DNA from: Thermodesulfobacteriota bacterium
GTDB lineage: Bacteria; Desulfobacterota; QYQD01
DNA length: 28,259 nt
NCBI GenBank assembly: GCA_030017815.1
Contig: JASEGX010000002.1
Coordinates: 1 to 28,259 of the forward strand
Direction of reading: 5' to 3'
Part shown: positions 1 to 28,259 of the stretch, one piece after another
How the letters are laid out: each line of letters opens with the position of its first letter
How positions within the stretch are numbered: position 1 is the stretch's first letter
Notes under the pieces: generated by a model
Told to the model about the DNA's origin: nothing
Seen by the model: the letters and a program-made list of their open reading frames with translations, nothing else
Databases searched by the model: none
Position numbers and translations under genes: made by a program

Positions 1-21
1 CCTAAAGATTATCTTTTCGCT

Positions 22-61
22 AAAAACCGGGGTTGTAGAAATTTACAGCCCCGGTTTTTTT
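22..61 (+). terminator. Intrinsic terminator, probably bidirectional, of the gene upstream of the window
   Basis: AAAAACCGGGG-T-TGTA pairs with TACA-G-CCCCGGTTTTT around loop GAAATT; T-tract follows and A-tract precedes. Confidence 0.8.
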
Positions 62-96
62 TCTAATAAAATAATGCCTTGGAGTTACACTCGCGC

Positions 97-729
97 ATGA
101 AATATATAAAGATTCCACCCGCCACTATTTACAGACTGTCCAGGTACAGCCGGAAATTAAGCCTATTGTCAAAAGAGGGACTGGAGGTCGTATCATCAGA
201 GAAACTGGCCGCCGAGTGCGGTGTTAACTCGGCTCAGTTGCGTAAAGATCTGGCATACTTTGGTGAGTTTGGTGTAAGAGGAGTAGGTTATTATACAGGG
301 CATTTATTACAGCATATAAAAAACATCCTGGGTCTGGAAAAAGAATGGCGGCTTGGCCTTTTTGGCGTGGGAAATCTAGGCCAGGCATTGCTCCACTATC
401 CAAATTTTATTAACCAGGGATACCGGTTCGTTGCTGCTTTTGACGTCGATCCTGGCAAGATAGGACAGACGTTAGGGTCTGGATTAGATATCTCGGATAT
501 GAAAGATATTGCCGAAGTCGTGAGCCGAGAACCTTTTGGGATCGGTGTTATAACTACGCCGGCCGGCTGGGCGCAACAAGTCGTTGAACTGGCTATTGAG
601 GCCGGGGTAAAAGGAATTTTAAACTTTGCCCCCGTTATCCTCCGGGTACCTGGAGATGTTGTTGTTGAATATGTTGATTTTACTTTAAGATTAGACTCAT
701 TATCTTATTATCTATCCAACAGGAGCTAA
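97..729 (+). CDS. rex: Redox-sensing transcriptional repressor Rex
   Basis: [31 protein letters not shown] winged helix, GVGNLG Rossmann motif, GILNFAP; ATG at 97 preferred over TTG at 79. Confidence 0.95.
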
Positions 730-3537
730 CACCTTTCGTAAAAACTGACCGGTATATGACCGATTCAGGCGGGAAATCTCTTCCGGAGTACCAGAGCCTA
801 CCACCCAGCCGCCTTCGTCACCTCCTTCCGGTCCCAGATCAATGATATAATCAGCCGTCTTGATCACGTCCATATTGTGCTCAATAATAACCACCGTATT
901 ACCCGCTTCGACTAATTTATTAAGCACCTCAAGCAGCTTGTGTACGTCTGCCGGATGTAATCCGGTTGTAGGTTCGTCCAGGATATAAAGGGTCCGTCCG
1001 GTACCACGTCTTGATAGTTCCCTGGCCAACTTGACCCGCTGGGCCTCACCACCAGAAAGTGTGGTTGCTGACTGCCCAAGGTGAACATAGCCTAAGCCAA
1101 CTTCACGTAAGAGTTTTAACTTGTCCCTTACATTCGGTATGTTCTGAAAAAATTGATAGGCTTCGTCCACGGTCATGTCCAAGACATCGGCTATGGTTTT
1201 GTCTTTGTATCTTATCTCCAGGGTCTCCCGGTTATAACGCTTACCGCGGCAACTCTCACAGGTCACATACACATCCGGCAAAAAATGCATCTCTATTTTA
1301 ATCAGGCCGTCACCGTCACAGGCCTCACAGCGGCCGCCTTTAACGTTAAAACTGAACCTCCCGGCCTTATAGCCCCGTGCCCTGGCCTCTGGCGTACGGG
1401 CAAAAAGATCACGTATCGGCGCAAAAAGTCCGGTGTAAGTAGCCGGATTGGAACGCGGAGTACGCCCAATAGGACTTTGATCCAGGTCGATAACCTTGTC
1501 TATAAACTGTAATCCGTCAATCCTTTCTACACGTCCCGCTCTTTCCTTTGAATGGTACAACCTCTGCGCCAGTGCCTTGTACAAAGTATCGATAACCAGG
1601 GTGGACTTTCCTGAGCCGGATACGCCGGTGACACACACCATCTGCCACAGGGGAATTTTTACCGTAATATTTTTCAAGTTATTTTGAGAAGCCCCTACCG
1701 CCGTAATATACCCATGCGCCAAGGTACGCCTCTTGCCCGGTATGGGAATGGCTCGCCGGCCGGATAAATACTGTCCGGTAAGGGAGGCCCCGGCATGTAG
1801 CAGTTCTGCCGGCGTCCCGGCAAAAACCACTTCGCCGCCTTGCTGGCCTGCGCCCGGCCCCATGTCGATAACATGGTCGGCAGAGCAAATTGTTTCAGTA
1901 TCGTGCTCAACCACAAGTACCGTATTGCCCGTATCCCGCAGTCTTTTCAATGTAGCCAGAAGCCGGGCGTGATCGCGCTGATGCAGGCCGATACTCGGCT
2001 CGTCCAGTACGTAAAGGACTCCCACCATCTGCGAACCGATTTGTGTGGCCAGACGGATGCGCTGGCCTTCGCCGCCGGACAAAGTAGCCGATGCCCGGTT
2101 TAAGGTCAGGTAATCCAGCCCTACCTCTTTAAGAAAAGACAGGCGACTATTTATCTCTCTTAATATGCGCCTGGCAATCCCGAATTCCTTTTCCGTAAGC
2201 GGCAGACGTTCGAATATCTGTATAGCTGTTTTAATGTCCAGATTCACCATCTGATCTATGGCCCAAGGACCAACCCGTACCGAAAGGGCCTCTTTCCGGA
2301 GCCTGGCTCCCTTACAAGCCGGGCAGGGTTGTTCATTCCTGTATTGCTCAATCTCCCCCCGGGCTGACCGGGAGGACGTCTCACGGTAACGACGTTCAAG
2401 CTGCGGAATTATCCCTTCGAACGATTGTCTGTAGAAATGGCGGCGGCTGTCCTTATCATAAGAGAATGATATCTCCTCCCCATTAGAGCCATAAAGTAAG
2501 ACTTTTTTGGCTTGGTCTGGAAGGGTCTTGAAAGGGGTGTGGATGTCAAAGTGATAATGTCCGGACACTGATTCCAGTATTTGTATAAAATGAACGCCGT
2601 GCCGGTGCGCCCAGGGGGCGATGGCGCCTTCACGGAGCGACAGATTGGGGTTGGGAATAATCAAATCGGGATCGAAAAATTGACGGGCGCCCAGTCCGTC
2701 ACAGGCCGGACAGGCCCCGCGGGGATTGTTAAAAGAAAAAAGCTGTGGGGTCAGTTCCGGCAGACTGATCCCGCAATAGATGCAGGCCTGTTTCTGGCTG
2801 AAAAATATTTCCTCCTCTTCGTTCACCTGCACCAGGGCTATACCCTCGGATAGTATGGTGGCAAGGTTGAGAGAATCGGCCAGCCTTCTCTCGAGGCCCG
2901 GCCGGATAACAAGACGATCAATTACCGCCTCAATAGTATGCCGCTTATGCCTATCAAGGATTGGGCTTTCTTCTAGACTTAAAATCCGGCCATCGACCCT
3001 GGCCCGGACAAAGCCCTCTTTTCTGAGCCGCTGCCAGACGTTTTGATGTTCTCCCTTTTTCTGTACTACTATCGGGGCCATGATTATTATCCGGCTTCCT
3101 TTTGTTAGCCGCATAATGGAATCAACCATTTGATCAATGGTCTGAGTTTGGATCTCGCGGCCGCACTGGTAACAAAAAGGCCGGCCAATGCGGGCAAAAA
3201 GTAGCCGCAAATAGTCATAAATTTCCGTTACTGTGCCTACTGTAGAACGGGGGTTTTTACTGATTGTCTTTTGTTCAATGGCAATAGCCGGAGAAAGGCC
3301 CTCAATGGATTCGACATCCGGTTTCTCCATCTGCTCCAGAAATTGCCGGGCATAAGCCGACAGGGATTCCACATAACGACGTTGCCCTTCGGCGTAGATG
3401 GTATCAAAGGCCAGGGTGGACTTACCGGAACCACTTAAGCCCGTTATAACGGTGAGCTTATCGCGGGGGATGGTAACGTCTATATTCTTGAGATTATGTT
3501 GCCTAGCGCCCTTTATGACTATATTCTCAGAAGCCAT
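712..3537 (-). CDS. uvrA: Excinuclease ABC subunit A
   Basis: Two ABC modules ([25 protein letters not shown]), Zn fingers, N-terminal [14 protein letters not shown]; 941 aa. Confidence 0.98.
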
Positions 3538-3543
3538 TTATCC

Positions 3544-4578
3544 TCAGACACCATGTCCCTTCCGATGCGTAGCCATATAGGCGGCTAACCTGAGCGCGGC
3601 CAGGAGGCTGGATGGATCGGCCTTTCCACGGCCCGCCAGGTCATAAGCCGTTCCGTGATCTACAGAAGTACGAATAATGGGCAACCCTAAGGTTATGTTT
3701 ACGCCGTCTTTGAAATGCAATAGTTTTAAAGGGATAAGGGCCTGATCATGATACATGGCGATGACCGCGTCGAACTCTCCCTGACTGGCCCTATAAAATA
3801 CAGTGTCAGCCGGAAACGGCCCTCCGGCATCTATCCCCAACCCTTTAGCGGTATCAATAGCAGGGGCGATTATTTTGACCTCCTCATCCCCAAAGAGACC
3901 CCCCTCTCCGGCATGAGGATTCAAGGCCGAAATGGCAAGCCGGGGTTGTTCCAGATCAAAATACCGGCGCAATGCCGAATCAGTAACTATCAGGTTTTCC
4001 AGAATCTTTTCCCGGGTCAACCGGGCCGCCACGTCCCGAAGGGGCAGATGGATGGTCACCGGCACTACTTTTAACCTGTCGCCCGCCAGCATCATGGCAT
4101 ACTGCCTCGCGCCTGTTTTCTCCGCCAGGAGCTCTGTATGGCCCGGATACTCATACCCCGCCATGTGCATGGCCTCTTTATTAATCGGGGCGGTGGTTAT
4201 AGCCTGGACGCGGCCGGAGAGGGCCAGCTCAATAGCCCGCAGGATGTAATTAACCATAACGGCGCCCGTCTGGGCAGTCGGCCGGCCATAAACACACTGT
4301 GCGGGATTCAGATCAGAAACTGGAAGGAGAAAGATTTTTTCAGGTCGATCGCCCTGTCGAAATGAGCGCCCGATTTGCTCAATATCGGCCTCCTTTATTA
4401 CGCTTATGTCTAAAGAGACGCCTGTGGTCTTAATCGCTCGTTCCATGATAGCCCGATCCCCCACCACAACAGGCCGGCAGTGGCCATATACCTTATGTTC
4501 AGCCAGAGAACAGGCAATAATTTCCGGACCGACCCCCACCGGACAACCCATAGTCAAGGCAATAACAGGTAGCGTCAG
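3544..4578 (-). CDS. pdxA: 4-hydroxythreonine-4-phosphate dehydrogenase (PdxA family)
   Basis: TAPINKE, GHTE, LNPHAGE, PADT, MYHDQ, RTSVDHGTA motifs. Start extended from TTG 4557 to CTG 4578 (gives MTLPVIALTMG, AAGGAG 8 nt upstream); the start is uncertain. Confidence 0.9.
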   Translation of the reverse strand: MTLPVIALTMGCPVGVGPEIIACSLAEHKVYGHCRPVVVGDRAIMERAIKTTGVSLDISVIKEADIEQIGRSFRQGDRPEKIFLLPVSDLNPAQCVYGRPTAQTGAVMVNYILRAIELALSGRVQAITTAPINKEAMHMAGYEYPGHTELLAEKTGARQYAMMLAGDRLKVVPVTIHLPLRDVAARLTREKILENLIVTDSALRRYFDLEQPRLAISALNPHAGEGGLFGDEEVKIIAPAIDTAKGLGIDAGGPFPADTVFYRASQGEFDAVIAMYHDQALIPLKLLHFKDGVNITLGLPIIRTSVDHGTAYDLAGRGKADPSSLLAALRLAAYMATHRKGHGV

Positions 4579-4610
4579 CTTCTCAACTCCTTAATGGTTT
4601 TTAAAATATC

Positions 4611-4639
4611 AATTTAAAAAATCAGATGCTTAATGTCAA
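4611..4639 (-). promoter_or_regulatory. Putative sigma70 promoter for pdxA-uvrA
   Basis: Minus strand TTGACA (4639-4634), 17 nt spacer, TAAATT (4616-4611). Confidence 0.5.
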
Positions 4640-4678
4640 TGTCCGTTTCTCCTCTTGTCAAGCCCTATAAAGCATAAG

Positions 4679-4707
4679 TTGACAACCGTTCGTCTTTGTT
4701 CTAACTT
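4679..4707 (+). promoter_or_regulatory. Putative sigma70 promoter for hpt
   Basis: TTGACA (4679-4684), 17 nt spacer, TAACTT. Confidence 0.45.
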
Positions 4708-4743
4708 GAACGTCTGAATTTGGTCTATAGAAAGGGAGATCAC

Positions 4744-5265
4744 ATGTGTGAGAAGAAGCTCGTGTTCCCCCGGGATGTAATTCAGAAGAGGATCAAGGAG
4801 TTAGGGAAAGAAATCTCCGGGGACTACGCCGGCCGTGAACTGGTATTAATCGGTGTATTAAACGGCGCTTTTGTTTTTATGGCTGACTTGATGCGTTCCC
4901 TGGATATCCCGGTTCAGGTTGACTTTGTACGTTTGGCCAGTTATGGCTCCAAAACAGAATCCACCGGCGAGGTCAGGTTCACCAAAGATATCGAGATGCC
5001 TATTACCGATAAAAATGTCCTGGTGGTGGAAGACATTATAGATACCGGTCATACGCTGAGTTATTTTAACGACATAATAGCCCTTCATAAACCGCGTTCT
5101 ATTAAGGTTTGCGCCCTCATAAGTAAGACCGGTCGACGAAAAACACCCATTGTTATAGACTACGCGGGCTTTGAACTGGAAAGAGGTTTTCTGGTAGGGT
5201 ATGGCCTGGATTACAACGAGAATTATCGTCACCTGCCAGATATTTGTTCCATTACTGTATCCTAG
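4744..5265 (+). CDS. hpt: Hypoxanthine phosphoribosyltransferase
   Basis: LIGVLNGAFVFMADL, PRPP-binding VLVVEDIIDTG, FLVGYGLDY; ATG 4744 with AGGGAG RBS. Confidence 0.95.
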   Translation: MCEKKLVFPRDVIQKRIKELGKEISGDYAGRELVLIGVLNGAFVFMADLMRSLDIPVQVDFVRLASYGSKTESTGEVRFTKDIEMPITDKNVLVVEDIIDTGHTLSYFNDIIALHKPRSIKVCALISKTGRRKTPIVIDYAGFELERGFLVGYGLDYNENYRHLPDICSITVS

Positions 5266-5410
5266 TGTAGTGCGTCATAAGTCCCTTTACTTTGATTGTC
5301 ATTCCGGGCTTGACCCGGAATCTAGTTTTTTTGCCTTTCTGGATTCCTGCTTTCGCAGGAATGACAACTCTAAGATCATTGTAAAGATGCGTTAGAGACA
5401 CTACACTAGG
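5261..5410. mobile_element. 150-bp MITE-like element with CTAG-type ends and internal GTCATTCC/GGAATGAC palindromes
   Basis: Perfect 12-bp inverted ends CCTAGTGTAGTG (5261-5272) / CACTACACTAGG (5399-5410); internal hairpins GTCATTCCGGGCTTGACCCGGAATC and GGATTCCTGCTTTCGCAGGAATGAC. Confidence 0.75.
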
Positions 5411-5445
5411 AGCCCTCCGGATCAGACCGGATAGATGAAAAGCTG

Positions 5446-5474
5446 TTGCAATTCACTATGCTATTAGTTAAATT
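5446..5474 (+). promoter_or_regulatory. Putative sigma70 promoter for DUF4390-ntrYX
   Basis: TTGCAA, 17 nt spacer, TAAATT. Confidence 0.35.
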
Positions 5475-5508
5475 TTCCCAAAACACACCTGATTCTGCCT
5501 CATAACTT

Positions 5509-6078
5509 ATGAGAAAAACAGTTCATCATAATTGGTGCCGCTTTCTTGTTATTTTTGTGGCCCTATCCGTGTTTCTTACGCCATCTCTGGAGGCCAAGGG
5601 TATAAAGTTAACAGATGTCATCGTAAACAACTCCAGCAATGACCTGTTGGCCTATTTTAACGTTCGAAACTGCTTCGATAGCGACACCAGTAAGGCCCTT
5701 ATGAACGGCCTTACGATAAGGCTTACCTTGAATATCCGTCTTTACCAGGTCTATCATCTCTGGCCGGACTCCCTCCTGGCCTCGCTGGATATGGAGCACA
5801 GTATTCGCTATGATGCCCTGAAGGAGGAGTTCTTTGTTGATTTGGATGGTAAGAAGCTCAGATTTAGGGAAGCGGCAAAGGCCCAGCAGGCGGTAAGCGA
5901 AATAACCGGGGTACCGGTTATTGCCTTAAAGAAACTCACCCAAAACAATCTCTATCAGCTCCAGATAAAGGCCATCCTTGAGAAAGAGCCTACTTCCTCT
6001 GCATTTCATTATATCATCTCCTTGTTTTCTTTTTGGGATTCGGAGACAGATAATTATAGCGTAGAGTTTAAATACTGA
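5509..6078 (+). CDS. DUF4390 family exported protein
   Basis: Signal-peptide-like N-terminus, size, typical position directly upstream of ntrY, C-terminal FWDSETD-like motif. Confidence 0.75.
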   Translation: MRKTVHHNWCRFLVIFVALSVFLTPSLEAKGIKLTDVIVNNSSNDLLAYFNVRNCFDSDTSKALMNGLTIRLTLNIRLYQVYHLWPDSLLASLDMEHSIRYDALKEEFFVDLDGKKLRFREAAKAQQAVSEITGVPVIALKKLTQNNLYQLQIKAILEKEPTSSAFHYIISLFSFWDSETDNYSVEFKY

Positions 6079-6082
6079 AATA

Positions 6083-8314
6083 ATGACCGAAACACCGGAT
6101 ATTCAGAGCAAGGAAAGGAAAAGACAGAAACGGGAAAGACTTATTATTCTGATTACGCTGGTCTTGATTATCGGGCTGGCCTTTCTGGGTATCAAGGTCT
6201 TACATCTTTCTCCGTCTAAGGTTTTGGGCGGGAATATCCTCCTTTTTGCCCTCATAAACATCAACCTTATCCTCATTCTTCTCCTCATTTTTCTTGTTCT
6301 AAAAAATGTGGTTAAGCTCATCTTTGAGCGGCGTCACAATATACTAGGGGCTAAGCTGCGTACCAGGCTGGTTGTGGCTTTTGTTCTGTTTGCCCTGCTG
6401 CCAACCACTTTCCTCTTTTTTATTTCATTGCAGTTCATAAATACGAGCATTGATTATTGGTTTAACGTACGCGTAGAAAAGTCTCTCGAGGACTCTTTAG
6501 AGGTAGGGCGGACATTTTATAAAAAGGTCGAGGAAAATGTAATTACCCATGCCGACAGAATGAGCAGAGAAATCACCCGGTCTGGATTGATGTCTGAAGC
6601 GGACCGGGGCGAACTCACCCGGTATCTGCGCGCCGGGCCGGAAGAGTTTCACCTTGATACTGTGGAGGTCATTCTCCCTTCGTACGAAGAATTGGCCGGT
6701 TACCGGCGGCCGGGTGTGGGAATGTTTGAACTGGCACAAATCCCCTCAAAAACATTAAGACGCTGTCTCAATGGCGAAAAGGGTATTATCGATACTTTTA
6801 CCTCCGCCGATGGTGATTTAGTGAGGGGATTTTATCCTGTTTTTTCGTCTGCCGATGGGGATGATGTCATCGGCGTCCTGGCTGTTGGTATTTTTGTCCC
6901 GGCCGGTCTTACCGCCAAGATGAAGAATATAGCCGGGGGTATTGAAAATTATAAGCAGTTAAAGCTCCTTAAAAACCCGATCAGGGTCAGCTTAATTATT
7001 ATTCTTTTGATCATCAGTCTGATCATCGTTTTTTCCGCGACCTGGTTCGGCTTTTATCTGGCCAGAGGTATTACCGTCCCTATTCAGCATTTAGCCGAAG
7101 GGACGCGTCGCATTGCCGGAGGCGACCTTGATTTTACTATTGACGTCCGGTCAGAAGATGAGATCGGAACCCTGGTGCATTCTTTTAACAAGATGACTGC
7201 TGACCTCAAGAGAAGTCACTCCGAACTGGAAAGGGCCGGTGAAGAACTCCAGAAGAGTTATCTGGAGTTGGAACAGAGGAGGCGCTACACGGAGATAATC
7301 TTGAGGAATGTGGCAGCCGGTGTAGTTTCCATTGATAATGACGGACGCATCAGCACCATGAATAAATTTGCCGAAGAATTGTTTGGAATACGCCACGGAG
7401 ATGTTGTCGGCAAGACCTATCAGGAATTGGCTACTCCGGGGCAATTAGCTATAATTAATGCCCTGGTGGAGGAAGCCCGGCGGGCAAAGAAGGGTTCCGT
7501 ACAAAAGTCGGTTCGAATTACGGCCGGTAATAGGGGCCTGTCTCTTCTCGTTAATGCCACGCTTTTGAAAGATGACGCTGGGAATAATATTGGCATGGTC
7601 ATTGTCTTTGATGACTTGACTCAATTAGAAAAGGTCCAGCGGATGGCGGCCTGGCGTGAAGTGGCCAGGCGCATAGCGCATGAAGTAAAGAACCCTCTGA
7701 CGCCGATACAATTATCTGCCCAGAGATTGCGTAAGAGATATATTGAGAAGTTGGCCGATGACAGCAAGGTGTTCGATGACTGTACCAGAACCATCATTAA
7801 CCAGGTAGAGGAATTGAAACGACTGGTCAACGAATTTTCGCTTTTTGCCCGCTTGCCGGCGACCAATCCAGCCCTGAATAGCCTGGAAGGCGTTGTTGAG
7901 GAAAGCTTAACCCTATATCGGGATAGTCATAAAGATATCGATTTTGTCACCATGGTGCATCAACCTATTCCCCAATTCTACTTTGACCGCGAGCAGATCA
8001 AACGGGTCATGATCAATCTCTTTGATAATGCGCTTGCCGCTATGGAGGGTCATGGTAAAATTGAAACAGAGCTTTTTTATGACAGTTCTAATCCGCCTCT
8101 GGTAAGGATTGAAGTCAGTGATACCGGTAAGGGTATCGCCCCCGGAGACAGAGAGAGGCTGTTTGAACCTTATTTTTCAACTAAGAAAGGCGGGACGGGT
8201 CTGGGATTGAGTATTGTAAGCACTATCATCTCGGATCACAATGGTTATATAAGGGTGCAGGACAATGAACCCAAAGGGGCCAGGTTTGTTATCGAGCTCC
8301 CTTTGCTGGTATGA
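6083..8314 (+). CDS. ntrY: NtrY-family membrane sensor histidine kinase (HAMP, PAS, HisKA, HATPase)
   Basis: N-terminal TM helices, KLRTRLV, WREVARRIAHEVKNPLTPIQLSA H-box, DTGKG, FSTKKGGTGLGL. Confidence 0.9.
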   Translation: MTETPDIQSKERKRQKRERLIILITLVLIIGLAFLGIKVLHLSPSKVLGGNILLFALININLILILLLIFLVLKNVVKLIFERRHNILGAKLRTRLVVAFVLFALLPTTFLFFISLQFINTSIDYWFNVRVEKSLEDSLEVGRTFYKKVEENVITHADRMSREITRSGLMSEADRGELTRYLRAGPEEFHLDTVEVILPSYEELAGYRRPGVGMFELAQIPSKTLRRCLNGEKGIIDTFTSADGDLVRGFYPVFSSADGDDVIGVLAVGIFVPAGLTAKMKNIAGGIENYKQLKLLKNPIRVSLIIILLIISLIIVFSATWFGFYLARGITVPIQHLAEGTRRIAGGDLDFTIDVRSEDEIGTLVHSFNKMTADLKRSHSELERAGEELQKSYLELEQRRRYTEIILRNVAAGVVSIDNDGRISTMNKFAEELFGIRHGDVVGKTYQELATPGQLAIINALVEEARRAKKGSVQKSVRITAGNRGLSLLVNATLLKDDAGNNIGMVIVFDDLTQLEKVQRMAAWREVARRIAHEVKNPLTPIQLSAQRLRKRYIEKLADDSKVFDDCTRTIINQVEELKRLVNEFSLFARLPATNPALNSLEGVVEESLTLYRDSHKDIDFVTMVHQPIPQFYFDREQIKRVMINLFDNALAAMEGHGKIETELFYDSSNPPLVRIEVSDTGKGIAPGDRERLFEPYFSTKKGGTGLGLSIVSTIISDHNGYIRVQDNEPKGARFVIELPLLV

Positions 8315-8335
8315 AAGGACGTATGGGTTCGGGAT

Positions 8336-9712
8336 ATGGCCAAACGCATATTGATAGTTGATGACGAAGTTAGCATTCTGGATTCCCTGGGCGGGATACT
8401 GGAGGACGAGGGGTTTGAGCCTGTCCGGGCGCAAAATGGCGAGGATGCCCTGGGCCGGTTAAGCGAGGCAGTGCCGGATTTAGTGCTTTTAGATGTGTGG
8501 ATGCCTCCGGGCATAGATGGGCTGGAAGTGCTCAGAAGGATCAAGCTCGATTATCCATTTCTCCCCGTAGTGATAATGTCCGGCCATGGCACTGTGGAGA
8601 CGGCAGTCAAGGCGACCAAGCTGGGGGCGCATGATTTTATTGAAAAACCGCTTTCCCTGGAAAAAGTCGTTCTAACTATAAATAATACTCTTGATTACAG
8701 CCGGTTAGAAGAGGAAAACCTTCTTTTACGCCAGCGGGTAGGGCGTAAACCAGAACTCACCGGGCAAAGCGAGGCGATGCTGGAGTTAAAGAGACAGATT
8801 GTCCTGGTGGCGCCTACTTCGGCCTGGGTATTGATAAAGGGGGAAAATGGGGTAGGCAAGGAGCTGGTATCTCATGCCATACACAGGCAGAGCAAGCGAG
8901 CGTCCCGGCCTCTGATCGAGGTAAACTGCGCGGCCATTCCCGAAGAACTTATTGAAAGCGAGCTTTTTGGGCATGAAAAGGGCTCTTTTACGGGCGCTAC
9001 TACCATGAGGCGCGGCAAGTTTGACTTGGCCAATGAAGGCACGCTCTTCCTGGATGAGATCGGCGATATGAGTCTTAAGACCCAGGCCAAGATACTGCGC
9101 ATACTGCAGGAGCAAAAATTCGAACGTGTAGGCGGGACAAAGACCATAAATGTTGATGTGCGGGTCATCGCCGCATCTAACAAGAACCTTGAGGAAGAGA
9201 TTAAAAAAGGGAATTTTCGTGAGGATCTTTACCACCGATTAAATGTAGTGCCGATCGAAATGCCCCCGCTAAGGGAGCGGTTGAGCGATATCCCCCTTTT
9301 AGTTAAGGAGTTTTTGTCTGAATTTGCTTCAGATGGCGGGTTAAGGCGCAAAGAAATAAGCGATGGCGCCCTGCAATTGCTCGCTGCCTATCATTGGCCT
9401 GGAAATGTCAGGGAGTTGAGAAATGTTGTGGAAAGATTGGTGATTATGTCCCCGGGCGCACTTATTACAGAGAAGGACGTTTCTTCTTCGATACGGGGGG
9501 CTAAAGCAGTAGAAAAGAAGGCGGGAGATATGTTTGCATTCGAGACGTTTAAGGATGCCAAGGCCCATTTTGAGCGCGGGTTTATATTGCATAAGCTGGC
9601 TGAAAATGACGGCAATATCTCCCAGACCGCTGAAAAGATAGGTCTGGAGAGAAGCCATCTCCACCGCAAGATGAAGGCCTTAGGTCTGGACAGTGTAAAG
9701 TCCGGGCAATAA
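8336..9712 (+). CDS. ntrX: Sigma54-dependent response regulator NtrX (REC-AAA-HTH_Fis)
   Basis: ILIVDDE, LLDVWMP, GENGVGKE, ESELFGHEKGSFTGA, WPGNVREL, GNISQTAEKIGLERSHLHRK. Confidence 0.9.
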   Translation: MAKRILIVDDEVSILDSLGGILEDEGFEPVRAQNGEDALGRLSEAVPDLVLLDVWMPPGIDGLEVLRRIKLDYPFLPVVIMSGHGTVETAVKATKLGAHDFIEKPLSLEKVVLTINNTLDYSRLEEENLLLRQRVGRKPELTGQSEAMLELKRQIVLVAPTSAWVLIKGENGVGKELVSHAIHRQSKRASRPLIEVNCAAIPEELIESELFGHEKGSFTGATTMRRGKFDLANEGTLFLDEIGDMSLKTQAKILRILQEQKFERVGGTKTINVDVRVIAASNKNLEEEIKKGNFREDLYHRLNVVPIEMPPLRERLSDIPLLVKEFLSEFASDGGLRRKEISDGALQLLAAYHWPGNVRELRNVVERLVIMSPGALITEKDVSSSIRGAKAVEKKAGDMFAFETFKDAKAHFERGFILHKLAENDGNISQTAEKIGLERSHLHRKMKALGLDSVKSGQ

Positions 9713-9757
9713 AAATAATTTGAAATATGGGCAGATAGTGACTATAGTTACAAATGA

Positions 9758-9883
9758 GCCTCTTGCAAAACTCCATTTTTTGTCATTCCCGCAACGCTTT
9801 TGAGCGGGAATCTGGTTTTATTCAAGTAAAAACCATATCCCCGATAGAATCATTCGGGGATGACAGACAATTTTGCAAGAGGC
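9758..9883. mobile_element. 126-bp MITE-like element, GCCTCTTGCAAAA family, copy 1
   Basis: Perfect 13-bp inverted ends GCCTCTTGCAAAA / TTTTGCAAGAGGC; internal GTCATTCCCGC..GCGGGAATC and ATCCCCGA..TCGGGGATGAC hairpins. Confidence 0.8.
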
Positions 9884-9925
9884 ACTAAATATAACAGATC
9901 TTGTATAATACCTGGTAATTTTAAG

Positions 9926-11698
9926 ATGGGAAACGACAAAGAATATAATAATGTTCCTGACCAGAAGGAATTAGAAAAGGAGCTGGCGGAGTATCTGTCC
10001 AAAAAATATGGGGATAAGGTGCGTATTCTCTCGCCGGTCGTCCTTCCCAAACCGGGCCCATCTGAATCCGGGGGCAATAAGACCTTAAGGGGTAGGGATA
10101 TTATTCTAAATTTTAATATCAAACCTAAAGAGCTTGAGGCCTATCTGGATGAATATATAATCAAACAGGATGAGGCCAAGGCTATCCTGGCCACCAAGGT
10201 CTGCACTCACTTCAACCGTATTAAGTATGCACTGGAGCATAAGAGAGACACGGAGGTGGGACAGATCAAGAATAACATCATTATGATCGGGCCTACCGGT
10301 GTAGGTAAGACCTACATGATAAAGCTGATTGCTAAGAAGCTCGGCGTGCCTTTTGTTAAGGGCGATGCTACCAAGTTCAGCGAGACCGGTTACGTGGGCG
10401 GTGATGTGGAAGACCTGGTTCGTGACCTTGTGCAGGAGGCGGGCGGGGATATGGAGCTGGCCCAGTATGGTATTATTTATATCGATGAGATAGATAAAAT
10501 TGCCTCCAGCGCCCACCATTTAGGCCCGGATGTCTCACGCACCGGTGTTCAGCGCGCCCTTCTGAAGCCGATGGAAGAAACCGACATAGATCTCCGGGTT
10601 CCCCACGATCCTATCGCCCAGCTTGAGGCCATAGAGCGTTATCGGAAGACCGGCAAACGGGAAAAAAGGACGGTTAACACCAGGAATATCCTTTTCATAG
10701 TGAGCGGCGCCTTTAACGATCTGGCGGATGTTATTAAGAAGCGCCTGACTGATCAGGGAATCGGTTTCGGCGCGCCTATTACATCCAAGGGTGACAGTGT
10801 CGATTATTTACGCCATGTTAAGGCGGAAGACCTTATTGAATACGGGTTCGAGTCAGAGTTTGTGGGCCGATTGCCTGTAGTAGCGGTTTTTGAGGGCTTA
10901 TCCGTGGAGGACCTGTACAATATCCTCAAAAATCCGGGCTGCCCGGTGATAAAAGGCAAAAAGCACGATTTTAAGGCCTACGGTATAGACATAACATTTG
11001 AAGATAAGGCATTACATATCCTGGCTGAGAAAGCTTATACAGAGAAGACGGGGGCGCGTGGATTATCCAGGGTCGTAGAGCGGGTCCTTTTAGGATTTGA
11101 AAAAACCCTGCCTTCAACCTCGATTCGTTCCTTAGTTGTCACTCCGGAGATAGTAGAGAACCCGGTTGCGGAGTTGGATCGTTTCCTTGCCAGTCCGGAT
11201 GACCCGGCCTATATCGAACGTTACCGTCGGGCCCGGGAGAGGGAATTAGATATTATAAAATCAACCATAGTGAAACGTCAAAAAGAAATATTTGAAAACC
11301 GCGGACTGTCTGTCAGTCCCTTCAGGCTGCGGTATATGGCCGAGCTATGTTTGACTCAGGATATTGATATACAGGCTTCTGTGGAAGAGCTTCTATTTAT
11401 AACTGAGGAAATAAAAGATTATGAAGCCACTTTTCTGGATAAATATGGCATAAAGATCATTTTTGAAGATGAGGCTATCGACCAGATAATTGGACAGGCC
11501 TGGCAGGAAGGCAGCACGGCTTATGTTGTTTGTAACAACTTAACCGAATCATATAGGTATGCCTTGAGAATAATTCAGGATAGGACCGGGCGAAACGTTT
11601 TTCATCTTCCCACCGAGGCGGTGTCCACCCCGGAAGGATTTATCAGCCATCTGATCAAGGAGTCCCTTGATAATTCTTTTGGTAATTCCTCAAAATAG
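9926..11698 (+). CDS. clpX: ClpX-like AAA+ ATPase lacking the N-terminal zinc-binding domain, with a C-terminal extension
   Basis: GPTGVGKT, DATKFSETGYVGGDVE, YIDEIDKI, DVSRTGVQRALLK, IGF loop, GARGL. ATG 9926 preferred because ATG 9860 lies inside the repeat element. Confidence 0.75.
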   Translation: MGNDKEYNNVPDQKELEKELAEYLSKKYGDKVRILSPVVLPKPGPSESGGNKTLRGRDIILNFNIKPKELEAYLDEYIIKQDEAKAILATKVCTHFNRIKYALEHKRDTEVGQIKNNIIMIGPTGVGKTYMIKLIAKKLGVPFVKGDATKFSETGYVGGDVEDLVRDLVQEAGGDMELAQYGIIYIDEIDKIASSAHHLGPDVSRTGVQRALLKPMEETDIDLRVPHDPIAQLEAIERYRKTGKREKRTVNTRNILFIVSGAFNDLADVIKKRLTDQGIGFGAPITSKGDSVDYLRHVKAEDLIEYGFESEFVGRLPVVAVFEGLSVEDLYNILKNPGCPVIKGKKHDFKAYGIDITFEDKALHILAEKAYTEKTGARGLSRVVERVLLGFEKTLPSTSIRSLVVTPEIVENPVAELDRFLASPDDPAYIERYRRARERELDIIKSTIVKRQKEIFENRGLSVSPFRLRYMAELCLTQDIDIQASVEELLFITEEIKDYEATFLDKYGIKIIFEDEAIDQIIGQAWQEGSTAYVVCNNLTESYRYALRIIQDRTGRNVFHLPTEAVSTPEGFISHLIKESLDNSFGNSSK

Positions 11699-11707
11699 GG
11701 CAAAAAA

Positions 11708-11777
11708 TACAGGAGACAGAAGCCAGAATACAGGAGTCAGAATACTGATAGCCGAAGGCTGAAAGCTGAAAGCTCAA
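11708..11777 (+). repeat. Ten degenerate tandem heptamers drifting from NNCAG(A/G)A to AGCTGAA
   Basis: TACAGGA GACAGAA GCCAGAA TACAGGA GTCAGAA TACTGAT AGCCGAA GGCTGAA AGCTGAA AGCTCAA. Confidence 0.75.
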
Positions 11778-11783
11778 AGCCCC

Positions 11784-11806
11784 GTAGAGCAGGCGTCTCG
11801 CCTGTC
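11784..11806 (+). repeat. Single GTAG-type REP
   Basis: GTAGAGCAGGCGTCTCGCCTGTC: GTAG tag followed by hairpin CAGGCG-TCT-CGCCTG. Confidence 0.65.
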
Positions 11807-11821
11807 AAAAAGCTGATAGCT

Positions 11822-11972
11822 GAGCCTCTTGCAAAACTGTTTGTCATCCCCGAATGTTTCTATCCCCGATACAGGCATTCGGGGACGGATATGGTTTTTC
11901 AAGCAGTTAGAACCAGATTCCCGCTCAGAATCGCTGCGGGAATGACAGAATTGGGACTTTTGCAAAAGCCTC
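11822..11972. mobile_element. 151-bp MITE-like element, GCCTCTTGCAAAA family, copy 2 (inverted relative to copy 1)
   Basis: Ends GAGCCTCTTGCAAAA / TTTTGCAAAAGCCTC (13/15). The reverse complement aligns along copy 1 and has an extra internal TCCCCGA..TCGGGGA hairpin. Confidence 0.8.
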
Positions 11973-12041
11973 AGCTGAAAGCTAATTTTCTCCGTGGACT
12001 CTGTGGCTAATTTTTTAAAACGAAGGAGCATTTAGAAAAAC

Positions 12042-13235
12042 ATGATCGGTATATCTAAACTTTATTGCGGTACGGTGGAGCCGTCTGACGCCTTGCGTTA
12101 TGGCAGACACTCCGGGAAGTTGCCCTCGCACCTTCTCCAGTTTTCGGCAGACAAAAAGCCGGTGGTGGTCTGGAATGCCACCCGGCGTTGTAACCTAAAG
12201 TGTGTGCATTGTTATGCCCAGGCGGACAGTGTGGGCGCACCGGATGAACTCTCCACGGCCGAAGGGAAAAAACTGATCGATGATCTAAGCCAGTTCGGCA
12301 GTCCGGTCCTTCTTTTCTCCGGCGGCGAGCCTTTTATGCGTCCGGATCTGCCTGAGCTTGCGGCTTACGCCGTGGAAAAAGGCATGCGGGCCGTAGTTTC
12401 TACAAACGGCACGCTTATCGGCAAAGACATGGCCAAGGTATTGAAGAAGATCGGCCTCTCTTATGTGGGTATAAGTCTTGATGGTATGGAAGAGGTCAAT
12501 GACCATTTTCGTGGGGTTAAGGGGGCCTTTGCCGGGGCCATGAGGGGTATTAGAAATTGTCGGGAAGCTGGTATTAAGGTAGGGTTAAGGTTTACCATAA
12601 ATAAACTTAATGCCGCCGAGATACCGGCCATTTTTGACCTGTTAGAACGGGAAGAAGTCCCGCGGATCTGTTTTTATCATCTGGTTTATGCGGGCCGGGG
12701 CAGTAAGCTGGTCGAAGAAGATCTTGCTCACGAAGAAACCCGGCGGGTAGTGGATATTATCATCGATCGTACTGCCGACTTGCACCGTCGAGGTAAGCCC
12801 AAAGAGGTGCTGACGGTGGACAATCATGCCGACGGGCCTTATGTCTATCTGCGTATGGTAAAGGAGAATTCACCCCGGGCTGCCGAGGTCCTGGAATTAC
12901 TTGAAATGAACGAGGGGAATAACTCCGGCCGGGGTATCGGCTGTGTAAGCTGGGACGGGAGCGTCCATGCGGATCAATTCTGGAGGCATTACTCATTTGG
13001 CAATGTCCGCCAACGTCCGTTTAGCGAGATCTGGACGGACTTATCCAATCCGCTTATGGCGGCCCTTAAGAATAAGAAGGCCCATGTCAATGGCCGCTGT
13101 GCCCGGTGTAAGTGGCTGGATATCTGCGCCGGTAATTTCCGGGTAAGGGCTGAGGCCGTCACCGGGGATATCTGGGCGCCGGACCCGGCTTGTTATCTGA
13201 CGGATAAAGAAATCGGGATTGCCGAGGAGGCTTAG
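12042..13235 (+). CDS. ahbC: Radical SAM 12,18-didecarboxysiroheme deacetylase (Fe-coproporphyrin III synthase)
   Basis: [23 protein letters not shown]-terminus, [13 protein letters not shown] cysteines, position upstream of hemB. Confidence 0.92.
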
Positions 13236-13237
13236 AG

Positions 13238-14212
13238 ATGCTGTTTCCGGATTATCGTCCGCGCCGCATGCGGCAGAATGAAAATTTCCGCGCCCTGATT
13301 CGGGAGACACAGCTTGCGCCTGATCAGCTTGTTTATCCCCTTTTTGTCGTGCTGGGGAAAAAGGTCAGGAAAGAGATCCCTTCTATGCCCGGGTGTTTTC
13401 AACTTTCTCTGGATCAGTTGAAGGCTGAGATAAAAGAGATAAAGGACACCGGGCTCAGATCTGTTCTCCTTTTTGGCATCCCGGAAAAGAAGGACGAGAT
13501 AGCCTCTCGGGCCTATGCCAAAGATGGCATTGTGCAAAGGGCGATAGCCGAGATAAAGTCATCTGATAAAGACCTTCTGGTTATTACGGATGTCTGTCTC
13601 TGTGAATACATGAGTCACGGCCACTGTGGATTTGTCTCCGGGGGCAAGATCGAAAATGATGCGACACTGGAGATACTGGGCAGGGTAGCCCTTTCCCATG
13701 CCCGGGCCGGGGCGGACATGGTTGCCCCTTCGGATATGATGGACGGCCGGGTGGCTGAGATCCGTGAGACCCTGGACGAAGATGGTTTTGAACACACACC
13801 CATCATGTCTTACGCGGTCAAGTACGCCTCCGGTTTTTACGGGCCTTTCCGCGAGGCGGCGGAGTGTGCCCCCCAGTTCGGCGACCGGCGTTCGTATCAG
13901 ATGGACCCCGCCAACAGCCGTGAGGCCCTGCGCGAGGCCACCCTGGACATGGAGGAAGGGGCTGACATCCTCATGGTTAAACCGGCCCTGCCTTATCTGG
14001 ATATCATCTCTCGCTTGCGGGAGGAATTTGACCATCCCATTGCCGCTTATCAGGTCAGCGGCGAGTATGCCATGGTAAAGGCGGCGGCCAAGATGGGCTG
14101 GCTGGATGAAGAGCGGGTCATGATGGAATGCCTTCTGAGTATCCGGAGGGCCGGAGCAGATATTATCATCACTTATTATGCCAAGGAGGCAGCGAGGTTA
14201 TTGCGCAGATGA
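13238..14212 (+). CDS. hemB: Porphobilinogen synthase (Zn type)
   Basis: [19 protein letters not shown] Zn motif, [26 protein letters not shown]. Confidence 0.97.
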
Positions 14213-15351
14213 AACCGAATCATCCTCATGGCCATCCTTCACATCCTTCCCATGCCCATAGTGGTCCTCCACAGGGGCAGGACGGACCGACGCTTCGCCT
14301 GGTAGCCTGGGAATTGACAAGGAACTGTAACCTTTCCTGTGTTCACTGTCGGGCATCCGCAACCCGTGGACCTTATGAAAACGAACTATCCACGGAAGAG
14401 TGCAAGAAGATTATCGACGACATCGCTGCCCATGCCCAGCCGGTCATGATCATGACCGGTGGTGAGCCTCTCCTGCGCGAGGATATCTTTGAACTGGCGC
14501 GCTATGGTACAGACAAAGGCCTGCGGATGGTGATGGCCACCAACGGCACCCTCATCACCCCGGAAGTGGCCCGGAAAATGGTAGAGGCCGGAGTAAAGAG
14601 GATTAGTATAAGCATTGACGGGGCCACAGCAGAAAGCCATGACAAATTCCGTCAGGTAGAAGGGGCCTTTAAGGGCGCGCTTCAAGGCATAGAAGAGGCG
14701 AAGCAGGCCGGTTTAGAGTTTCAGATTAATACCACGATTACTGAGACGAACCTCCATGAACTCCCGGCTATACAGGAGCTCACCGTATCACTCGGGGCGG
14801 TGGCTCACCACATCTTCCTCCTGGTCCCTACCGGACGCGGCAAAGATTTGGCCGCTCAGGCCCTTTCTGCCGGGGAATACGAACAAACCCTGAACTGGTT
14901 TTATGACCAAAGGGATAAAGTCCCCCTACACCTCAAGGCCACCTGTGCCCCTCACTATTATCGGATATTAAGACAGCGGGCCAAGGCTGAGGGGAAAGAG
15001 ATAACCTTCCAGTCCCACGGGCTGGATGCCGTGACCCGGGGATGCCTGGGCGGTGTCGGCTTCTGTTTTGTCTCACATCGGGGAGATGTCCAGCCTTGCG
15101 GTTATTTAGAGATAAACTGCGGCTCGGTGCGCGAGATGCCCCTTTCCCGTATCTGGCGTGAATCTCCTGTCTTTCTTAACTTGCGTAATCCCAAGATGTA
15201 CAAAGGCAAGTGCGGTATGTGTGAATATCATCGTTTCTGTGGCGGGTGCCGGGCGCGGGCCCATGAGATGTCCGGTGATTATCTGGCCGAGGAACCTCTC
15301 TGTACATATCAACCTTTAAAAATGCGGGCGCCGGCGAAGGAAAGTCATTAG
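14209..15351 (+). CDS. ahbD: Radical SAM AdoMet-dependent heme b synthase
   Basis: [48 protein letters not shown]; ATG 14209 overlaps the hemB stop (ATGA). Confidence 0.92.
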
Positions 15352-15378
15352 CTTTCAGCTATCAGTCATCAGTCACTA
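15351..15378 (-). repeat. Four degenerate heptamers of the AGCTGA(A/T) family, reverse orientation
   Basis: GCTTTCA GCTATCA GTCATCA GTCACTA immediately after the ahbD stop. Confidence 0.55.
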
Positions 15379-15429
15379 ACCGTCGGGTGTCAATCGCTCA
15401 AGTCCGTTTTGAATTTTGGACTTTGACCG

Positions 15430-15888
15430 TTGGGATTTAACAAAATGGATGCTACAGACCGGGCCATTTTAAACGAGATACAATCCCATTTTCCGATTGA
15501 ATCTCGCCCCTATGCGACTATAGGAGAGCGGCTCCAACTCACGGAGACAGAAGTTTTAGACCGGATTAGGCGTTTGCAGGATAGGGGTATAATACGCCGT
15601 CTGGGGGCGAATTTTGATTCCCGCCGCCTGGGTTATATGACTACTCTCTGCGGGGCCAAGGTCCCACCGGAAAAATTAGAGGAATTTGTGGAGGTCGTAA
15701 ACTCTTATCAGGGAGTGACCCATAACTACTTACGCAGACACGCCTTCAATGTCTGGTTTACCTTTATCGCCGGGTCGGAAGAGGCCATCGAGAGGCAACT
15801 GCAGGAGATAACTGAAAAGACCGGCGTTAAGGTCTACAACTTTCCCGCCATACGTTTATTCAAGATCAGGGCTGAGTTTAAGGTCTGA
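15430..15888 (+). CDS. ahbA: Siroheme decarboxylase alpha subunit (Lrp/AsnC-like)
   Basis: DRAILNEIQSHFP, IIRRLGANFDSRRLG, GVTHNYLR, NVWFTFIA; context next to ahbC/ahbD. The start may be the ATG five codons downstream. Confidence 0.88.
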   Translation: MGFNKMDATDRAILNEIQSHFPIESRPYATIGERLQLTETEVLDRIRRLQDRGIIRRLGANFDSRRLGYMTTLCGAKVPPEKLEEFVEVVNSYQGVTHNYLRRHAFNVWFTFIAGSEEAIERQLQEITEKTGVKVYNFPAIRLFKIRAEFKV

Positions 15889-15949
15889 AAGAAGAGTTAG
15901 GGGTGCGCTTTTCCCCATTGGTTTTGCCACATCCGCTGTAATGACTTGG

Positions 15950-16189
15950 TCAGGCGCTTTTTTGATAATGAGAAGCATACCAATCTATAACCTGTCGAAT
16001 CATTTTTTGATATGAAGTATGATGCTCTTTTGCCCTTTTTTTAAAAAAGTCAACACTCGATTTATTCAAAGAGATCGTTATCTTAATGTTCTCTTCTTTC
16101 AGGACCAACTTGTCCGGCGGTGGAAGAAAATCTTTAATGACCTTCAGCTCACCCATCGGCTCTTCAGTGTACTTTATTTTGCTCTTCAT
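15950..16189 (-). CDS. Putative antitoxin (CopG/BrnA-like ribbon-helix-helix)
   Basis: KITISLNKSSVDFFK..SYQKMIRQVID RHH pattern; overlaps the brnT 3' end; ATG 16189 with GGAGAAAG upstream. Confidence 0.8.
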   Translation of the reverse strand: MKSKIKYTEEPMGELKVIKDFLPPPDKLVLKEENIKITISLNKSSVDFFKKRAKEHHTSYQKMIRQVIDWYASHYQKSA

Positions 16190-16457
16190 ATATCTTTCTC
16201 CCTTTTCTCCAATATCCCGCACCATAAATGCGGATAACATTTTCCCTATACGTAAACCTTACGGTCATTATGCCTTCACCGACACAGCCGATACAGTAAA
16301 ATCGTTTTTCTTTTGCGCTATGGTTAACATCTTCCACTATGATACGGTGAGGATCAAGAAAAGCACGTTGCGCTGACGAGAAAGAGACATTATGCTTTGC
16401 CTGGTTCTCCTTATCTTTCTCTTCATCCCATTCAAAATGGGCCTTCTTCATGGACAT
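16164..16457 (-). CDS. brnT: BrnT-family toxin (DUF497)
   Basis: FEWDEEK..N..KH.VSF..A..AF.DP, H..EKRF..IG, VRFT.R..VIRI. Confidence 0.88.
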   Translation of the reverse strand: MSMKKAHFEWDEEKDKENQAKHNVSFSSAQRAFLDPHRIIVEDVNHSAKEKRFYCIGCVGEGIMTVRFTYRENVIRIYGAGYWRKGRKIYEEQNKVH

Positions 16458-16553
16458 AACATACTATAGAATGGGCCGCAAAAGCAATATAAAAGTATGG
16501 CTATTAATATGTAGAAAAGGTCTACCAGCGGCATGTTGGGCGAATTCAAATAC

Positions 16554-16784
16554 CTAACTTGCTACCTGCAGCGCCTCTTGCGCCTCGCGGGGTAATTGGA
16601 CAAAAATGAAATAGGACTGGGGATAAAGATAATCTTCGCCGGACTCATCGACGATTCTGAGATATCCTTCCTTTTCGGCCTCGTCATCTTGAAGGACTTG
16701 GTAAATCTTACGCTTCTCCAAATCCTCACAGTCCTTATTCTCTATGCAAAGCGCAAATTTTTTATGGTCTTTTTCCTTTGCCAT
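16554..16784 (-). CDS. Conserved small protein (DESGEDYLYP family), possible antitoxin/immunity partner
   Basis: 76 aa acidic ORF, LE.RKIY..L.D..A....LRIVDESGEDYLYP pattern, AAGGT RBS; function inferred from context only. Confidence 0.75.
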   Translation of the reverse strand: MAKEKDHKKFALCIENKDCEDLEKRKIYQVLQDDEAEKEGYLRIVDESGEDYLYPQSYFIFVQLPREAQEALQVAS

Positions 16785-16788
16785 ACCT

Positions 16789-16896
16789 TTAATCCAAAAA
16801 TCTCTTAATTTTTATTTTCTTTCTGCCTATGCCGTGGGCTTCATACCAGTGTAGCTCAGCTCTGCGTATCCTTCCACTCTCGAGACGAACTGTACG
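16789..16896 (-). pseudogene. C-terminal remnant of a small basic protein (AELHWYEAHGIG family), absent from the ORF track
   Basis: Manual translation RTVRLESGRIRRAELHWYEAHGIGRKKIKIKRFLD*; no start codon, preceded by in-frame TGA TAG; stop lies 4 nt before the next ATG. Confidence 0.7.
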
Positions 16897-16929
16897 CTAT
16901 CAAAATTAATGTATATTTTCAATGAAATA

Positions 16930-16959
16930 TTGACGATTTCTATGTATCGTGGTCATTAT
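16930..16959 (+). promoter_or_regulatory. Possible sigma70 promoter for the HD gene
   Basis: TTGACG, 18 nt spacer, CATTAT; an opposing minus-strand TATAAT at 16960-16955. Confidence 0.3.
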
Positions 16960-17016
16960 AGAAAGTGTTTTGTTGCAGTGTGAGGATACAGTGATGAGTT
17001 CAGGAGAGGAGATAGC

Positions 17017-17571
17017 ATGAAGAGGATTGCCAAATTGCTCTTTGAGGCCGGGATGCTGAAAAAGACGCCGCGTACCGGCTTCCGTTTTCTGGGTTCCGGT
17101 CAGGAATCAGTGGCAGATCATTCCTACCGGGTCATTTTCATCGGATATGTGCTGGCCGGGCTTTCACCGGGTGTCGATCGATCTAAGGTAATGGAGTTAT
17201 GTCTCTTCCACGATCTGGTTGAGGCCCGGACCGGGGACCTGAATTATGTTTACAAGGACTATGCTACGGTGGACTCAGCCAAGGCGGTCGCTGCCCTGAC
17301 CAAGGACCTCGATTTTGGGGAGGACATCGCCGGATTAATAACAGAGTTCAAATCCGGCCATACCGAAGAGGCGAGATTAGCCCGGGACGCCGATCAGTTA
17401 GACCTCATCCTTGAGCTCAAAGAACAGCATGACCTTGGGAATAAGTTTGCCCGGGAGTGGCTGGCACACGTAGTCAAACGGATCACCACACCGGCCGGCC
17501 AGGAGCTTGCCGGGGAGATATTAGAGACCGATTTCTGCTCCTGGTGGTTTGATAAGTATCGGGAGAGGTAA
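17017..17571 (+). CDS. HD-domain hydrolase (YfbR/HDDC2-like 5'-deoxynucleotidase)
   Basis: LKKTPRTGF, ESVADHSYR, LFHDLVEARTGD, ARDADQLD; GGAG RBS. Confidence 0.85.
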   Translation: MKRIAKLLFEAGMLKKTPRTGFRFLGSGQESVADHSYRVIFIGYVLAGLSPGVDRSKVMELCLFHDLVEARTGDLNYVYKDYATVDSAKAVAALTKDLDFGEDIAGLITEFKSGHTEEARLARDADQLDLILELKEQHDLGNKFAREWLAHVVKRITTPAGQELAGEILETDFCSWWFDKYRER

Positions 17572-17573
17572 AG

Positions 17574-17600
17574 AAAGTTCAAAGTTCAAAGTTTAAAGTT
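17574..17600 (+). repeat. Short heptamer array GTTCAAA
   Basis: GAAA GTTCAAA GTTCAAA GTTTAAA GTT. Confidence 0.6.
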
Positions 17601-17830
17601 TGATGAATTTGTCACACCGGTGAAGCTCGGAGCTATGTAGGGTAGGCTCAGCTCACAAAAACTACGCTACGTCAGCAATGATGGTGGGCAAAGCCCACCC
17701 TACGTTTGTCATTCCGTGCCTGACACGGAATCCAGAGCCCAAGCCGCGAAAGAAAAACCTGGATTCCCGTTCCCCGATCGTGGTCGAGGACAAGTTTCAC
17801 GGGAATGACGACTTGTTACGAGTTCATCAA
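17600..17830. mobile_element. 231-bp composite MITE-like element with TTGATGAA ends
   Basis: Inverted ends TTGATGAATTTGT / ACGAGTTCATCAA (11/13); contains a GTAG REP pair and two GTCATTCC/GGAATGAC hairpins. Confidence 0.7.
17637..17703. repeat. Inverted GTAG-REP doublet nested in the element
   Basis: GTAGGGTAGGCTCAGCTCAC ... GGTGGGCAAAGCCCACCCTAC. Confidence 0.75.
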
Positions 17831-17862
17831 TTATAGTAGATGGAAATCAGGAGGTAGGATCC

Positions 17863-19113
17863 ATTAGCACACCCTCATGCAATAAGTGCGGGACGTGCAT
17901 GAGTGTCTGTCCCGTTTACCAGGCAACAGGGCTGGAGGCCTATTCCCCCCGGGGCAAATTAAGCCTTATCGAGGCCAACCGGGAAGGCCGGTTACCGTTT
18001 TCCGACCGCTTTGAAGAATTGCTCTCCTACTGTCTTCTTTGCGGGGCCTGTACGAATGCCTGTCCCGCCGGGGTAAATGCGGATGTCTCCATACAGGAAG
18101 CGCGGGCAAGGTTGGTCGAAGAGAAGGGACTCCCGGCGGGGAAGCGATACTTTTTTCATTACCTTCTGGATTCTGAGCGCCTTTTGCCCTTTATATTAAA
18201 AAGCGGTTCCCTGATCCAGGGCCTCCTTTGCAAAAGAATCCCGGAAGACAGCGGCCTTCATTGTCGATTTCCGATCCCTCTGTTGGCCGGAAGGTCATGG
18301 CTGCCGCCATTGGCGCCGACCTTTTTTCTGGATAATGACCTGCCCCAGGAAACAAGCGCCCCGGCTAAGGCAGCTTACTTTACAGGATGCATCACAAATT
18401 ATCTCTTTCCTAACGTAGGTAAGGCTGTCCTGAATATTTTTGACTTTCTCGGAGAGCCTGTATGGGCGCCCAAGAAGCAGAAATGCTGTGGGTTCCCGGC
18501 CTTTTGTGCCGGGGATGAAGAGACGGCGCGTTCCCTGGCACGGGCCAATATCTCGGCATTCCTGGATGGCCGGTTCGATTACATCGTTACGACCTGTGCC
18601 TCCTGCAGCTCCCATCTAAGATTTAATTATCCCAGGCTTCTGGCCGCCGACCCGGTCTTTGCAGAAAAAGCGGCGGAATTTTCGGCAAAAGTGATGGATA
18701 TATCGGTTTTTTTATCCCATAACAAGGGATTTCCCCGGCAGTTATCGGATCTCACGCCGAAAACCGGCAGCCTGAAGGTGACGTATCATGATCCCTGCCA
18801 TTTTCGGTTTAGAGAAAAGATATTCGAGGAGCCGCGTCTGCTCATCAAGTCGCTGCCCGGAGTTGATTTTCGCGAACCGGCCGGCGGAGCTGCGTGTTGC
18901 GGACATGGCGGGTTGTTTAATATAACCCATTATGACCTGTCCCAGGAGATTCTTGATAAAAGGATGGCTGTGTTAAGAGACACGGGAGCAGATATCTTAG
19001 TTACCAGTTGCATGGGCTGTCTGTTACAGTGGAAGGAGGGTCTGGTTAGGCATGGGCTTAATGCACAGGCCATGCATCTGGTAGAGTTATTCGATATTTT
19101 TTTGTCAAAATGA
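17863..19113 (+). CDS. GlcF/GlpC-like (Fe-S)-binding oxidoreductase subunit, 2x[4Fe-4S] plus two CCG domains
   Basis: CNKCGTCMSVCP (starts upstream of ATG 17899), CLLCGACTNACP, CCGFP, YHDPCH, CCGHGG. Start placed at ATT 17863 after AGGAGG. Confidence 0.85.
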   Translation: MSTPSCNKCGTCMSVCPVYQATGLEAYSPRGKLSLIEANREGRLPFSDRFEELLSYCLLCGACTNACPAGVNADVSIQEARARLVEEKGLPAGKRYFFHYLLDSERLLPFILKSGSLIQGLLCKRIPEDSGLHCRFPIPLLAGRSWLPPLAPTFFLDNDLPQETSAPAKAAYFTGCITNYLFPNVGKAVLNIFDFLGEPVWAPKKQKCCGFPAFCAGDEETARSLARANISAFLDGRFDYIVTTCASCSSHLRFNYPRLLAADPVFAEKAAEFSAKVMDISVFLSHNKGFPRQLSDLTPKTGSLKVTYHDPCHFRFREKIFEEPRLLIKSLPGVDFREPAGGAACCGHGGLFNITHYDLSQEILDKRMAVLRDTGADILVTSCMGCLLQWKEGLVRHGLNAQAMHLVELFDIFLSK

Positions 19114-19142
19114 GCCGCCTATTTCGGGGATAGACATTTTCC

Positions 19143-19171
19143 TTGACATGCAATCTCTATTTTGTTACACA
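19143..19171 (+). promoter_or_regulatory. Putative sigma70 promoter for the cytochrome c3 gene
   Basis: TTGACA, 17 nt spacer, TG-T-TACACA. Confidence 0.4.
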
Positions 19172-19279
19172 CAAGCTGAACTGTGATTCAGTGGGTGACT
19201 GTGAAAGATAACCACAGAGTGCACAGAAAAAGCTAAAAGCGTGAAACCGGAAACTGTAGTTTTCGGATAACAATAGAGA

Positions 19280-19403
19280 CTCTTGCAAAAGTCGTCACAC
19301 CGGTGAAAACCGGTGTCCAGAAGTACCTTGATTCGCTTGAAATTACTGGATTCCGGCTTTCGCCGGAATGACAAGAACGCCATTCACAAGACTTTTGCAA
19401 GAG
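19280..19403. mobile_element. 124-bp MITE-like element, CTCTTGCAAAA family, copy 3
   Basis: Perfect 14-bp inverted ends CTCTTGCAAAAGTC / GACTTTTGCAAGAG; internal GTCACACCGGTGAAAACCGGTGTCCAG and CTGGATTCCGGCTTTCGCCGGAATGAC. Confidence 0.8.
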
Positions 19404-19455
19404 GTTCTGTAGTTAATATTTTAGCAATAAGTTATTGTTAGTCAGGAGGAAAGAG

Positions 19456-19836
19456 ATGAAAAACAGGGGCATTCTGCTGATGATAGTCATGGCTGTTTTT
19501 ATAATAGCTACTTGTGCTTACGCCCAGGAAGAAGTGCTGAAACTGGAGCATAAGGCCTTTGAAAAACGACAGAGGCCGGGCGTGACATTCCAGCATGCCC
19601 AACACTTTGCTACCATTGAGTGTACGGCGTGCCATCATTTTTATGTAAACGGACAGAACGTCTGGGATGAGTCGCGGGAAACGAATTGTGCGGCCTGCCA
19701 TGGCTTGGAGGCCGAAGGTAAGAAAATGGGCCTTATGAAGGCGTTTCACGAGAACTGCGTGGGTTGTCACCGGGAGACCAAACCGGCAGCAGGCAAGTCA
19801 CTCCCGGTGATGTGTGGCGAATGCCACAAAAAATAA
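19456..19836 (+). CDS. Periplasmic tetraheme cytochrome c3 (class III)
   Basis: Sec signal peptide (AYA|QEE), four CxxCH (CTACH, CAACH, CVGCH, CGECH), VTFQHAQH and KAFH distal His motifs; AGGAGG RBS. Confidence 0.92.
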   Translation: MKNRGILLMIVMAVFIIATCAYAQEEVLKLEHKAFEKRQRPGVTFQHAQHFATIECTACHHFYVNGQNVWDESRETNCAACHGLEAEGKKMGLMKAFHENCVGCHRETKPAAGKSLPVMCGECHKK

Positions 19837-19856
19837 ATATGCAGATGTAGTTTTTT

Positions 19857-19889
19857 AAAACGGGAAGTTTATAAGCTTCCCGTTTTTTT
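19857..19889 (+). terminator. Intrinsic terminator after the cytochrome gene
   Basis: AAAACGGGAAG..CTTCCCGTTTTTTT stem-loop with a U7 tail. Confidence 0.8.
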
Positions 19890-19906
19890 GTGGCCCCTTT
19901 TTTATC

Positions 19907-19935
19907 TTGACAAAGGGTGCGTTTAGGTATATCCA
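19907..19935 (+). promoter_or_regulatory. Possible internal promoter for rnfC
   Basis: Perfect TTGACA at 19907; only a weak -10 (GGTATATCC region). Confidence 0.3.
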
Positions 19936-19971
19936 ATCCCGTAATTTGCTGGAAGGAGAGAGTGAACCAAT

Positions 19972-21267
19972 ATGAGCCCAGGTAGCTTTTCTGGCGGTAT
20001 TTGCTTGTCTATTTCAGACGCAAGCGCAAACAAACCCTTCGAACGTATCATCCCCTCCGGTGTTGTAACTATCCCTCTCAGGCAGGATCTCGGCGGAATT
20101 TGCAATGCCAAGGTCAAAAAGGGTGATGAGGTCAAGGTCGGACAGGTAATCGGTGAAAGCGCCGGTCCGGAAGGCGCCTCTATCCATGCCACGGTTTCCG
20201 GTAAAGTAGCCGATGTAATAAAGGCCTATCCCCATTTTTCAGGGGGATTCGTCCCGGCTGTGCTCATAGAATCCGATGGCAAGGATGAGTGGGTGGGACT
20301 GGAGGGCAGCGCAGACCCAATGGCCGCCATACAACAGGCGGGAATTATTGATTTTGATATAAAGCCGGTACCGCTTGCAGCCAAGCTCAACGAGGCAAAG
20401 TCTCGCCGGGCTAACGCCCTTATTGTGAATGCCATGGACATAGAGCCGGTACTCTCGAGCCGGTCACGTCTGTTGTCTGAAAGGGTTCAGGAAGTGGCCT
20501 GCGGGATAGACACTATAAAAAGCATAATCGGCGCAGCATCGGTGTATGTTGCCGTCGATAAAGGTGCGTCTCAGGCTATGTCCGCTGTCGGTTCCGCCTG
20601 CGGTGGCGCGGCTACCGTAGTGGGGTTGAACCCTAAGTATCCCCAGGCTGTTGACCTCTTACTGGTAAAGTCGATACTGGGTAAGGAGGTGCCCTGTACA
20701 GAGGCCTATTGTGTGGCCGATATAGGCGCCCTGGTCCTGAGTGTCGAGACAGTGGCGGCGGTGGGCCGGGCTATGGCGGATAAAAAGCCGGTGGTGGACA
20801 GGTTCATAACCATTACCGGCGCCAACGGGACCGGCGCCAAAAATGTCCAGGTAAGGATAGGCACGACGATTAAGGAAGTTCTGGGGCATTGTGGAATTTC
20901 CGTGGAAGGGATGGGCAAGGTTATAGCCGGCGGCCCCATGATGGGCACGGCCATCGCCAATACCGAGACGCCGGTGACCAAAGAGGTGCTGGGTATCTTT
21001 GTCCAGCATGAGAAAGAGATTACCGGGTTCGACTCGGCTGTCTGTATCAAATGCGGGTTATGTATCGAGGTGTGTCCGGTAGGCCTGATGCCGTTCCTTA
21101 TTTCCGGCTTTTCGGAAAAAGGGGTATATGCCAAGGCTGCGGCCAACGATATATTTACATGCTTTGAATGTGGATGCTGTGTCTACGTGTGCCCGGTAAT
21201 GATACCAATGGTGCACTGGATAAAATTTGGCAAGGCACAAATTATGGCGCAAAGGAGTAGCGAATGA
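19972..21267 (+). CDS. rnfC: RnfC-like subunit with degenerate FMN/NAD motifs
   Basis: FSGGI, VKKGDEVKVGQVIG..IHATVSGKV, KYPQ, GGPMMG, CIKCGLCIEVCP and CFECGCCVYVCP. Confidence 0.9.
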   Translation: MSPGSFSGGICLSISDASANKPFERIIPSGVVTIPLRQDLGGICNAKVKKGDEVKVGQVIGESAGPEGASIHATVSGKVADVIKAYPHFSGGFVPAVLIESDGKDEWVGLEGSADPMAAIQQAGIIDFDIKPVPLAAKLNEAKSRRANALIVNAMDIEPVLSSRSRLLSERVQEVACGIDTIKSIIGAASVYVAVDKGASQAMSAVGSACGGAATVVGLNPKYPQAVDLLLVKSILGKEVPCTEAYCVADIGALVLSVETVAAVGRAMADKKPVVDRFITITGANGTGAKNVQVRIGTTIKEVLGHCGISVEGMGKVIAGGPMMGTAIANTETPVTKEVLGIFVQHEKEITGFDSAVCIKCGLCIEVCPVGLMPFLISGFSEKGVYAKAAANDIFTCFECGCCVYVCPVMIPMVHWIKFGKAQIMAQRSSE

Positions 21268-22232
21268 AAGCCCCGGAACTTGTCGTATCTGCTACGCCGC
21301 ATATCCATAGCGGCAACTCCGTTCAAAAGATGATGCTGAACATAATCATCGCCCTGATCCCGGCGATAGCTGCGGGGGTATATTTTTATGGTATGGGCGC
21401 GGTGCGGGTTGTCGCTGTCTCAGTGCTCTCAGCCGTGGCCTGGCAGGCTATCTTACAAAAGATGATGGGGAGGAAGGTTACCATCAATGACCTGACCGCT
21501 GTGGTAAGTGGTCTCGTCTTGGCTGCCATCCTTTCGCCCACGCTGCCGTGGTGGATGATCGTGATCGCTACCTTGATTATGATCCTTCTTGGGAAAGAGA
21601 TTTACGGCGGGCTGGGCTGTAACCCGTTTAACGGTGTCTTGGTGGCTTACGTGGCATTAAGGTTGTCTTATCCGGAGGCCATGATTGCCTGGACGCCGCC
21701 GGCCGGTGATATAATGACCGAGCTGCCCCCCCTCCAGGTCTTGAGGGATGAAGGGGTCGGGGTTATCTGGGAATACTTTACTTTGAAAGACCTGCTCATT
21801 GGTAAGGTAGCCGGTACCGCAGGTGAAGGGTGCAAGATCGCTCTTCTGATAGGAGGTCTTTTCCTCCTCTTGAGGCGTAACTTTTCCTGGCATATTCCGG
21901 TCAGCTTTCTGGCAGGTATCGCAATCCTCTCAGGGATTCTGTGGCTGGCTGATCCAGAGAAATATGCCAGTCCGGTCTTTCATCTCCTGGTTGGCGGTAG
22001 TTTCCTGGCGGCCTTTTTTCTGGCTACCGATTCCACTACCTCACCGGTTACACCAATTGCTATGGTACTATATGGATTGATAGCCGGAATGCTTACGGTG
22101 GTTATACGGGCCTGGGCCCAATGGGAGGATGGGGCCTACTTTGCGGTCCTTATGATCAGTACATTAACTCCGCTTTTAGATATGATCAAACCAAGAGTCT
22201 ATGGGAGGGTGAAGGCCAGTGCAAGTTCGTGA
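21264..22232 (+). CDS. rnfD: RnfD subunit, FMN-attachment Thr apparently absent
   Basis: SATPHIH, GKEIYGGLGCNPFN, AAFFLATDSTTSP; hydrophobic, about 10 TM. Confidence 0.92.
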   Translation: MKAPELVVSATPHIHSGNSVQKMMLNIIIALIPAIAAGVYFYGMGAVRVVAVSVLSAVAWQAILQKMMGRKVTINDLTAVVSGLVLAAILSPTLPWWMIVIATLIMILLGKEIYGGLGCNPFNGVLVAYVALRLSYPEAMIAWTPPAGDIMTELPPLQVLRDEGVGVIWEYFTLKDLLIGKVAGTAGEGCKIALLIGGLFLLLRRNFSWHIPVSFLAGIAILSGILWLADPEKYASPVFHLLVGGSFLAAFFLATDSTTSPVTPIAMVLYGLIAGMLTVVIRAWAQWEDGAYFAVLMISTLTPLLDMIKPRVYGRVKASASS

Positions 22233-22806
22233 AATCATTAAGATGATTGTGGTTTTGACGCTCATTGCCGCTGTCTGCGGAGGGGGACTGTCGCTTGTCA
22301 AACTAGCTACAGCGGAACAAATTGCCTATCAGCAGATAAAATTCATCAAGGAGCCTGCCTTGAAGAAGGTGCTCACCGGTTATGACAATGACCCCGTCAC
22401 AGACCGGAAGGACATCGTAACCGGCAAGGACAAGAAGGGTAAGGACGTAGTAACCACCTTCTTTTTTGCCAAAAAAGGTGGTCAGGTTATCACCGTTGCC
22501 TTTGAAGCCAGCGCTACCGGATTTCATGGCGATATCGGCGTAATGATGGCCGTTAACCCTGAGATTGACAAGCTGGATGGAATAGCCATTACCTCCCAGT
22601 CCGAGACGCCGGGTGTGGGCACCAGGGTAGCGGATGACCCATCCTTCTGCGCCCAGTTCAAGGACAAGTCCTTAACGGCTAATTTCAGCCTTGGGGGCGA
22701 GGTTCAGGGGCTGAGCGGGGCTACGGTATCCTCGGCCGGTGTAAGCAACGCGGTAAAGGCTGGTGTGGAGACTTACAAGAAATATAAATCCCAGTTGGGC
22801 GTATAA
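22219..22806 (+). CDS. rnfG: RnfG subunit (covalent FMN)
   Basis: N-terminal TM, GFHGDIGVMMAV, ETPGVG, LSGATVSS FMN motif. Confidence 0.92.
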   Translation: MQVREIIKMIVVLTLIAAVCGGGLSLVKLATAEQIAYQQIKFIKEPALKKVLTGYDNDPVTDRKDIVTGKDKKGKDVVTTFFFAKKGGQVITVAFEASATGFHGDIGVMMAVNPEIDKLDGIAITSQSETPGVGTRVADDPSFCAQFKDKSLTANFSLGGEVQGLSGATVSSAGVSNAVKAGVETYKKYKSQLGV

Positions 22807-22823
22807 AATTGAGGAGGTTTGTA

Positions 22824-23429
22824 ATGGCGCGCATTGTCAGTGAATTCACCAAGGGCCTCTGGAAGGAGATCCCTCCCTTCCGTTTCGTCCTCGGCCTGTG
22901 TTCGGCTCTGGCTGTGACTACGGACGTGGCCAATGGTCTAGGTCTGGGGGGCGGGGTCATTTTTGTGACCACCATGGGGAACGTCTTTGTCTCCATGCTG
23001 CGCAAGATTATACCGGATAAGGTGAGGATAGCGGTCTTTATTGCCATCATTGCCAGCGCGGTCATCATAGTGGAGCTGGTGATGCAGGCCTATTTCTATC
23101 CGCTTTTCCTGGTGCTCGGTATCTGGATACCCCTTATCGTAGTTAACTGAGTGCCTCTGGGACGGGCGGAGGCCTTCGCCCGCAAAGAGCCGGTCGGGCT
23201 CTCTTTAGCTGATGGATTAGGAATGGGGTTAGGATTTACCATATCATTGGTTGTGGTATCGACCATTCGGGAGATACTGGGTAAGGGTTCCTGGTTCGGG
23301 ATTCCGGTTATGCCGGTGGGTTATCCGGGCATGCCGTACCTTCTTAAGCCGCCGGGGGCCTTTGCCTTGTTGGGCCTGCTGCTCGGCATTATGAACTTTA
23401 TTTCCTTAAAGCTGGAAGCCAAGAAGTAG
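22824..23429 (+). CDS. rnfE: RnfE subunit, 201 aa with in-frame TGA at codon 109 (predicted selenocysteine)
   Basis: ORFs 22809-23150 and 23151-23429 are in frame and join as IPLIVVN-[TGA]-VPLGRAEAFA; LGLCSALAVTT, DGLGMGLGFT, PPGAF; GAGGAGG RBS before ATG 22824. Confidence 0.88.
23151..23190 (+). ncRNA. Candidate bacterial SECIS element (cis-acting mRNA hairpin)
   Basis: 7-bp stem GGGCGGA/TTCGCCC (23164-23181) with GGCC loop; loop starts 20 nt after the UGA and begins with G; possible lower stem CTCT/AGAG. Confidence 0.7.
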
Positions 23430-23450
23430 GAAGAAGGGGGAAGAGAGATT

Positions 23451-24029
23451 ATGCAACAAGACTGGTTCATGTTTATCCTGTCGGCTATTATCGTTAACAA
23501 CATCCTCCTGATAAGGTTCCTGGGAAACTGTCCCTTCCTGGGGGTTACCACGGCCATGGACAGCGCCCTCGGCATGTCCGCGGCCTGTATTTTTGTGAAT
23601 GTTCTTTCCGGCGTTCTCTGCTGGATATTTCAGAAGGCGGTACTGGATACCCTGGGTCTGGAATACCTGCAGACGCTGGCCTTTATTCTGATCATTGCCG
23701 GCCTGGTCCAGTTCGTGGAGATGGTGGTTCAGAAGGTATCACCGGCGCTTTACCGGGCCCTGGGTATCTACCTGCCGCTTATAACCACCAACTGCATGAT
23801 CTTTGGCGTGGCCGTGTTAAACATCCGGGAGGATCATGATTTTATACATACAGTTGTTTATTCTCTGGCCACCGCCCTTGGGTTTAGTCTGGCTATGGTG
23901 ATCATGGCCGGTATCCGGGAAAGGATGCTCATTGCCAGGATACCCAAGCTTCTGGATGGGGTACCACTGGGTTTAATCACGGCCGGCATGATAGGTCTTA
24001 CCTTTTATGCCTTGGCCGGCATATCTTAA
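23451..24029 (+). CDS. rnfA: RnfA subunit
   Basis: NNILLIRFLGNCPFLG, ALGIYLPLITTNCMIFG, MAGIRER; both cluster cysteines present. Confidence 0.95.
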   Translation: MQQDWFMFILSAIIVNNILLIRFLGNCPFLGVTTAMDSALGMSAACIFVNVLSGVLCWIFQKAVLDTLGLEYLQTLAFILIIAGLVQFVEMVVQKVSPALYRALGIYLPLITTNCMIFGVAVLNIREDHDFIHTVVYSLATALGFSLAMVIMAGIRERMLIARIPKLLDGVPLGLITAGMIGLTFYALAGIS

Positions 24030-24053
24030 ATATGGACGGCAGGTGAGGTTTAT

Positions 24054-24860
24054 ATGGGACCGATAATCACAGCAGTGGCGGCTATGGGGGCCTTAGGATT
24101 GGGGCTGAGCGTTGTGCTTGGTGTGGCCAGTAAGGTTTTTTACGTCTATGTTGACCCGCGCATTACCCAAGTAGCCGACGTGCTGCCGGGCGCCAATTGT
24201 GGCGGCTGCGGCTACGCCGGTTGTAGCGACTGTGCGGCGGCTATGGTGGAAGGCAAAGCGCCGGTTAACGCCTGCAAGGCTGGCGGGGCCTCGGTGGCCC
24301 AGGCAGTAGCCGGTGTGCTGGGTGTCTCGGCCGTGGCGGCAGAGCGCGAGGTGGCCAGGATCTTCTGTAAAGGTGACAATACCAGGGCCGAAAGAAAGTT
24401 CCAATACATGGGTATTAATGATTGCCGGGCTGCCATGCTGGTCTCCAGCGGTGACAAATCGTGTGGTTACGGGTGCCTGGGGCTTGGCACCTGCGTAGCC
24501 AATTGTCCGTTTGGGGCCCTTAGCATGGGTGAAGATGGCCTGCCCAGGGTAGATGATGAAAAATGTACGGCTTGCGGGACATGTGTTAAGGTTTGCCCGC
24601 GGCATATTCCCCGGGTGATCCCAGTATCGCAGAAAGCGGCCAGCCTGTGCAGCTCGCATGATGTTGGTAAGCTGGTCAAGGAGATCTGTGAGGCCGGCTG
24701 TCTGGGATGCGGCTTGTGTAAAAAGGCGTGTCCGGAAAAGGCGATTGAGGTGGTGAAGTTTCTTTCCGTTGTAGATACTGCCAAGTGCAATGGTTGCGGG
24801 AAGTGCTTTGAGAAATGCCCGACCGGCATTATGCAGAGCTTGGTTTTCACTGTAGTATAA
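24054..24860 (+). CDS. rnfB: RnfB subunit (polyferredoxin)
   Basis: LPGANCGGCGYAGC, GCLGLGTCVANCPF, CTACGTCVKVCP, CLGCGLCKKACP, CNGCGKCFEKCP. Confidence 0.95.
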   Translation: MGPIITAVAAMGALGLGLSVVLGVASKVFYVYVDPRITQVADVLPGANCGGCGYAGCSDCAAAMVEGKAPVNACKAGGASVAQAVAGVLGVSAVAAEREVARIFCKGDNTRAERKFQYMGINDCRAAMLVSSGDKSCGYGCLGLGTCVANCPFGALSMGEDGLPRVDDEKCTACGTCVKVCPRHIPRVIPVSQKAASLCSSHDVGKLVKEICEAGCLGCGLCKKACPEKAIEVVKFLSVVDTAKCNGCGKCFEKCPTGIMQSLVFTVV

Positions 24861-24871
24861 GGAGGCGTTGA

Positions 24872-25348
24872 ATGTCTCAAAAGATATTGATAGCTATGGA
24901 TGAGTCTGAGAATTCGATGAAGGCGGTGCGGTATGTGGCTGACACCGTGAACCCAAAGGCCGTAGAGGTAACCCTGTTCAGTGTGCTTCCGGAGGCTCCC
25001 GGCACTGGCCTGGAAAAGGAACCCTCGCTGCATCCCGTATTTGCCAGTAAGATGCTGGAGTTAAAGGGGCTGACGGAAGAGAAGCGTAAGATAATGGAAT
25101 CCGTTACGGCTTCGGCCAGGAAAATTCTGGAGAAAGCAGGGATCCCGGGCGATAAAATAAGCATTAATATCCAGGTAAAGAAGGTCGGTATAGCCAGGGA
25201 CATTATGTTTGAGGCCCAGGAAGGAAAGTATAATGCCATAGTTGTCGGGCGAAGGGGTGTTTCTGCAATAAAGGAATTTATGTTCGGTAGCATTTCGAAC
25301 AAGGTGGTAAGCTTTGCACGAAACTGTACGGTCTGGGTTGTGGATTGA
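24872..25348 (+). CDS. Universal stress protein (single domain)
   Basis: KILIAMDESENS, IVVGRRGVSAIKEFMFGSISNKVV. Confidence 0.9.
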   Translation: MSQKILIAMDESENSMKAVRYVADTVNPKAVEVTLFSVLPEAPGTGLEKEPSLHPVFASKMLELKGLTEEKRKIMESVTASARKILEKAGIPGDKISINIQVKKVGIARDIMFEAQEGKYNAIVVGRRGVSAIKEFMFGSISNKVVSFARNCTVWVVD

Positions 25349-25350
25349 GG

Positions 25351-25785
25351 ATGGCCCATATCCGCGAAGAAGAAGGGGAAGTAATTGCCGTTGAAGGCAA
25401 CCAGGCTAAGGTTAGGATCAGACGCAGCCCGGCCTGTGACAGTTGTTCAAGCAGCAGCAGTTGTGGTTTACTTGGTAAAGGTGAGATGGTGCTAACTGCA
25501 TTAAATCCAATAGGGGCTTCGGAAGGGCAAAAGGTGGACGTTTCGTTCAAGGTTGAGGGAGGGGTCAAGGCCTCTTTTATTCTGTACCTAATTCCCGTGG
25601 TTGGCCTGGTAGCAGGGGCATTAATCGGCTATAGCTTGCATTTATTTGGTGATAAGGAGATTTCAGCGGCCGTCTTTAGTCTGTTGTTTGTGGCGCTTAC
25701 TTTTCTTGGCATCAAATATTATGCGCACATCAGATATGCCAAGGATCAATCTTACATCCCAAAGATTACAAAGGTAGTGGCTTAA
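25351..25785 (+). CDS. rseC: RseC/MucC family membrane protein
   Basis: EGEVIAV..AKV, CDSCSSSSSCG, GQKVDV, ILYLIP, two C-terminal TM helices. Confidence 0.85.
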   Translation: MAHIREEEGEVIAVEGNQAKVRIRRSPACDSCSSSSSCGLLGKGEMVLTALNPIGASEGQKVDVSFKVEGGVKASFILYLIPVVGLVAGALIGYSLHLFGDKEISAAVFSLLFVALTFLGIKYYAHIRYAKDQSYIPKITKVVA

Positions 25786-25831
25786 CTGTAAAGCCATAAG
25801 ATTCTGCAGAGGATACTAGAGGAGAATACTT

Positions 25832-27271
25832 ATGACTCGGGGGAAGTTGTCGTCGCTTTTTTTGCTGATATGTCTGACCGTGTTTCCATCGGTTGCGCTG
25901 GCTTCTGAGGCCGGGCATGGCGGGATTAATTTAGGAGAGGTGTTGCCGCTTTATAGCGCCATACCCTTCGCGGGCATGCTCCTGTCCATTGCCCTTATGC
26001 CGCTCTTCCTTCCCAAATTCTGGCATCATCACTTCGGCAAGGTTTCCGCTTTCTGGGCGGTGCTGGTGGCTATCCCAATGGTTATCGCTTATACCGGCAC
26101 GGCGCTGTATGAATTTGTGCATGTAATAGTGGCGGATTATGTGCCCTTTATCATCCTGCTCTGGTCCCTGTTTACGGTCTCCGGGGGTATACTTCTGCGT
26201 GGTACTCTGGTGGGTACGCCGATAGTGAATACGGTCATGCTTATCATTGGTACGGCGCTGGCCTCCTGGATGGGGACAACCGGGGCGGCCATGCTGATGA
26301 TACGACCGTTTCTGCGGGCTAACAGTCACCGGAAGAACCGGAGCTTCATGGTTGTATTCTTTATCTTTTTGGTGGCTAATATCGGCGGGGCCTTGACGCC
26401 GCTTGGCGATCCGCCGCTTTTCCTGGGGTTCCTGCACGGTGTGCCCTTTACCTGGACATTTAATTTACTGCCCGAGATGCTGGTGGTTGCGGTCATAGTC
26501 CTCTGCATATACTTTGTGTGGGATACCTATATGTACAAGAAGGAAGGGGTGACCGCGCCGGCAGACGAGGGCGTCAAGGAGCCCTTTGGACTGGATGGGG
26601 CCTTGAACTTTATCTTCCTGGCCGGTATCGTGGGTGCGGTCTTGATGAGCGGCCTGGTGGACATGGGATCAATCAACATGTTTGGTATTCACCGGGCGGT
26701 GGCGGATCTGGCCCGGGATGGTATCCTGATCGTTATGGGGGCGCTTTCGTTGGTAACTACCTCCAGAAAGGTCAGGGAAGACAACGACTTCACCTGGGCC
26801 CCGATCCTGGAAGTCGCCTATCTTTTTGCCGGTATATTCATCAGCATGGTGCCCTGCCTGCTCATCCTGAAGGCGGGTACTAAGGGGGCGCTGGCCTTCC
26901 TGATCGAGGCGGTCAAGGAACCGGTACACTATTTCTGGGCTGCTGGTATCCTCTCCAGCTTTCTGGACAATGCCCCGACCTACCTGACCTTCTTCAGCAC
27001 GGCGCTCGGGAGTTACTATCCGGGCATGCCGGAGGCACAGGCGGTGCCGAAGCTTATCGCTGAGAATGCTATTTATCTTAAGGCCATTTCGTGCGGTGCG
27101 GTTTTTATGGGCGCTAACACTTATATCGGCAATGCCCCGAACTTTATGGTAAGATCTATTGCGGAAGAAGCTGGCACTCCCATGCCGAGCTTCTTCGGAT
27201 ATATGGTTAAGTATTCGATCCCGGTGTTGTGTACGACATTTGTTGTTATAAGCTTCATCTTTTTTATATAA
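25832..27271 (+). CDS. Putative Na+/H+ antiporter (IT superfamily, CitMHS_2-like)
   Basis: About 13 TM; NIGGALTPLGDPPLFLG, LSSFLDNAPTY, GANTYIGNAPNFMV. Confidence 0.8.
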   Translation: MTRGKLSSLFLLICLTVFPSVALASEAGHGGINLGEVLPLYSAIPFAGMLLSIALMPLFLPKFWHHHFGKVSAFWAVLVAIPMVIAYTGTALYEFVHVIVADYVPFIILLWSLFTVSGGILLRGTLVGTPIVNTVMLIIGTALASWMGTTGAAMLMIRPFLRANSHRKNRSFMVVFFIFLVANIGGALTPLGDPPLFLGFLHGVPFTWTFNLLPEMLVVAVIVLCIYFVWDTYMYKKEGVTAPADEGVKEPFGLDGALNFIFLAGIVGAVLMSGLVDMGSINMFGIHRAVADLARDGILIVMGALSLVTTSRKVREDNDFTWAPILEVAYLFAGIFISMVPCLLILKAGTKGALAFLIEAVKEPVHYFWAAGILSSFLDNAPTYLTFFSTALGSYYPGMPEAQAVPKLIAENAIYLKAISCGAVFMGANTYIGNAPNFMVRSIAEEAGTPMPSFFGYMVKYSIPVLCTTFVVISFIFFI

Positions 27272-27281
27272 GGAGGGCTCT

Positions 27282-28172
27282 ATGAAACTTACGAAGGTCT
27301 TATTTGCTACTAAGTTCCGGGAGTTGGCCTTTGACGCCCTGGAGTCACTTTTTGATTTGAAGGCGGCCGGGCTTAAGGAGATAATCCTCACTTACATAAT
27401 CCCCCGCGAGGAAGTAGCCTTTGTGCCTTACGGGGGCTATATGAAGGATGAAGAGGAGCGCCTCAGGGAGCAGGCCCGGATTCGGTTTGAAGATTGGCAG
27501 GAGGCCCTGTCCAGAGCGGGTGTGGATAGTAAAATCCGTATTGAGGTCGGTGAGCCGGTTCCAAAGCTAGTCAGAATTGCTGAAAAGGAGAAGGTCAACC
27601 TGATTGTAGCCGGACGGAAAAAACGGACAGCCATGGAAAAAGTCTATGTGGGTTCACATACCTTGGATTTATTGCGCCGGAGTACGGCCATCCCGGTTCT
27701 CATAAGCAAATATATGGTTTATTGTGATATGGAGGGACAATGTGTAAGGCGTGTTAATGAACATCCCTTCCAGAGGCCCTTGTTTGCTACCGACTGGTCG
27801 AAGCCTTCACAGAATGCCCTGGAATTTATCACAACCCTGAAGGGCGCCGTGGATAAGGTGGATGTGGCCCATATCATTGGGGTTAAGATATCCAAGAATC
27901 TCGATAAAAGTGAGCTGAATCGTATCGAAAAAGAGAGTAAAGAGAGGCTGGACAAATACTGCGCGACACTAAAGAAGGCGGGGATCAAGGCCGAACCCCA
28001 TCTGACCGCCGGGCGTACTGCCAGCGAGATTATACGACTTTCCCGGGAGTTGAACTCCACCATGATTGTACAGGGGACGACAGGAAAAGATCGCGTTAAG
28101 GAGTTTTTTGTCGGTAGCGTCTCACACCGTATAGCCGAGGTATCTGAGCTTCCGACGCTGTTGGTTCCGTAA
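27282..28172 (+). CDS. Universal stress protein (tandem domains)
   Basis: KVLFATKF, LIVAGRK..VGS; second domain PLFATDWS, IVQGTTG..FVGSVS..PTLLVP. Confidence 0.88.
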   Translation: MKLTKVLFATKFRELAFDALESLFDLKAAGLKEIILTYIIPREEVAFVPYGGYMKDEEERLREQARIRFEDWQEALSRAGVDSKIRIEVGEPVPKLVRIAEKEKVNLIVAGRKKRTAMEKVYVGSHTLDLLRRSTAIPVLISKYMVYCDMEGQCVRRVNEHPFQRPLFATDWSKPSQNALEFITTLKGAVDKVDVAHIIGVKISKNLDKSELNRIEKESKERLDKYCATLKKAGIKAEPHLTAGRTASEIIRLSRELNSTMIVQGTTGKDRVKEFFVGSVSHRIAEVSELPTLLVP

Positions 28173-28182
28173 GCCGCAAGCT

Positions 28183-28238
28183 TGTAGCCGCAGGCTTCAG
28201 CCTGCGCACAACAGCGCAACCTAAAGGTTGCGGCTACA
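28183..28238. repeat. Inverted GTAG-REP doublet after the last gene
   Basis: TGTAGCCGCAGGCTTCAGCCTGCGC ... GCGCAACCTAAAGGTTGCGGCTACA. Confidence 0.8.
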
Positions 28239-28259
28239 GTTTGGTTGTTGTCGAAAAAT

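What the first reader, a model, noticed from the sequence alone, without database searches (positions are those of the whole stretch)
19456..24860. Rewired 'half-Rnf': possible ferredoxin-to-periplasmic cytochrome c3 conduit instead of ferredoxin:NAD+ oxidoreductase
Seen: the cofactor sites of the RnfB -> RnfA/E -> RnfG half are intact or upgraded (all RnfB Cys motifs, the AE cluster with Sec, RnfG SGAT). The return half RnfD -> RnfC -> NAD has lost both flavin signatures. A tetraheme cytochrome c3 gene lies directly upstream. Established: in canonical Rnf, electrons pass from RnfB through the AE cluster to RnfG-FMN, RnfD-FMN and riboflavin, then RnfC Fe-S/FMN and NAD+. Cytochrome-preceded rnf clusters occur in sulfate reducers, and Methanosarcina Rnf works with a multiheme cytochrome without NAD. 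Inference: periplasmic RnfG-FMN exchanges electrons with cytochrome c3, coupling the periplasmic cytochrome pool (H2/formate) to cytoplasmic ferredoxin. RnfC/D would then be a scaffold or serve another acceptor. This is the best candidate for an undescribed system.
Basis: inference. Interest (0 to 1): 0.88.

Follow-up and report, generated by a model that had tools for sequence, protein, structure and literature searches.

The report
Sulfate-reducer Rnf pump lacking NAD site
This is the sulfate-reducer version of the Rnf membrane redox pump, which has lost the pockets that normally pass electrons to NAD+ and sits next to a small periplasmic cytochrome; it probably links ferredoxin to cytochromes, but the type is already partly described and is widespread.

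Summary
The window encodes cytochrome c3, then rnfCDGEAB, then usp and rseC. RnfC has lost the whole NuoF-like FMN/NADH pocket but keeps both [4Fe-4S] motifs. In RnfD the FMN-linking Thr is Pro155, and pocket Arg130 and Ser284 are Tyr. RnfG keeps SGAT. RnfE has an in-frame TGA at a cluster Cys in a selenocysteine-competent genome. No second rnf locus was found (genome 90% complete).

It is not a one-off. On an RnfD tree, 56 of 58 loci with this RnfC form one clade (support 99). The clade includes the decaheme-led Desulfovibrio-type operon and the "Rnf2/Tol2-type". The altered RnfC and the idea of a cytochrome link are published, and this scan has reported the same thing in at least 17 other genomes.

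A ferredoxin-to-periplasmic-cytochrome route is the best reading but remains unproven:
- Only 18 of 49 clade loci have an upstream cytochrome, against 0 of 42 canonical loci.
- Here a terminator-like hairpin and a promoter-like element separate c3 from rnfC.
- RnfC's Fe-S clusters and RnfD's riboflavin/Na+ residues are kept, so RnfC and RnfD are probably not mere scaffolds.
- The complex prediction was uninformative.

Verdict: a new member of a known, biochemically untested kind.

The parts
19456..19836 (+). Periplasmic tetraheme cytochrome c3, TmcA-like (126 aa; signal peptide, 103-aa mature part)
   Evidence: Pfam Cytochrom_CIII 55 bits. NCBIfam best hit is TmcA at 109.1 bits, cut-off 114. 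4 CxxCH and 9 His. Conserved upstream of rnfC in L086, L087 and L088. dN/dS about 0.1. The closest relative is a paralog in the same genome (39% identity), not the Rnf2-linked cytochromes.
19857..19886 (+). Terminator-like hairpin with a T-run, between c3 and rnfC
   Evidence: Fold -17.8 kcal/mol, z = -3.24. Conserved in L086 and L087, with a compensatory A-U to G-C change in L087; absent in L088.
19907..19935 (+). Promoter-like element (TTGACA ... TATATC) 44 nt before the rnfC start
   Evidence: Nearly invariant in the window, L086, L087 and L088. Function is inferred only.
19972..21267 (+). RnfC variant: FMN/NADH pocket replaced (residues 124-135 and 153-159, nt 20341-20376 and 20428-20448); two [4Fe-4S] motifs kept (C358-C368, C397-C407)
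   Evidence: TIGR01945 rnfC 339.8 bits passes; RsxC equivalog 294.8 fails its cut-off of 345. The AlphaFold model has pLDDT about 90 over residues 21-340 and TM 0.75-0.77 to 8ahx_C, 9eri_C and 7zc6_C.
21264..22232 (+). RnfD variant: FMN-linking Thr is Pro155 (21726-21728); Arg130 is Tyr129; Ser284 is Tyr292; Asn123, Gly245 and Asp256 (Na+/riboflavin) are kept
   Evidence: TIGR01946 279.9 bits passes.
22219..22806 (+). RnfG with an intact flavinylation motif, S166-G-A-T169 (22714-22725)
   Evidence: Best NCBIfam model is RnfG_DVU2794 at 198.6 bits, cut-off 205.
22824..23429 (+). RnfE with in-frame TGA (23148-23150) at the second cluster-ligand Cys (LIVVN-U); probable selenocysteine
   Evidence: The TGA is kept in L086, L087 and L088. 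Sec machinery is present in the genome.
23163..23182 (+). SECIS-like 8-bp hairpin, loop GGCC, starting 12 nt after the TGA
   Evidence: Same stem and register in all four Sec loci (one loop base differs in L088), at -13.6 kcal/mol. Cys homologs that encode the same peptide give -3.6 to -12.6. The z-score of the larger fold is not significant.
23451..24029 (+). RnfA with both cluster Cys (GNCPF, TTNCM)
   Evidence: TIGR01943 241 bits passes.
24054..24860 (+). Small RnfB (268 aa, 25 Cys) with no NAD(P)H module
   Evidence: The Rnf2/Tol2-type loci have an RnfB of about 700 aa instead.
24872..25785 (+). usp and rseC/mucC genes, conserved downstream partners of this Rnf subclade
   Evidence: Pfam. 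Synteny in L005-L014 and L086-L088.

Best explanation
The locus encodes a sulfate-reducer-type Rnf complex. It belongs to the same clade as the DVU2792-2797 operon of Desulfovibrio vulgaris, in a sub-lineage with a small RnfB.

Proposed path:
- Reduced ferredoxin delivers electrons to the RnfB Fe-S chain.
- They cross the membrane through the RnfA/RnfE cluster, here probably with one selenocysteine ligand.
- They reach the covalently bound FMN of RnfG on the periplasmic face, coupled to Na+ or H+ movement through RnfD.
- RnfD has no anchor or pocket for its own FMN, and RnfC has no FMN/NADH pocket. The electrons therefore cannot end on NAD+ at the usual site.
- The most likely exit, or entry when the pump runs backwards on the ion gradient, is the periplasmic cytochrome c3 pool. 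That pool includes the TmcA-like tetraheme c3 encoded just upstream.
- The complex would then be a reversible, ion-coupled ferredoxin:cytochrome c3 oxidoreductase.

Shown: the cofactor-site anatomy, its clade-wide conservation and selection, the absence of a second rnf locus from this 90%-complete genome, and the restriction of adjacent cytochrome genes to this clade.

Inferred: the RnfG-to-cytochrome step, the direction of flow and the ion.

Unexplained: RnfC keeps two [4Fe-4S] clusters and RnfD keeps its riboflavin/Na+ residues. This suggests a second, cytoplasmic one-electron port with an unknown partner.
For: Loss of the NAD-side sites:
- RnfC pocket dismantled: 18 canonical-invariant columns are replaced while the Fe-S cysteines are kept.
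- RnfD at the three FMN-pocket positions, clade-wide: Thr153 is T in 42 of 45 canonical loci and 8 of 56 variants; Arg130 is R in 45 of 45 canonical and W/Y/L in 56 of 56 variants; Ser284 becomes Y, F or P.

Intact side:
- RnfG SGAT is kept in all loci.
- ApbE lies next to the cluster in the close relative G152; the window's contig ends just there.

Clade and selection:
- One monophyletic clade on the RnfD tree, support 99.
- dN/dS 0.04-0.15.
- The RnfC fold is retained, TM 0.77.

Genome context:
- Only one rnf/nqr-type locus in G000, G001 and G002.
- No NAD(P)H module on RnfB.
- G000 has dsrAB, three further c3-family genes and [NiFe]/[NiFeSe] hydrogenases.

Cytochrome association:
- Upstream multihaem cytochromes of at least three unrelated kinds occur in 18 of 49 variant loci and 0 of 42 canonical loci. 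The kinds are a decaheme, a membrane-anchored tetraheme and a soluble TmcA-like tetraheme.

Literature:
- Fd:NAD+ vesicle assays with D. alaskensis Rnf were unsuccessful, and a cytochrome link has been proposed (PMC4841214).
- Tol2-type RnfC needs an acceptor other than NAD (PMC5109826).
- M. acetivorans RnfG is proposed to donate to cytochrome c (PMC4023990).
Against: - No adjacent cytochrome in 31 of 49 clade loci, including the nearest Desulfobacterales and Desulfonatronovibrio relatives.
- The window's c3 is separated from rnfC by a terminator-like hairpin and a promoter-like element. It looks like a recent paralog recruitment.
- dhcA mutants of D. alaskensis had almost no fitness defect, whereas rnf mutants did (PMC4215793).
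- RnfC's two [4Fe-4S] motifs and the RnfD residues Asn124, Gly237 and Asp248 are retained. A pure half-Rnf does not need them.
- A non-covalently bound flavin in RnfD cannot be excluded from sequence alone.
- The RnfG + c3 + 4 heme complex prediction scored 0.00, which is uninformative.
- The 18/49 against 0/42 contrast is not phylogenetically independent: the variant state arose once. The 12 Desulfovibrio-type loci were also picked by hand.
Confidence: 0.5

Rival explanations
1. The U-shaped path is retained and ends on an unknown cytoplasmic acceptor. Electrons return from RnfG through RnfD (riboflavin, a non-covalent flavin, or the Trp/Tyr residues now filling the FMN pocket) to the two [4Fe-4S] clusters of RnfC. 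RnfC then reduces a protein partner instead of NAD+, for example an HdrD-like CCG protein, DsrC, a flavodoxin or a second ferredoxin. The neighbouring cytochrome is incidental or a side branch.
For: - Both CxxCxxCxxxCP motifs are kept in nearly all variant RnfC examined.
- Asp248, Asn124 and Gly237 of RnfD are mostly kept.
- The replaced RnfC pocket is itself conserved in subclade B (GxVDFD...VPL, NxxDxEP).
- A Fer4 plus two-CCG-domain protein lies upstream (17899-19113) and is conserved in L086 and L087.
- PMC5109826 states that an RnfC acceptor other than NAD+ 'has to be identified'.
- Most clade loci have no cytochrome gene.
Against: - The FMN of RnfD bridges RnfG-FMN and riboflavin in solved Rnf structures (PMC9588780). 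Its anchor and its Arg and Ser contacts are gone in the whole clade.
- No candidate partner gene is conserved across the clade: upstream genes differ in every lineage.
- The RnfC pocket region is deleted or unalignable in the Desulfovibrio-type members. That fits loss better than a new binding function.
Confidence: 0.27
2. It is still a ferredoxin:NAD(P)+ oxidoreductase, as usually drawn for Desulfovibrio, and binds the nucleotide at a site that sequence motifs do not reveal.
For: - Genetic work on D. alaskensis is interpreted in this way, and rnf is essential where ion pumping is needed (PMC4215793).
- The window's RnfC still passes the broad TIGR01945 rnfC model and keeps the NuoF-like fold.
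Against: - Every canonical-invariant residue of the FMN/NADH pocket is replaced.
- All three solved NAD-active Rnfs and all 43 canonical RnfC compared keep them.
- Some clade members add an NAD(P)H-type module of about 430 aa to RnfB. That would be redundant if RnfC bound NAD (PMC5109826).
- Fd:NAD+ assays failed (PMC4841214).
Confidence: 0.08
3. It is a decaying or inactive locus: the TGA truncates RnfE and the altered motifs are degeneration.
For: - Gene callers split or skip rnfE.
- The z-score of the larger SECIS fold is not significant.
Against: - dN/dS is 0.04-0.15 for all seven genes.
- The TGA and the hairpin are conserved in four loci at dS up to about 2.
- The Sec machinery is present.
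- The motif changes are conserved across a deep clade.
Confidence: 0.02

Closest known systems
DhcA-RnfCDGEAB(F) operon of Desulfovibrionaceae (D. vulgaris DVU2791-2797, D. alaskensis Dde_0580-0587)
   Same: - Same RnfD clade.
- Same loss of the RnfC pocket and the RnfD SGAT motif, with RnfG SGAT kept.
- Small RnfB in most members.
- A c-type cytochrome gene directly upstream.
- The window's RnfG scores best against the NCBIfam model RnfG_DVU2794.
   Different: - The cytochrome there is a decaheme, co-transcribed with rnf (PMC4841214). Here it is a soluble TmcA-like tetraheme with its own terminator.
- The window lies in the other subclade, B.
- Its RnfC is full length (431 aa) and passes TIGR01945. 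The Desulfovibrio type is about 400-413 aa and fails it (140.9 bits).
- RnfE has Sec here and Cys there.
- apbE/rnfF is not in the operon here.
Rnf2 / Desulfobacula toluolica Tol2-type Rnf of Desulfobacteraceae (PMC5109826)
   Same: - RnfC lacks the NADH/FMN domain signature, and an acceptor other than NAD is postulated.
- A small cytochrome of about 15 kDa is encoded in the cluster.
- Same overall clade: L072, L058, L047 and L070.
   Different: - The Tol2-type has an RnfB of about 700 aa with NAD-binding sites. The window's RnfB has 268 aa and no such module.
- The Rnf2 cytochrome is membrane-anchored and only 31% identical over 88 residues.
Canonical Rnf, Na+/H+-translocating ferredoxin:NAD+ oxidoreductase (A. 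woodii 9eri, C. tetanomorphum 7zc6, A. vinelandii 8ahx)
   Same: Six homologous subunits in the order rnfCDGEAB. Shared features are the RnfB Fe-S chain, the RnfA/E cluster site, RnfG-FMN, the RnfD Na+/riboflavin residues and the RnfC fold with two [4Fe-4S] clusters.
   Different: No FMN/NADH pocket in RnfC. No FMN anchor or pocket in RnfD. Sec in RnfE. A cytochrome c3 gene upstream.
Rnf-MmcA of Methanosarcina acetivorans (ferredoxin:methanophenazine via a multihaem cytochrome)
   Same: An Rnf that does not use NAD and is associated with a c-type cytochrome. RnfG is proposed as the donor to the cytochrome (PMC4023990).
   Different: - Archaeal, with a different RnfC/D/G/E/A/B lineage. The NCBIfam *_Methano models score far below their cut-offs.
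- MmcA is a membrane-associated multihaem protein that feeds methanophenazine.
- The state of its RnfC and RnfD motifs was not tested here.
TmcA, acidic type II tetraheme cytochrome c3 of the Tmc complex
   Same: Best NCBIfam model for the window's cytochrome, over its full length (109.1 bits). TmcA is the periplasmic cytochrome subunit that serves a transmembrane redox complex.
   Different: Just under the cut-off (114). No tmcBCD genes adjacent. The computed pI of the mature part is 7.8, not acidic.

Membership tests
Canonical Rnf (ferredoxin:NAD+ oxidoreductase) | Six subunits RnfC, D, G, E, A, B | tested here: met
   Pfam and NCBIfam hits for all six; the broad rnfC, rnfD, rnfA, rnfB and RsxE-subfamily models pass.
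Canonical Rnf (ferredoxin:NAD+ oxidoreductase) | NuoF-like FMN/NADH pocket in RnfC (GxGGAxFP, NxxECEP, YPQGxE) | tested here: not met
   Reads DFDIKPVP, NAMDIEP and YPQAVD. 18 canonical-invariant columns are replaced.
Canonical Rnf (ferredoxin:NAD+ oxidoreductase) | Covalent FMN on the Thr of [ST]xAT in RnfD | tested here: not met
   The Thr is Pro155, and pocket Arg130 and Ser284 are Tyr.
Canonical Rnf (ferredoxin:NAD+ oxidoreductase) | Covalent-FMN motif SGAT in RnfG | tested here: met
   S166-G-A-T169.
Canonical Rnf (ferredoxin:NAD+ oxidoreductase) | Four Cys ligands of the RnfA/RnfE cluster | tested here: inconclusive
   Three Cys plus TGA at the fourth position. The feature is met only if the TGA is read as selenocysteine.
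Canonical Rnf (ferredoxin:NAD+ oxidoreductase) | Ferredoxin:NAD+ activity coupled to ion transport | not testable with these tools
   Needs biochemistry. Vesicle assays failed for D. alaskensis, a clade member (PMC4841214).
Sulfate-reducer-type Rnf clade (DVU2792-type, including Rnf2/Tol2-type) | RnfD falls inside the monophyletic clade | tested here: met
   A 56-row clade with SH-aLRT 99; the window lies in a 38-row subclade with support 100.
Sulfate-reducer-type Rnf clade (DVU2792-type, including Rnf2/Tol2-type) | RnfC lacks the NADH/FMN signature but keeps 2 x [4Fe-4S] | tested here: met
Sulfate-reducer-type Rnf clade (DVU2792-type, including Rnf2/Tol2-type) | RnfG matches NCBIfam NF045876 (RnfG_DVU2794) above its cut-off | tested here: inconclusive
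   It is the best model, but at 198.6 bits against a cut-off of 205. L120 (275), L072 (240) and L058 (229) pass; a canonical RnfG scores 95.
Sulfate-reducer-type Rnf clade (DVU2792-type, including Rnf2/Tol2-type) | Multihaem cytochrome c gene at the head of the cluster | tested here: met
   A tetraheme c3 lies 135 nt upstream and is conserved in L086-L088. It is probably a separate transcript.
Rnf2 / Tol2-type specifically | Large RnfB (about 700 aa) with an NAD(P)H-binding module | tested here: not met
   The window's RnfB has 268 aa. L047, L070, L072, L119, L126, L127 and L129 have 698-753 aa.
Methanosarcina Rnf-MmcA | Subunits match the NCBIfam rnfC/D/G/E/A/B_Methano equivalogs | tested here: not met
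   Scores of 81-290 bits against cut-offs of 230-650.
TmcA (type II cytochrome c3) | NF045722 above its cut-off, and tmcBCD context | tested here: not met
   109.1 bits against a cut-off of 114. No tmcBCD genes adjacent.
Bacterial selenoprotein (for RnfE) | In-frame UGA at a conserved Cys, a downstream hairpin, and selA, selB and tRNA-Sec in the genome | tested here: met
   The hairpin is the strongest in the four Sec loci. Decoding itself is not testable here.

The most novel reading that the evidence does not exclude
The whole sulfate-reducer Rnf clade, including the Rnf of the model strains D. vulgaris and D. alaskensis, never reduces NAD+. It is instead an ion-coupled ferredoxin:cytochrome c3 oxidoreductase. 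That would make it the missing reversible link between the periplasmic H2/formate-fed cytochrome pool and cytoplasmic ferredoxin. In this lineage it would also have a selenium-ligated membrane Fe-S cluster and its own TmcA-like docking cytochrome.
Probability: 0.4. Interest if true: 0.75.

Novelty: new member of a known kind. Interest (0 to 1): 0.45.

Why it matters
Rnf is drawn as a ferredoxin:NAD+ pump in nearly every energy-conservation scheme for sulfate reducers. It is essential in D. alaskensis for growth on H2, formate and ethanol.

The sequence evidence here and in relatives says the NAD site and one membrane flavin are gone in the entire clade. If the acceptor is the periplasmic cytochrome pool, two things follow. 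The energy budgets and electron-flow models for sulfate reduction, syntrophy and H2-driven ferredoxin reduction need redrawing. And the long-puzzling cytochrome genes next to rnf get a role.

The point can be tested directly in cultured strains. This window adds a sub-lineage with a small RnfB, so no NAD(P)H module anywhere. It also has a soluble TmcA-like c3 and a probable selenocysteine ligand, which makes it a clean case for the argument.

Tried and rejected
- The RnfG (30-195) + mature c3 + 4 heme complex prediction scored 0.00 in three runs. By the tool's own terms this is no evidence either way. FMN could not be added because of the limit on small molecules.
- Searches for RNA runs to test co-transcription of c3 and rnfC listed none. 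Only DNA metagenomes hold the sequence: sediment, coal, landfill and groundwater.
- The consensus terminator scan missed the hairpin after c3. Reading the sequence and folding it found it.
- My first regex for SGAT in RnfD was too strict and over-counted losses. It was replaced by column counts on a better alignment.
- I first misread the pairwise alignment as Thr to Leu.
- L016 (Methanosarcinales MAG) was hoped to represent the M. acetivorans Rnf. It fails the *_Methano models, so it says nothing about that enzyme.
- Pereira et al. 2011 (PMC3119410) is not held. Its content is cited only through PMC4841214.
- The upstream CCG protein was considered as a conserved partner of RnfC. It is found only in L086 and L087 and not elsewhere in the clade.
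- A conserved upstream partner across the clade was sought. The upstream genes differ in every lineage: ApbE, HycI, a NifB-like protein, an [FeFe] hydrogenase, an MFS transporter.
- No paper was found that reports the RnfD flavin-site loss. A 2025 review calls the membrane cofactors 'strictly conserved' (PMC12174285).

Full report
**What is there**

The + strand between 19.4 and 25.8 kb carries, in order:
- a 126-aa cytochrome c3 gene (19456-19836)
- rnfC (19972-21267)
- rnfD (21264-22232)
- rnfG (22219-22806)
- rnfE (22824-23429, with an in-frame TGA at 23148-23150)
- rnfA (23451-24029)
- rnfB (24054-24860)
- a universal stress protein gene, an rseC/mucC-family gene, a CitMHS_2 transporter gene and a second usp

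All six Rnf subunits match their Pfam families and the broad NCBIfam families. The window is a whole contig of a 2.25-Mb, 278-contig, 90%-complete genome. That genome has dsrAB, three further c3-family genes and [NiFe]/[NiFeSe] hydrogenases. The only RnfD/NqrB-family and RnfA/E-family genes in it are those of this locus.

**Check of the observation**

RnfC was aligned to the three solved, NAD-active Rnf complexes: A. vinelandii 8ahx, A. woodii 9eri and C. tetanomorphum 7zc6.
- GLGGAxFP reads DFDIKPVP and NGxECEP reads NAMDIEP.
- In a comparison of 43 canonical and 55 variant RnfC, 18 columns that are at least 90% conserved in the canonical set are replaced in the variants. Ten of them are invariant: G127, G130, F133, E156, C157, D164, E196, G226, E228 and N257.
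- All eight cysteines of the two [4Fe-4S] motifs are conserved in both sets.
- An AlphaFold model built on 27 clade members is confident over the N-terminal and NuoF-like part (pLDDT about 90). It superposes on the solved RnfC chains with TM 0.75-0.77 at 30-31% identity. The fold is kept and the pocket residues are not.

In RnfD the loop D-x-x-T-x-A-T-P-L reads D-I-M-T-E-L-P-P-L. The Thr that carries FMN (Thr153 in 7zc6, PMC9588780) is Pro155. Over 45 canonical and 56 variant RnfD:

| Position (7zc6 numbering) | Canonical | Variant |
|---|---|---|
| Thr153 (FMN link) | T in 42 of 45 | T in 8 of 56 |
| Arg130 (FMN pocket) | R in 45 of 45 | W 45, Y 10, L 1 |
| Ser284 (contacts flavin N5) | S, M, A, T or C | Y, F or P in 49 of 56 |
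| Asn124, Gly237, Asp248 (Na+/riboflavin) | invariant | kept in 42-44 of 56, including the window |

Other subunits:
- RnfG keeps S166-G-A-T169.
- RnfA and RnfE keep three of the four cluster ligands as Cys. The fourth is the TGA.
- RnfB has 268 aa and 25 Cys, like canonical RnfB.

**Selenocysteine**
- The genome has tRNA-Sec, selB and selA.
- The TGA is kept in the three nearest loci found elsewhere: L086, L087 and L088, whose RnfC is 94, 88 and 64% identical.
- An 8-bp hairpin with loop GGCC (GGCU in L088) starts 12 nt after the TGA. Its stem and register are the same in all four loci, at -13.6 kcal/mol.
- Cys-type homologs that encode the same GRAEAFAR peptide give -3.6 to -12.6 kcal/mol.
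- The z-score of the larger fold is not significant.
- Reading the TGA as Sec is the most likely interpretation. It is confined to this small sub-lineage.

**How general the variant is**

RnfC database searches:
- A search found 33 clusters at 41-94% identity that all carry the variant motifs GxVDFDxxxVPL and NxxDxEP. From the 34th hit on, nearly all hits carry the canonical motifs.
- A profile search added Desulfonatronovibrio sequences, including the cultured D. hydrogenovorans.

Genome loci:
- Variant loci come from Desulfobacterales, Syntrophobacter, Desulfofervidaceae, Desulfonatronovibrio, Desulfohalobiaceae, Desulfarculia and a Leptospirales MAG.
- In a sample of 151 genomes of the order that holds Desulfonatronovibrio, 95 have an RnfC-like gene.
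- All 42 loci I examined from that order are variant.

Twelve of these loci are Desulfovibrio-type:
- A 254-292-aa decaheme cytochrome lies directly upstream of rnfC.
- RnfC reads NGLNPEP or NAVPPEP.
- RnfD reads DLVEPLSEL or similar.
- RnfG has SGAT.
- The RnfG of one of them (L120) passes the curated NCBIfam model RnfG_DVU2794 at 275 bits, against a cut-off of 205.

The window's RnfG also scores best against that model, at 198.6 bits, while a canonical RnfG scores 95.

On a maximum-likelihood RnfD tree of 102 loci, 56 of the 58 loci with variant RnfC form one clade (SH-aLRT 99). One exception is an ORF-truncation artefact (L048). The other (L059) has a canonical RnfD. The clade has three parts:
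- A small basal pair, L010 and L011.
- Subclade A: the decaheme loci, plus loci with a membrane-anchored tetraheme and an RnfB of about 700 aa (the published Rnf2/Tol2-type).
- Subclade B: the window, with small RnfB and the downstream usp-rseC genes.

All seven genes of the window's lineage are under purifying selection, with dN/dS 0.04-0.15.

**The cytochrome**
- It has a signal peptide (cleavage after AYA), four CxxCH and nine His in the mature part. Its best curated model is the type II c3 TmcA, at 109 bits against a cut-off of 114.
- It is conserved upstream of rnfC in L086-L088. The other members of subclade B have unrelated genes there: ApbE, HycI, a NifB-like protein, an [FeFe] hydrogenase or a transporter.
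- Its nearest relative is a paralog in the same genome (39% identity). The Rnf2 cytochromes are further away, at 31% over 88 residues. The association here probably arose separately.
- Across loci with enough upstream sequence, a same-strand multihaem gene within 600 nt of rnfC occurs in 18 of 49 variant loci and 0 of 42 canonical loci. This fits a functional link that was recruited more than once, with decaheme, anchored tetraheme and soluble tetraheme forms.
- The test is weak. The variant state arose once, and I picked the twelve decaheme loci by hand.
- A strong terminator-like hairpin lies between c3 and rnfC (z = -3.2), with a compensatory base-pair change in L087. A promoter-like element there is nearly invariant in all four loci. 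The cytochrome is therefore probably transcribed on its own.

**Flavin transferase**

ApbE was not found in this genome. In the close relative that holds L087, it lies convergent to the second usp, just past the point where the window's contig ends. RnfG flavinylation is therefore plausible.

**Mechanism**

In solved Rnf, electrons run in this order (PMC9588780):
1. ferredoxin
2. RnfB
3. the RnfA/E cluster
4. RnfG-FMN
5. RnfD-FMN
6. riboflavin (7.7 Å from RnfD-FMN)
7. RnfC [4Fe-4S] clusters (11.7 Å from riboflavin)
8. RnfC-FMN
9. NAD+

Here steps 5 and 8 have lost their sites, and RnfB carries no NAD(P)H module. Reduction of NAD+ at the usual place is very unlikely.

Electrons can still reach RnfG-FMN on the periplasmic face. 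I give it about 0.5.

Two things do not fit a pure half-Rnf. RnfC keeps both clusters in nearly all members examined, and RnfD keeps the riboflavin/Na+ residues. A second, cytoplasmic port with an unknown one-electron partner is the main rival, at about 0.27. The two readings are not mutually exclusive.

**Comparison with what is known**
- The decaheme-rnf operon of Desulfovibrio is well known. Its cytochrome has been proposed to carry electrons from hydrogenases to Rnf, and attempts to show Fd:NAD+-driven ion transport in vesicles failed (PMC4841214).
- dhcA mutants showed almost no phenotype while rnf mutants did (PMC4215793).
- For the Tol2-type, the literature says RnfC lacks the NADH and soluble-ligand-binding domains and needs another acceptor. 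It also says a small cytochrome is encoded in the cluster (PMC5109826).
- In M. acetivorans, RnfG is proposed to donate to cytochrome c, and that complex does not use NAD (PMC4023990).
- I found no paper that reports the loss of the RnfD flavin site. A 2025 review calls the membrane cofactors strictly conserved and does not mention sulfate reducers (PMC12174285).
- This scan has already reported the same losses in at least 17 other genomes. Its notes gave me the lead to the Rnf2 literature. Sec-RnfE was also noted before, on other DNA.

**Verdict**
- The locus is a new member of a known, biochemically untested type.
- Its own features are a small RnfB, a soluble TmcA-like c3 with its own terminator, and a probable Sec ligand in RnfE.

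Noticed in passing
window 17899-19113 (+): A 404-aa protein with a 4Fe-4S dicluster domain and two CCG domains. It resembles HdrD, GlcF, GlpC and the C-terminal half of LdhH. It lies 320 nt upstream of the c3 gene and is conserved there in L086 and L087, but not near other clade loci. It is a possible cytoplasmic redox partner, or just a neighbour.
   Followed up: partly
window 12042-15888 (+): By synteny with the Pfam-annotated L086, these ORFs are radical SAM/SPASM, ALAD (HemB), radical SAM/SPASM and an AsnC/NirDL-like protein. This looks like a siroheme-dependent (Ahb-type) haem biosynthesis cluster, a few kb upstream of the cytochrome gene.
   Followed up: no
L018:11037-11597 and L043:11488-12087: In two loci with canonical RnfC and RnfD (a Nitrospirae MAG and a Desulfomonile tiedjei MAG), RnfE reads LIVVFAI where all others read LIVVNC. 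The second cluster-ligand Cys of RnfE is missing without any TGA.
   Followed up: no
L059 (Syntrophaceae MAG), RnfC from 5274, RnfD from 6473: An RnfC without the GGxxFP motif (NGTEFEP) is paired with an RnfD that keeps the canonical SSATPL motif. The gene order is different (rnfG-E-A upstream of rnfC-D). This may be an independent, partial loss outside the main clade.
   Followed up: no
window 23160-23187 and homologous rnfE stretches in L004-L046: The codons for the conserved GRAEAFAR peptite just after the ligand Cys are partly self-complementary even in Cys-type rnfE genes (-3.6 to -12.6 kcal/mol). This may have predisposed the site to evolve a SECIS hairpin.
   Followed up: partly
L132 (G152:C98:26235-27059), next to L087: ApbE lies convergent to the second usp gene in the close relative. 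The window's contig ends exactly where it would be, which explains why no ApbE was found in this genome.
   Followed up: partly
G000:C57:8-562 (L133): A [NiFe] hydrogenase large-subunit fragment with an in-frame TGA near the C terminus ([NiFeSe] type). It is another sign that this organism uses selenocysteine.
   Followed up: no
L017, L106, L113 and related Desulfohalobiaceae loci: Eight of 56 variant RnfD still have Thr at the FMN-link position (for example NPEATATPM, DPATTSTPM), although Arg130 is replaced. The clade may contain intermediate states.
   Followed up: no
window 19114-19434: The gap between the CCG-protein gene and c3 holds short palindromes, for example CACCGGTGAAAACCGGTG near 19297.
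   Followed up: no

Follow-up and report, generated by a model that had tools for sequence, protein, structure and literature searches.

Metabolic reconstructions of sulfate reducers and syntrophs nearly always depict Rnf as a ferredoxin:NAD+ pump. In the return branch of the canonical complex, electrons pass from the FMN of RnfD to riboflavin, then to the RnfC clusters, the FMN of RnfC and finally NAD+. The model for the A. woodii complex ties Na+ translocation to reduction of the RnfA/E cluster and to electron transfer from that cluster to RnfG-FMN (PMC11889175). Desulfovibrio alaskensis was found to require Rnf when it grows on H2, formate and ethanol (PMC4215793). The operon in the Desulfovibrionaceae is of the form dhcA-rnfCDGEAB(F) (D. 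alaskensis Dde_0580-0587; D. vulgaris DVU2791-2798), and we found no statement in the open literature that Desulfovibrio RnfC or RnfD is without flavin sites.

An RnfC without an NADH domain is already partly published through the Rnf of the Desulfobacula toluolica Tol2 type ("Rnf2" of Desulfobacteraceae), as given in PMC5109826, which cites Woehlbrand et al. (2016, Proteomics 16:973). In the MmcA-RnfCDGEAB system of Methanosarcina acetivorans, a ferredoxin:methanophenazine Rnf, the partner is a cytochrome c, not NAD, and the operon begins with the gene for a multihaem cytochrome (PMC4023990). In that system the cofactor sites of RnfC and RnfD are reported to be conserved (bioRxiv 10.1101/2022.07.20.500911). 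NqrA of Na+-NQR is a cytoplasmic subunit that arose from RnfC through cofactor loss (PMC11889175, PMC9588780); it lacks the FMN/NADH site and caps an RnfD homolog.

RnfC and its altered FMN/NADH motifs

The locus lies in a window of 28,259 nucleotides, the whole stretch of DNA analysed, from a Thermodesulfobacteriota bacterium (GCA_030017815.1, contig JASEGX010000002.1, positions 1 to 28,259). The features of rnfC, with the replaced motifs located by phmmer alignment, are as follows.

19972-21267, forward strand: rnfC, encoding 431 amino acids
20341-20388, forward strand: site of the Gly-rich FMN loop (residues 124-139), reading GIIDFDIKPVPLAAKL in place of GIVGxGGAxFPTxxKL
20428-20451, forward strand: NAMDIEPV (residues 153-160) in place of N(G/A)AECEP(Y/F)
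20638-20655, forward strand: YPQAVD (residues 223-228) in place of YPQGAE
21043-21195, forward strand: two CxxCxxCxxxCP [4Fe-4S] motifs, CIKCGLCIEVCP (residues 358-369) and CFECGCCVYVCP (residues 397-408)

The open reading frame is free of stops on translation. Its product belongs to the RnfC subfamily, scoring 339.8 bits against TIGR01945 (cut-off 245.95), and in structure it comes closest to 8ahx_C, 9eri_C and 7zc6_C, with NqrA next. It consists of an N-terminal barrel-sandwich domain (PF13375, 67.9 bits), a degenerate NuoF-like FMN/NADH domain, an SLBB-like part and the two [4Fe-4S] motifs.

Alignment by phmmer with the RnfC structures from A. vinelandii (8ahx_C), A. woodii (9eri_C) and C. 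tetanomorphum (7zc6_C) was end to end, with E about 1e-64. At about 30% identity the proteins share their fold, length, barrel, NuoF-like domains, GGPMMG (residues 320-325 here), both [4Fe-4S] motifs and rnfCDGEAB context. They differ at the cofactor site. The core GIIDFDIKPVP stands where the solved structures have GIVGxGGAxFP; more fully, the residues opposite the altered positions are AGIVGLGGAxFP, NGSECEPYL, NGAECEPYL or NAAECEPYL, and YPMG or YPQG. All three glycines of GxGG are substituted, by Asp, Asp and Ile, as are the Cys of ECEP and the Gly of YPQG. The GxGGAxFPT, ECEP and YPQG motifs of the NuoF-type FMN/NADH site of a ferredoxin:NAD+ oxidoreductase Rnf are thus not found in this protein. 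An earlier note on this DNA had claimed that these signatures were gone while the barrel, GGPMMG and both ferredoxin motifs were retained, and the alignments, motif positions and domain score agree with it on each point. The range given there, 20341-20460, corresponds to RnfC residues 124-163; YPQAVD falls outside it.

A pocket that has diverged in sequence might nevertheless still hold FMN and NAD(H), which would leave the complex an ordinary ferredoxin:NAD+ oxidoreductase. The NuoF-like fold is retained: the Nuo51 FMN-binding domain PF01512 scores 71 bits, above its cut-off (183-188 bits in the three canonical RnfC proteins), and an AF2 model has a pLDDT of around 90 over residues 120-270 (33-51 in the poorly modelled Fe-S domain). 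Lys138 and Glu158-Pro159 survive as remnants of the old motifs, and genetic work has read Desulfovibrio Rnf as Fd:NADH (PMC4215793). Against these points, the substitutions affect the very glycines of the loop as well as the Cys of ECEP and the Gly of YPQG, and further evidence from RnfD and from related loci, given below, makes a functional pocket improbable. On sequence grounds RnfC, encoded in an intact rnfCDGEAB operon, is probably a genuine subunit that no longer has its FMN/NAD(H) pocket. The protein would then contain no flavin, unless it has a non-canonical site for flavin or nucleotide. No second, canonical rnfC was found in the same genome, a 90%-complete assembly with one rnfC in total.

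The remainder of the rnf operon

The genes rnfD, rnfG, rnfE, rnfA and rnfB come directly after rnfC and complete the rnfCDGEAB operon. No RNA run covering the operon was found.

21264-22232, forward strand: rnfD, with D-I-M-T-E-L-P-P-L in place of D-x-x-T-x-A-T-P-L, the FMN-attachment threonine being gone
22219-22806, forward strand: rnfG, the periplasmic FMN subunit, with its SGAT flavinylation motif retained (22714-22725)
22824-23429, forward strand: rnfE, in which an in-frame TGA (23148-23150) takes the place of the conserved Cys in PLIVVNC, one of the ligands of the RnfA/E Fe-S cluster
23451-24029, forward strand: rnfA, with Cys27 and Cys115 retained
24054-24860, forward strand: rnfB, small form, a 268-residue polyferredoxin that contains 25 Cys and lacks an NAD(P)H-binding extension

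In RnfD, Pro155 (21726-21728) aligns with Thr156 of the A. woodii subunit (9eri_D), so that the [ST]xATPL site for covalent FMN in a ferredoxin:NAD+ oxidoreductase Rnf is missing here. The same site is without Thr in 17/20 loci with a degenerate RnfC (Ser in 4 of these 17), the exceptions being L008, L019 and L061, and xATPL is kept by about 41/44 canonical loci. Loss of this anchor counts against a working FMN/NAD(H) pocket in RnfC, and it would remove the flavin that feeds the RnfC clusters in canonical Rnf.

RnfG, RnfA, RnfE and RnfB retain the motifs of the outward branch. The [ST]GAT motif of RnfG is kept in degenerate-RnfC loci wherever it could be assessed. The RnfA/E cluster ligands are present as C27 and C115 of RnfA and as C26 and the TGA-encoded position 109, read as selenocysteine, of RnfE, and the Fe-S motifs of RnfB are intact. 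Because RnfB has only 268 residues and no nucleotide module, the Rnf complex encoded here is without any recognisable NAD(P)H site.

The TGA of rnfE probably encodes selenocysteine, since a conserved TGA sits at an Fe-S cysteine. The genes selA and selB were found in the genome. Folding energy alone did not distinguish a SECIS hairpin (z = -0.26, not significant); on comparison of loci, the hairpin 3' of the TGA is identical in TGA loci and missing from Cys-coded ones.

Conservation and selection in related loci

Homologs P0002-P0034, which are 41-94% identical to this RnfC, have G[IV]VD[FYL]D..P, N..D.EP and YPQ[AS] in common, and matches at 38% identity or below are all canonical. The clade with altered motifs is mostly Thermodesulfobacteriota. 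Among 409 aligned RnfC sequences all three canonical motifs are present in 280 and all three absent in 108, with only 21 mixed; joint loss on this scale is a further argument against a diverged but functional pocket. Within the clade, G124, D127 and K138 of the loop and D156 of NAMDIEPV are invariant, as are 8/8 of the cluster cysteines. When the FMN-domain columns were left out of the tree, 20/20 degenerate RnfC proteins fell on one side of one branch (1 change). The losses in RnfC and RnfD thus trace to approximately one ancestral event, and their co-occurrence is therefore not independent statistical evidence.

Over its whole length rnfC has a dN/dS ratio of 0.08-0.17; the former FMN domain gives 0.09-0.17 and the motif cores 0.06-0.13. 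These values support the view that the motif loss is held by purifying selection. The contrary reading, that the operon is on its way out and that its motifs have changed through neutral damage, could draw on the in-frame stop of rnfE and on the omission of rnfE by NCBI gene callers in relatives. However, that stop is always TGA and lies exactly at the conserved Cys in 6 loci of different samples, it is followed by the identical hairpin that Cys-coded homologs lack, and selA and selB are present. Given also a dN/dS of about 0.1 throughout rnfC and substitutions conserved across the clade, we rejected decay as extremely improbable. The earlier note had argued for selection rather than decay from the lack of a frameshift; selection in rnfC is upheld by the ratios and the clade-wide substitutions, and the reading frame of rnfC is indeed open, with the qualification that rnfE in the same operon contains the TGA discussed above.

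Of the described systems, the Tol2-type Rnf resembles this locus in that its RnfC also lacks the NADH-oxidoreductase domain signature and its cluster includes a gene for a small cytochrome c (PMC5109826). The same source describes an RnfB of about 700 residues with NAD-binding sites, whereas the RnfB here has Fe-S domains only. The locus thus shares the signature loss and the small cytochrome with the Tol2 type and, as judged from its genes, differs in its small RnfB and in having no NAD(P)H module. Three loci with a large RnfB of 705-756 residues (L049, L072 and L074) fall on the same side of the branch as the degenerate RnfC proteins.

Desulfovibrio-type loci were assigned by the RnfG_DVU2794 equivalog and the decaheme-rnfCDGEAB architecture alone. 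In the 11 Desulfovibrionales loci so defined, a decaheme cytochrome gene is followed by rnfCDGEAB, and RnfG scores above the equivalog cut-off. Their RnfC has lost the Gly-rich loop by a 14-residue deletion, reads NGLNPEPG and YPATID at the other two motifs, and scores 16.6 bits against PF01512, below the cut-off, which again speaks against a merely diverged pocket; their RnfD is without ATPL, and their RnfG has SGAT. The present locus is like the dhcA-rnfCDGEAB operons in its leading cytochrome gene, small RnfB, degenerate RnfC and RnfD, and SGAT-bearing RnfG close to the DVU2794 model. Unlike them, it has a tetraheme c3 and not the decaheme DhcA, its Gly loop is substituted and not deleted, and its RnfC is only 22-31% identical to theirs. 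Neither does it have apbE/rnfF at the operon end, where Usp and RseC genes follow rnfB, and its RnfG, at 198.6 bits against NF045876 (RnfG_DVU2794), does not reach the cut-off of 205. The M. acetivorans system is NAD-independent, as the present complex probably is, and differs in that its RnfC and RnfD cofactor sites are reported as conserved; L018, the single Methanosarcinales locus compared, is canonical.

Electron partners of the complex

Three features flank the operon.

17899-19113, forward strand: HdrD/GlpC-like protein, encoded upstream of the cytochrome gene, with a 4Fe-4S dicluster and two CCG domains
19456-19836, forward strand: tetraheme class III cytochrome c with 4 CxxCH motifs, directly upstream of rnfC
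24872-25785, forward strand: Usp and RseC/MucC-family genes, directly after rnfB and conserved with the operon in close relatives

The tetraheme c3 has a Sec-type signal peptide (MKNRGILLMIVMAVFIIATCAYA|QEE) and is thus predicted to be periplasmic. Its gene is also found upstream of rnfC in relatives L086, L087, L088, L130 and L132, and the genome carries dsrA and four c3-family genes. A cytochrome gene does not precede every degenerate rnfC: beyond close relatives and the Desulfovibrio-type loci it was seen only in the window, L060 and L074, and where RnfB is small, rnfC lacks an adjoining cytochrome gene in most members of the clade. Synteny of the HdrD-like gene holds in close relatives (L086, L088 and L130) but not in more distant members of the clade. 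No conserved cytoplasmic partner gene adjoins rnfC among clade members, the upstream genes including those for ApbE, an [FeFe]-hydrogenase fusion, HycI, transporters and a Band 7 protein.

The earlier note had proposed that RnfC acts as an Fe-S relay or adaptor. Its two clusters would then pass electrons, without a flavin, between the membrane core and another cytoplasmic partner seated in the former NAD cleft. The HdrD/GlpC-like protein is a possible partner; DsrC, a ferredoxin or a flavodoxin are other candidates. The invariant cluster cysteines, which Desulfovibrio-type RnfC also retains, favour some redox role, and invariant D127, D156 and K138, under purifying selection, would fit a new binding surface. 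The synteny of the HdrD-like gene in close relatives is in keeping with it, as is the statement in PMC5109826 that an RnfC of this type needs another acceptor or donor. However, the RnfD-FMN anchor that would feed the clusters is gone, and no partner gene beside rnfC is conserved across the clade. The RnfB and RnfC clusters of canonical Rnf, moreover, lie 25-30 Å or more apart (PMC9588780, PMC11889175), so there is no short cut between them. We regard the relay as doubtful.

The structural resemblance of RnfC to NqrA, the best match after the RnfC structures themselves, and the origin of NqrA from RnfC by cofactor loss raise another alternative, in which electrons run from RnfG through RnfD to a membrane quinone (menaquinone) and RnfC takes the cofactor-poor role of NqrA at the quinone site. 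This is very improbable. NqrB keeps its covalent FMN in Nqr, whereas the RnfD anchor is lost here; the ferredoxin module RnfB is retained and no NqrF-like gene is present. Nor is RnfC an NqrA by family, scoring 38 bits against TIGR01936 (cut-off 321) and 17.8 against PF05896 (cut-off 25), lying in an rnf context and, unlike NqrA, keeping both Fe-S motifs.

We favour instead, at a probability of roughly 55%, a complex that is not a ferredoxin:NAD+ oxidoreductase and in which electrons are exchanged, via RnfG, between ferredoxin and c3-type cytochromes of the periplasm. With the RnfC pocket lost, the pump probably links ferredoxin to these cytochromes and not to NAD+. The cytoplasmic return branch would have been dismantled in a mostly Thermodesulfobacteriota, sulfate-reducer-type Rnf lineage, leaving the outward branch intact: ferredoxin would reduce the RnfB clusters, these the RnfA/E cluster, and this in turn the periplasmic RnfG-FMN, where exchange with the cytochromes could run outwards or inwards. 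The step from RnfA/E to RnfG would remain coupled to ion translocation. We infer both the cytochrome as redox partner and the retention of ion pumping from the gene content and motifs. Because the RnfD threonine is lost and no cytoplasmic partner gene is conserved, RnfC may be mainly a structural cap, kept by selection on RnfD and RnfB as NqrA is in Nqr. Its clusters could be structural or form a side branch; since their cysteines are invariant, unlike those of cofactor-free NqrA, electrons may still pass through RnfC.

Vesicle experiments that addressed the coupling of ferredoxin to NAD+ in D. alaskensis were "unsuccessful" (PMC4841214). The decaheme cytochrome gene of the D. alaskensis operon was dispensable where Rnf was required (PMC4215793), which counts against the cytochrome reading. 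We extend that reading only tentatively, at somewhat less than even odds, to the entire Rnf lineage of sulfate reducers, with the dhcA-rnf type of model Desulfovibrio strains among its members; the lineage would then be an ion-translocating ferredoxin:periplasmic-cytochrome-c3 oxidoreductase using the RnfB-RnfA/E-RnfG half only.

The locus offers a clean and minimal case, with a small RnfB, an NAD(P)H module nowhere in the complex and its own periplasmic cytochrome. The automatic label "ferredoxin:NAD+ oxidoreductase subunit C" is not safe to use within the degenerate-RnfC clade. Should RnfC in this lineage be unable to interact with NAD, a key enzyme of energy conservation in a globally important guild has been given the wrong electron partner, and the ATP yields derived on that basis are wrong as well. 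If the reading holds for the whole lineage, energy-conservation schemes for sulfate reducers that route Rnf electrons to NADH would need to be redrawn.

Identity and altered motifs of the window RnfC

The protein encoded at 19972-21267 is RnfC by every whole-protein measure. It scored 339.8 bits against the RnfC subfamily model TIGR01945 (cut-off 245.95), contained the Pfam domains RnfC_N, Complex1_51K, and Fer4, and matched the solved RnfC chains of A. vinelandii (8ahx_C), A. woodii (9eri_C), and C. tetanomorphum (7zc6_C) with E ~1e-64. The same three chains were the best structural matches to an AlphaFold2 model of the protein, with NqrA ranking next and NuoF/HydB-type subunits after it. Mean pLDDT of the model was 77.7, with values of ~90 for residues 20-220 and 33-51 for the Fe-S domain. 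The relevant features are as follows.

19972-21267, forward strand: rnfC, 431 aa, no stops
20341-20388, forward strand: RnfC residues 124-139, GIIDFDIKPVPLAAKL
RnfC residues 153-160: NAMDIEPV
20638-20655: RnfC residues 223-228, YPQAVD
RnfC residues 320-325: GGPMMG
RnfC residues 358-369 and 397-408: the two ferredoxin motifs

In the NuoF-like fold of RnfC, the FMN/NADH site is built from the Gly-rich, ECEP, and YPQG loops (PMC9588780; PMC11889175). In a residue-by-residue alignment with the solved chains, AGIIDFDIKPVP fell opposite AGIVGLGGAxFP, NAMDIEPVL opposite NG(S/A)ECEPYL, and YPQA opposite YP(M/Q)G. The Nuo51 FMN-binding domain model (PF01512) gave 71 bits with the window RnfC versus 183-188 bits with three canonical RnfC proteins. 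An earlier note had described the FMN/NADH signatures as replaced and GGPMMG and both ferredoxin motifs as present. The alignment to the solved structures agrees, and translation located the motif strings where that note had placed them, although YPQAVD lies beyond the range it had covered.

Conservation of the altered RnfC

A search of 5.8 billion proteins returned 33 homologues with 41-94% identity to the window RnfC, all with substitutions of this type (G[IV]VD[FYL]D..[VI]P, N[AG]xD[IV]EP, and YPQ[AS]; hereafter degenerate RnfC). All matches at 38% identity or below were canonical, with GIVGxGGAxFPT, NGAECEPY, and YPQGAEK. Residues G124, D127, K138, and D156 and all eight cluster cysteines were invariant in the clade alignment. 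Across 409 RnfC sequences, all three motifs were found in 280, none in 108, and a mixture in only 21, indicating that the motifs were lost together. With the FMN-domain columns removed, a maximum-likelihood tree calculated for 69 RnfC proteins from genome loci required a single state change, with 20/20 degenerate proteins on one side of a branch. These are almost all from Thermodesulfobacteriota (Desulfobacterales, Desulfohalobiaceae, Desulfonatronovibrio, Syntrophobacter, and Desulfarculia), and the window RnfC lies within a starred group of 13 rows. Four homologues outside the main clade (P0117, P0235, P0320, and P0328) have a partly degenerate Gly loop and ECEP motif, e.g. GIIGNSGDTLP/NGCQGEP, which suggests that NAD-site loss may have started more than once.

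Pairwise comparison of the window rnfC with L086, L088, L130, L131, and L132, five relatives that come from other samples, gave dN/dS values of 0.08-0.17 over the whole gene, with 0.09-0.17 in residues 111-270 and 0.06-0.13 in the motif cores, so selection conserves the altered loops themselves. The earlier proposal of selection rather than decay, for which dN/dS had been suggested as a check, is thus borne out by these low values and by the clade-wide substitutions. Loss of the FMN/NAD(H) site of the window RnfC under selection is supported at the sequence level.

Gene neighborhood and the other Rnf subunits

The genome (2.25 Mb) contains only one rnfC in its 90% complete assembly. It encodes DsrA, and the organism is therefore a sulfate/sulfite-reducer-type bacterium. 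Gene order is HD-domain gene, HdrD-like CCG protein, tetraheme cytochrome c3, rnfC, rnfD, rnfG, rnfE, rnfA, rnfB, usp, rseC-like, CitMHS_2 transporter, usp, and recurs in relatives from other assemblies.

17899-19113: HdrD/GlpC-like CCG Fe-S protein gene
19456-19836: tetraheme cytochrome c3, four CxxCH motifs; signal peptide of typical form, with AYA preceding QEE at its end
22824-23429: rnfE, with an in-frame TGA at 23148-23150

The signal peptide indicates a periplasmic location for the cytochrome. The HD-domain phosphohydrolase and CCG genes (17017-19113) keep their linkage to cytochrome c3 and rnf in L086, L088, and L130; in more remote clade members neither was found. Upstream of the cytochrome and rnf genes, 12042-15888 holds two radical-SAM/SPASM genes, hemB (ALAD), and a NirD/L-like siroheme decarboxylase-type regulator; this cluster resembles the siroheme-dependent, alternative pathway of haem biosynthesis, a route that would suit a cytochrome-rich organism. 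A 612-aa AAA+ protein of ClpX/ClpB-lid type (AAA_2, ClpB_D2-small) is encoded at 9860-11698, with no clpP nearby. At a Desulofervidaceae MAG locus (L013, 2852-5263), an MvhD/FlpD-like domain is fused with [FeFe]-hydrogenase large and small subunits, two genes upstream of a degenerate rnfC with a HycI protease gene in between.

The rnfE TGA sits exactly at the universally conserved cysteine of PLIVVNC, which ligates the RnfA/E Fe-S cluster, and recurs in five further loci from other samples (L086, L087, L088, L131, and L132). A hairpin 15 nt downstream, with the same 8 bp and a GGCC/GGCU loop, is present in 6/6 TGA loci; Cys-coded homologues, including the 90%-identical L130 (TGT), lack it though they encode the same peptide. 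SelB and SelA are encoded in the genome with scores above curated cut-offs. The TGA is probably a selenocysteine codon, with Sec as the RnfE ligand. The TGA/hairpin comparison and SelA/SelB argue for an intact operon; together with the rnfC dN/dS and clade conservation, the selenocysteine reading rules out operon decay as far as sequence analysis allows. The claim of no frameshift holds for rnfC, which is free of stops, but rnfE does contain this in-frame TGA. In the NCBI assemblies of the close relatives L086 (9836-10481) and L088 (9836-10478) the interval from rnfG to rnfA has no annotated rnfE, an omission evidently caused by the TGA, and in Logan contigs rnfE is called only as a fragment of 108-109 aa; automatic annotation thus yields an Rnf operon without RnfE.

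Pro155 of the window RnfD (21726-21728; D-I-M-T-E-L-P-P-L) aligned with Thr156 of A. woodii RnfD, which bears covalent FMN (PMC11889175). The threonine is absent from 17/20 operons with degenerate RnfC, four of them having serine in an otherwise changed motif, and is kept in L008, L019, and L061. Among fetched loci, x-A-T-P-L is retained in ~41/44 operons with canonical RnfC, and [ST]GAT is present in RnfG wherever assessable. The window RnfA retains Cys27 and Cys115, RnfE retains Cys26, and RnfB retains its Fe-S motifs.

Forms of the clade and a proposed electron path

The degenerate clade comprises a large-RnfB form, a small-RnfB form that includes the window, and a Desulfovibrio form. Large RnfB proteins (705-756 aa) are encoded by three loci that group together inside the clade.

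L049, 9839-12106: large RnfB
L072, 4254-6401: large RnfB
L074, 9870-11984: large RnfB

Their RnfB is that of the published Tol2-type Rnf. As summarized in the Desulfococcus multivorans paper (PMC5109826, citing Woehlbrand et al. 2016, Proteomics 16:973), the Desulfobacula toluolica Tol2-type has an RnfB of ~700 aa with NAD-binding sites and a small cytochrome in the cluster. A four-haem cytochrome gene lies directly upstream of rnfC in L074 and L060.

The RnfG_DVU2794 equivalog (NCBIfam) scored above cut-off in 31 of 101 Desulfovibrionales genomes. In eleven of twelve loci fetched, rnfCDGEAB comes after a decaheme cytochrome gene, an architecture known from D. alaskensis G20 and D. vulgaris (PMC4841214, PMC4215793); their assignment to that type rests on this architecture and the DVU2794 model. 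In these 11 loci RnfC has a 14-residue deletion comprising the whole Gly-rich loop, NGLNPEPG in place of NGAECEPY, and YPATID in place of YPQGAE, and scores only 16.6 bits, below cut-off, with PF01512; RnfD lacks the ATPL threonine and RnfG has SGAT.

The canonical path runs from ferredoxin via the RnfB clusters, the RnfA/E cluster, periplasmic RnfG-FMN, RnfD-FMN, riboflavin, two RnfC clusters, and RnfC-FMN to NAD+; the A. woodii model couples Na+ translocation to the RnfA/E cluster being reduced and then discharging to RnfG-FMN (PMC11889175). In the window Rnf all recognizable cofactor sites as far as RnfG are intact, and the two flavin sites past it are gone, so the simplest reading is that RnfG-FMN is where the complex would exchange electrons, in either direction, with the cytochrome c3 pool of the periplasm. 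Ferredoxin would reduce RnfB, then RnfA/E, then RnfG-FMN in exchange with cytochrome c3; the pumping step would be preserved, and RnfC would serve as a retained cap over RnfD/RnfB, like NqrA in Nqr. Going by established redox potentials, the ferredoxin-to-c3 span is similar to the ferredoxin-to-NAD+ span. The HdrD/GlpC-like CCG protein could be a redox partner.

The cap role leaves the invariance of all eight RnfC cluster cysteines unexplained, and this keeps alive the Fe-S relay through RnfC proposed in the earlier note, which we consider unlikely; loss of the site under selection stands on the motifs, clade, and dN/dS, but the relay role is uncertain. A diverged but working flavin site in RnfC is less likely still, and so is an Nqr-like quinone route. 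A precedent for a cytochrome-linked complex is the Rnf of Methanosarcina acetivorans, which works with the cytochrome MmcA and not with NAD (PMC4023990), although its RnfC and RnfD sites are reported to be conserved (bioRxiv 10.1101/2022.07.20.500911). The one Methanosarcinales locus fetched is canonical.

For the large-RnfB type, an RnfC without the NAD site has already been published on the basis of domain annotation; we found no open paper reporting it for the small-RnfB or Desulfovibrio types, or noting loss of the RnfD FMN-threonine. Desulfovibrio-type Rnf is still described as a ferredoxin:NADH oxidoreductase (PMC4215793), and one group reports no success in vesicle experiments designed to show ferredoxin-to-NAD+ coupling in D. 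alaskensis (PMC4841214). The window Rnf is a small-RnfB, tetraheme-c3-led member, with a probable Sec-RnfE, of the published NAD-site-less lineage. The trait could bear on how the Rnf of sulfate reducers is drawn.

Follow-up and report, generated by a model that had tools for sequence, protein, structure and literature searches.

An Rnf operon of Thermodesulfobacteriota with proline at the RnfD flavinylation site, and a large Rnf clade in which the RnfD threonine and the RnfC NADH site are lost

The window analyzed here is 28,259 bp long and is the whole of contig JASEGX010000002.1 (positions 1 to 28,259, forward strand) in GenBank assembly GCA_030017815.1 of a Thermodesulfobacteriota bacterium of the sulfate-reducer type. 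It contains a full six-subunit rnf cluster in the order rnfCDGEAB (19972–24860), with all six genes together and, like the flanking genes described here with coordinates, on the forward strand. The cluster is preceded by a gene (19456–19836) for a tetrahaem cytochrome c3 (Pfam Cytochrom_CIII, 9.2e-15), the product of which has four CxxCH motifs and an N-terminal signal peptide with a hydrophobic leader ending in AYA. This gene is 133 bp 5′ of rnfC, and the position is kept in six related genomes. The first of the rnf genes, rnfC (19972–21267), matches the Pfam profiles RnfC_N, Complex1_51K and Fer4, and rnfD (21264–22232) codes for an intact protein of 322 residues that matches PF03116 (NqrB/RnfD) over its full length (324 bits, profile positions 2–296) and thus belongs to that family. 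These are followed by rnfG (22219–22806; FMN_bind, 6.2e-15), rnfE (22824–23429), rnfA (23451–24029; Rnf-Nqr, 6.5e-53) and rnfB (24054–24860), the last in a small form of 268 residues with a Pfam FeS domain and 4Fe-4S domains and without an NAD(P) module. Genes of the usp and rseC/mucC families (24872–25785; Usp, 6.4e-17; RseC_MucC, 4.9e-31) lie 3′ of rnfB, an arrangement that is syntenic in most of the Rnf clade to which this operon belongs. The rnfE frame has an in-frame TGA (23148–23150) at the conserved cysteine of the VNC..LGR motif; the same split is seen in the gene of four congeneric genomes, the sister genus has an unbroken rnfE, and the codon probably specifies selenocysteine. In the family to which the window belongs there is also a gene for a CCG-domain Fe-S protein upstream of rnf, which in this genome lacks an ATG, GTG or TTG start before its first cluster motif and is apparently truncated at the 5′ end.

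The departure from the usual pattern is in RnfD, where the flavinylation loop (D149–L157; 21708–21734) has the degenerate sequence D-I-M-T-E-L-P-P-L. The codon at the position of the FMN-phosphoester threonine is CCC (21726–21728), which encodes Pro155 and lies within a run of seven C residues, and Leu154 replaces the alanine usually found before it. In HMMER alignments GDIMTELPPL pairs with TDTVTTATPL of Acetobacterium woodii RnfD (9eri_D) and LDGVTTATPL of Clostridium tetanomorphum RnfD (7zc6_D), such that Pro155 falls under the last threonine of each; these are T156 (PMC11889175) and T153 (PMC9588780), the sites of covalent FMN attachment in the two proteins. An earlier note on this DNA had reported the substitution together with an intact SGAT flavinylation site in RnfG (22714–22725), and its positions and residues are all exact; it had also proposed alignment with homologues as a check, and the proline does lie opposite the FMN-bearing threonine of the solved RnfD chains. 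An AlphaFold model of the protein (103 homologues) has a pLDDT of 89.9, rising to about 91 over residues 151–160, and superimposes on the RnfD subunits of 8AHX, 9ERI and 7ZC6 with TM scores of 0.85–0.89 at 34–36% identity. This confident prediction indicates that the ten-helix fold and the loop are the usual RnfD ones. The RnfD threonine is called conserved in reviews and structure papers (PMC9588780), and among the nearest cluster representatives at 50% identity, 132 of 151 have threonine or serine in this column (117 of the 132 with the preceding alanine); 15 of the 19 exceptions also carry an aromatic or hydrophobic side chain at the position of R130 in solved RnfD. The threonine is therefore the rule in the RnfD family, and the proteins without it form a definable minority.

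The substitution is shared with the closest relatives. GDIMTELPPL is identical in four genomes of the same genus and GDLMTEFPPL is present in two of the sister genus. Pro-Pro is encoded in all six, by CCT CCG in one and by CCT CCT in two, both of which break the C run, and the run is therefore not required for the prolines. Logan contigs from four metagenomes, each of a different study, represent relatives rather than raw reads of the source sample and share at most 0.35 of the sampled words; they have no indel at the site and no A at 21726, and differ nearby solely by synonymous C to T changes at 21728 and 21731. Pairwise dN/dS of rnfD within the genus is 0.08–0.09 at dS of 0.7–1.0. The earlier note had raised the possibility of a base error in the C run and doubted it, the frame being intact; this doubt is borne out, and such an error is ruled out by the differing proline codons, the indel-free independent contigs and the low dN/dS.

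The ApbE motif D-x-x-[S/T]-G-A-[S/T] with its acceptor threonine is absent from the RnfD loop (D-I-M-T-E-L-P), and neither D-x-x-[ST]-x-[AS]-[ST] nor [ST]GA[TS] occurs anywhere else in the protein. Replacement of the acceptor threonine by alanine abolishes flavinylation in the targets that have been tested (PMC12052999), and a Na+-NQR with the NqrB substitution T236Y lacks the FMN and has disrupted electron flow, with a structure like that of the wild type (PMC12901251). It is thus well supported, from the sequence and these precedents, that RnfD carries no covalent FMN and is not an ApbE substrate at the Pro155 site. The surroundings of the site have changed with it. In C. tetanomorphum RnfD, N90, R130, E185, G237 and S284 surround the FMN, and N124 and D248 are at the riboflavin (PMC9588780). 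Three of the five FMN-side residues are replaced in the window (N90 by I89, R130 by Y129 and S284 by Y292, with the 7ZC6 residue given first), and the other two are kept (E185 as E188, G237 as G245). Both riboflavin ligands are present as N123 and D256, which correspond to N123 and D249 of A. woodii, where N123A or D249A inactivates the complex (PMC11889175). Canonical operons have N, R, E, G and S or A at the five positions, and the 33-row subclade that includes the window (see below) has L/I, W/Y, E/Q, G and Y/F; in other clades without the threonine there is A, T or S for the glutamate, Y, N or W for the glycine, and Y for the threonine itself. The D248 position is kept almost everywhere: both riboflavin ligands are present in all 33 rows of the subclade, and the aspartate in 51 of 53 others. 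The FMN pocket has thus been remodelled as a whole and the riboflavin ligands have persisted; RnfD may hold a non-covalent flavin.

The partner subunit RnfC also departs from the canonical form. Compared with 8ahx_C and 9eri_C, it has DFDIKPVPL in place of GxGGAxFPT and NAMDIEPVLSSRSR in place of NGAECEPYLTADHR, with MDIEPV where the NuoF-type ECEPY motif is expected, and the FMN/NADH site is missing. Both [4Fe-4S] motifs (CxxCxxCxxxC) are present, and the protein scores 71 bits on the Complex1_51K profile. With the RnfC pocket lost and an RnfB of 268 residues, no NAD(P) site is recognizable anywhere in the predicted complex.

We called the rnf genes in 80 named loci and in 18 more from genomes of this phylum, and built a tree of 95 RnfD sequences by a quick IQ-TREE search, with SH-aLRT values as the only supports and the root assumed to lie on the canonical operons. 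The window falls in a clade of 86 rows (SH-aLRT 98), mostly Thermodesulfobacteriota, of which just three keep a complete RnfD flavinylation motif. The RnfC GxGGAxFPT loop and ECEPY motif are unrecognizable or deleted in all 86, and both [4Fe-4S] motifs are retained in every full-length RnfC. RnfG has kept an [ST]GAT or AAT string ending in threonine in nearly all of the aligned sequences. In seven canonical operons of this phylum, RnfD reads D-x-x-[ST]-x-A-T-P-L and RnfC has both of its motifs. Within the clade, the subclade that includes the window (33 rows, support 100) has a small RnfB, 270–300 residues long, and most other members have an RnfB of about 700 residues that includes an NAD(P)-binding module, together with a gene for a 4- to 10-haem cytochrome c directly upstream. 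Every operon of the window's family (7 of 7) has such a cytochrome gene directly upstream of rnfC, as do at least 29 of the 53 other operons lacking the threonine but none of the seven canonical operons; rseC is likewise 3′ of most operons of this type and of none of the canonical ones.

The FMN column itself is variable in the subclade of 33, with proline in 16, threonine in 8, alanine in 6 and serine in 3, a set that corresponds exactly to the amino acids encoded by NCN codons; on the tree, no fewer than nine changes are required to account for this distribution. A complete D-x-x-T-x-A-T is present in 3 of the 33, and the RnfC NAD site in none. In the sister clades, of the Desulfobacula toluolica Tol2 type, tyrosine is the commonest residue in the column (33 of 53). 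With the root assumed as above, the simplest reading of these alignments is that the RnfC site was lost first, and that the RnfD threonine, then freed of constraint, was replaced several times. As judged from sequence comparison, loss of the threonine is an inherited trait under purifying selection, common to the whole genus and to a large Rnf clade. The claim of the earlier note that RnfD is not flavinylated is therefore well supported, given the change of threonine to proline and of alanine to leucine and the lack of any other motif. Its further claim that the electron step from RnfG to RnfD is broken is not supported; the trait is clade-wide, selected, and coupled with the RnfC loss and the pocket changes, and thus the step has probably been given up rather than damaged.

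No substitute was found elsewhere in the genome. It has one PF03116 match, which is this rnfD, and one other NuoF-like gene, which is not RnfC, and a second canonical Rnf or Nqr supplying the lost function is rejected. A family search of the 90%-complete assembly of 278 contigs did not find ApbE. In five of five close relatives, apbE is about 6 kb downstream of rnfD on the opposite strand, and with conserved gene order it would fall about 100 nt past the end of the contig. We therefore do not accept that the organism is missing ApbE, which is still required for RnfG, and its apparent absence most likely reflects an assembly edge. The genome also encodes four c3-family proteins, several [NiFe] and [NiFeSe] hydrogenases, and DsrD, and a periplasmic c3 pool is therefore to be expected.

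Several known systems bear on what such a complex might do. The canonical RnfD proteins (7ZC6, 9ERI, 8AHX) are of the same family and fold, come from six-gene operons and have the same riboflavin ligands (N and D), but differ in having the threonine and preceding alanine replaced here by proline and leucine, R130, S284 and N90 in place of Y, Y and I, and an RnfC partner with an FMN/NADH site. The closest architecture to that of the window operon is in Oleidesulfovibrio (Desulfovibrio) alaskensis G20 (Dde_0580–0587), which is also the only relative with genetics. The G20 locus has the order dhcA-rnfCDGEAB-apbE-usp, in agreement with the published order, and shares with the window a cytochrome c gene, a small RnfB, usp downstream, an RnfD (P0250) without the threonine, an RnfC without the FMN loop and an RnfG with SGAT. 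It differs in that it belongs to another subclade of the clade, no remnant of the motif is visible in its RnfD loop, the cytochrome encoded is the decahaem DhcA, apbE directly follows rnfB, and rnfE has no in-frame TGA. The G20 Rnf is needed for growth on H2, formate, ethanol, malate and fumarate with sulfate (PMC4215793) and contributes to membrane potential (PMC4841214). Because this genetically required complex belongs to the threonine-less clade, this type of Rnf is a working enzyme.

A second comparison is with the Rnf2 of D. toluolica Tol2 (PMC5109826), which similarly has an RnfC without NADH-binding domains and a small cytochrome c in the cluster, and in the Tol2-type operons of the present sample the RnfD threonine is absent too; the RnfB of this type differs in having about 700 residues and an NAD(P)-binding module. 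The peculiarities of Rnf2 RnfC and RnfB are published, with a comment on another partner for RnfC, and RnfD is unmentioned (PMC5109826). The form in the window is a variant beside Rnf2, with a small RnfB, no recognizable NAD(P) site, a tetrahaem c3 and a probable selenocysteine in RnfE. A third parallel is the Vibrio cholerae Na+-NQR with NqrB-T236Y (9UD3, 9UD4), in which the homologous threonine is replaced, the FMN is missing and the structure is like the wild type, but this variant is engineered and inactive, whereas the replacement in the window is natural and selected and is accompanied by further changes. The two-subunit Nqr/Rnf-like complexes (Meheust 2021; Huang 2024, PMC10979944) combine an RnfD-like subunit lacking the flavinylation threonine with a flavinylated RnfG-like one; they consist of two subunits, with a C-terminal NAD-binding domain on the RnfD-like one, unlike the window operon with all six. 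The same paper describes the threonine loss in these complexes, yet shows the residue as conserved in RnfD (PMC10979944). In Methanosarcina acetivorans a cytochrome c gene (MmcA) also leads the rnf operon and NAD is not used, although that complex is archaeal, its cofactor sites including those in RnfD are reported as conserved, and its acceptor is methanophenazine. A literature search for loss of the RnfD threonine in a six-subunit Rnf or in G20 found no report, and returned just the Tol2-type RnfC and RnfB description and the loss in two-subunit complexes.

With the RnfD and RnfC sites lost, the path from RnfG-FMN through RnfD-FMN and riboflavin to RnfC and NAD+ is without its first flavin and its NAD end. 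The account we favor, as the likelier one but with real reservation, is a rewired complex in which electrons pass from ferredoxin through RnfB, RnfA/E and RnfG-FMN to a periplasmic cytochrome c, and RnfD carries no covalent FMN. Electrons from ferredoxin would enter at the small RnfB, cross the membrane at the [2Fe-2S] cluster of RnfA/E, one ligand of which is probably selenocysteine in this operon, pass to the FMN that ApbE attaches to periplasmic RnfG, and exit to the periplasmic cytochrome c pool. Gene order suggests the tetrahaem c3 encoded just upstream of rnfC as the first candidate acceptor. The path could also run in reverse, with c3 reduced by H2 or formate delivering electrons to ferredoxin in a reaction driven by the ion gradient. 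RnfD and RnfC would be kept mainly as a scaffold. A half-path ending at RnfG could still pump, and so conserve energy, if ion translocation sits in RnfA/E, as has been proposed for A. woodii (PMC11889175). There are three observations that do not fit easily. The retained RnfC [4Fe-4S] motifs and RnfD riboflavin ligands argue that RnfD and RnfC may still carry some electrons; the c3-type gene directly upstream of rnfC is, within the 33-row subclade, confined to the window's family; and in G20 the decahaem DhcA, which is co-transcribed with rnf, is dispensable in nearly all fitness assays (PMC4215793).

The first of these points leads to the most serious alternative, which we consider unlikely though well worth keeping in view: that the RnfD/RnfC path is altered rather than abandoned, with riboflavin (perhaps with a non-covalent flavin) kept or RnfG-FMN reaching deeper, and with the RnfC clusters passing electrons to a non-NAD cytoplasmic partner such as an RseC-family or CCG-domain (HdrD-like) protein. 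Both cluster motifs persist in every full-length RnfC of a very old and diverse clade despite decay or deletion of the NAD pocket, and the riboflavin ligands N123 and D256 are similarly persistent (33 of 33, with the aspartate in 51 of 53 others), at positions where N123A and D249A inactivate the A. woodii complex (PMC11889175). A proposal for the two-subunit complexes involves a swinging RnfG-like FMN (PMC10979944), but in C. tetanomorphum the route from RnfG-FMN to riboflavin has steps of 5 Å and 7.7 Å (PMC9588780), and without the RnfD FMN the gap would grow by about one flavin length beyond these. In the pocket, R130, S284 and N90 have also given way to bulkier or hydrophobic side chains, and NqrB-T236Y blocks electron flow (PMC12901251). 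As to the partner, the position of rseC 3′ of most operons of this type and of none of the canonical ones, the CCG-domain gene upstream in the window's family, and the published call for another RnfC partner in the Tol2-type Rnf (PMC5109826) are consistent with one, but no partner gene is conserved across the subclade and the CCG-domain gene here has no usable start of the three kinds before its first cluster motif.

That the complex is still a ferredoxin:NAD+ oxidoreductase as annotated, acting through flavin and NAD sites diverged beyond recognition, seems improbable to us. The full rnfCDGEAB gene order and the Complex1_51K score of RnfC are what such an enzyme would have, and the G20 literature treats its complex as one (PMC4841214, PMC4215793), but for sulfate reducers these papers take the assignment from homology, neither NuoF-type signature is left in RnfC, with the FMN loop deleted outright in G20, and the RnfD acceptor threonine and pocket residues are gone too. 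Still more doubtful is attachment of FMN to another RnfD residue, such as Thr152 or Thr144. Thr152 is only three residues ahead of the usual site and ApbE is at hand in the relatives, but there is no alternative motif string in RnfD, D-I-M rather than small residues precede Thr152, and the FMN column wanders among P, T, A and S, with at least nine changes in 33 sequences, as would a site free of constraint. An artefact of the C run or a decaying pseudogene, as might be suspected where a homopolymer run, which is prone to error, occurs in a fragmented metagenome-assembled genome of 278 contigs, is scarcely credible given the same residues from other codons in related genomes, the absence of indels from independent contigs, the intact frame, the low dN/dS and the confident RnfD-like predicted fold.

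The rewired reading has consequences beyond this operon. Tentatively, and with less assurance than for the electron path itself, we propose that the Rnf of sulfate reducers and their relatives, including G20, may be an ion-translocating ferredoxin:periplasmic cytochrome c oxidoreductase that uses the RnfB to RnfA/E to RnfG half only, and not a ferredoxin:NAD+ oxidoreductase. If this is so, any pumping by a complex lacking the RnfD FMN would place pumping in the Rnf/Nqr superfamily in RnfA/E, without RnfD redox chemistry. Models of energy conservation in sulfate reducers draw Rnf as a ferredoxin:NAD+ pump. By sequence, both the NAD site and the RnfD flavin are missing from a branch that includes G20, and these models may therefore have the wrong partner and the wrong energy balance. 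The clade is a natural counterpart of NqrB-T236Y that assembles, is selected and is needed in vivo, and it makes the disputed question of whether translocation is through RnfD/NqrB or through RnfA/E testable. The single substitution is ordinary within the clade; it is the clade-level trait that contradicts the textbook function of Rnf in sulfate reducers. For annotation, matches to RnfD or RnfC in Thermodesulfobacteriota should not imply ferredoxin:NAD+ activity or two ApbE targets.

We also considered an extra redox gene upstream of rnfC as a conserved feature of the whole 33-row subclade. This is rejected, as the upstream neighbors are heterogeneous and include a subunit of an Mrp/Nuo-type antiporter, a transporter, a TetR protein and ApbE. 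Outside the window's family, one further operon of the subclade has a 2-haem open reading frame, located 769 bp upstream of rnfC.

The rnfE gene (22824-23429) is interrupted by an in-frame TGA (23148-23150) at the conserved cysteine of the VNC..LGR motif of RnfE/NqrD; this cysteine ligates the [2Fe-2S] cluster of RnfA/E. In the genomes of the same genus (n = 4) rnfE is in two pieces with the break at the position matching the TGA of the window, and in the sister genus the gene is without a break. An in-frame TGA is also present within a hydrogenase large-subunit match elsewhere in the same genome. The rnfE TGA is likely to encode selenocysteine.

In most Rnf operons in which RnfD lacks the flavinylation threonine (the T-less type), as seen in the window and among loci L054-L088 from other genomes, a gene of the RseC/MucC family follows rnfB with usp between, and in the window this membrane protein gene is at 25345-25785; it follows rnfB in none of the seven canonical operons sampled. 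E. coli RseC is connected with Rsx in the reduction of SoxR, and the RseC/MucC-family protein may be an accessory subunit of T-less Rnf. RnfB is small in both the window and Oleidesulfovibrio alaskensis G20. In the branches of the T-less clade resembling Desulfobacula toluolica Tol2 'Rnf2' it is ~700 aa and fused to a GltD-like Fer4_20/Pyr_redox_2/NAD_binding_8 module, as in Pseudodesulfovibrio indicus (L130:10843-12945) and about 40 further loci, and in these branches the NAD(P)H site has apparently shifted from RnfC to RnfB. Two operons in the subclade of the window retain threonine at the RnfD FMN position, one of them with a complete flavinylation motif, and both have a gene for a Mrp/Nuo-type antiporter-like subunit (Proton_antipo_M) immediately 5′ of rnfC (L057:231-1946 and L058:4653-6380).

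The window ends (28259) ~100 nt short of the place where its relatives have apbE on the minus strand, and no ApbE match was found across its entire assembly. Upstream of the c3 gene, in a position kept across the genus, is a gene for an HdrD/GlcF-like Fe-S protein with two [4Fe-4S] motifs and two CCG domains (17809-19113). Its earliest listed start (17899) falls within the first cluster motif, ahead of which there is no ATG, GTG or TTG in this genome; the gene may be 5′-truncated or use a rare start codon. Further upstream (12042-15888), two radical-SAM/SPASM genes are grouped with hemB (ALAD) and a NirD/L-like AsnC-type regulator, and the group appears to belong to the alternative route of haem biosynthesis, dependent on sirohaem, that is typical of sulfate reducers.

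Follow-up and report, generated by a model that had tools for sequence, protein, structure and literature searches.

The stretch of DNA analyzed here (the window) comprises 28,259 nucleotides from a Thermodesulfobacteriota bacterium (GenBank assembly GCA_030017815.1, contig JASEGX010000002.1, positions 1 to 28,259 of the forward strand). It carries an rnf operon in which the genes follow in the order cytochrome c3, rnfC, rnfD, rnfG, rnfE, rnfA, rnfB, usp, and rseC. The following features, all on the + strand, are referred to below.

19435-19836, +: class III (c3-type) cytochrome c gene at the operon head (PF02085, E = 9e-15), also located upstream of rnfC in metagenome contigs of the genus
19972-21267, +: rnfC (NCBIfam match), without the GxGGAxFP and NGxECEP motifs
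21264-22232, +: rnfD (NCBIfam match), without the D..T.ATPL flavinylation motif
22219-22806, +: rnfG (NCBIfam match)
22811-22817, +: strong Shine-Dalgarno sequence GAGGAGG ahead of the rnfE ATG, read directly from the sequence, the sole ribosome-binding site of the gene
22824-23429, +: rnfE coding sequence, 201 codons plus a TAG stop, with UGA109 as predicted selenocysteine (Sec); full-length match to RsxE/RnfE models, PF02508
22899-22901, +: codon TGT for Cys26 of RnfE, first RnfE ligand of the [2Fe-2S] cluster, aligned with the LG.C motif and C25 of A. woodii RnfE
23148-23150, +: UGA codon 109, predicted Sec, second RnfE ligand of the [2Fe-2S] cluster AE1, from alignment with Cys108/109 of solved RnfE chains
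23163-23182, +: predicted SECIS hairpin, with an 8-bp stem (23163-23170 with 23175-23182) and the loop GGCC (23171-23174)
23451-24029, +: rnfA, partner subunit (TIGR01943, 241 bits), with Cys27 (23529-23531, GNCP) and Cys115 (23793-23795, TTNC) as ligands of the shared cluster
24054-24860, +: rnfB, operon member after rnfA
24872-25348, +: usp, operon member
25345-25785, +: rseC, final gene of the operon

An earlier reading of the letters alone (the sequence-only reading) had seen two contiguous, in-frame rnfE half-ORFs, and 22824-23429 is indeed a single uninterrupted frame of 201 codons. Its sole in-frame TGA is codon 109, which lies inside PLIVVN-U-VPLGRAEAFA (U, Sec). The protein matches NF009070 over its full length (233 bits; cut-off, 184) and PF02508 with E = 3e-59, scores slightly below the 213 cut-off of TIGR01948 (206 bits), and reaches only 66 to 73 bits with the nqrE/rnfA models, which places it in the RnfE/NqrD type. 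The genome holds a single copy of rnfE. The Rnf complex of the genus is of the sulfate-reducer type, which probably does not reduce NAD+.

A TGA is found at the corresponding column also in the rnfE of four further species of the genus, which are 92 to 96% (protein) and 85 to 92% (nucleotide) identical to that of the window, and in two additional metagenome contigs of the genus. Logan contigs from three separate studies (one of sediment and two of groundwater) show differences in the flanking sequence and no variant at 23148-23150 or within the hairpin. The alternative raised in the sequence-only reading, that the site truly reads TGC or TGT, is contradicted by these independent assemblies, all of which retain TGA. 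Sequencing error is ruled out, at the level of assembled sequence, by the five species together with the contigs of three studies; one raw-read run contains no reads from this organism.

UGA109 aligns with a ligand of the intramembrane cluster

To our knowledge, the [2Fe-2S] cluster of RnfA/E (and NqrD/E) is the only iron-sulfur center embedded midway across a membrane. In A. woodii, the ligands of this cluster, AE1, are C25 and C113 of RnfA and C25 and C108 of RnfE (Kumar et al. 2025, PMC11889175), a view of the membrane [2Fe-2S] ligands shared by a 2025 Rnf/Nqr review, and mutation of an AE1 ligand Cys abolishes growth and activity (PMC11889175). Current models have cluster reduction attract the coupling ion and make the subunits alternate between an inward and an outward state (PMC11889175, PMC12174285).

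When the window RnfE was compared with PDB chains by phmmer, full-length matches were obtained to RnfE of A. woodii (9ERI, E = 2e-50) and C. tetanomorphum (7ZC6, E = 4e-49), and U109 aligned with Cys108 of the former (9eri_E) and Cys109 of the latter (7zc6_E). The TGA at 23148-23150 thus falls at the conserved Cys column, as had been proposed from sequence, and this column is TGC or TGT in all 64 distinct Cys-form sequences scored. Of the two ligand positions in the window RnfE, Cys26 is kept and position 109 has a predicted Sec for Cys. The three remaining ligands, RnfE Cys26 (LGLC), RnfA Cys27 (GNCP), and RnfA Cys115 (TTNC), are all present, again as first read. As these three are Cys in every Sec-form operon found (see below), the predicted coordination is 3 S plus 1 Se; Sec109 is chemically competent as a cluster ligand.

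The organism uses selenocysteine

The genome (2.25 Mb, 90% complete) encodes the full set of Sec machinery that the sequence-only reading had suggested looking for: a tRNA-Sec gene (selC), selA (652 bits), selB (364 bits), and a Sec-containing selD with its own single TGA. At least five further genes besides rnfE have an in-frame TGA, namely, two copies of fdhA, the [NiFeSe] hydrogenase large subunit gene, and two MvhD/FlpD-type genes (flpD). Given this machinery and these further selenoprotein genes, the organism is an active Sec user. Genome-wide reassignment of TGA was ruled out, as TGA closes 405 of 1244 long open frames (33%) and is an ordinary stop for them.

The SECIS elements of selD, fdhA, the NiFeSe hydrogenase gene, and flpD have stems of 6 to 9 bp that start 12 to 19 nt after the UGA, and G-initial loops of 3 to 5 nt (GGG, GGC, GGUCU, GUGUU, GUC, and GUU). 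The geometry of the rnfE hairpin matches theirs.

A predicted SECIS hairpin follows UGA109

The hairpin GGGCGGA/GGCC/TTCGCCC described in the sequence-only reading is present as given; a flanking C-G pair extends its stem to 8 bp, so that the stem starts 12 nt and the loop 20 nt after the UGA. The bSECISearch consensus of Zhang and Gladyshev reportedly has a UGA-to-loop distance of ~16 to 37 nt and a small loop with G among its first two positions, and the rnfE hairpin (8-bp stem, 20 nt to the loop, GGCC) agrees with a consensus of this type. Folding, which had been put forward as a check, did not help the case: the 53-nt stretch by itself folds no more stably than shuffles of the GC-rich sequence (z = -0.63), and folding energy was dropped as evidence for a SECIS. 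The argument for the hairpin is comparative instead.

Across seven sequences of the genus, none of the 16 stem sites varies, and gene-wide, 52% of third positions do. The sole change within the 20-nt element is in the loop, from GGCC to GGCU. The closest Cys-form relatives (G006 and G007), one from this genus and the other from the sister genus, have 81% identity, and both possess selB. They encode the identical GRAEAFAR peptide through CGT/GCC/TTT and not CGG/GCG/TTC, which destroys the stem; in the fixed register, its energy is +3.7 kcal/mol in these Cys sisters versus -12.5 kcal/mol in the Sec form.

Sec-form RnfE arose more than once

Other genomes with TGA at this column had been called for in the sequence-only reading, and they exist in at least four lineages besides the five species of the genus, among Chloroflexota, Actinomycetota, and metagenomic lineages. 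The degenerate pattern I-x-x-N-TGA-x-x-[LMI]-[GA]-R-x-E-x-[FY]-A was scanned against one genome per species for 185,579 GTDB species and against JGI metagenome contigs. After translation, the true matches are those of the window genus, the Thermodesulfobacteriota-like L082, two Chloroflexota metagenome-assembled genomes plus two contigs, "Ca. Geothermocultor quzhuomuensis" (Actinomycetota), and the lineages L078 and L081. L068 and L071, in non-Rnf frames, and L074 to L077 and L080, in short ORFs, are chance matches to the pattern. In "Ca. Hakubella" (L072), a TGA is followed by a hairpin, yet the frame is interrupted upstream and some of the sequence is masked; this doubtful case was not counted. 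No further TGA was found among the 164 RnfE-bearing genomes of a 401-genome sample of the phylum.

All Sec-form rnfE genes reside in complete rnfCDGEAB operons, and the carrier genomes have matches to selB and tRNA-Sec, those of "Ca. Hakubella" being partial or borderline. The two Chloroflexota RnfE proteins are 65% identical to one another and both have the TGA, and their relatives at 58% identity or less have Cys. The TGA of "Ca. Geothermocultor" stands alone amid Cys-form relatives and could be a simple nonsense mutation. On a maximum-likelihood tree of 77 RnfE sequences, there are at least five changes between Cys and Sec, all forced by well-supported branches. An association of Sec-RnfE with loss of the NAD site was rejected, because the canonical motifs of RnfC and/or RnfD are retained in the operons of the Chloroflexota, "Ca. 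Geothermocultor," and L078. Common to all Sec-form complexes is the path from RnfB through AE1 to RnfG, which contains the recoded residue.

The hairpin recurs with the TGA. An unbroken, in-register stem of at least 7 bp is found in 12 of 13 distinct Sec sequences (mean, -10.0 kcal/mol) versus 25% of the 64 Cys forms (mean, -0.6 kcal/mol), so that, with a quarter of Cys forms also having such a stem, the hairpin alone is not diagnostic. Every Sec form has G within the first two loop positions. When 14 Sec forms are aligned, in-register pairing holds for 88% of cells, as opposed to 37 to 57% with the 3' arm slid. Covariation, which the sequence-only reading had suggested looking for in relatives, is sparse: the L081 lineage has kept the stem via two double-sided (compensatory) changes, no other lineage has compensatory pairs, and the covariation score is reached by 26 of 500 shuffles. 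Covariation is modest because the RNA of the stem also encodes a conserved peptide, and for the same reason strong covariation proof of a SECIS is unobtainable at this site. Two carriers depart from the pattern. In L078, the in-register hairpin is missing, and a longer stem beginning at the UGA may serve instead; "Ca. Geothermocultor" has a weak hairpin that does not differ from the one in a Cys sister.

These observations bear on an alternative in which the UGA is read through by a non-Sec route, whether by a near-cognate Trp or Cys tRNA or by Cys carried on tRNA(Sec), so that residue 109 would be Cys or Trp, at least when Se is scarce. In some systems, Cys is known to be inserted at Sec codons by mistake, and Cys at 109 would be fully functional. 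A core complex of energy conservation, however, would be poorly served by inefficient, leaky decoding; the hairpin is like the genome's other SECIS elements, and the TGA was found only in genomes with selB and tRNA-Sec matches (with the qualification above for "Ca. Hakubella"). Recurrent change from Cys to TGA at one column is, moreover, the usual signature of a Cys/Sec pair, and we judge non-Sec read-through improbable.

The region downstream of UGA109 is probably translated as one piece with the upstream region

Nei-Gojobori estimates from seven sequences of the genus give a dN/dS of 0.00 to 0.10 for codons 110-201, equal to the range for codons 1-108, at dS values up to 0.87. Neither frameshifts nor additional stops are found downstream of the TGA in these sequences. 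The region downstream of the TGA is under purifying coding selection.

Purifying selection on both halves would also be compatible with a split gene, in which a polypeptide of residues 1-108 and a C-terminal half with its own start would assemble in the membrane, lacking the ligand residue. The codon after the TGA in the window is GTG, a possible start. Against this, three of the five species in the genus have the non-start ATA here, and the non-start codons at this position across lineages include ATT, ATC, AAC, and GTC as well as ATA. Inspection of the sequence before 23151 reveals no Shine-Dalgarno sequence for the second half, in keeping with what the sequence-only reading had stated. A split protein would furthermore lose a cluster ligand (A. 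woodii AE1 Cys mutants lose growth and activity; PMC11889175) and would leave the conserved hairpin and the link to the Sec machinery unexplained; we therefore hold a split gene to be very improbable.

As an untranslated region would drift toward a dN/dS of ~1 and gather stops and frameshifts, none of which is seen, a pseudogene is excluded for the genus. Decay of the downstream part after an inactivating nonsense mutation deserves scarcely any credence given the selection on this part, the retention of TGA in five species of the genus and in a pair of Chloroflexota species whose proteins are 65% identical, the intact remainder of the operon, and the lack of a second rnfE in the genome, even though annotation pipelines would give two fragments, the "Ca. 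Geothermocultor" carrier is a singleton whose hairpin is not improved, and the "Ca. Hakubella" copy appears broken.

Self-complementary codons after the second RnfE cysteine

In Cys-form operons, the 33 nt after the Cys codon fold with a mean of -9.3 kcal/mol for the second RnfE Cys versus -5.4 kcal/mol for the second RnfA Cys and -7.6 kcal/mol for the two first-Cys codons, a comparison whose nominal p-values are inflated by related genomes. A G-initial loop at SECIS distance, closed by a perfect stem of 6 bp or more, follows the second RnfE Cys in 32% of Cys-form operons versus 12% and 6% at the compared ligand codons. The codons themselves are self-complementary, as CGN-GCN-GA pairs with UUY-GCN. 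The codons for R-A-E-x-F-A would thus amount to a proto-SECIS, present at the right distance in many Cys forms and easing conversion from Cys to Sec, and the self-complementarity of these downstream codons is probably why this site has been recoded repeatedly.

Discussion

We conclude with high confidence that rnfE of the window is a real, selected selenoprotein gene whose UGA109 is decoded as Sec. The proposal of a membrane selenoprotein with a predicted Se-ligated cluster, first made in the sequence-only reading, has gained support from the Sec machinery, the conservation of the TGA, selection, the conservation of the hairpin, recurrence, and ligand homology. Sec insertion and Se-Fe bonding at UGA109 are predictions from sequence, and so is the retuned redox potential suggested in the sequence-only reading.

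In the mechanism that we propose, the hairpin 12 nt after UGA109 would act as a bacterial SECIS that recruits SelB-GTP-Sec-tRNA(Sec), and the UGA would then be decoded as Sec rather than terminating translation, giving full-length RnfE of 201 residues. Sec109 would replace the second RnfE Cys (Cys108 in A. woodii) in the [2Fe-2S] cluster, for a cluster of 3 S and 1 Se, which would pass electrons from RnfB to the RnfG flavin, with its reduction coupled to ion movement. Our best guess at the benefit of Se is a modest shift of cluster potential or covalency, or else easier deprotonation of the selenol and ligation in the low-dielectric core of the membrane. More tentatively, Se at this one ligand may be a repeatedly selected tuning of the redox-coupled ion gate of Rnf, recurring there, and not at the other three ligands, by way of a ready-made proto-SECIS; we hold this reading with somewhat less than even confidence.

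Whether Sec-RnfE had been reported before was left open in the sequence-only reading, and the answer is divided. A PF02508 (Rnf-Nqr) selenoprotein, "NADH:ubiquinone oxidoreductase subunit E" with a TxxU motif, has been in catalogues since 2004/2005. It was represented by one Sargasso Sea sequence in 2005, there called a prior candidate of Kryukov and Gladyshev 2004, and by three GOS sequences in 2008, and it is listed in reviews of 2022 and 2026 with no accession given. TxxU was originally taken for a thiol-redox motif, the [2Fe-2S] cluster not yet having been discovered. Membrane selenoproteins are likewise already known (e.g., SaoP), as are predicted Sec ligands of Fe-S clusters: catalogued Fe-S selenoproteins include an RnfB-like protein (NF005503, UxxC) and (2Fe-2S)-binding selenoproteins, and a 2026 review states that binding of metals or Fe-S clusters is predicted for about one-fifth of selenoprotein families, in most cases from their Cys homologues. 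As most of these roles derive from Cys homologues, direct proof of Se-Fe ligation in the catalogued Fe-S selenoproteins is apparently lacking.

What is not found in the literature searched is RnfE itself and the link to a cluster ligand. No paper there ties RnfE, RsxE, or Rnf subunits A/E to selenocysteine; Rnf, RsxE, and RnfE are not mentioned as selenoproteins in the catalogues searched (for BSepDB, its main text) or in the Rnf/Nqr reviews; and selenium is not mentioned in the 2025 Rnf/Nqr review or the 2025 structure paper (PMC11889175). The RnfE identity, Sec at an intramembrane [2Fe-2S] ligand, at least five independent origins, and the proto-SECIS explanation appear to be new.

If these predictions are true, a [2Fe-2S] cluster with 3 S and 1 Se, and with altered potential, covalency, or protonation, sits where electron transfer drives ion translocation. 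Such a natural Se-labelled membrane Fe-S center would be suited to 77Se EPR, Se-edge spectroscopy, and cryo-EM of coupling, and the Se-ligand variant would give bioenergeticists a built-in heavy-atom or spin probe together with a natural experiment on ligand tuning of the gate. It would also follow that the RNA self-complementarity of a peptide motif channels where selenoproteins can evolve, and the proto-SECIS idea offers a testable account of why particular Cys residues become Sec. For annotation, genes of this kind are otherwise called as two fragments or pseudogenes, and a complete Rnf seems broken in metabolic reconstructions; the correction concerns Thermodesulfobacteriota, Chloroflexota, and Actinomycetota of groundwater and sediment. 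Genomes, operons, and predicted SECIS elements now stand behind a selenoprotein family that has been catalogued for twenty years without an accession.

Comparison with known systems

Solved Cys-type RnfE (9ERI, 7ZC6, and 8AHX of A. vinelandii) and NqrD of the V. cholerae Nqr (7XK3) share with the window RnfE both half-helix ligand positions and the GRAEAFA motif; they differ in having Cys at position 108/109, where the window gene has UGA (predicted Sec). Compared with the solved Rnf complexes, the Rnf of the genus also lacks the NADH/FMN motifs of RnfC and the flavinylation motif of RnfD and has a c3 cytochrome gene upstream.

Like the bacterial SECIS of the E. coli fdhF type, the rnfE hairpin is located within the ORF, just 3' of the UGA, and has a small, G-initial loop. 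The Sec-form rnfE loops GGCC, GGCU, and GGUC are similar to the GGUC(U) loop of the fdhF type, found in fdhA2 of this genome as well. In contrast to the fdhF type, the rnfE stem has no evident bulged U and is made wholly of codons for a conserved peptide (R-A-E-x-F-A), a weaker version of it predating the recoding.

The RnfB-like and (2Fe-2S)-binding selenoproteins share with RnfE a predicted Sec at or adjoining an Fe-S Cys ligand and a place among the electron-transfer proteins of anaerobes. Whereas theirs are soluble or peripheral ferredoxin-like domains, the RnfE cluster is an intramembrane [2Fe-2S] center coupled to ion translocation.

The nearest known system is the catalogued TxxU selenoprotein, which belongs to the same Pfam family (PF02508) and is likewise a predicted Sec-for-Cys form of a polytopic membrane subunit. 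It is of the NqrE/RnfA type (COG2209) and comes from marine shotgun sequences, whereas the window protein is of the RnfE/NqrD type with V-V-N-U, and rnfA of its operon keeps TTNC. The TxxU motif fits the TTNC ligand of NqrE/RnfA, the pseudosymmetric counterpart of the V-V-N-C ligand of RnfE. In contrast to the TxxU record, the RnfE form comes with named genomes, complete operons, a defined predicted SECIS, a selection test, and at least five origins. The window RnfE is thus a sister form of the catalogued PF02508 selenoprotein, outside the catalogued subfamily.

Selenoprotein genes of the window genome

The genome from which the window comes holds at least seven selenoprotein genes, among them two fdhA genes, a NiFeSe hydrogenase gene, selD and two genes of the MvhD/FlpD type. 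The MvhD/FlpD-type pair, each with a TGA within a GG-U-H-x-GECH motif, lies at:

C206:16309-16677, MvhD/FlpD-type gene 1
C211:26064-26432, MvhD/FlpD-type gene 2

The hairpins 3' of the TGA in these two genes are near-identical, reading AUUACC(G/A)-loop-(C/U)GGUAAU.

Variant or doubtful Sec-RnfE loci and Sec-decoding genes

The in-register hairpin, the predicted SECIS stem at a fixed codon distance 3' of the rnfE UGA, is absent from the Sec-RnfE of metagenomic lineage L078 (L078:1256-1303). Here a stem of ~9 bp begins immediately 3' of the UGA, with UCAUUCUGG paired with CCAAGAAUGG, and encloses a small hairpin with a CGAG loop; it may represent a different SECIS architecture at the same rnfE site.

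In "Ca. Hakubella thermalkaliphila", rnfE (L072:6735-7200) carries TGA in the column of the cluster ligand, together with a hairpin whose loop is GGCU. Its reading frame is broken 5' of the TGA and the sequence is masked in part; it may be a Sec-RnfE gene that was misassembled, or else a copy that has decayed. On L083, a metagenome contig of the window organism's genus, the rnfA match falls in two overlapping pieces (L083:3932-4063), which suggests a frameshift, probably an assembly error.

Two full-length selB genes are found both in the "Ca. Geothermocultor" MAG (C13:21761-23763 and C6:72818-74964) and in a Chloroflexota MAG (C149:8567-11780 and C43:1005-3104), with a tRNA-Sec gene adjoining, or within ~1.3 kb of, each selB. 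The paired sets could reflect duplicated Sec-decoding machinery or a strain mixture in the bins.

Rnf type

Shortly 5' of the cytochrome c3-rnf operon, one further gene is seen:

window 17899-19113, HdrD/GlpC-like protein with two CCG domains and one 4Fe-4S dicluster domain

Within 19435-22232, the rnf genes are directly preceded by a class III cytochrome c gene, and the RnfC NADH/FMN motifs are absent. RnfD is without the D..T.ATPL flavinylation motif. The window Rnf is of the sulfate-reducer "NAD-site-less" type. Where Azotobacter vinelandii RnfC has GLGGAIFP and NGSECEPY, the window RnfC has DFDIKPVP and NAMDIEPV, respectively.
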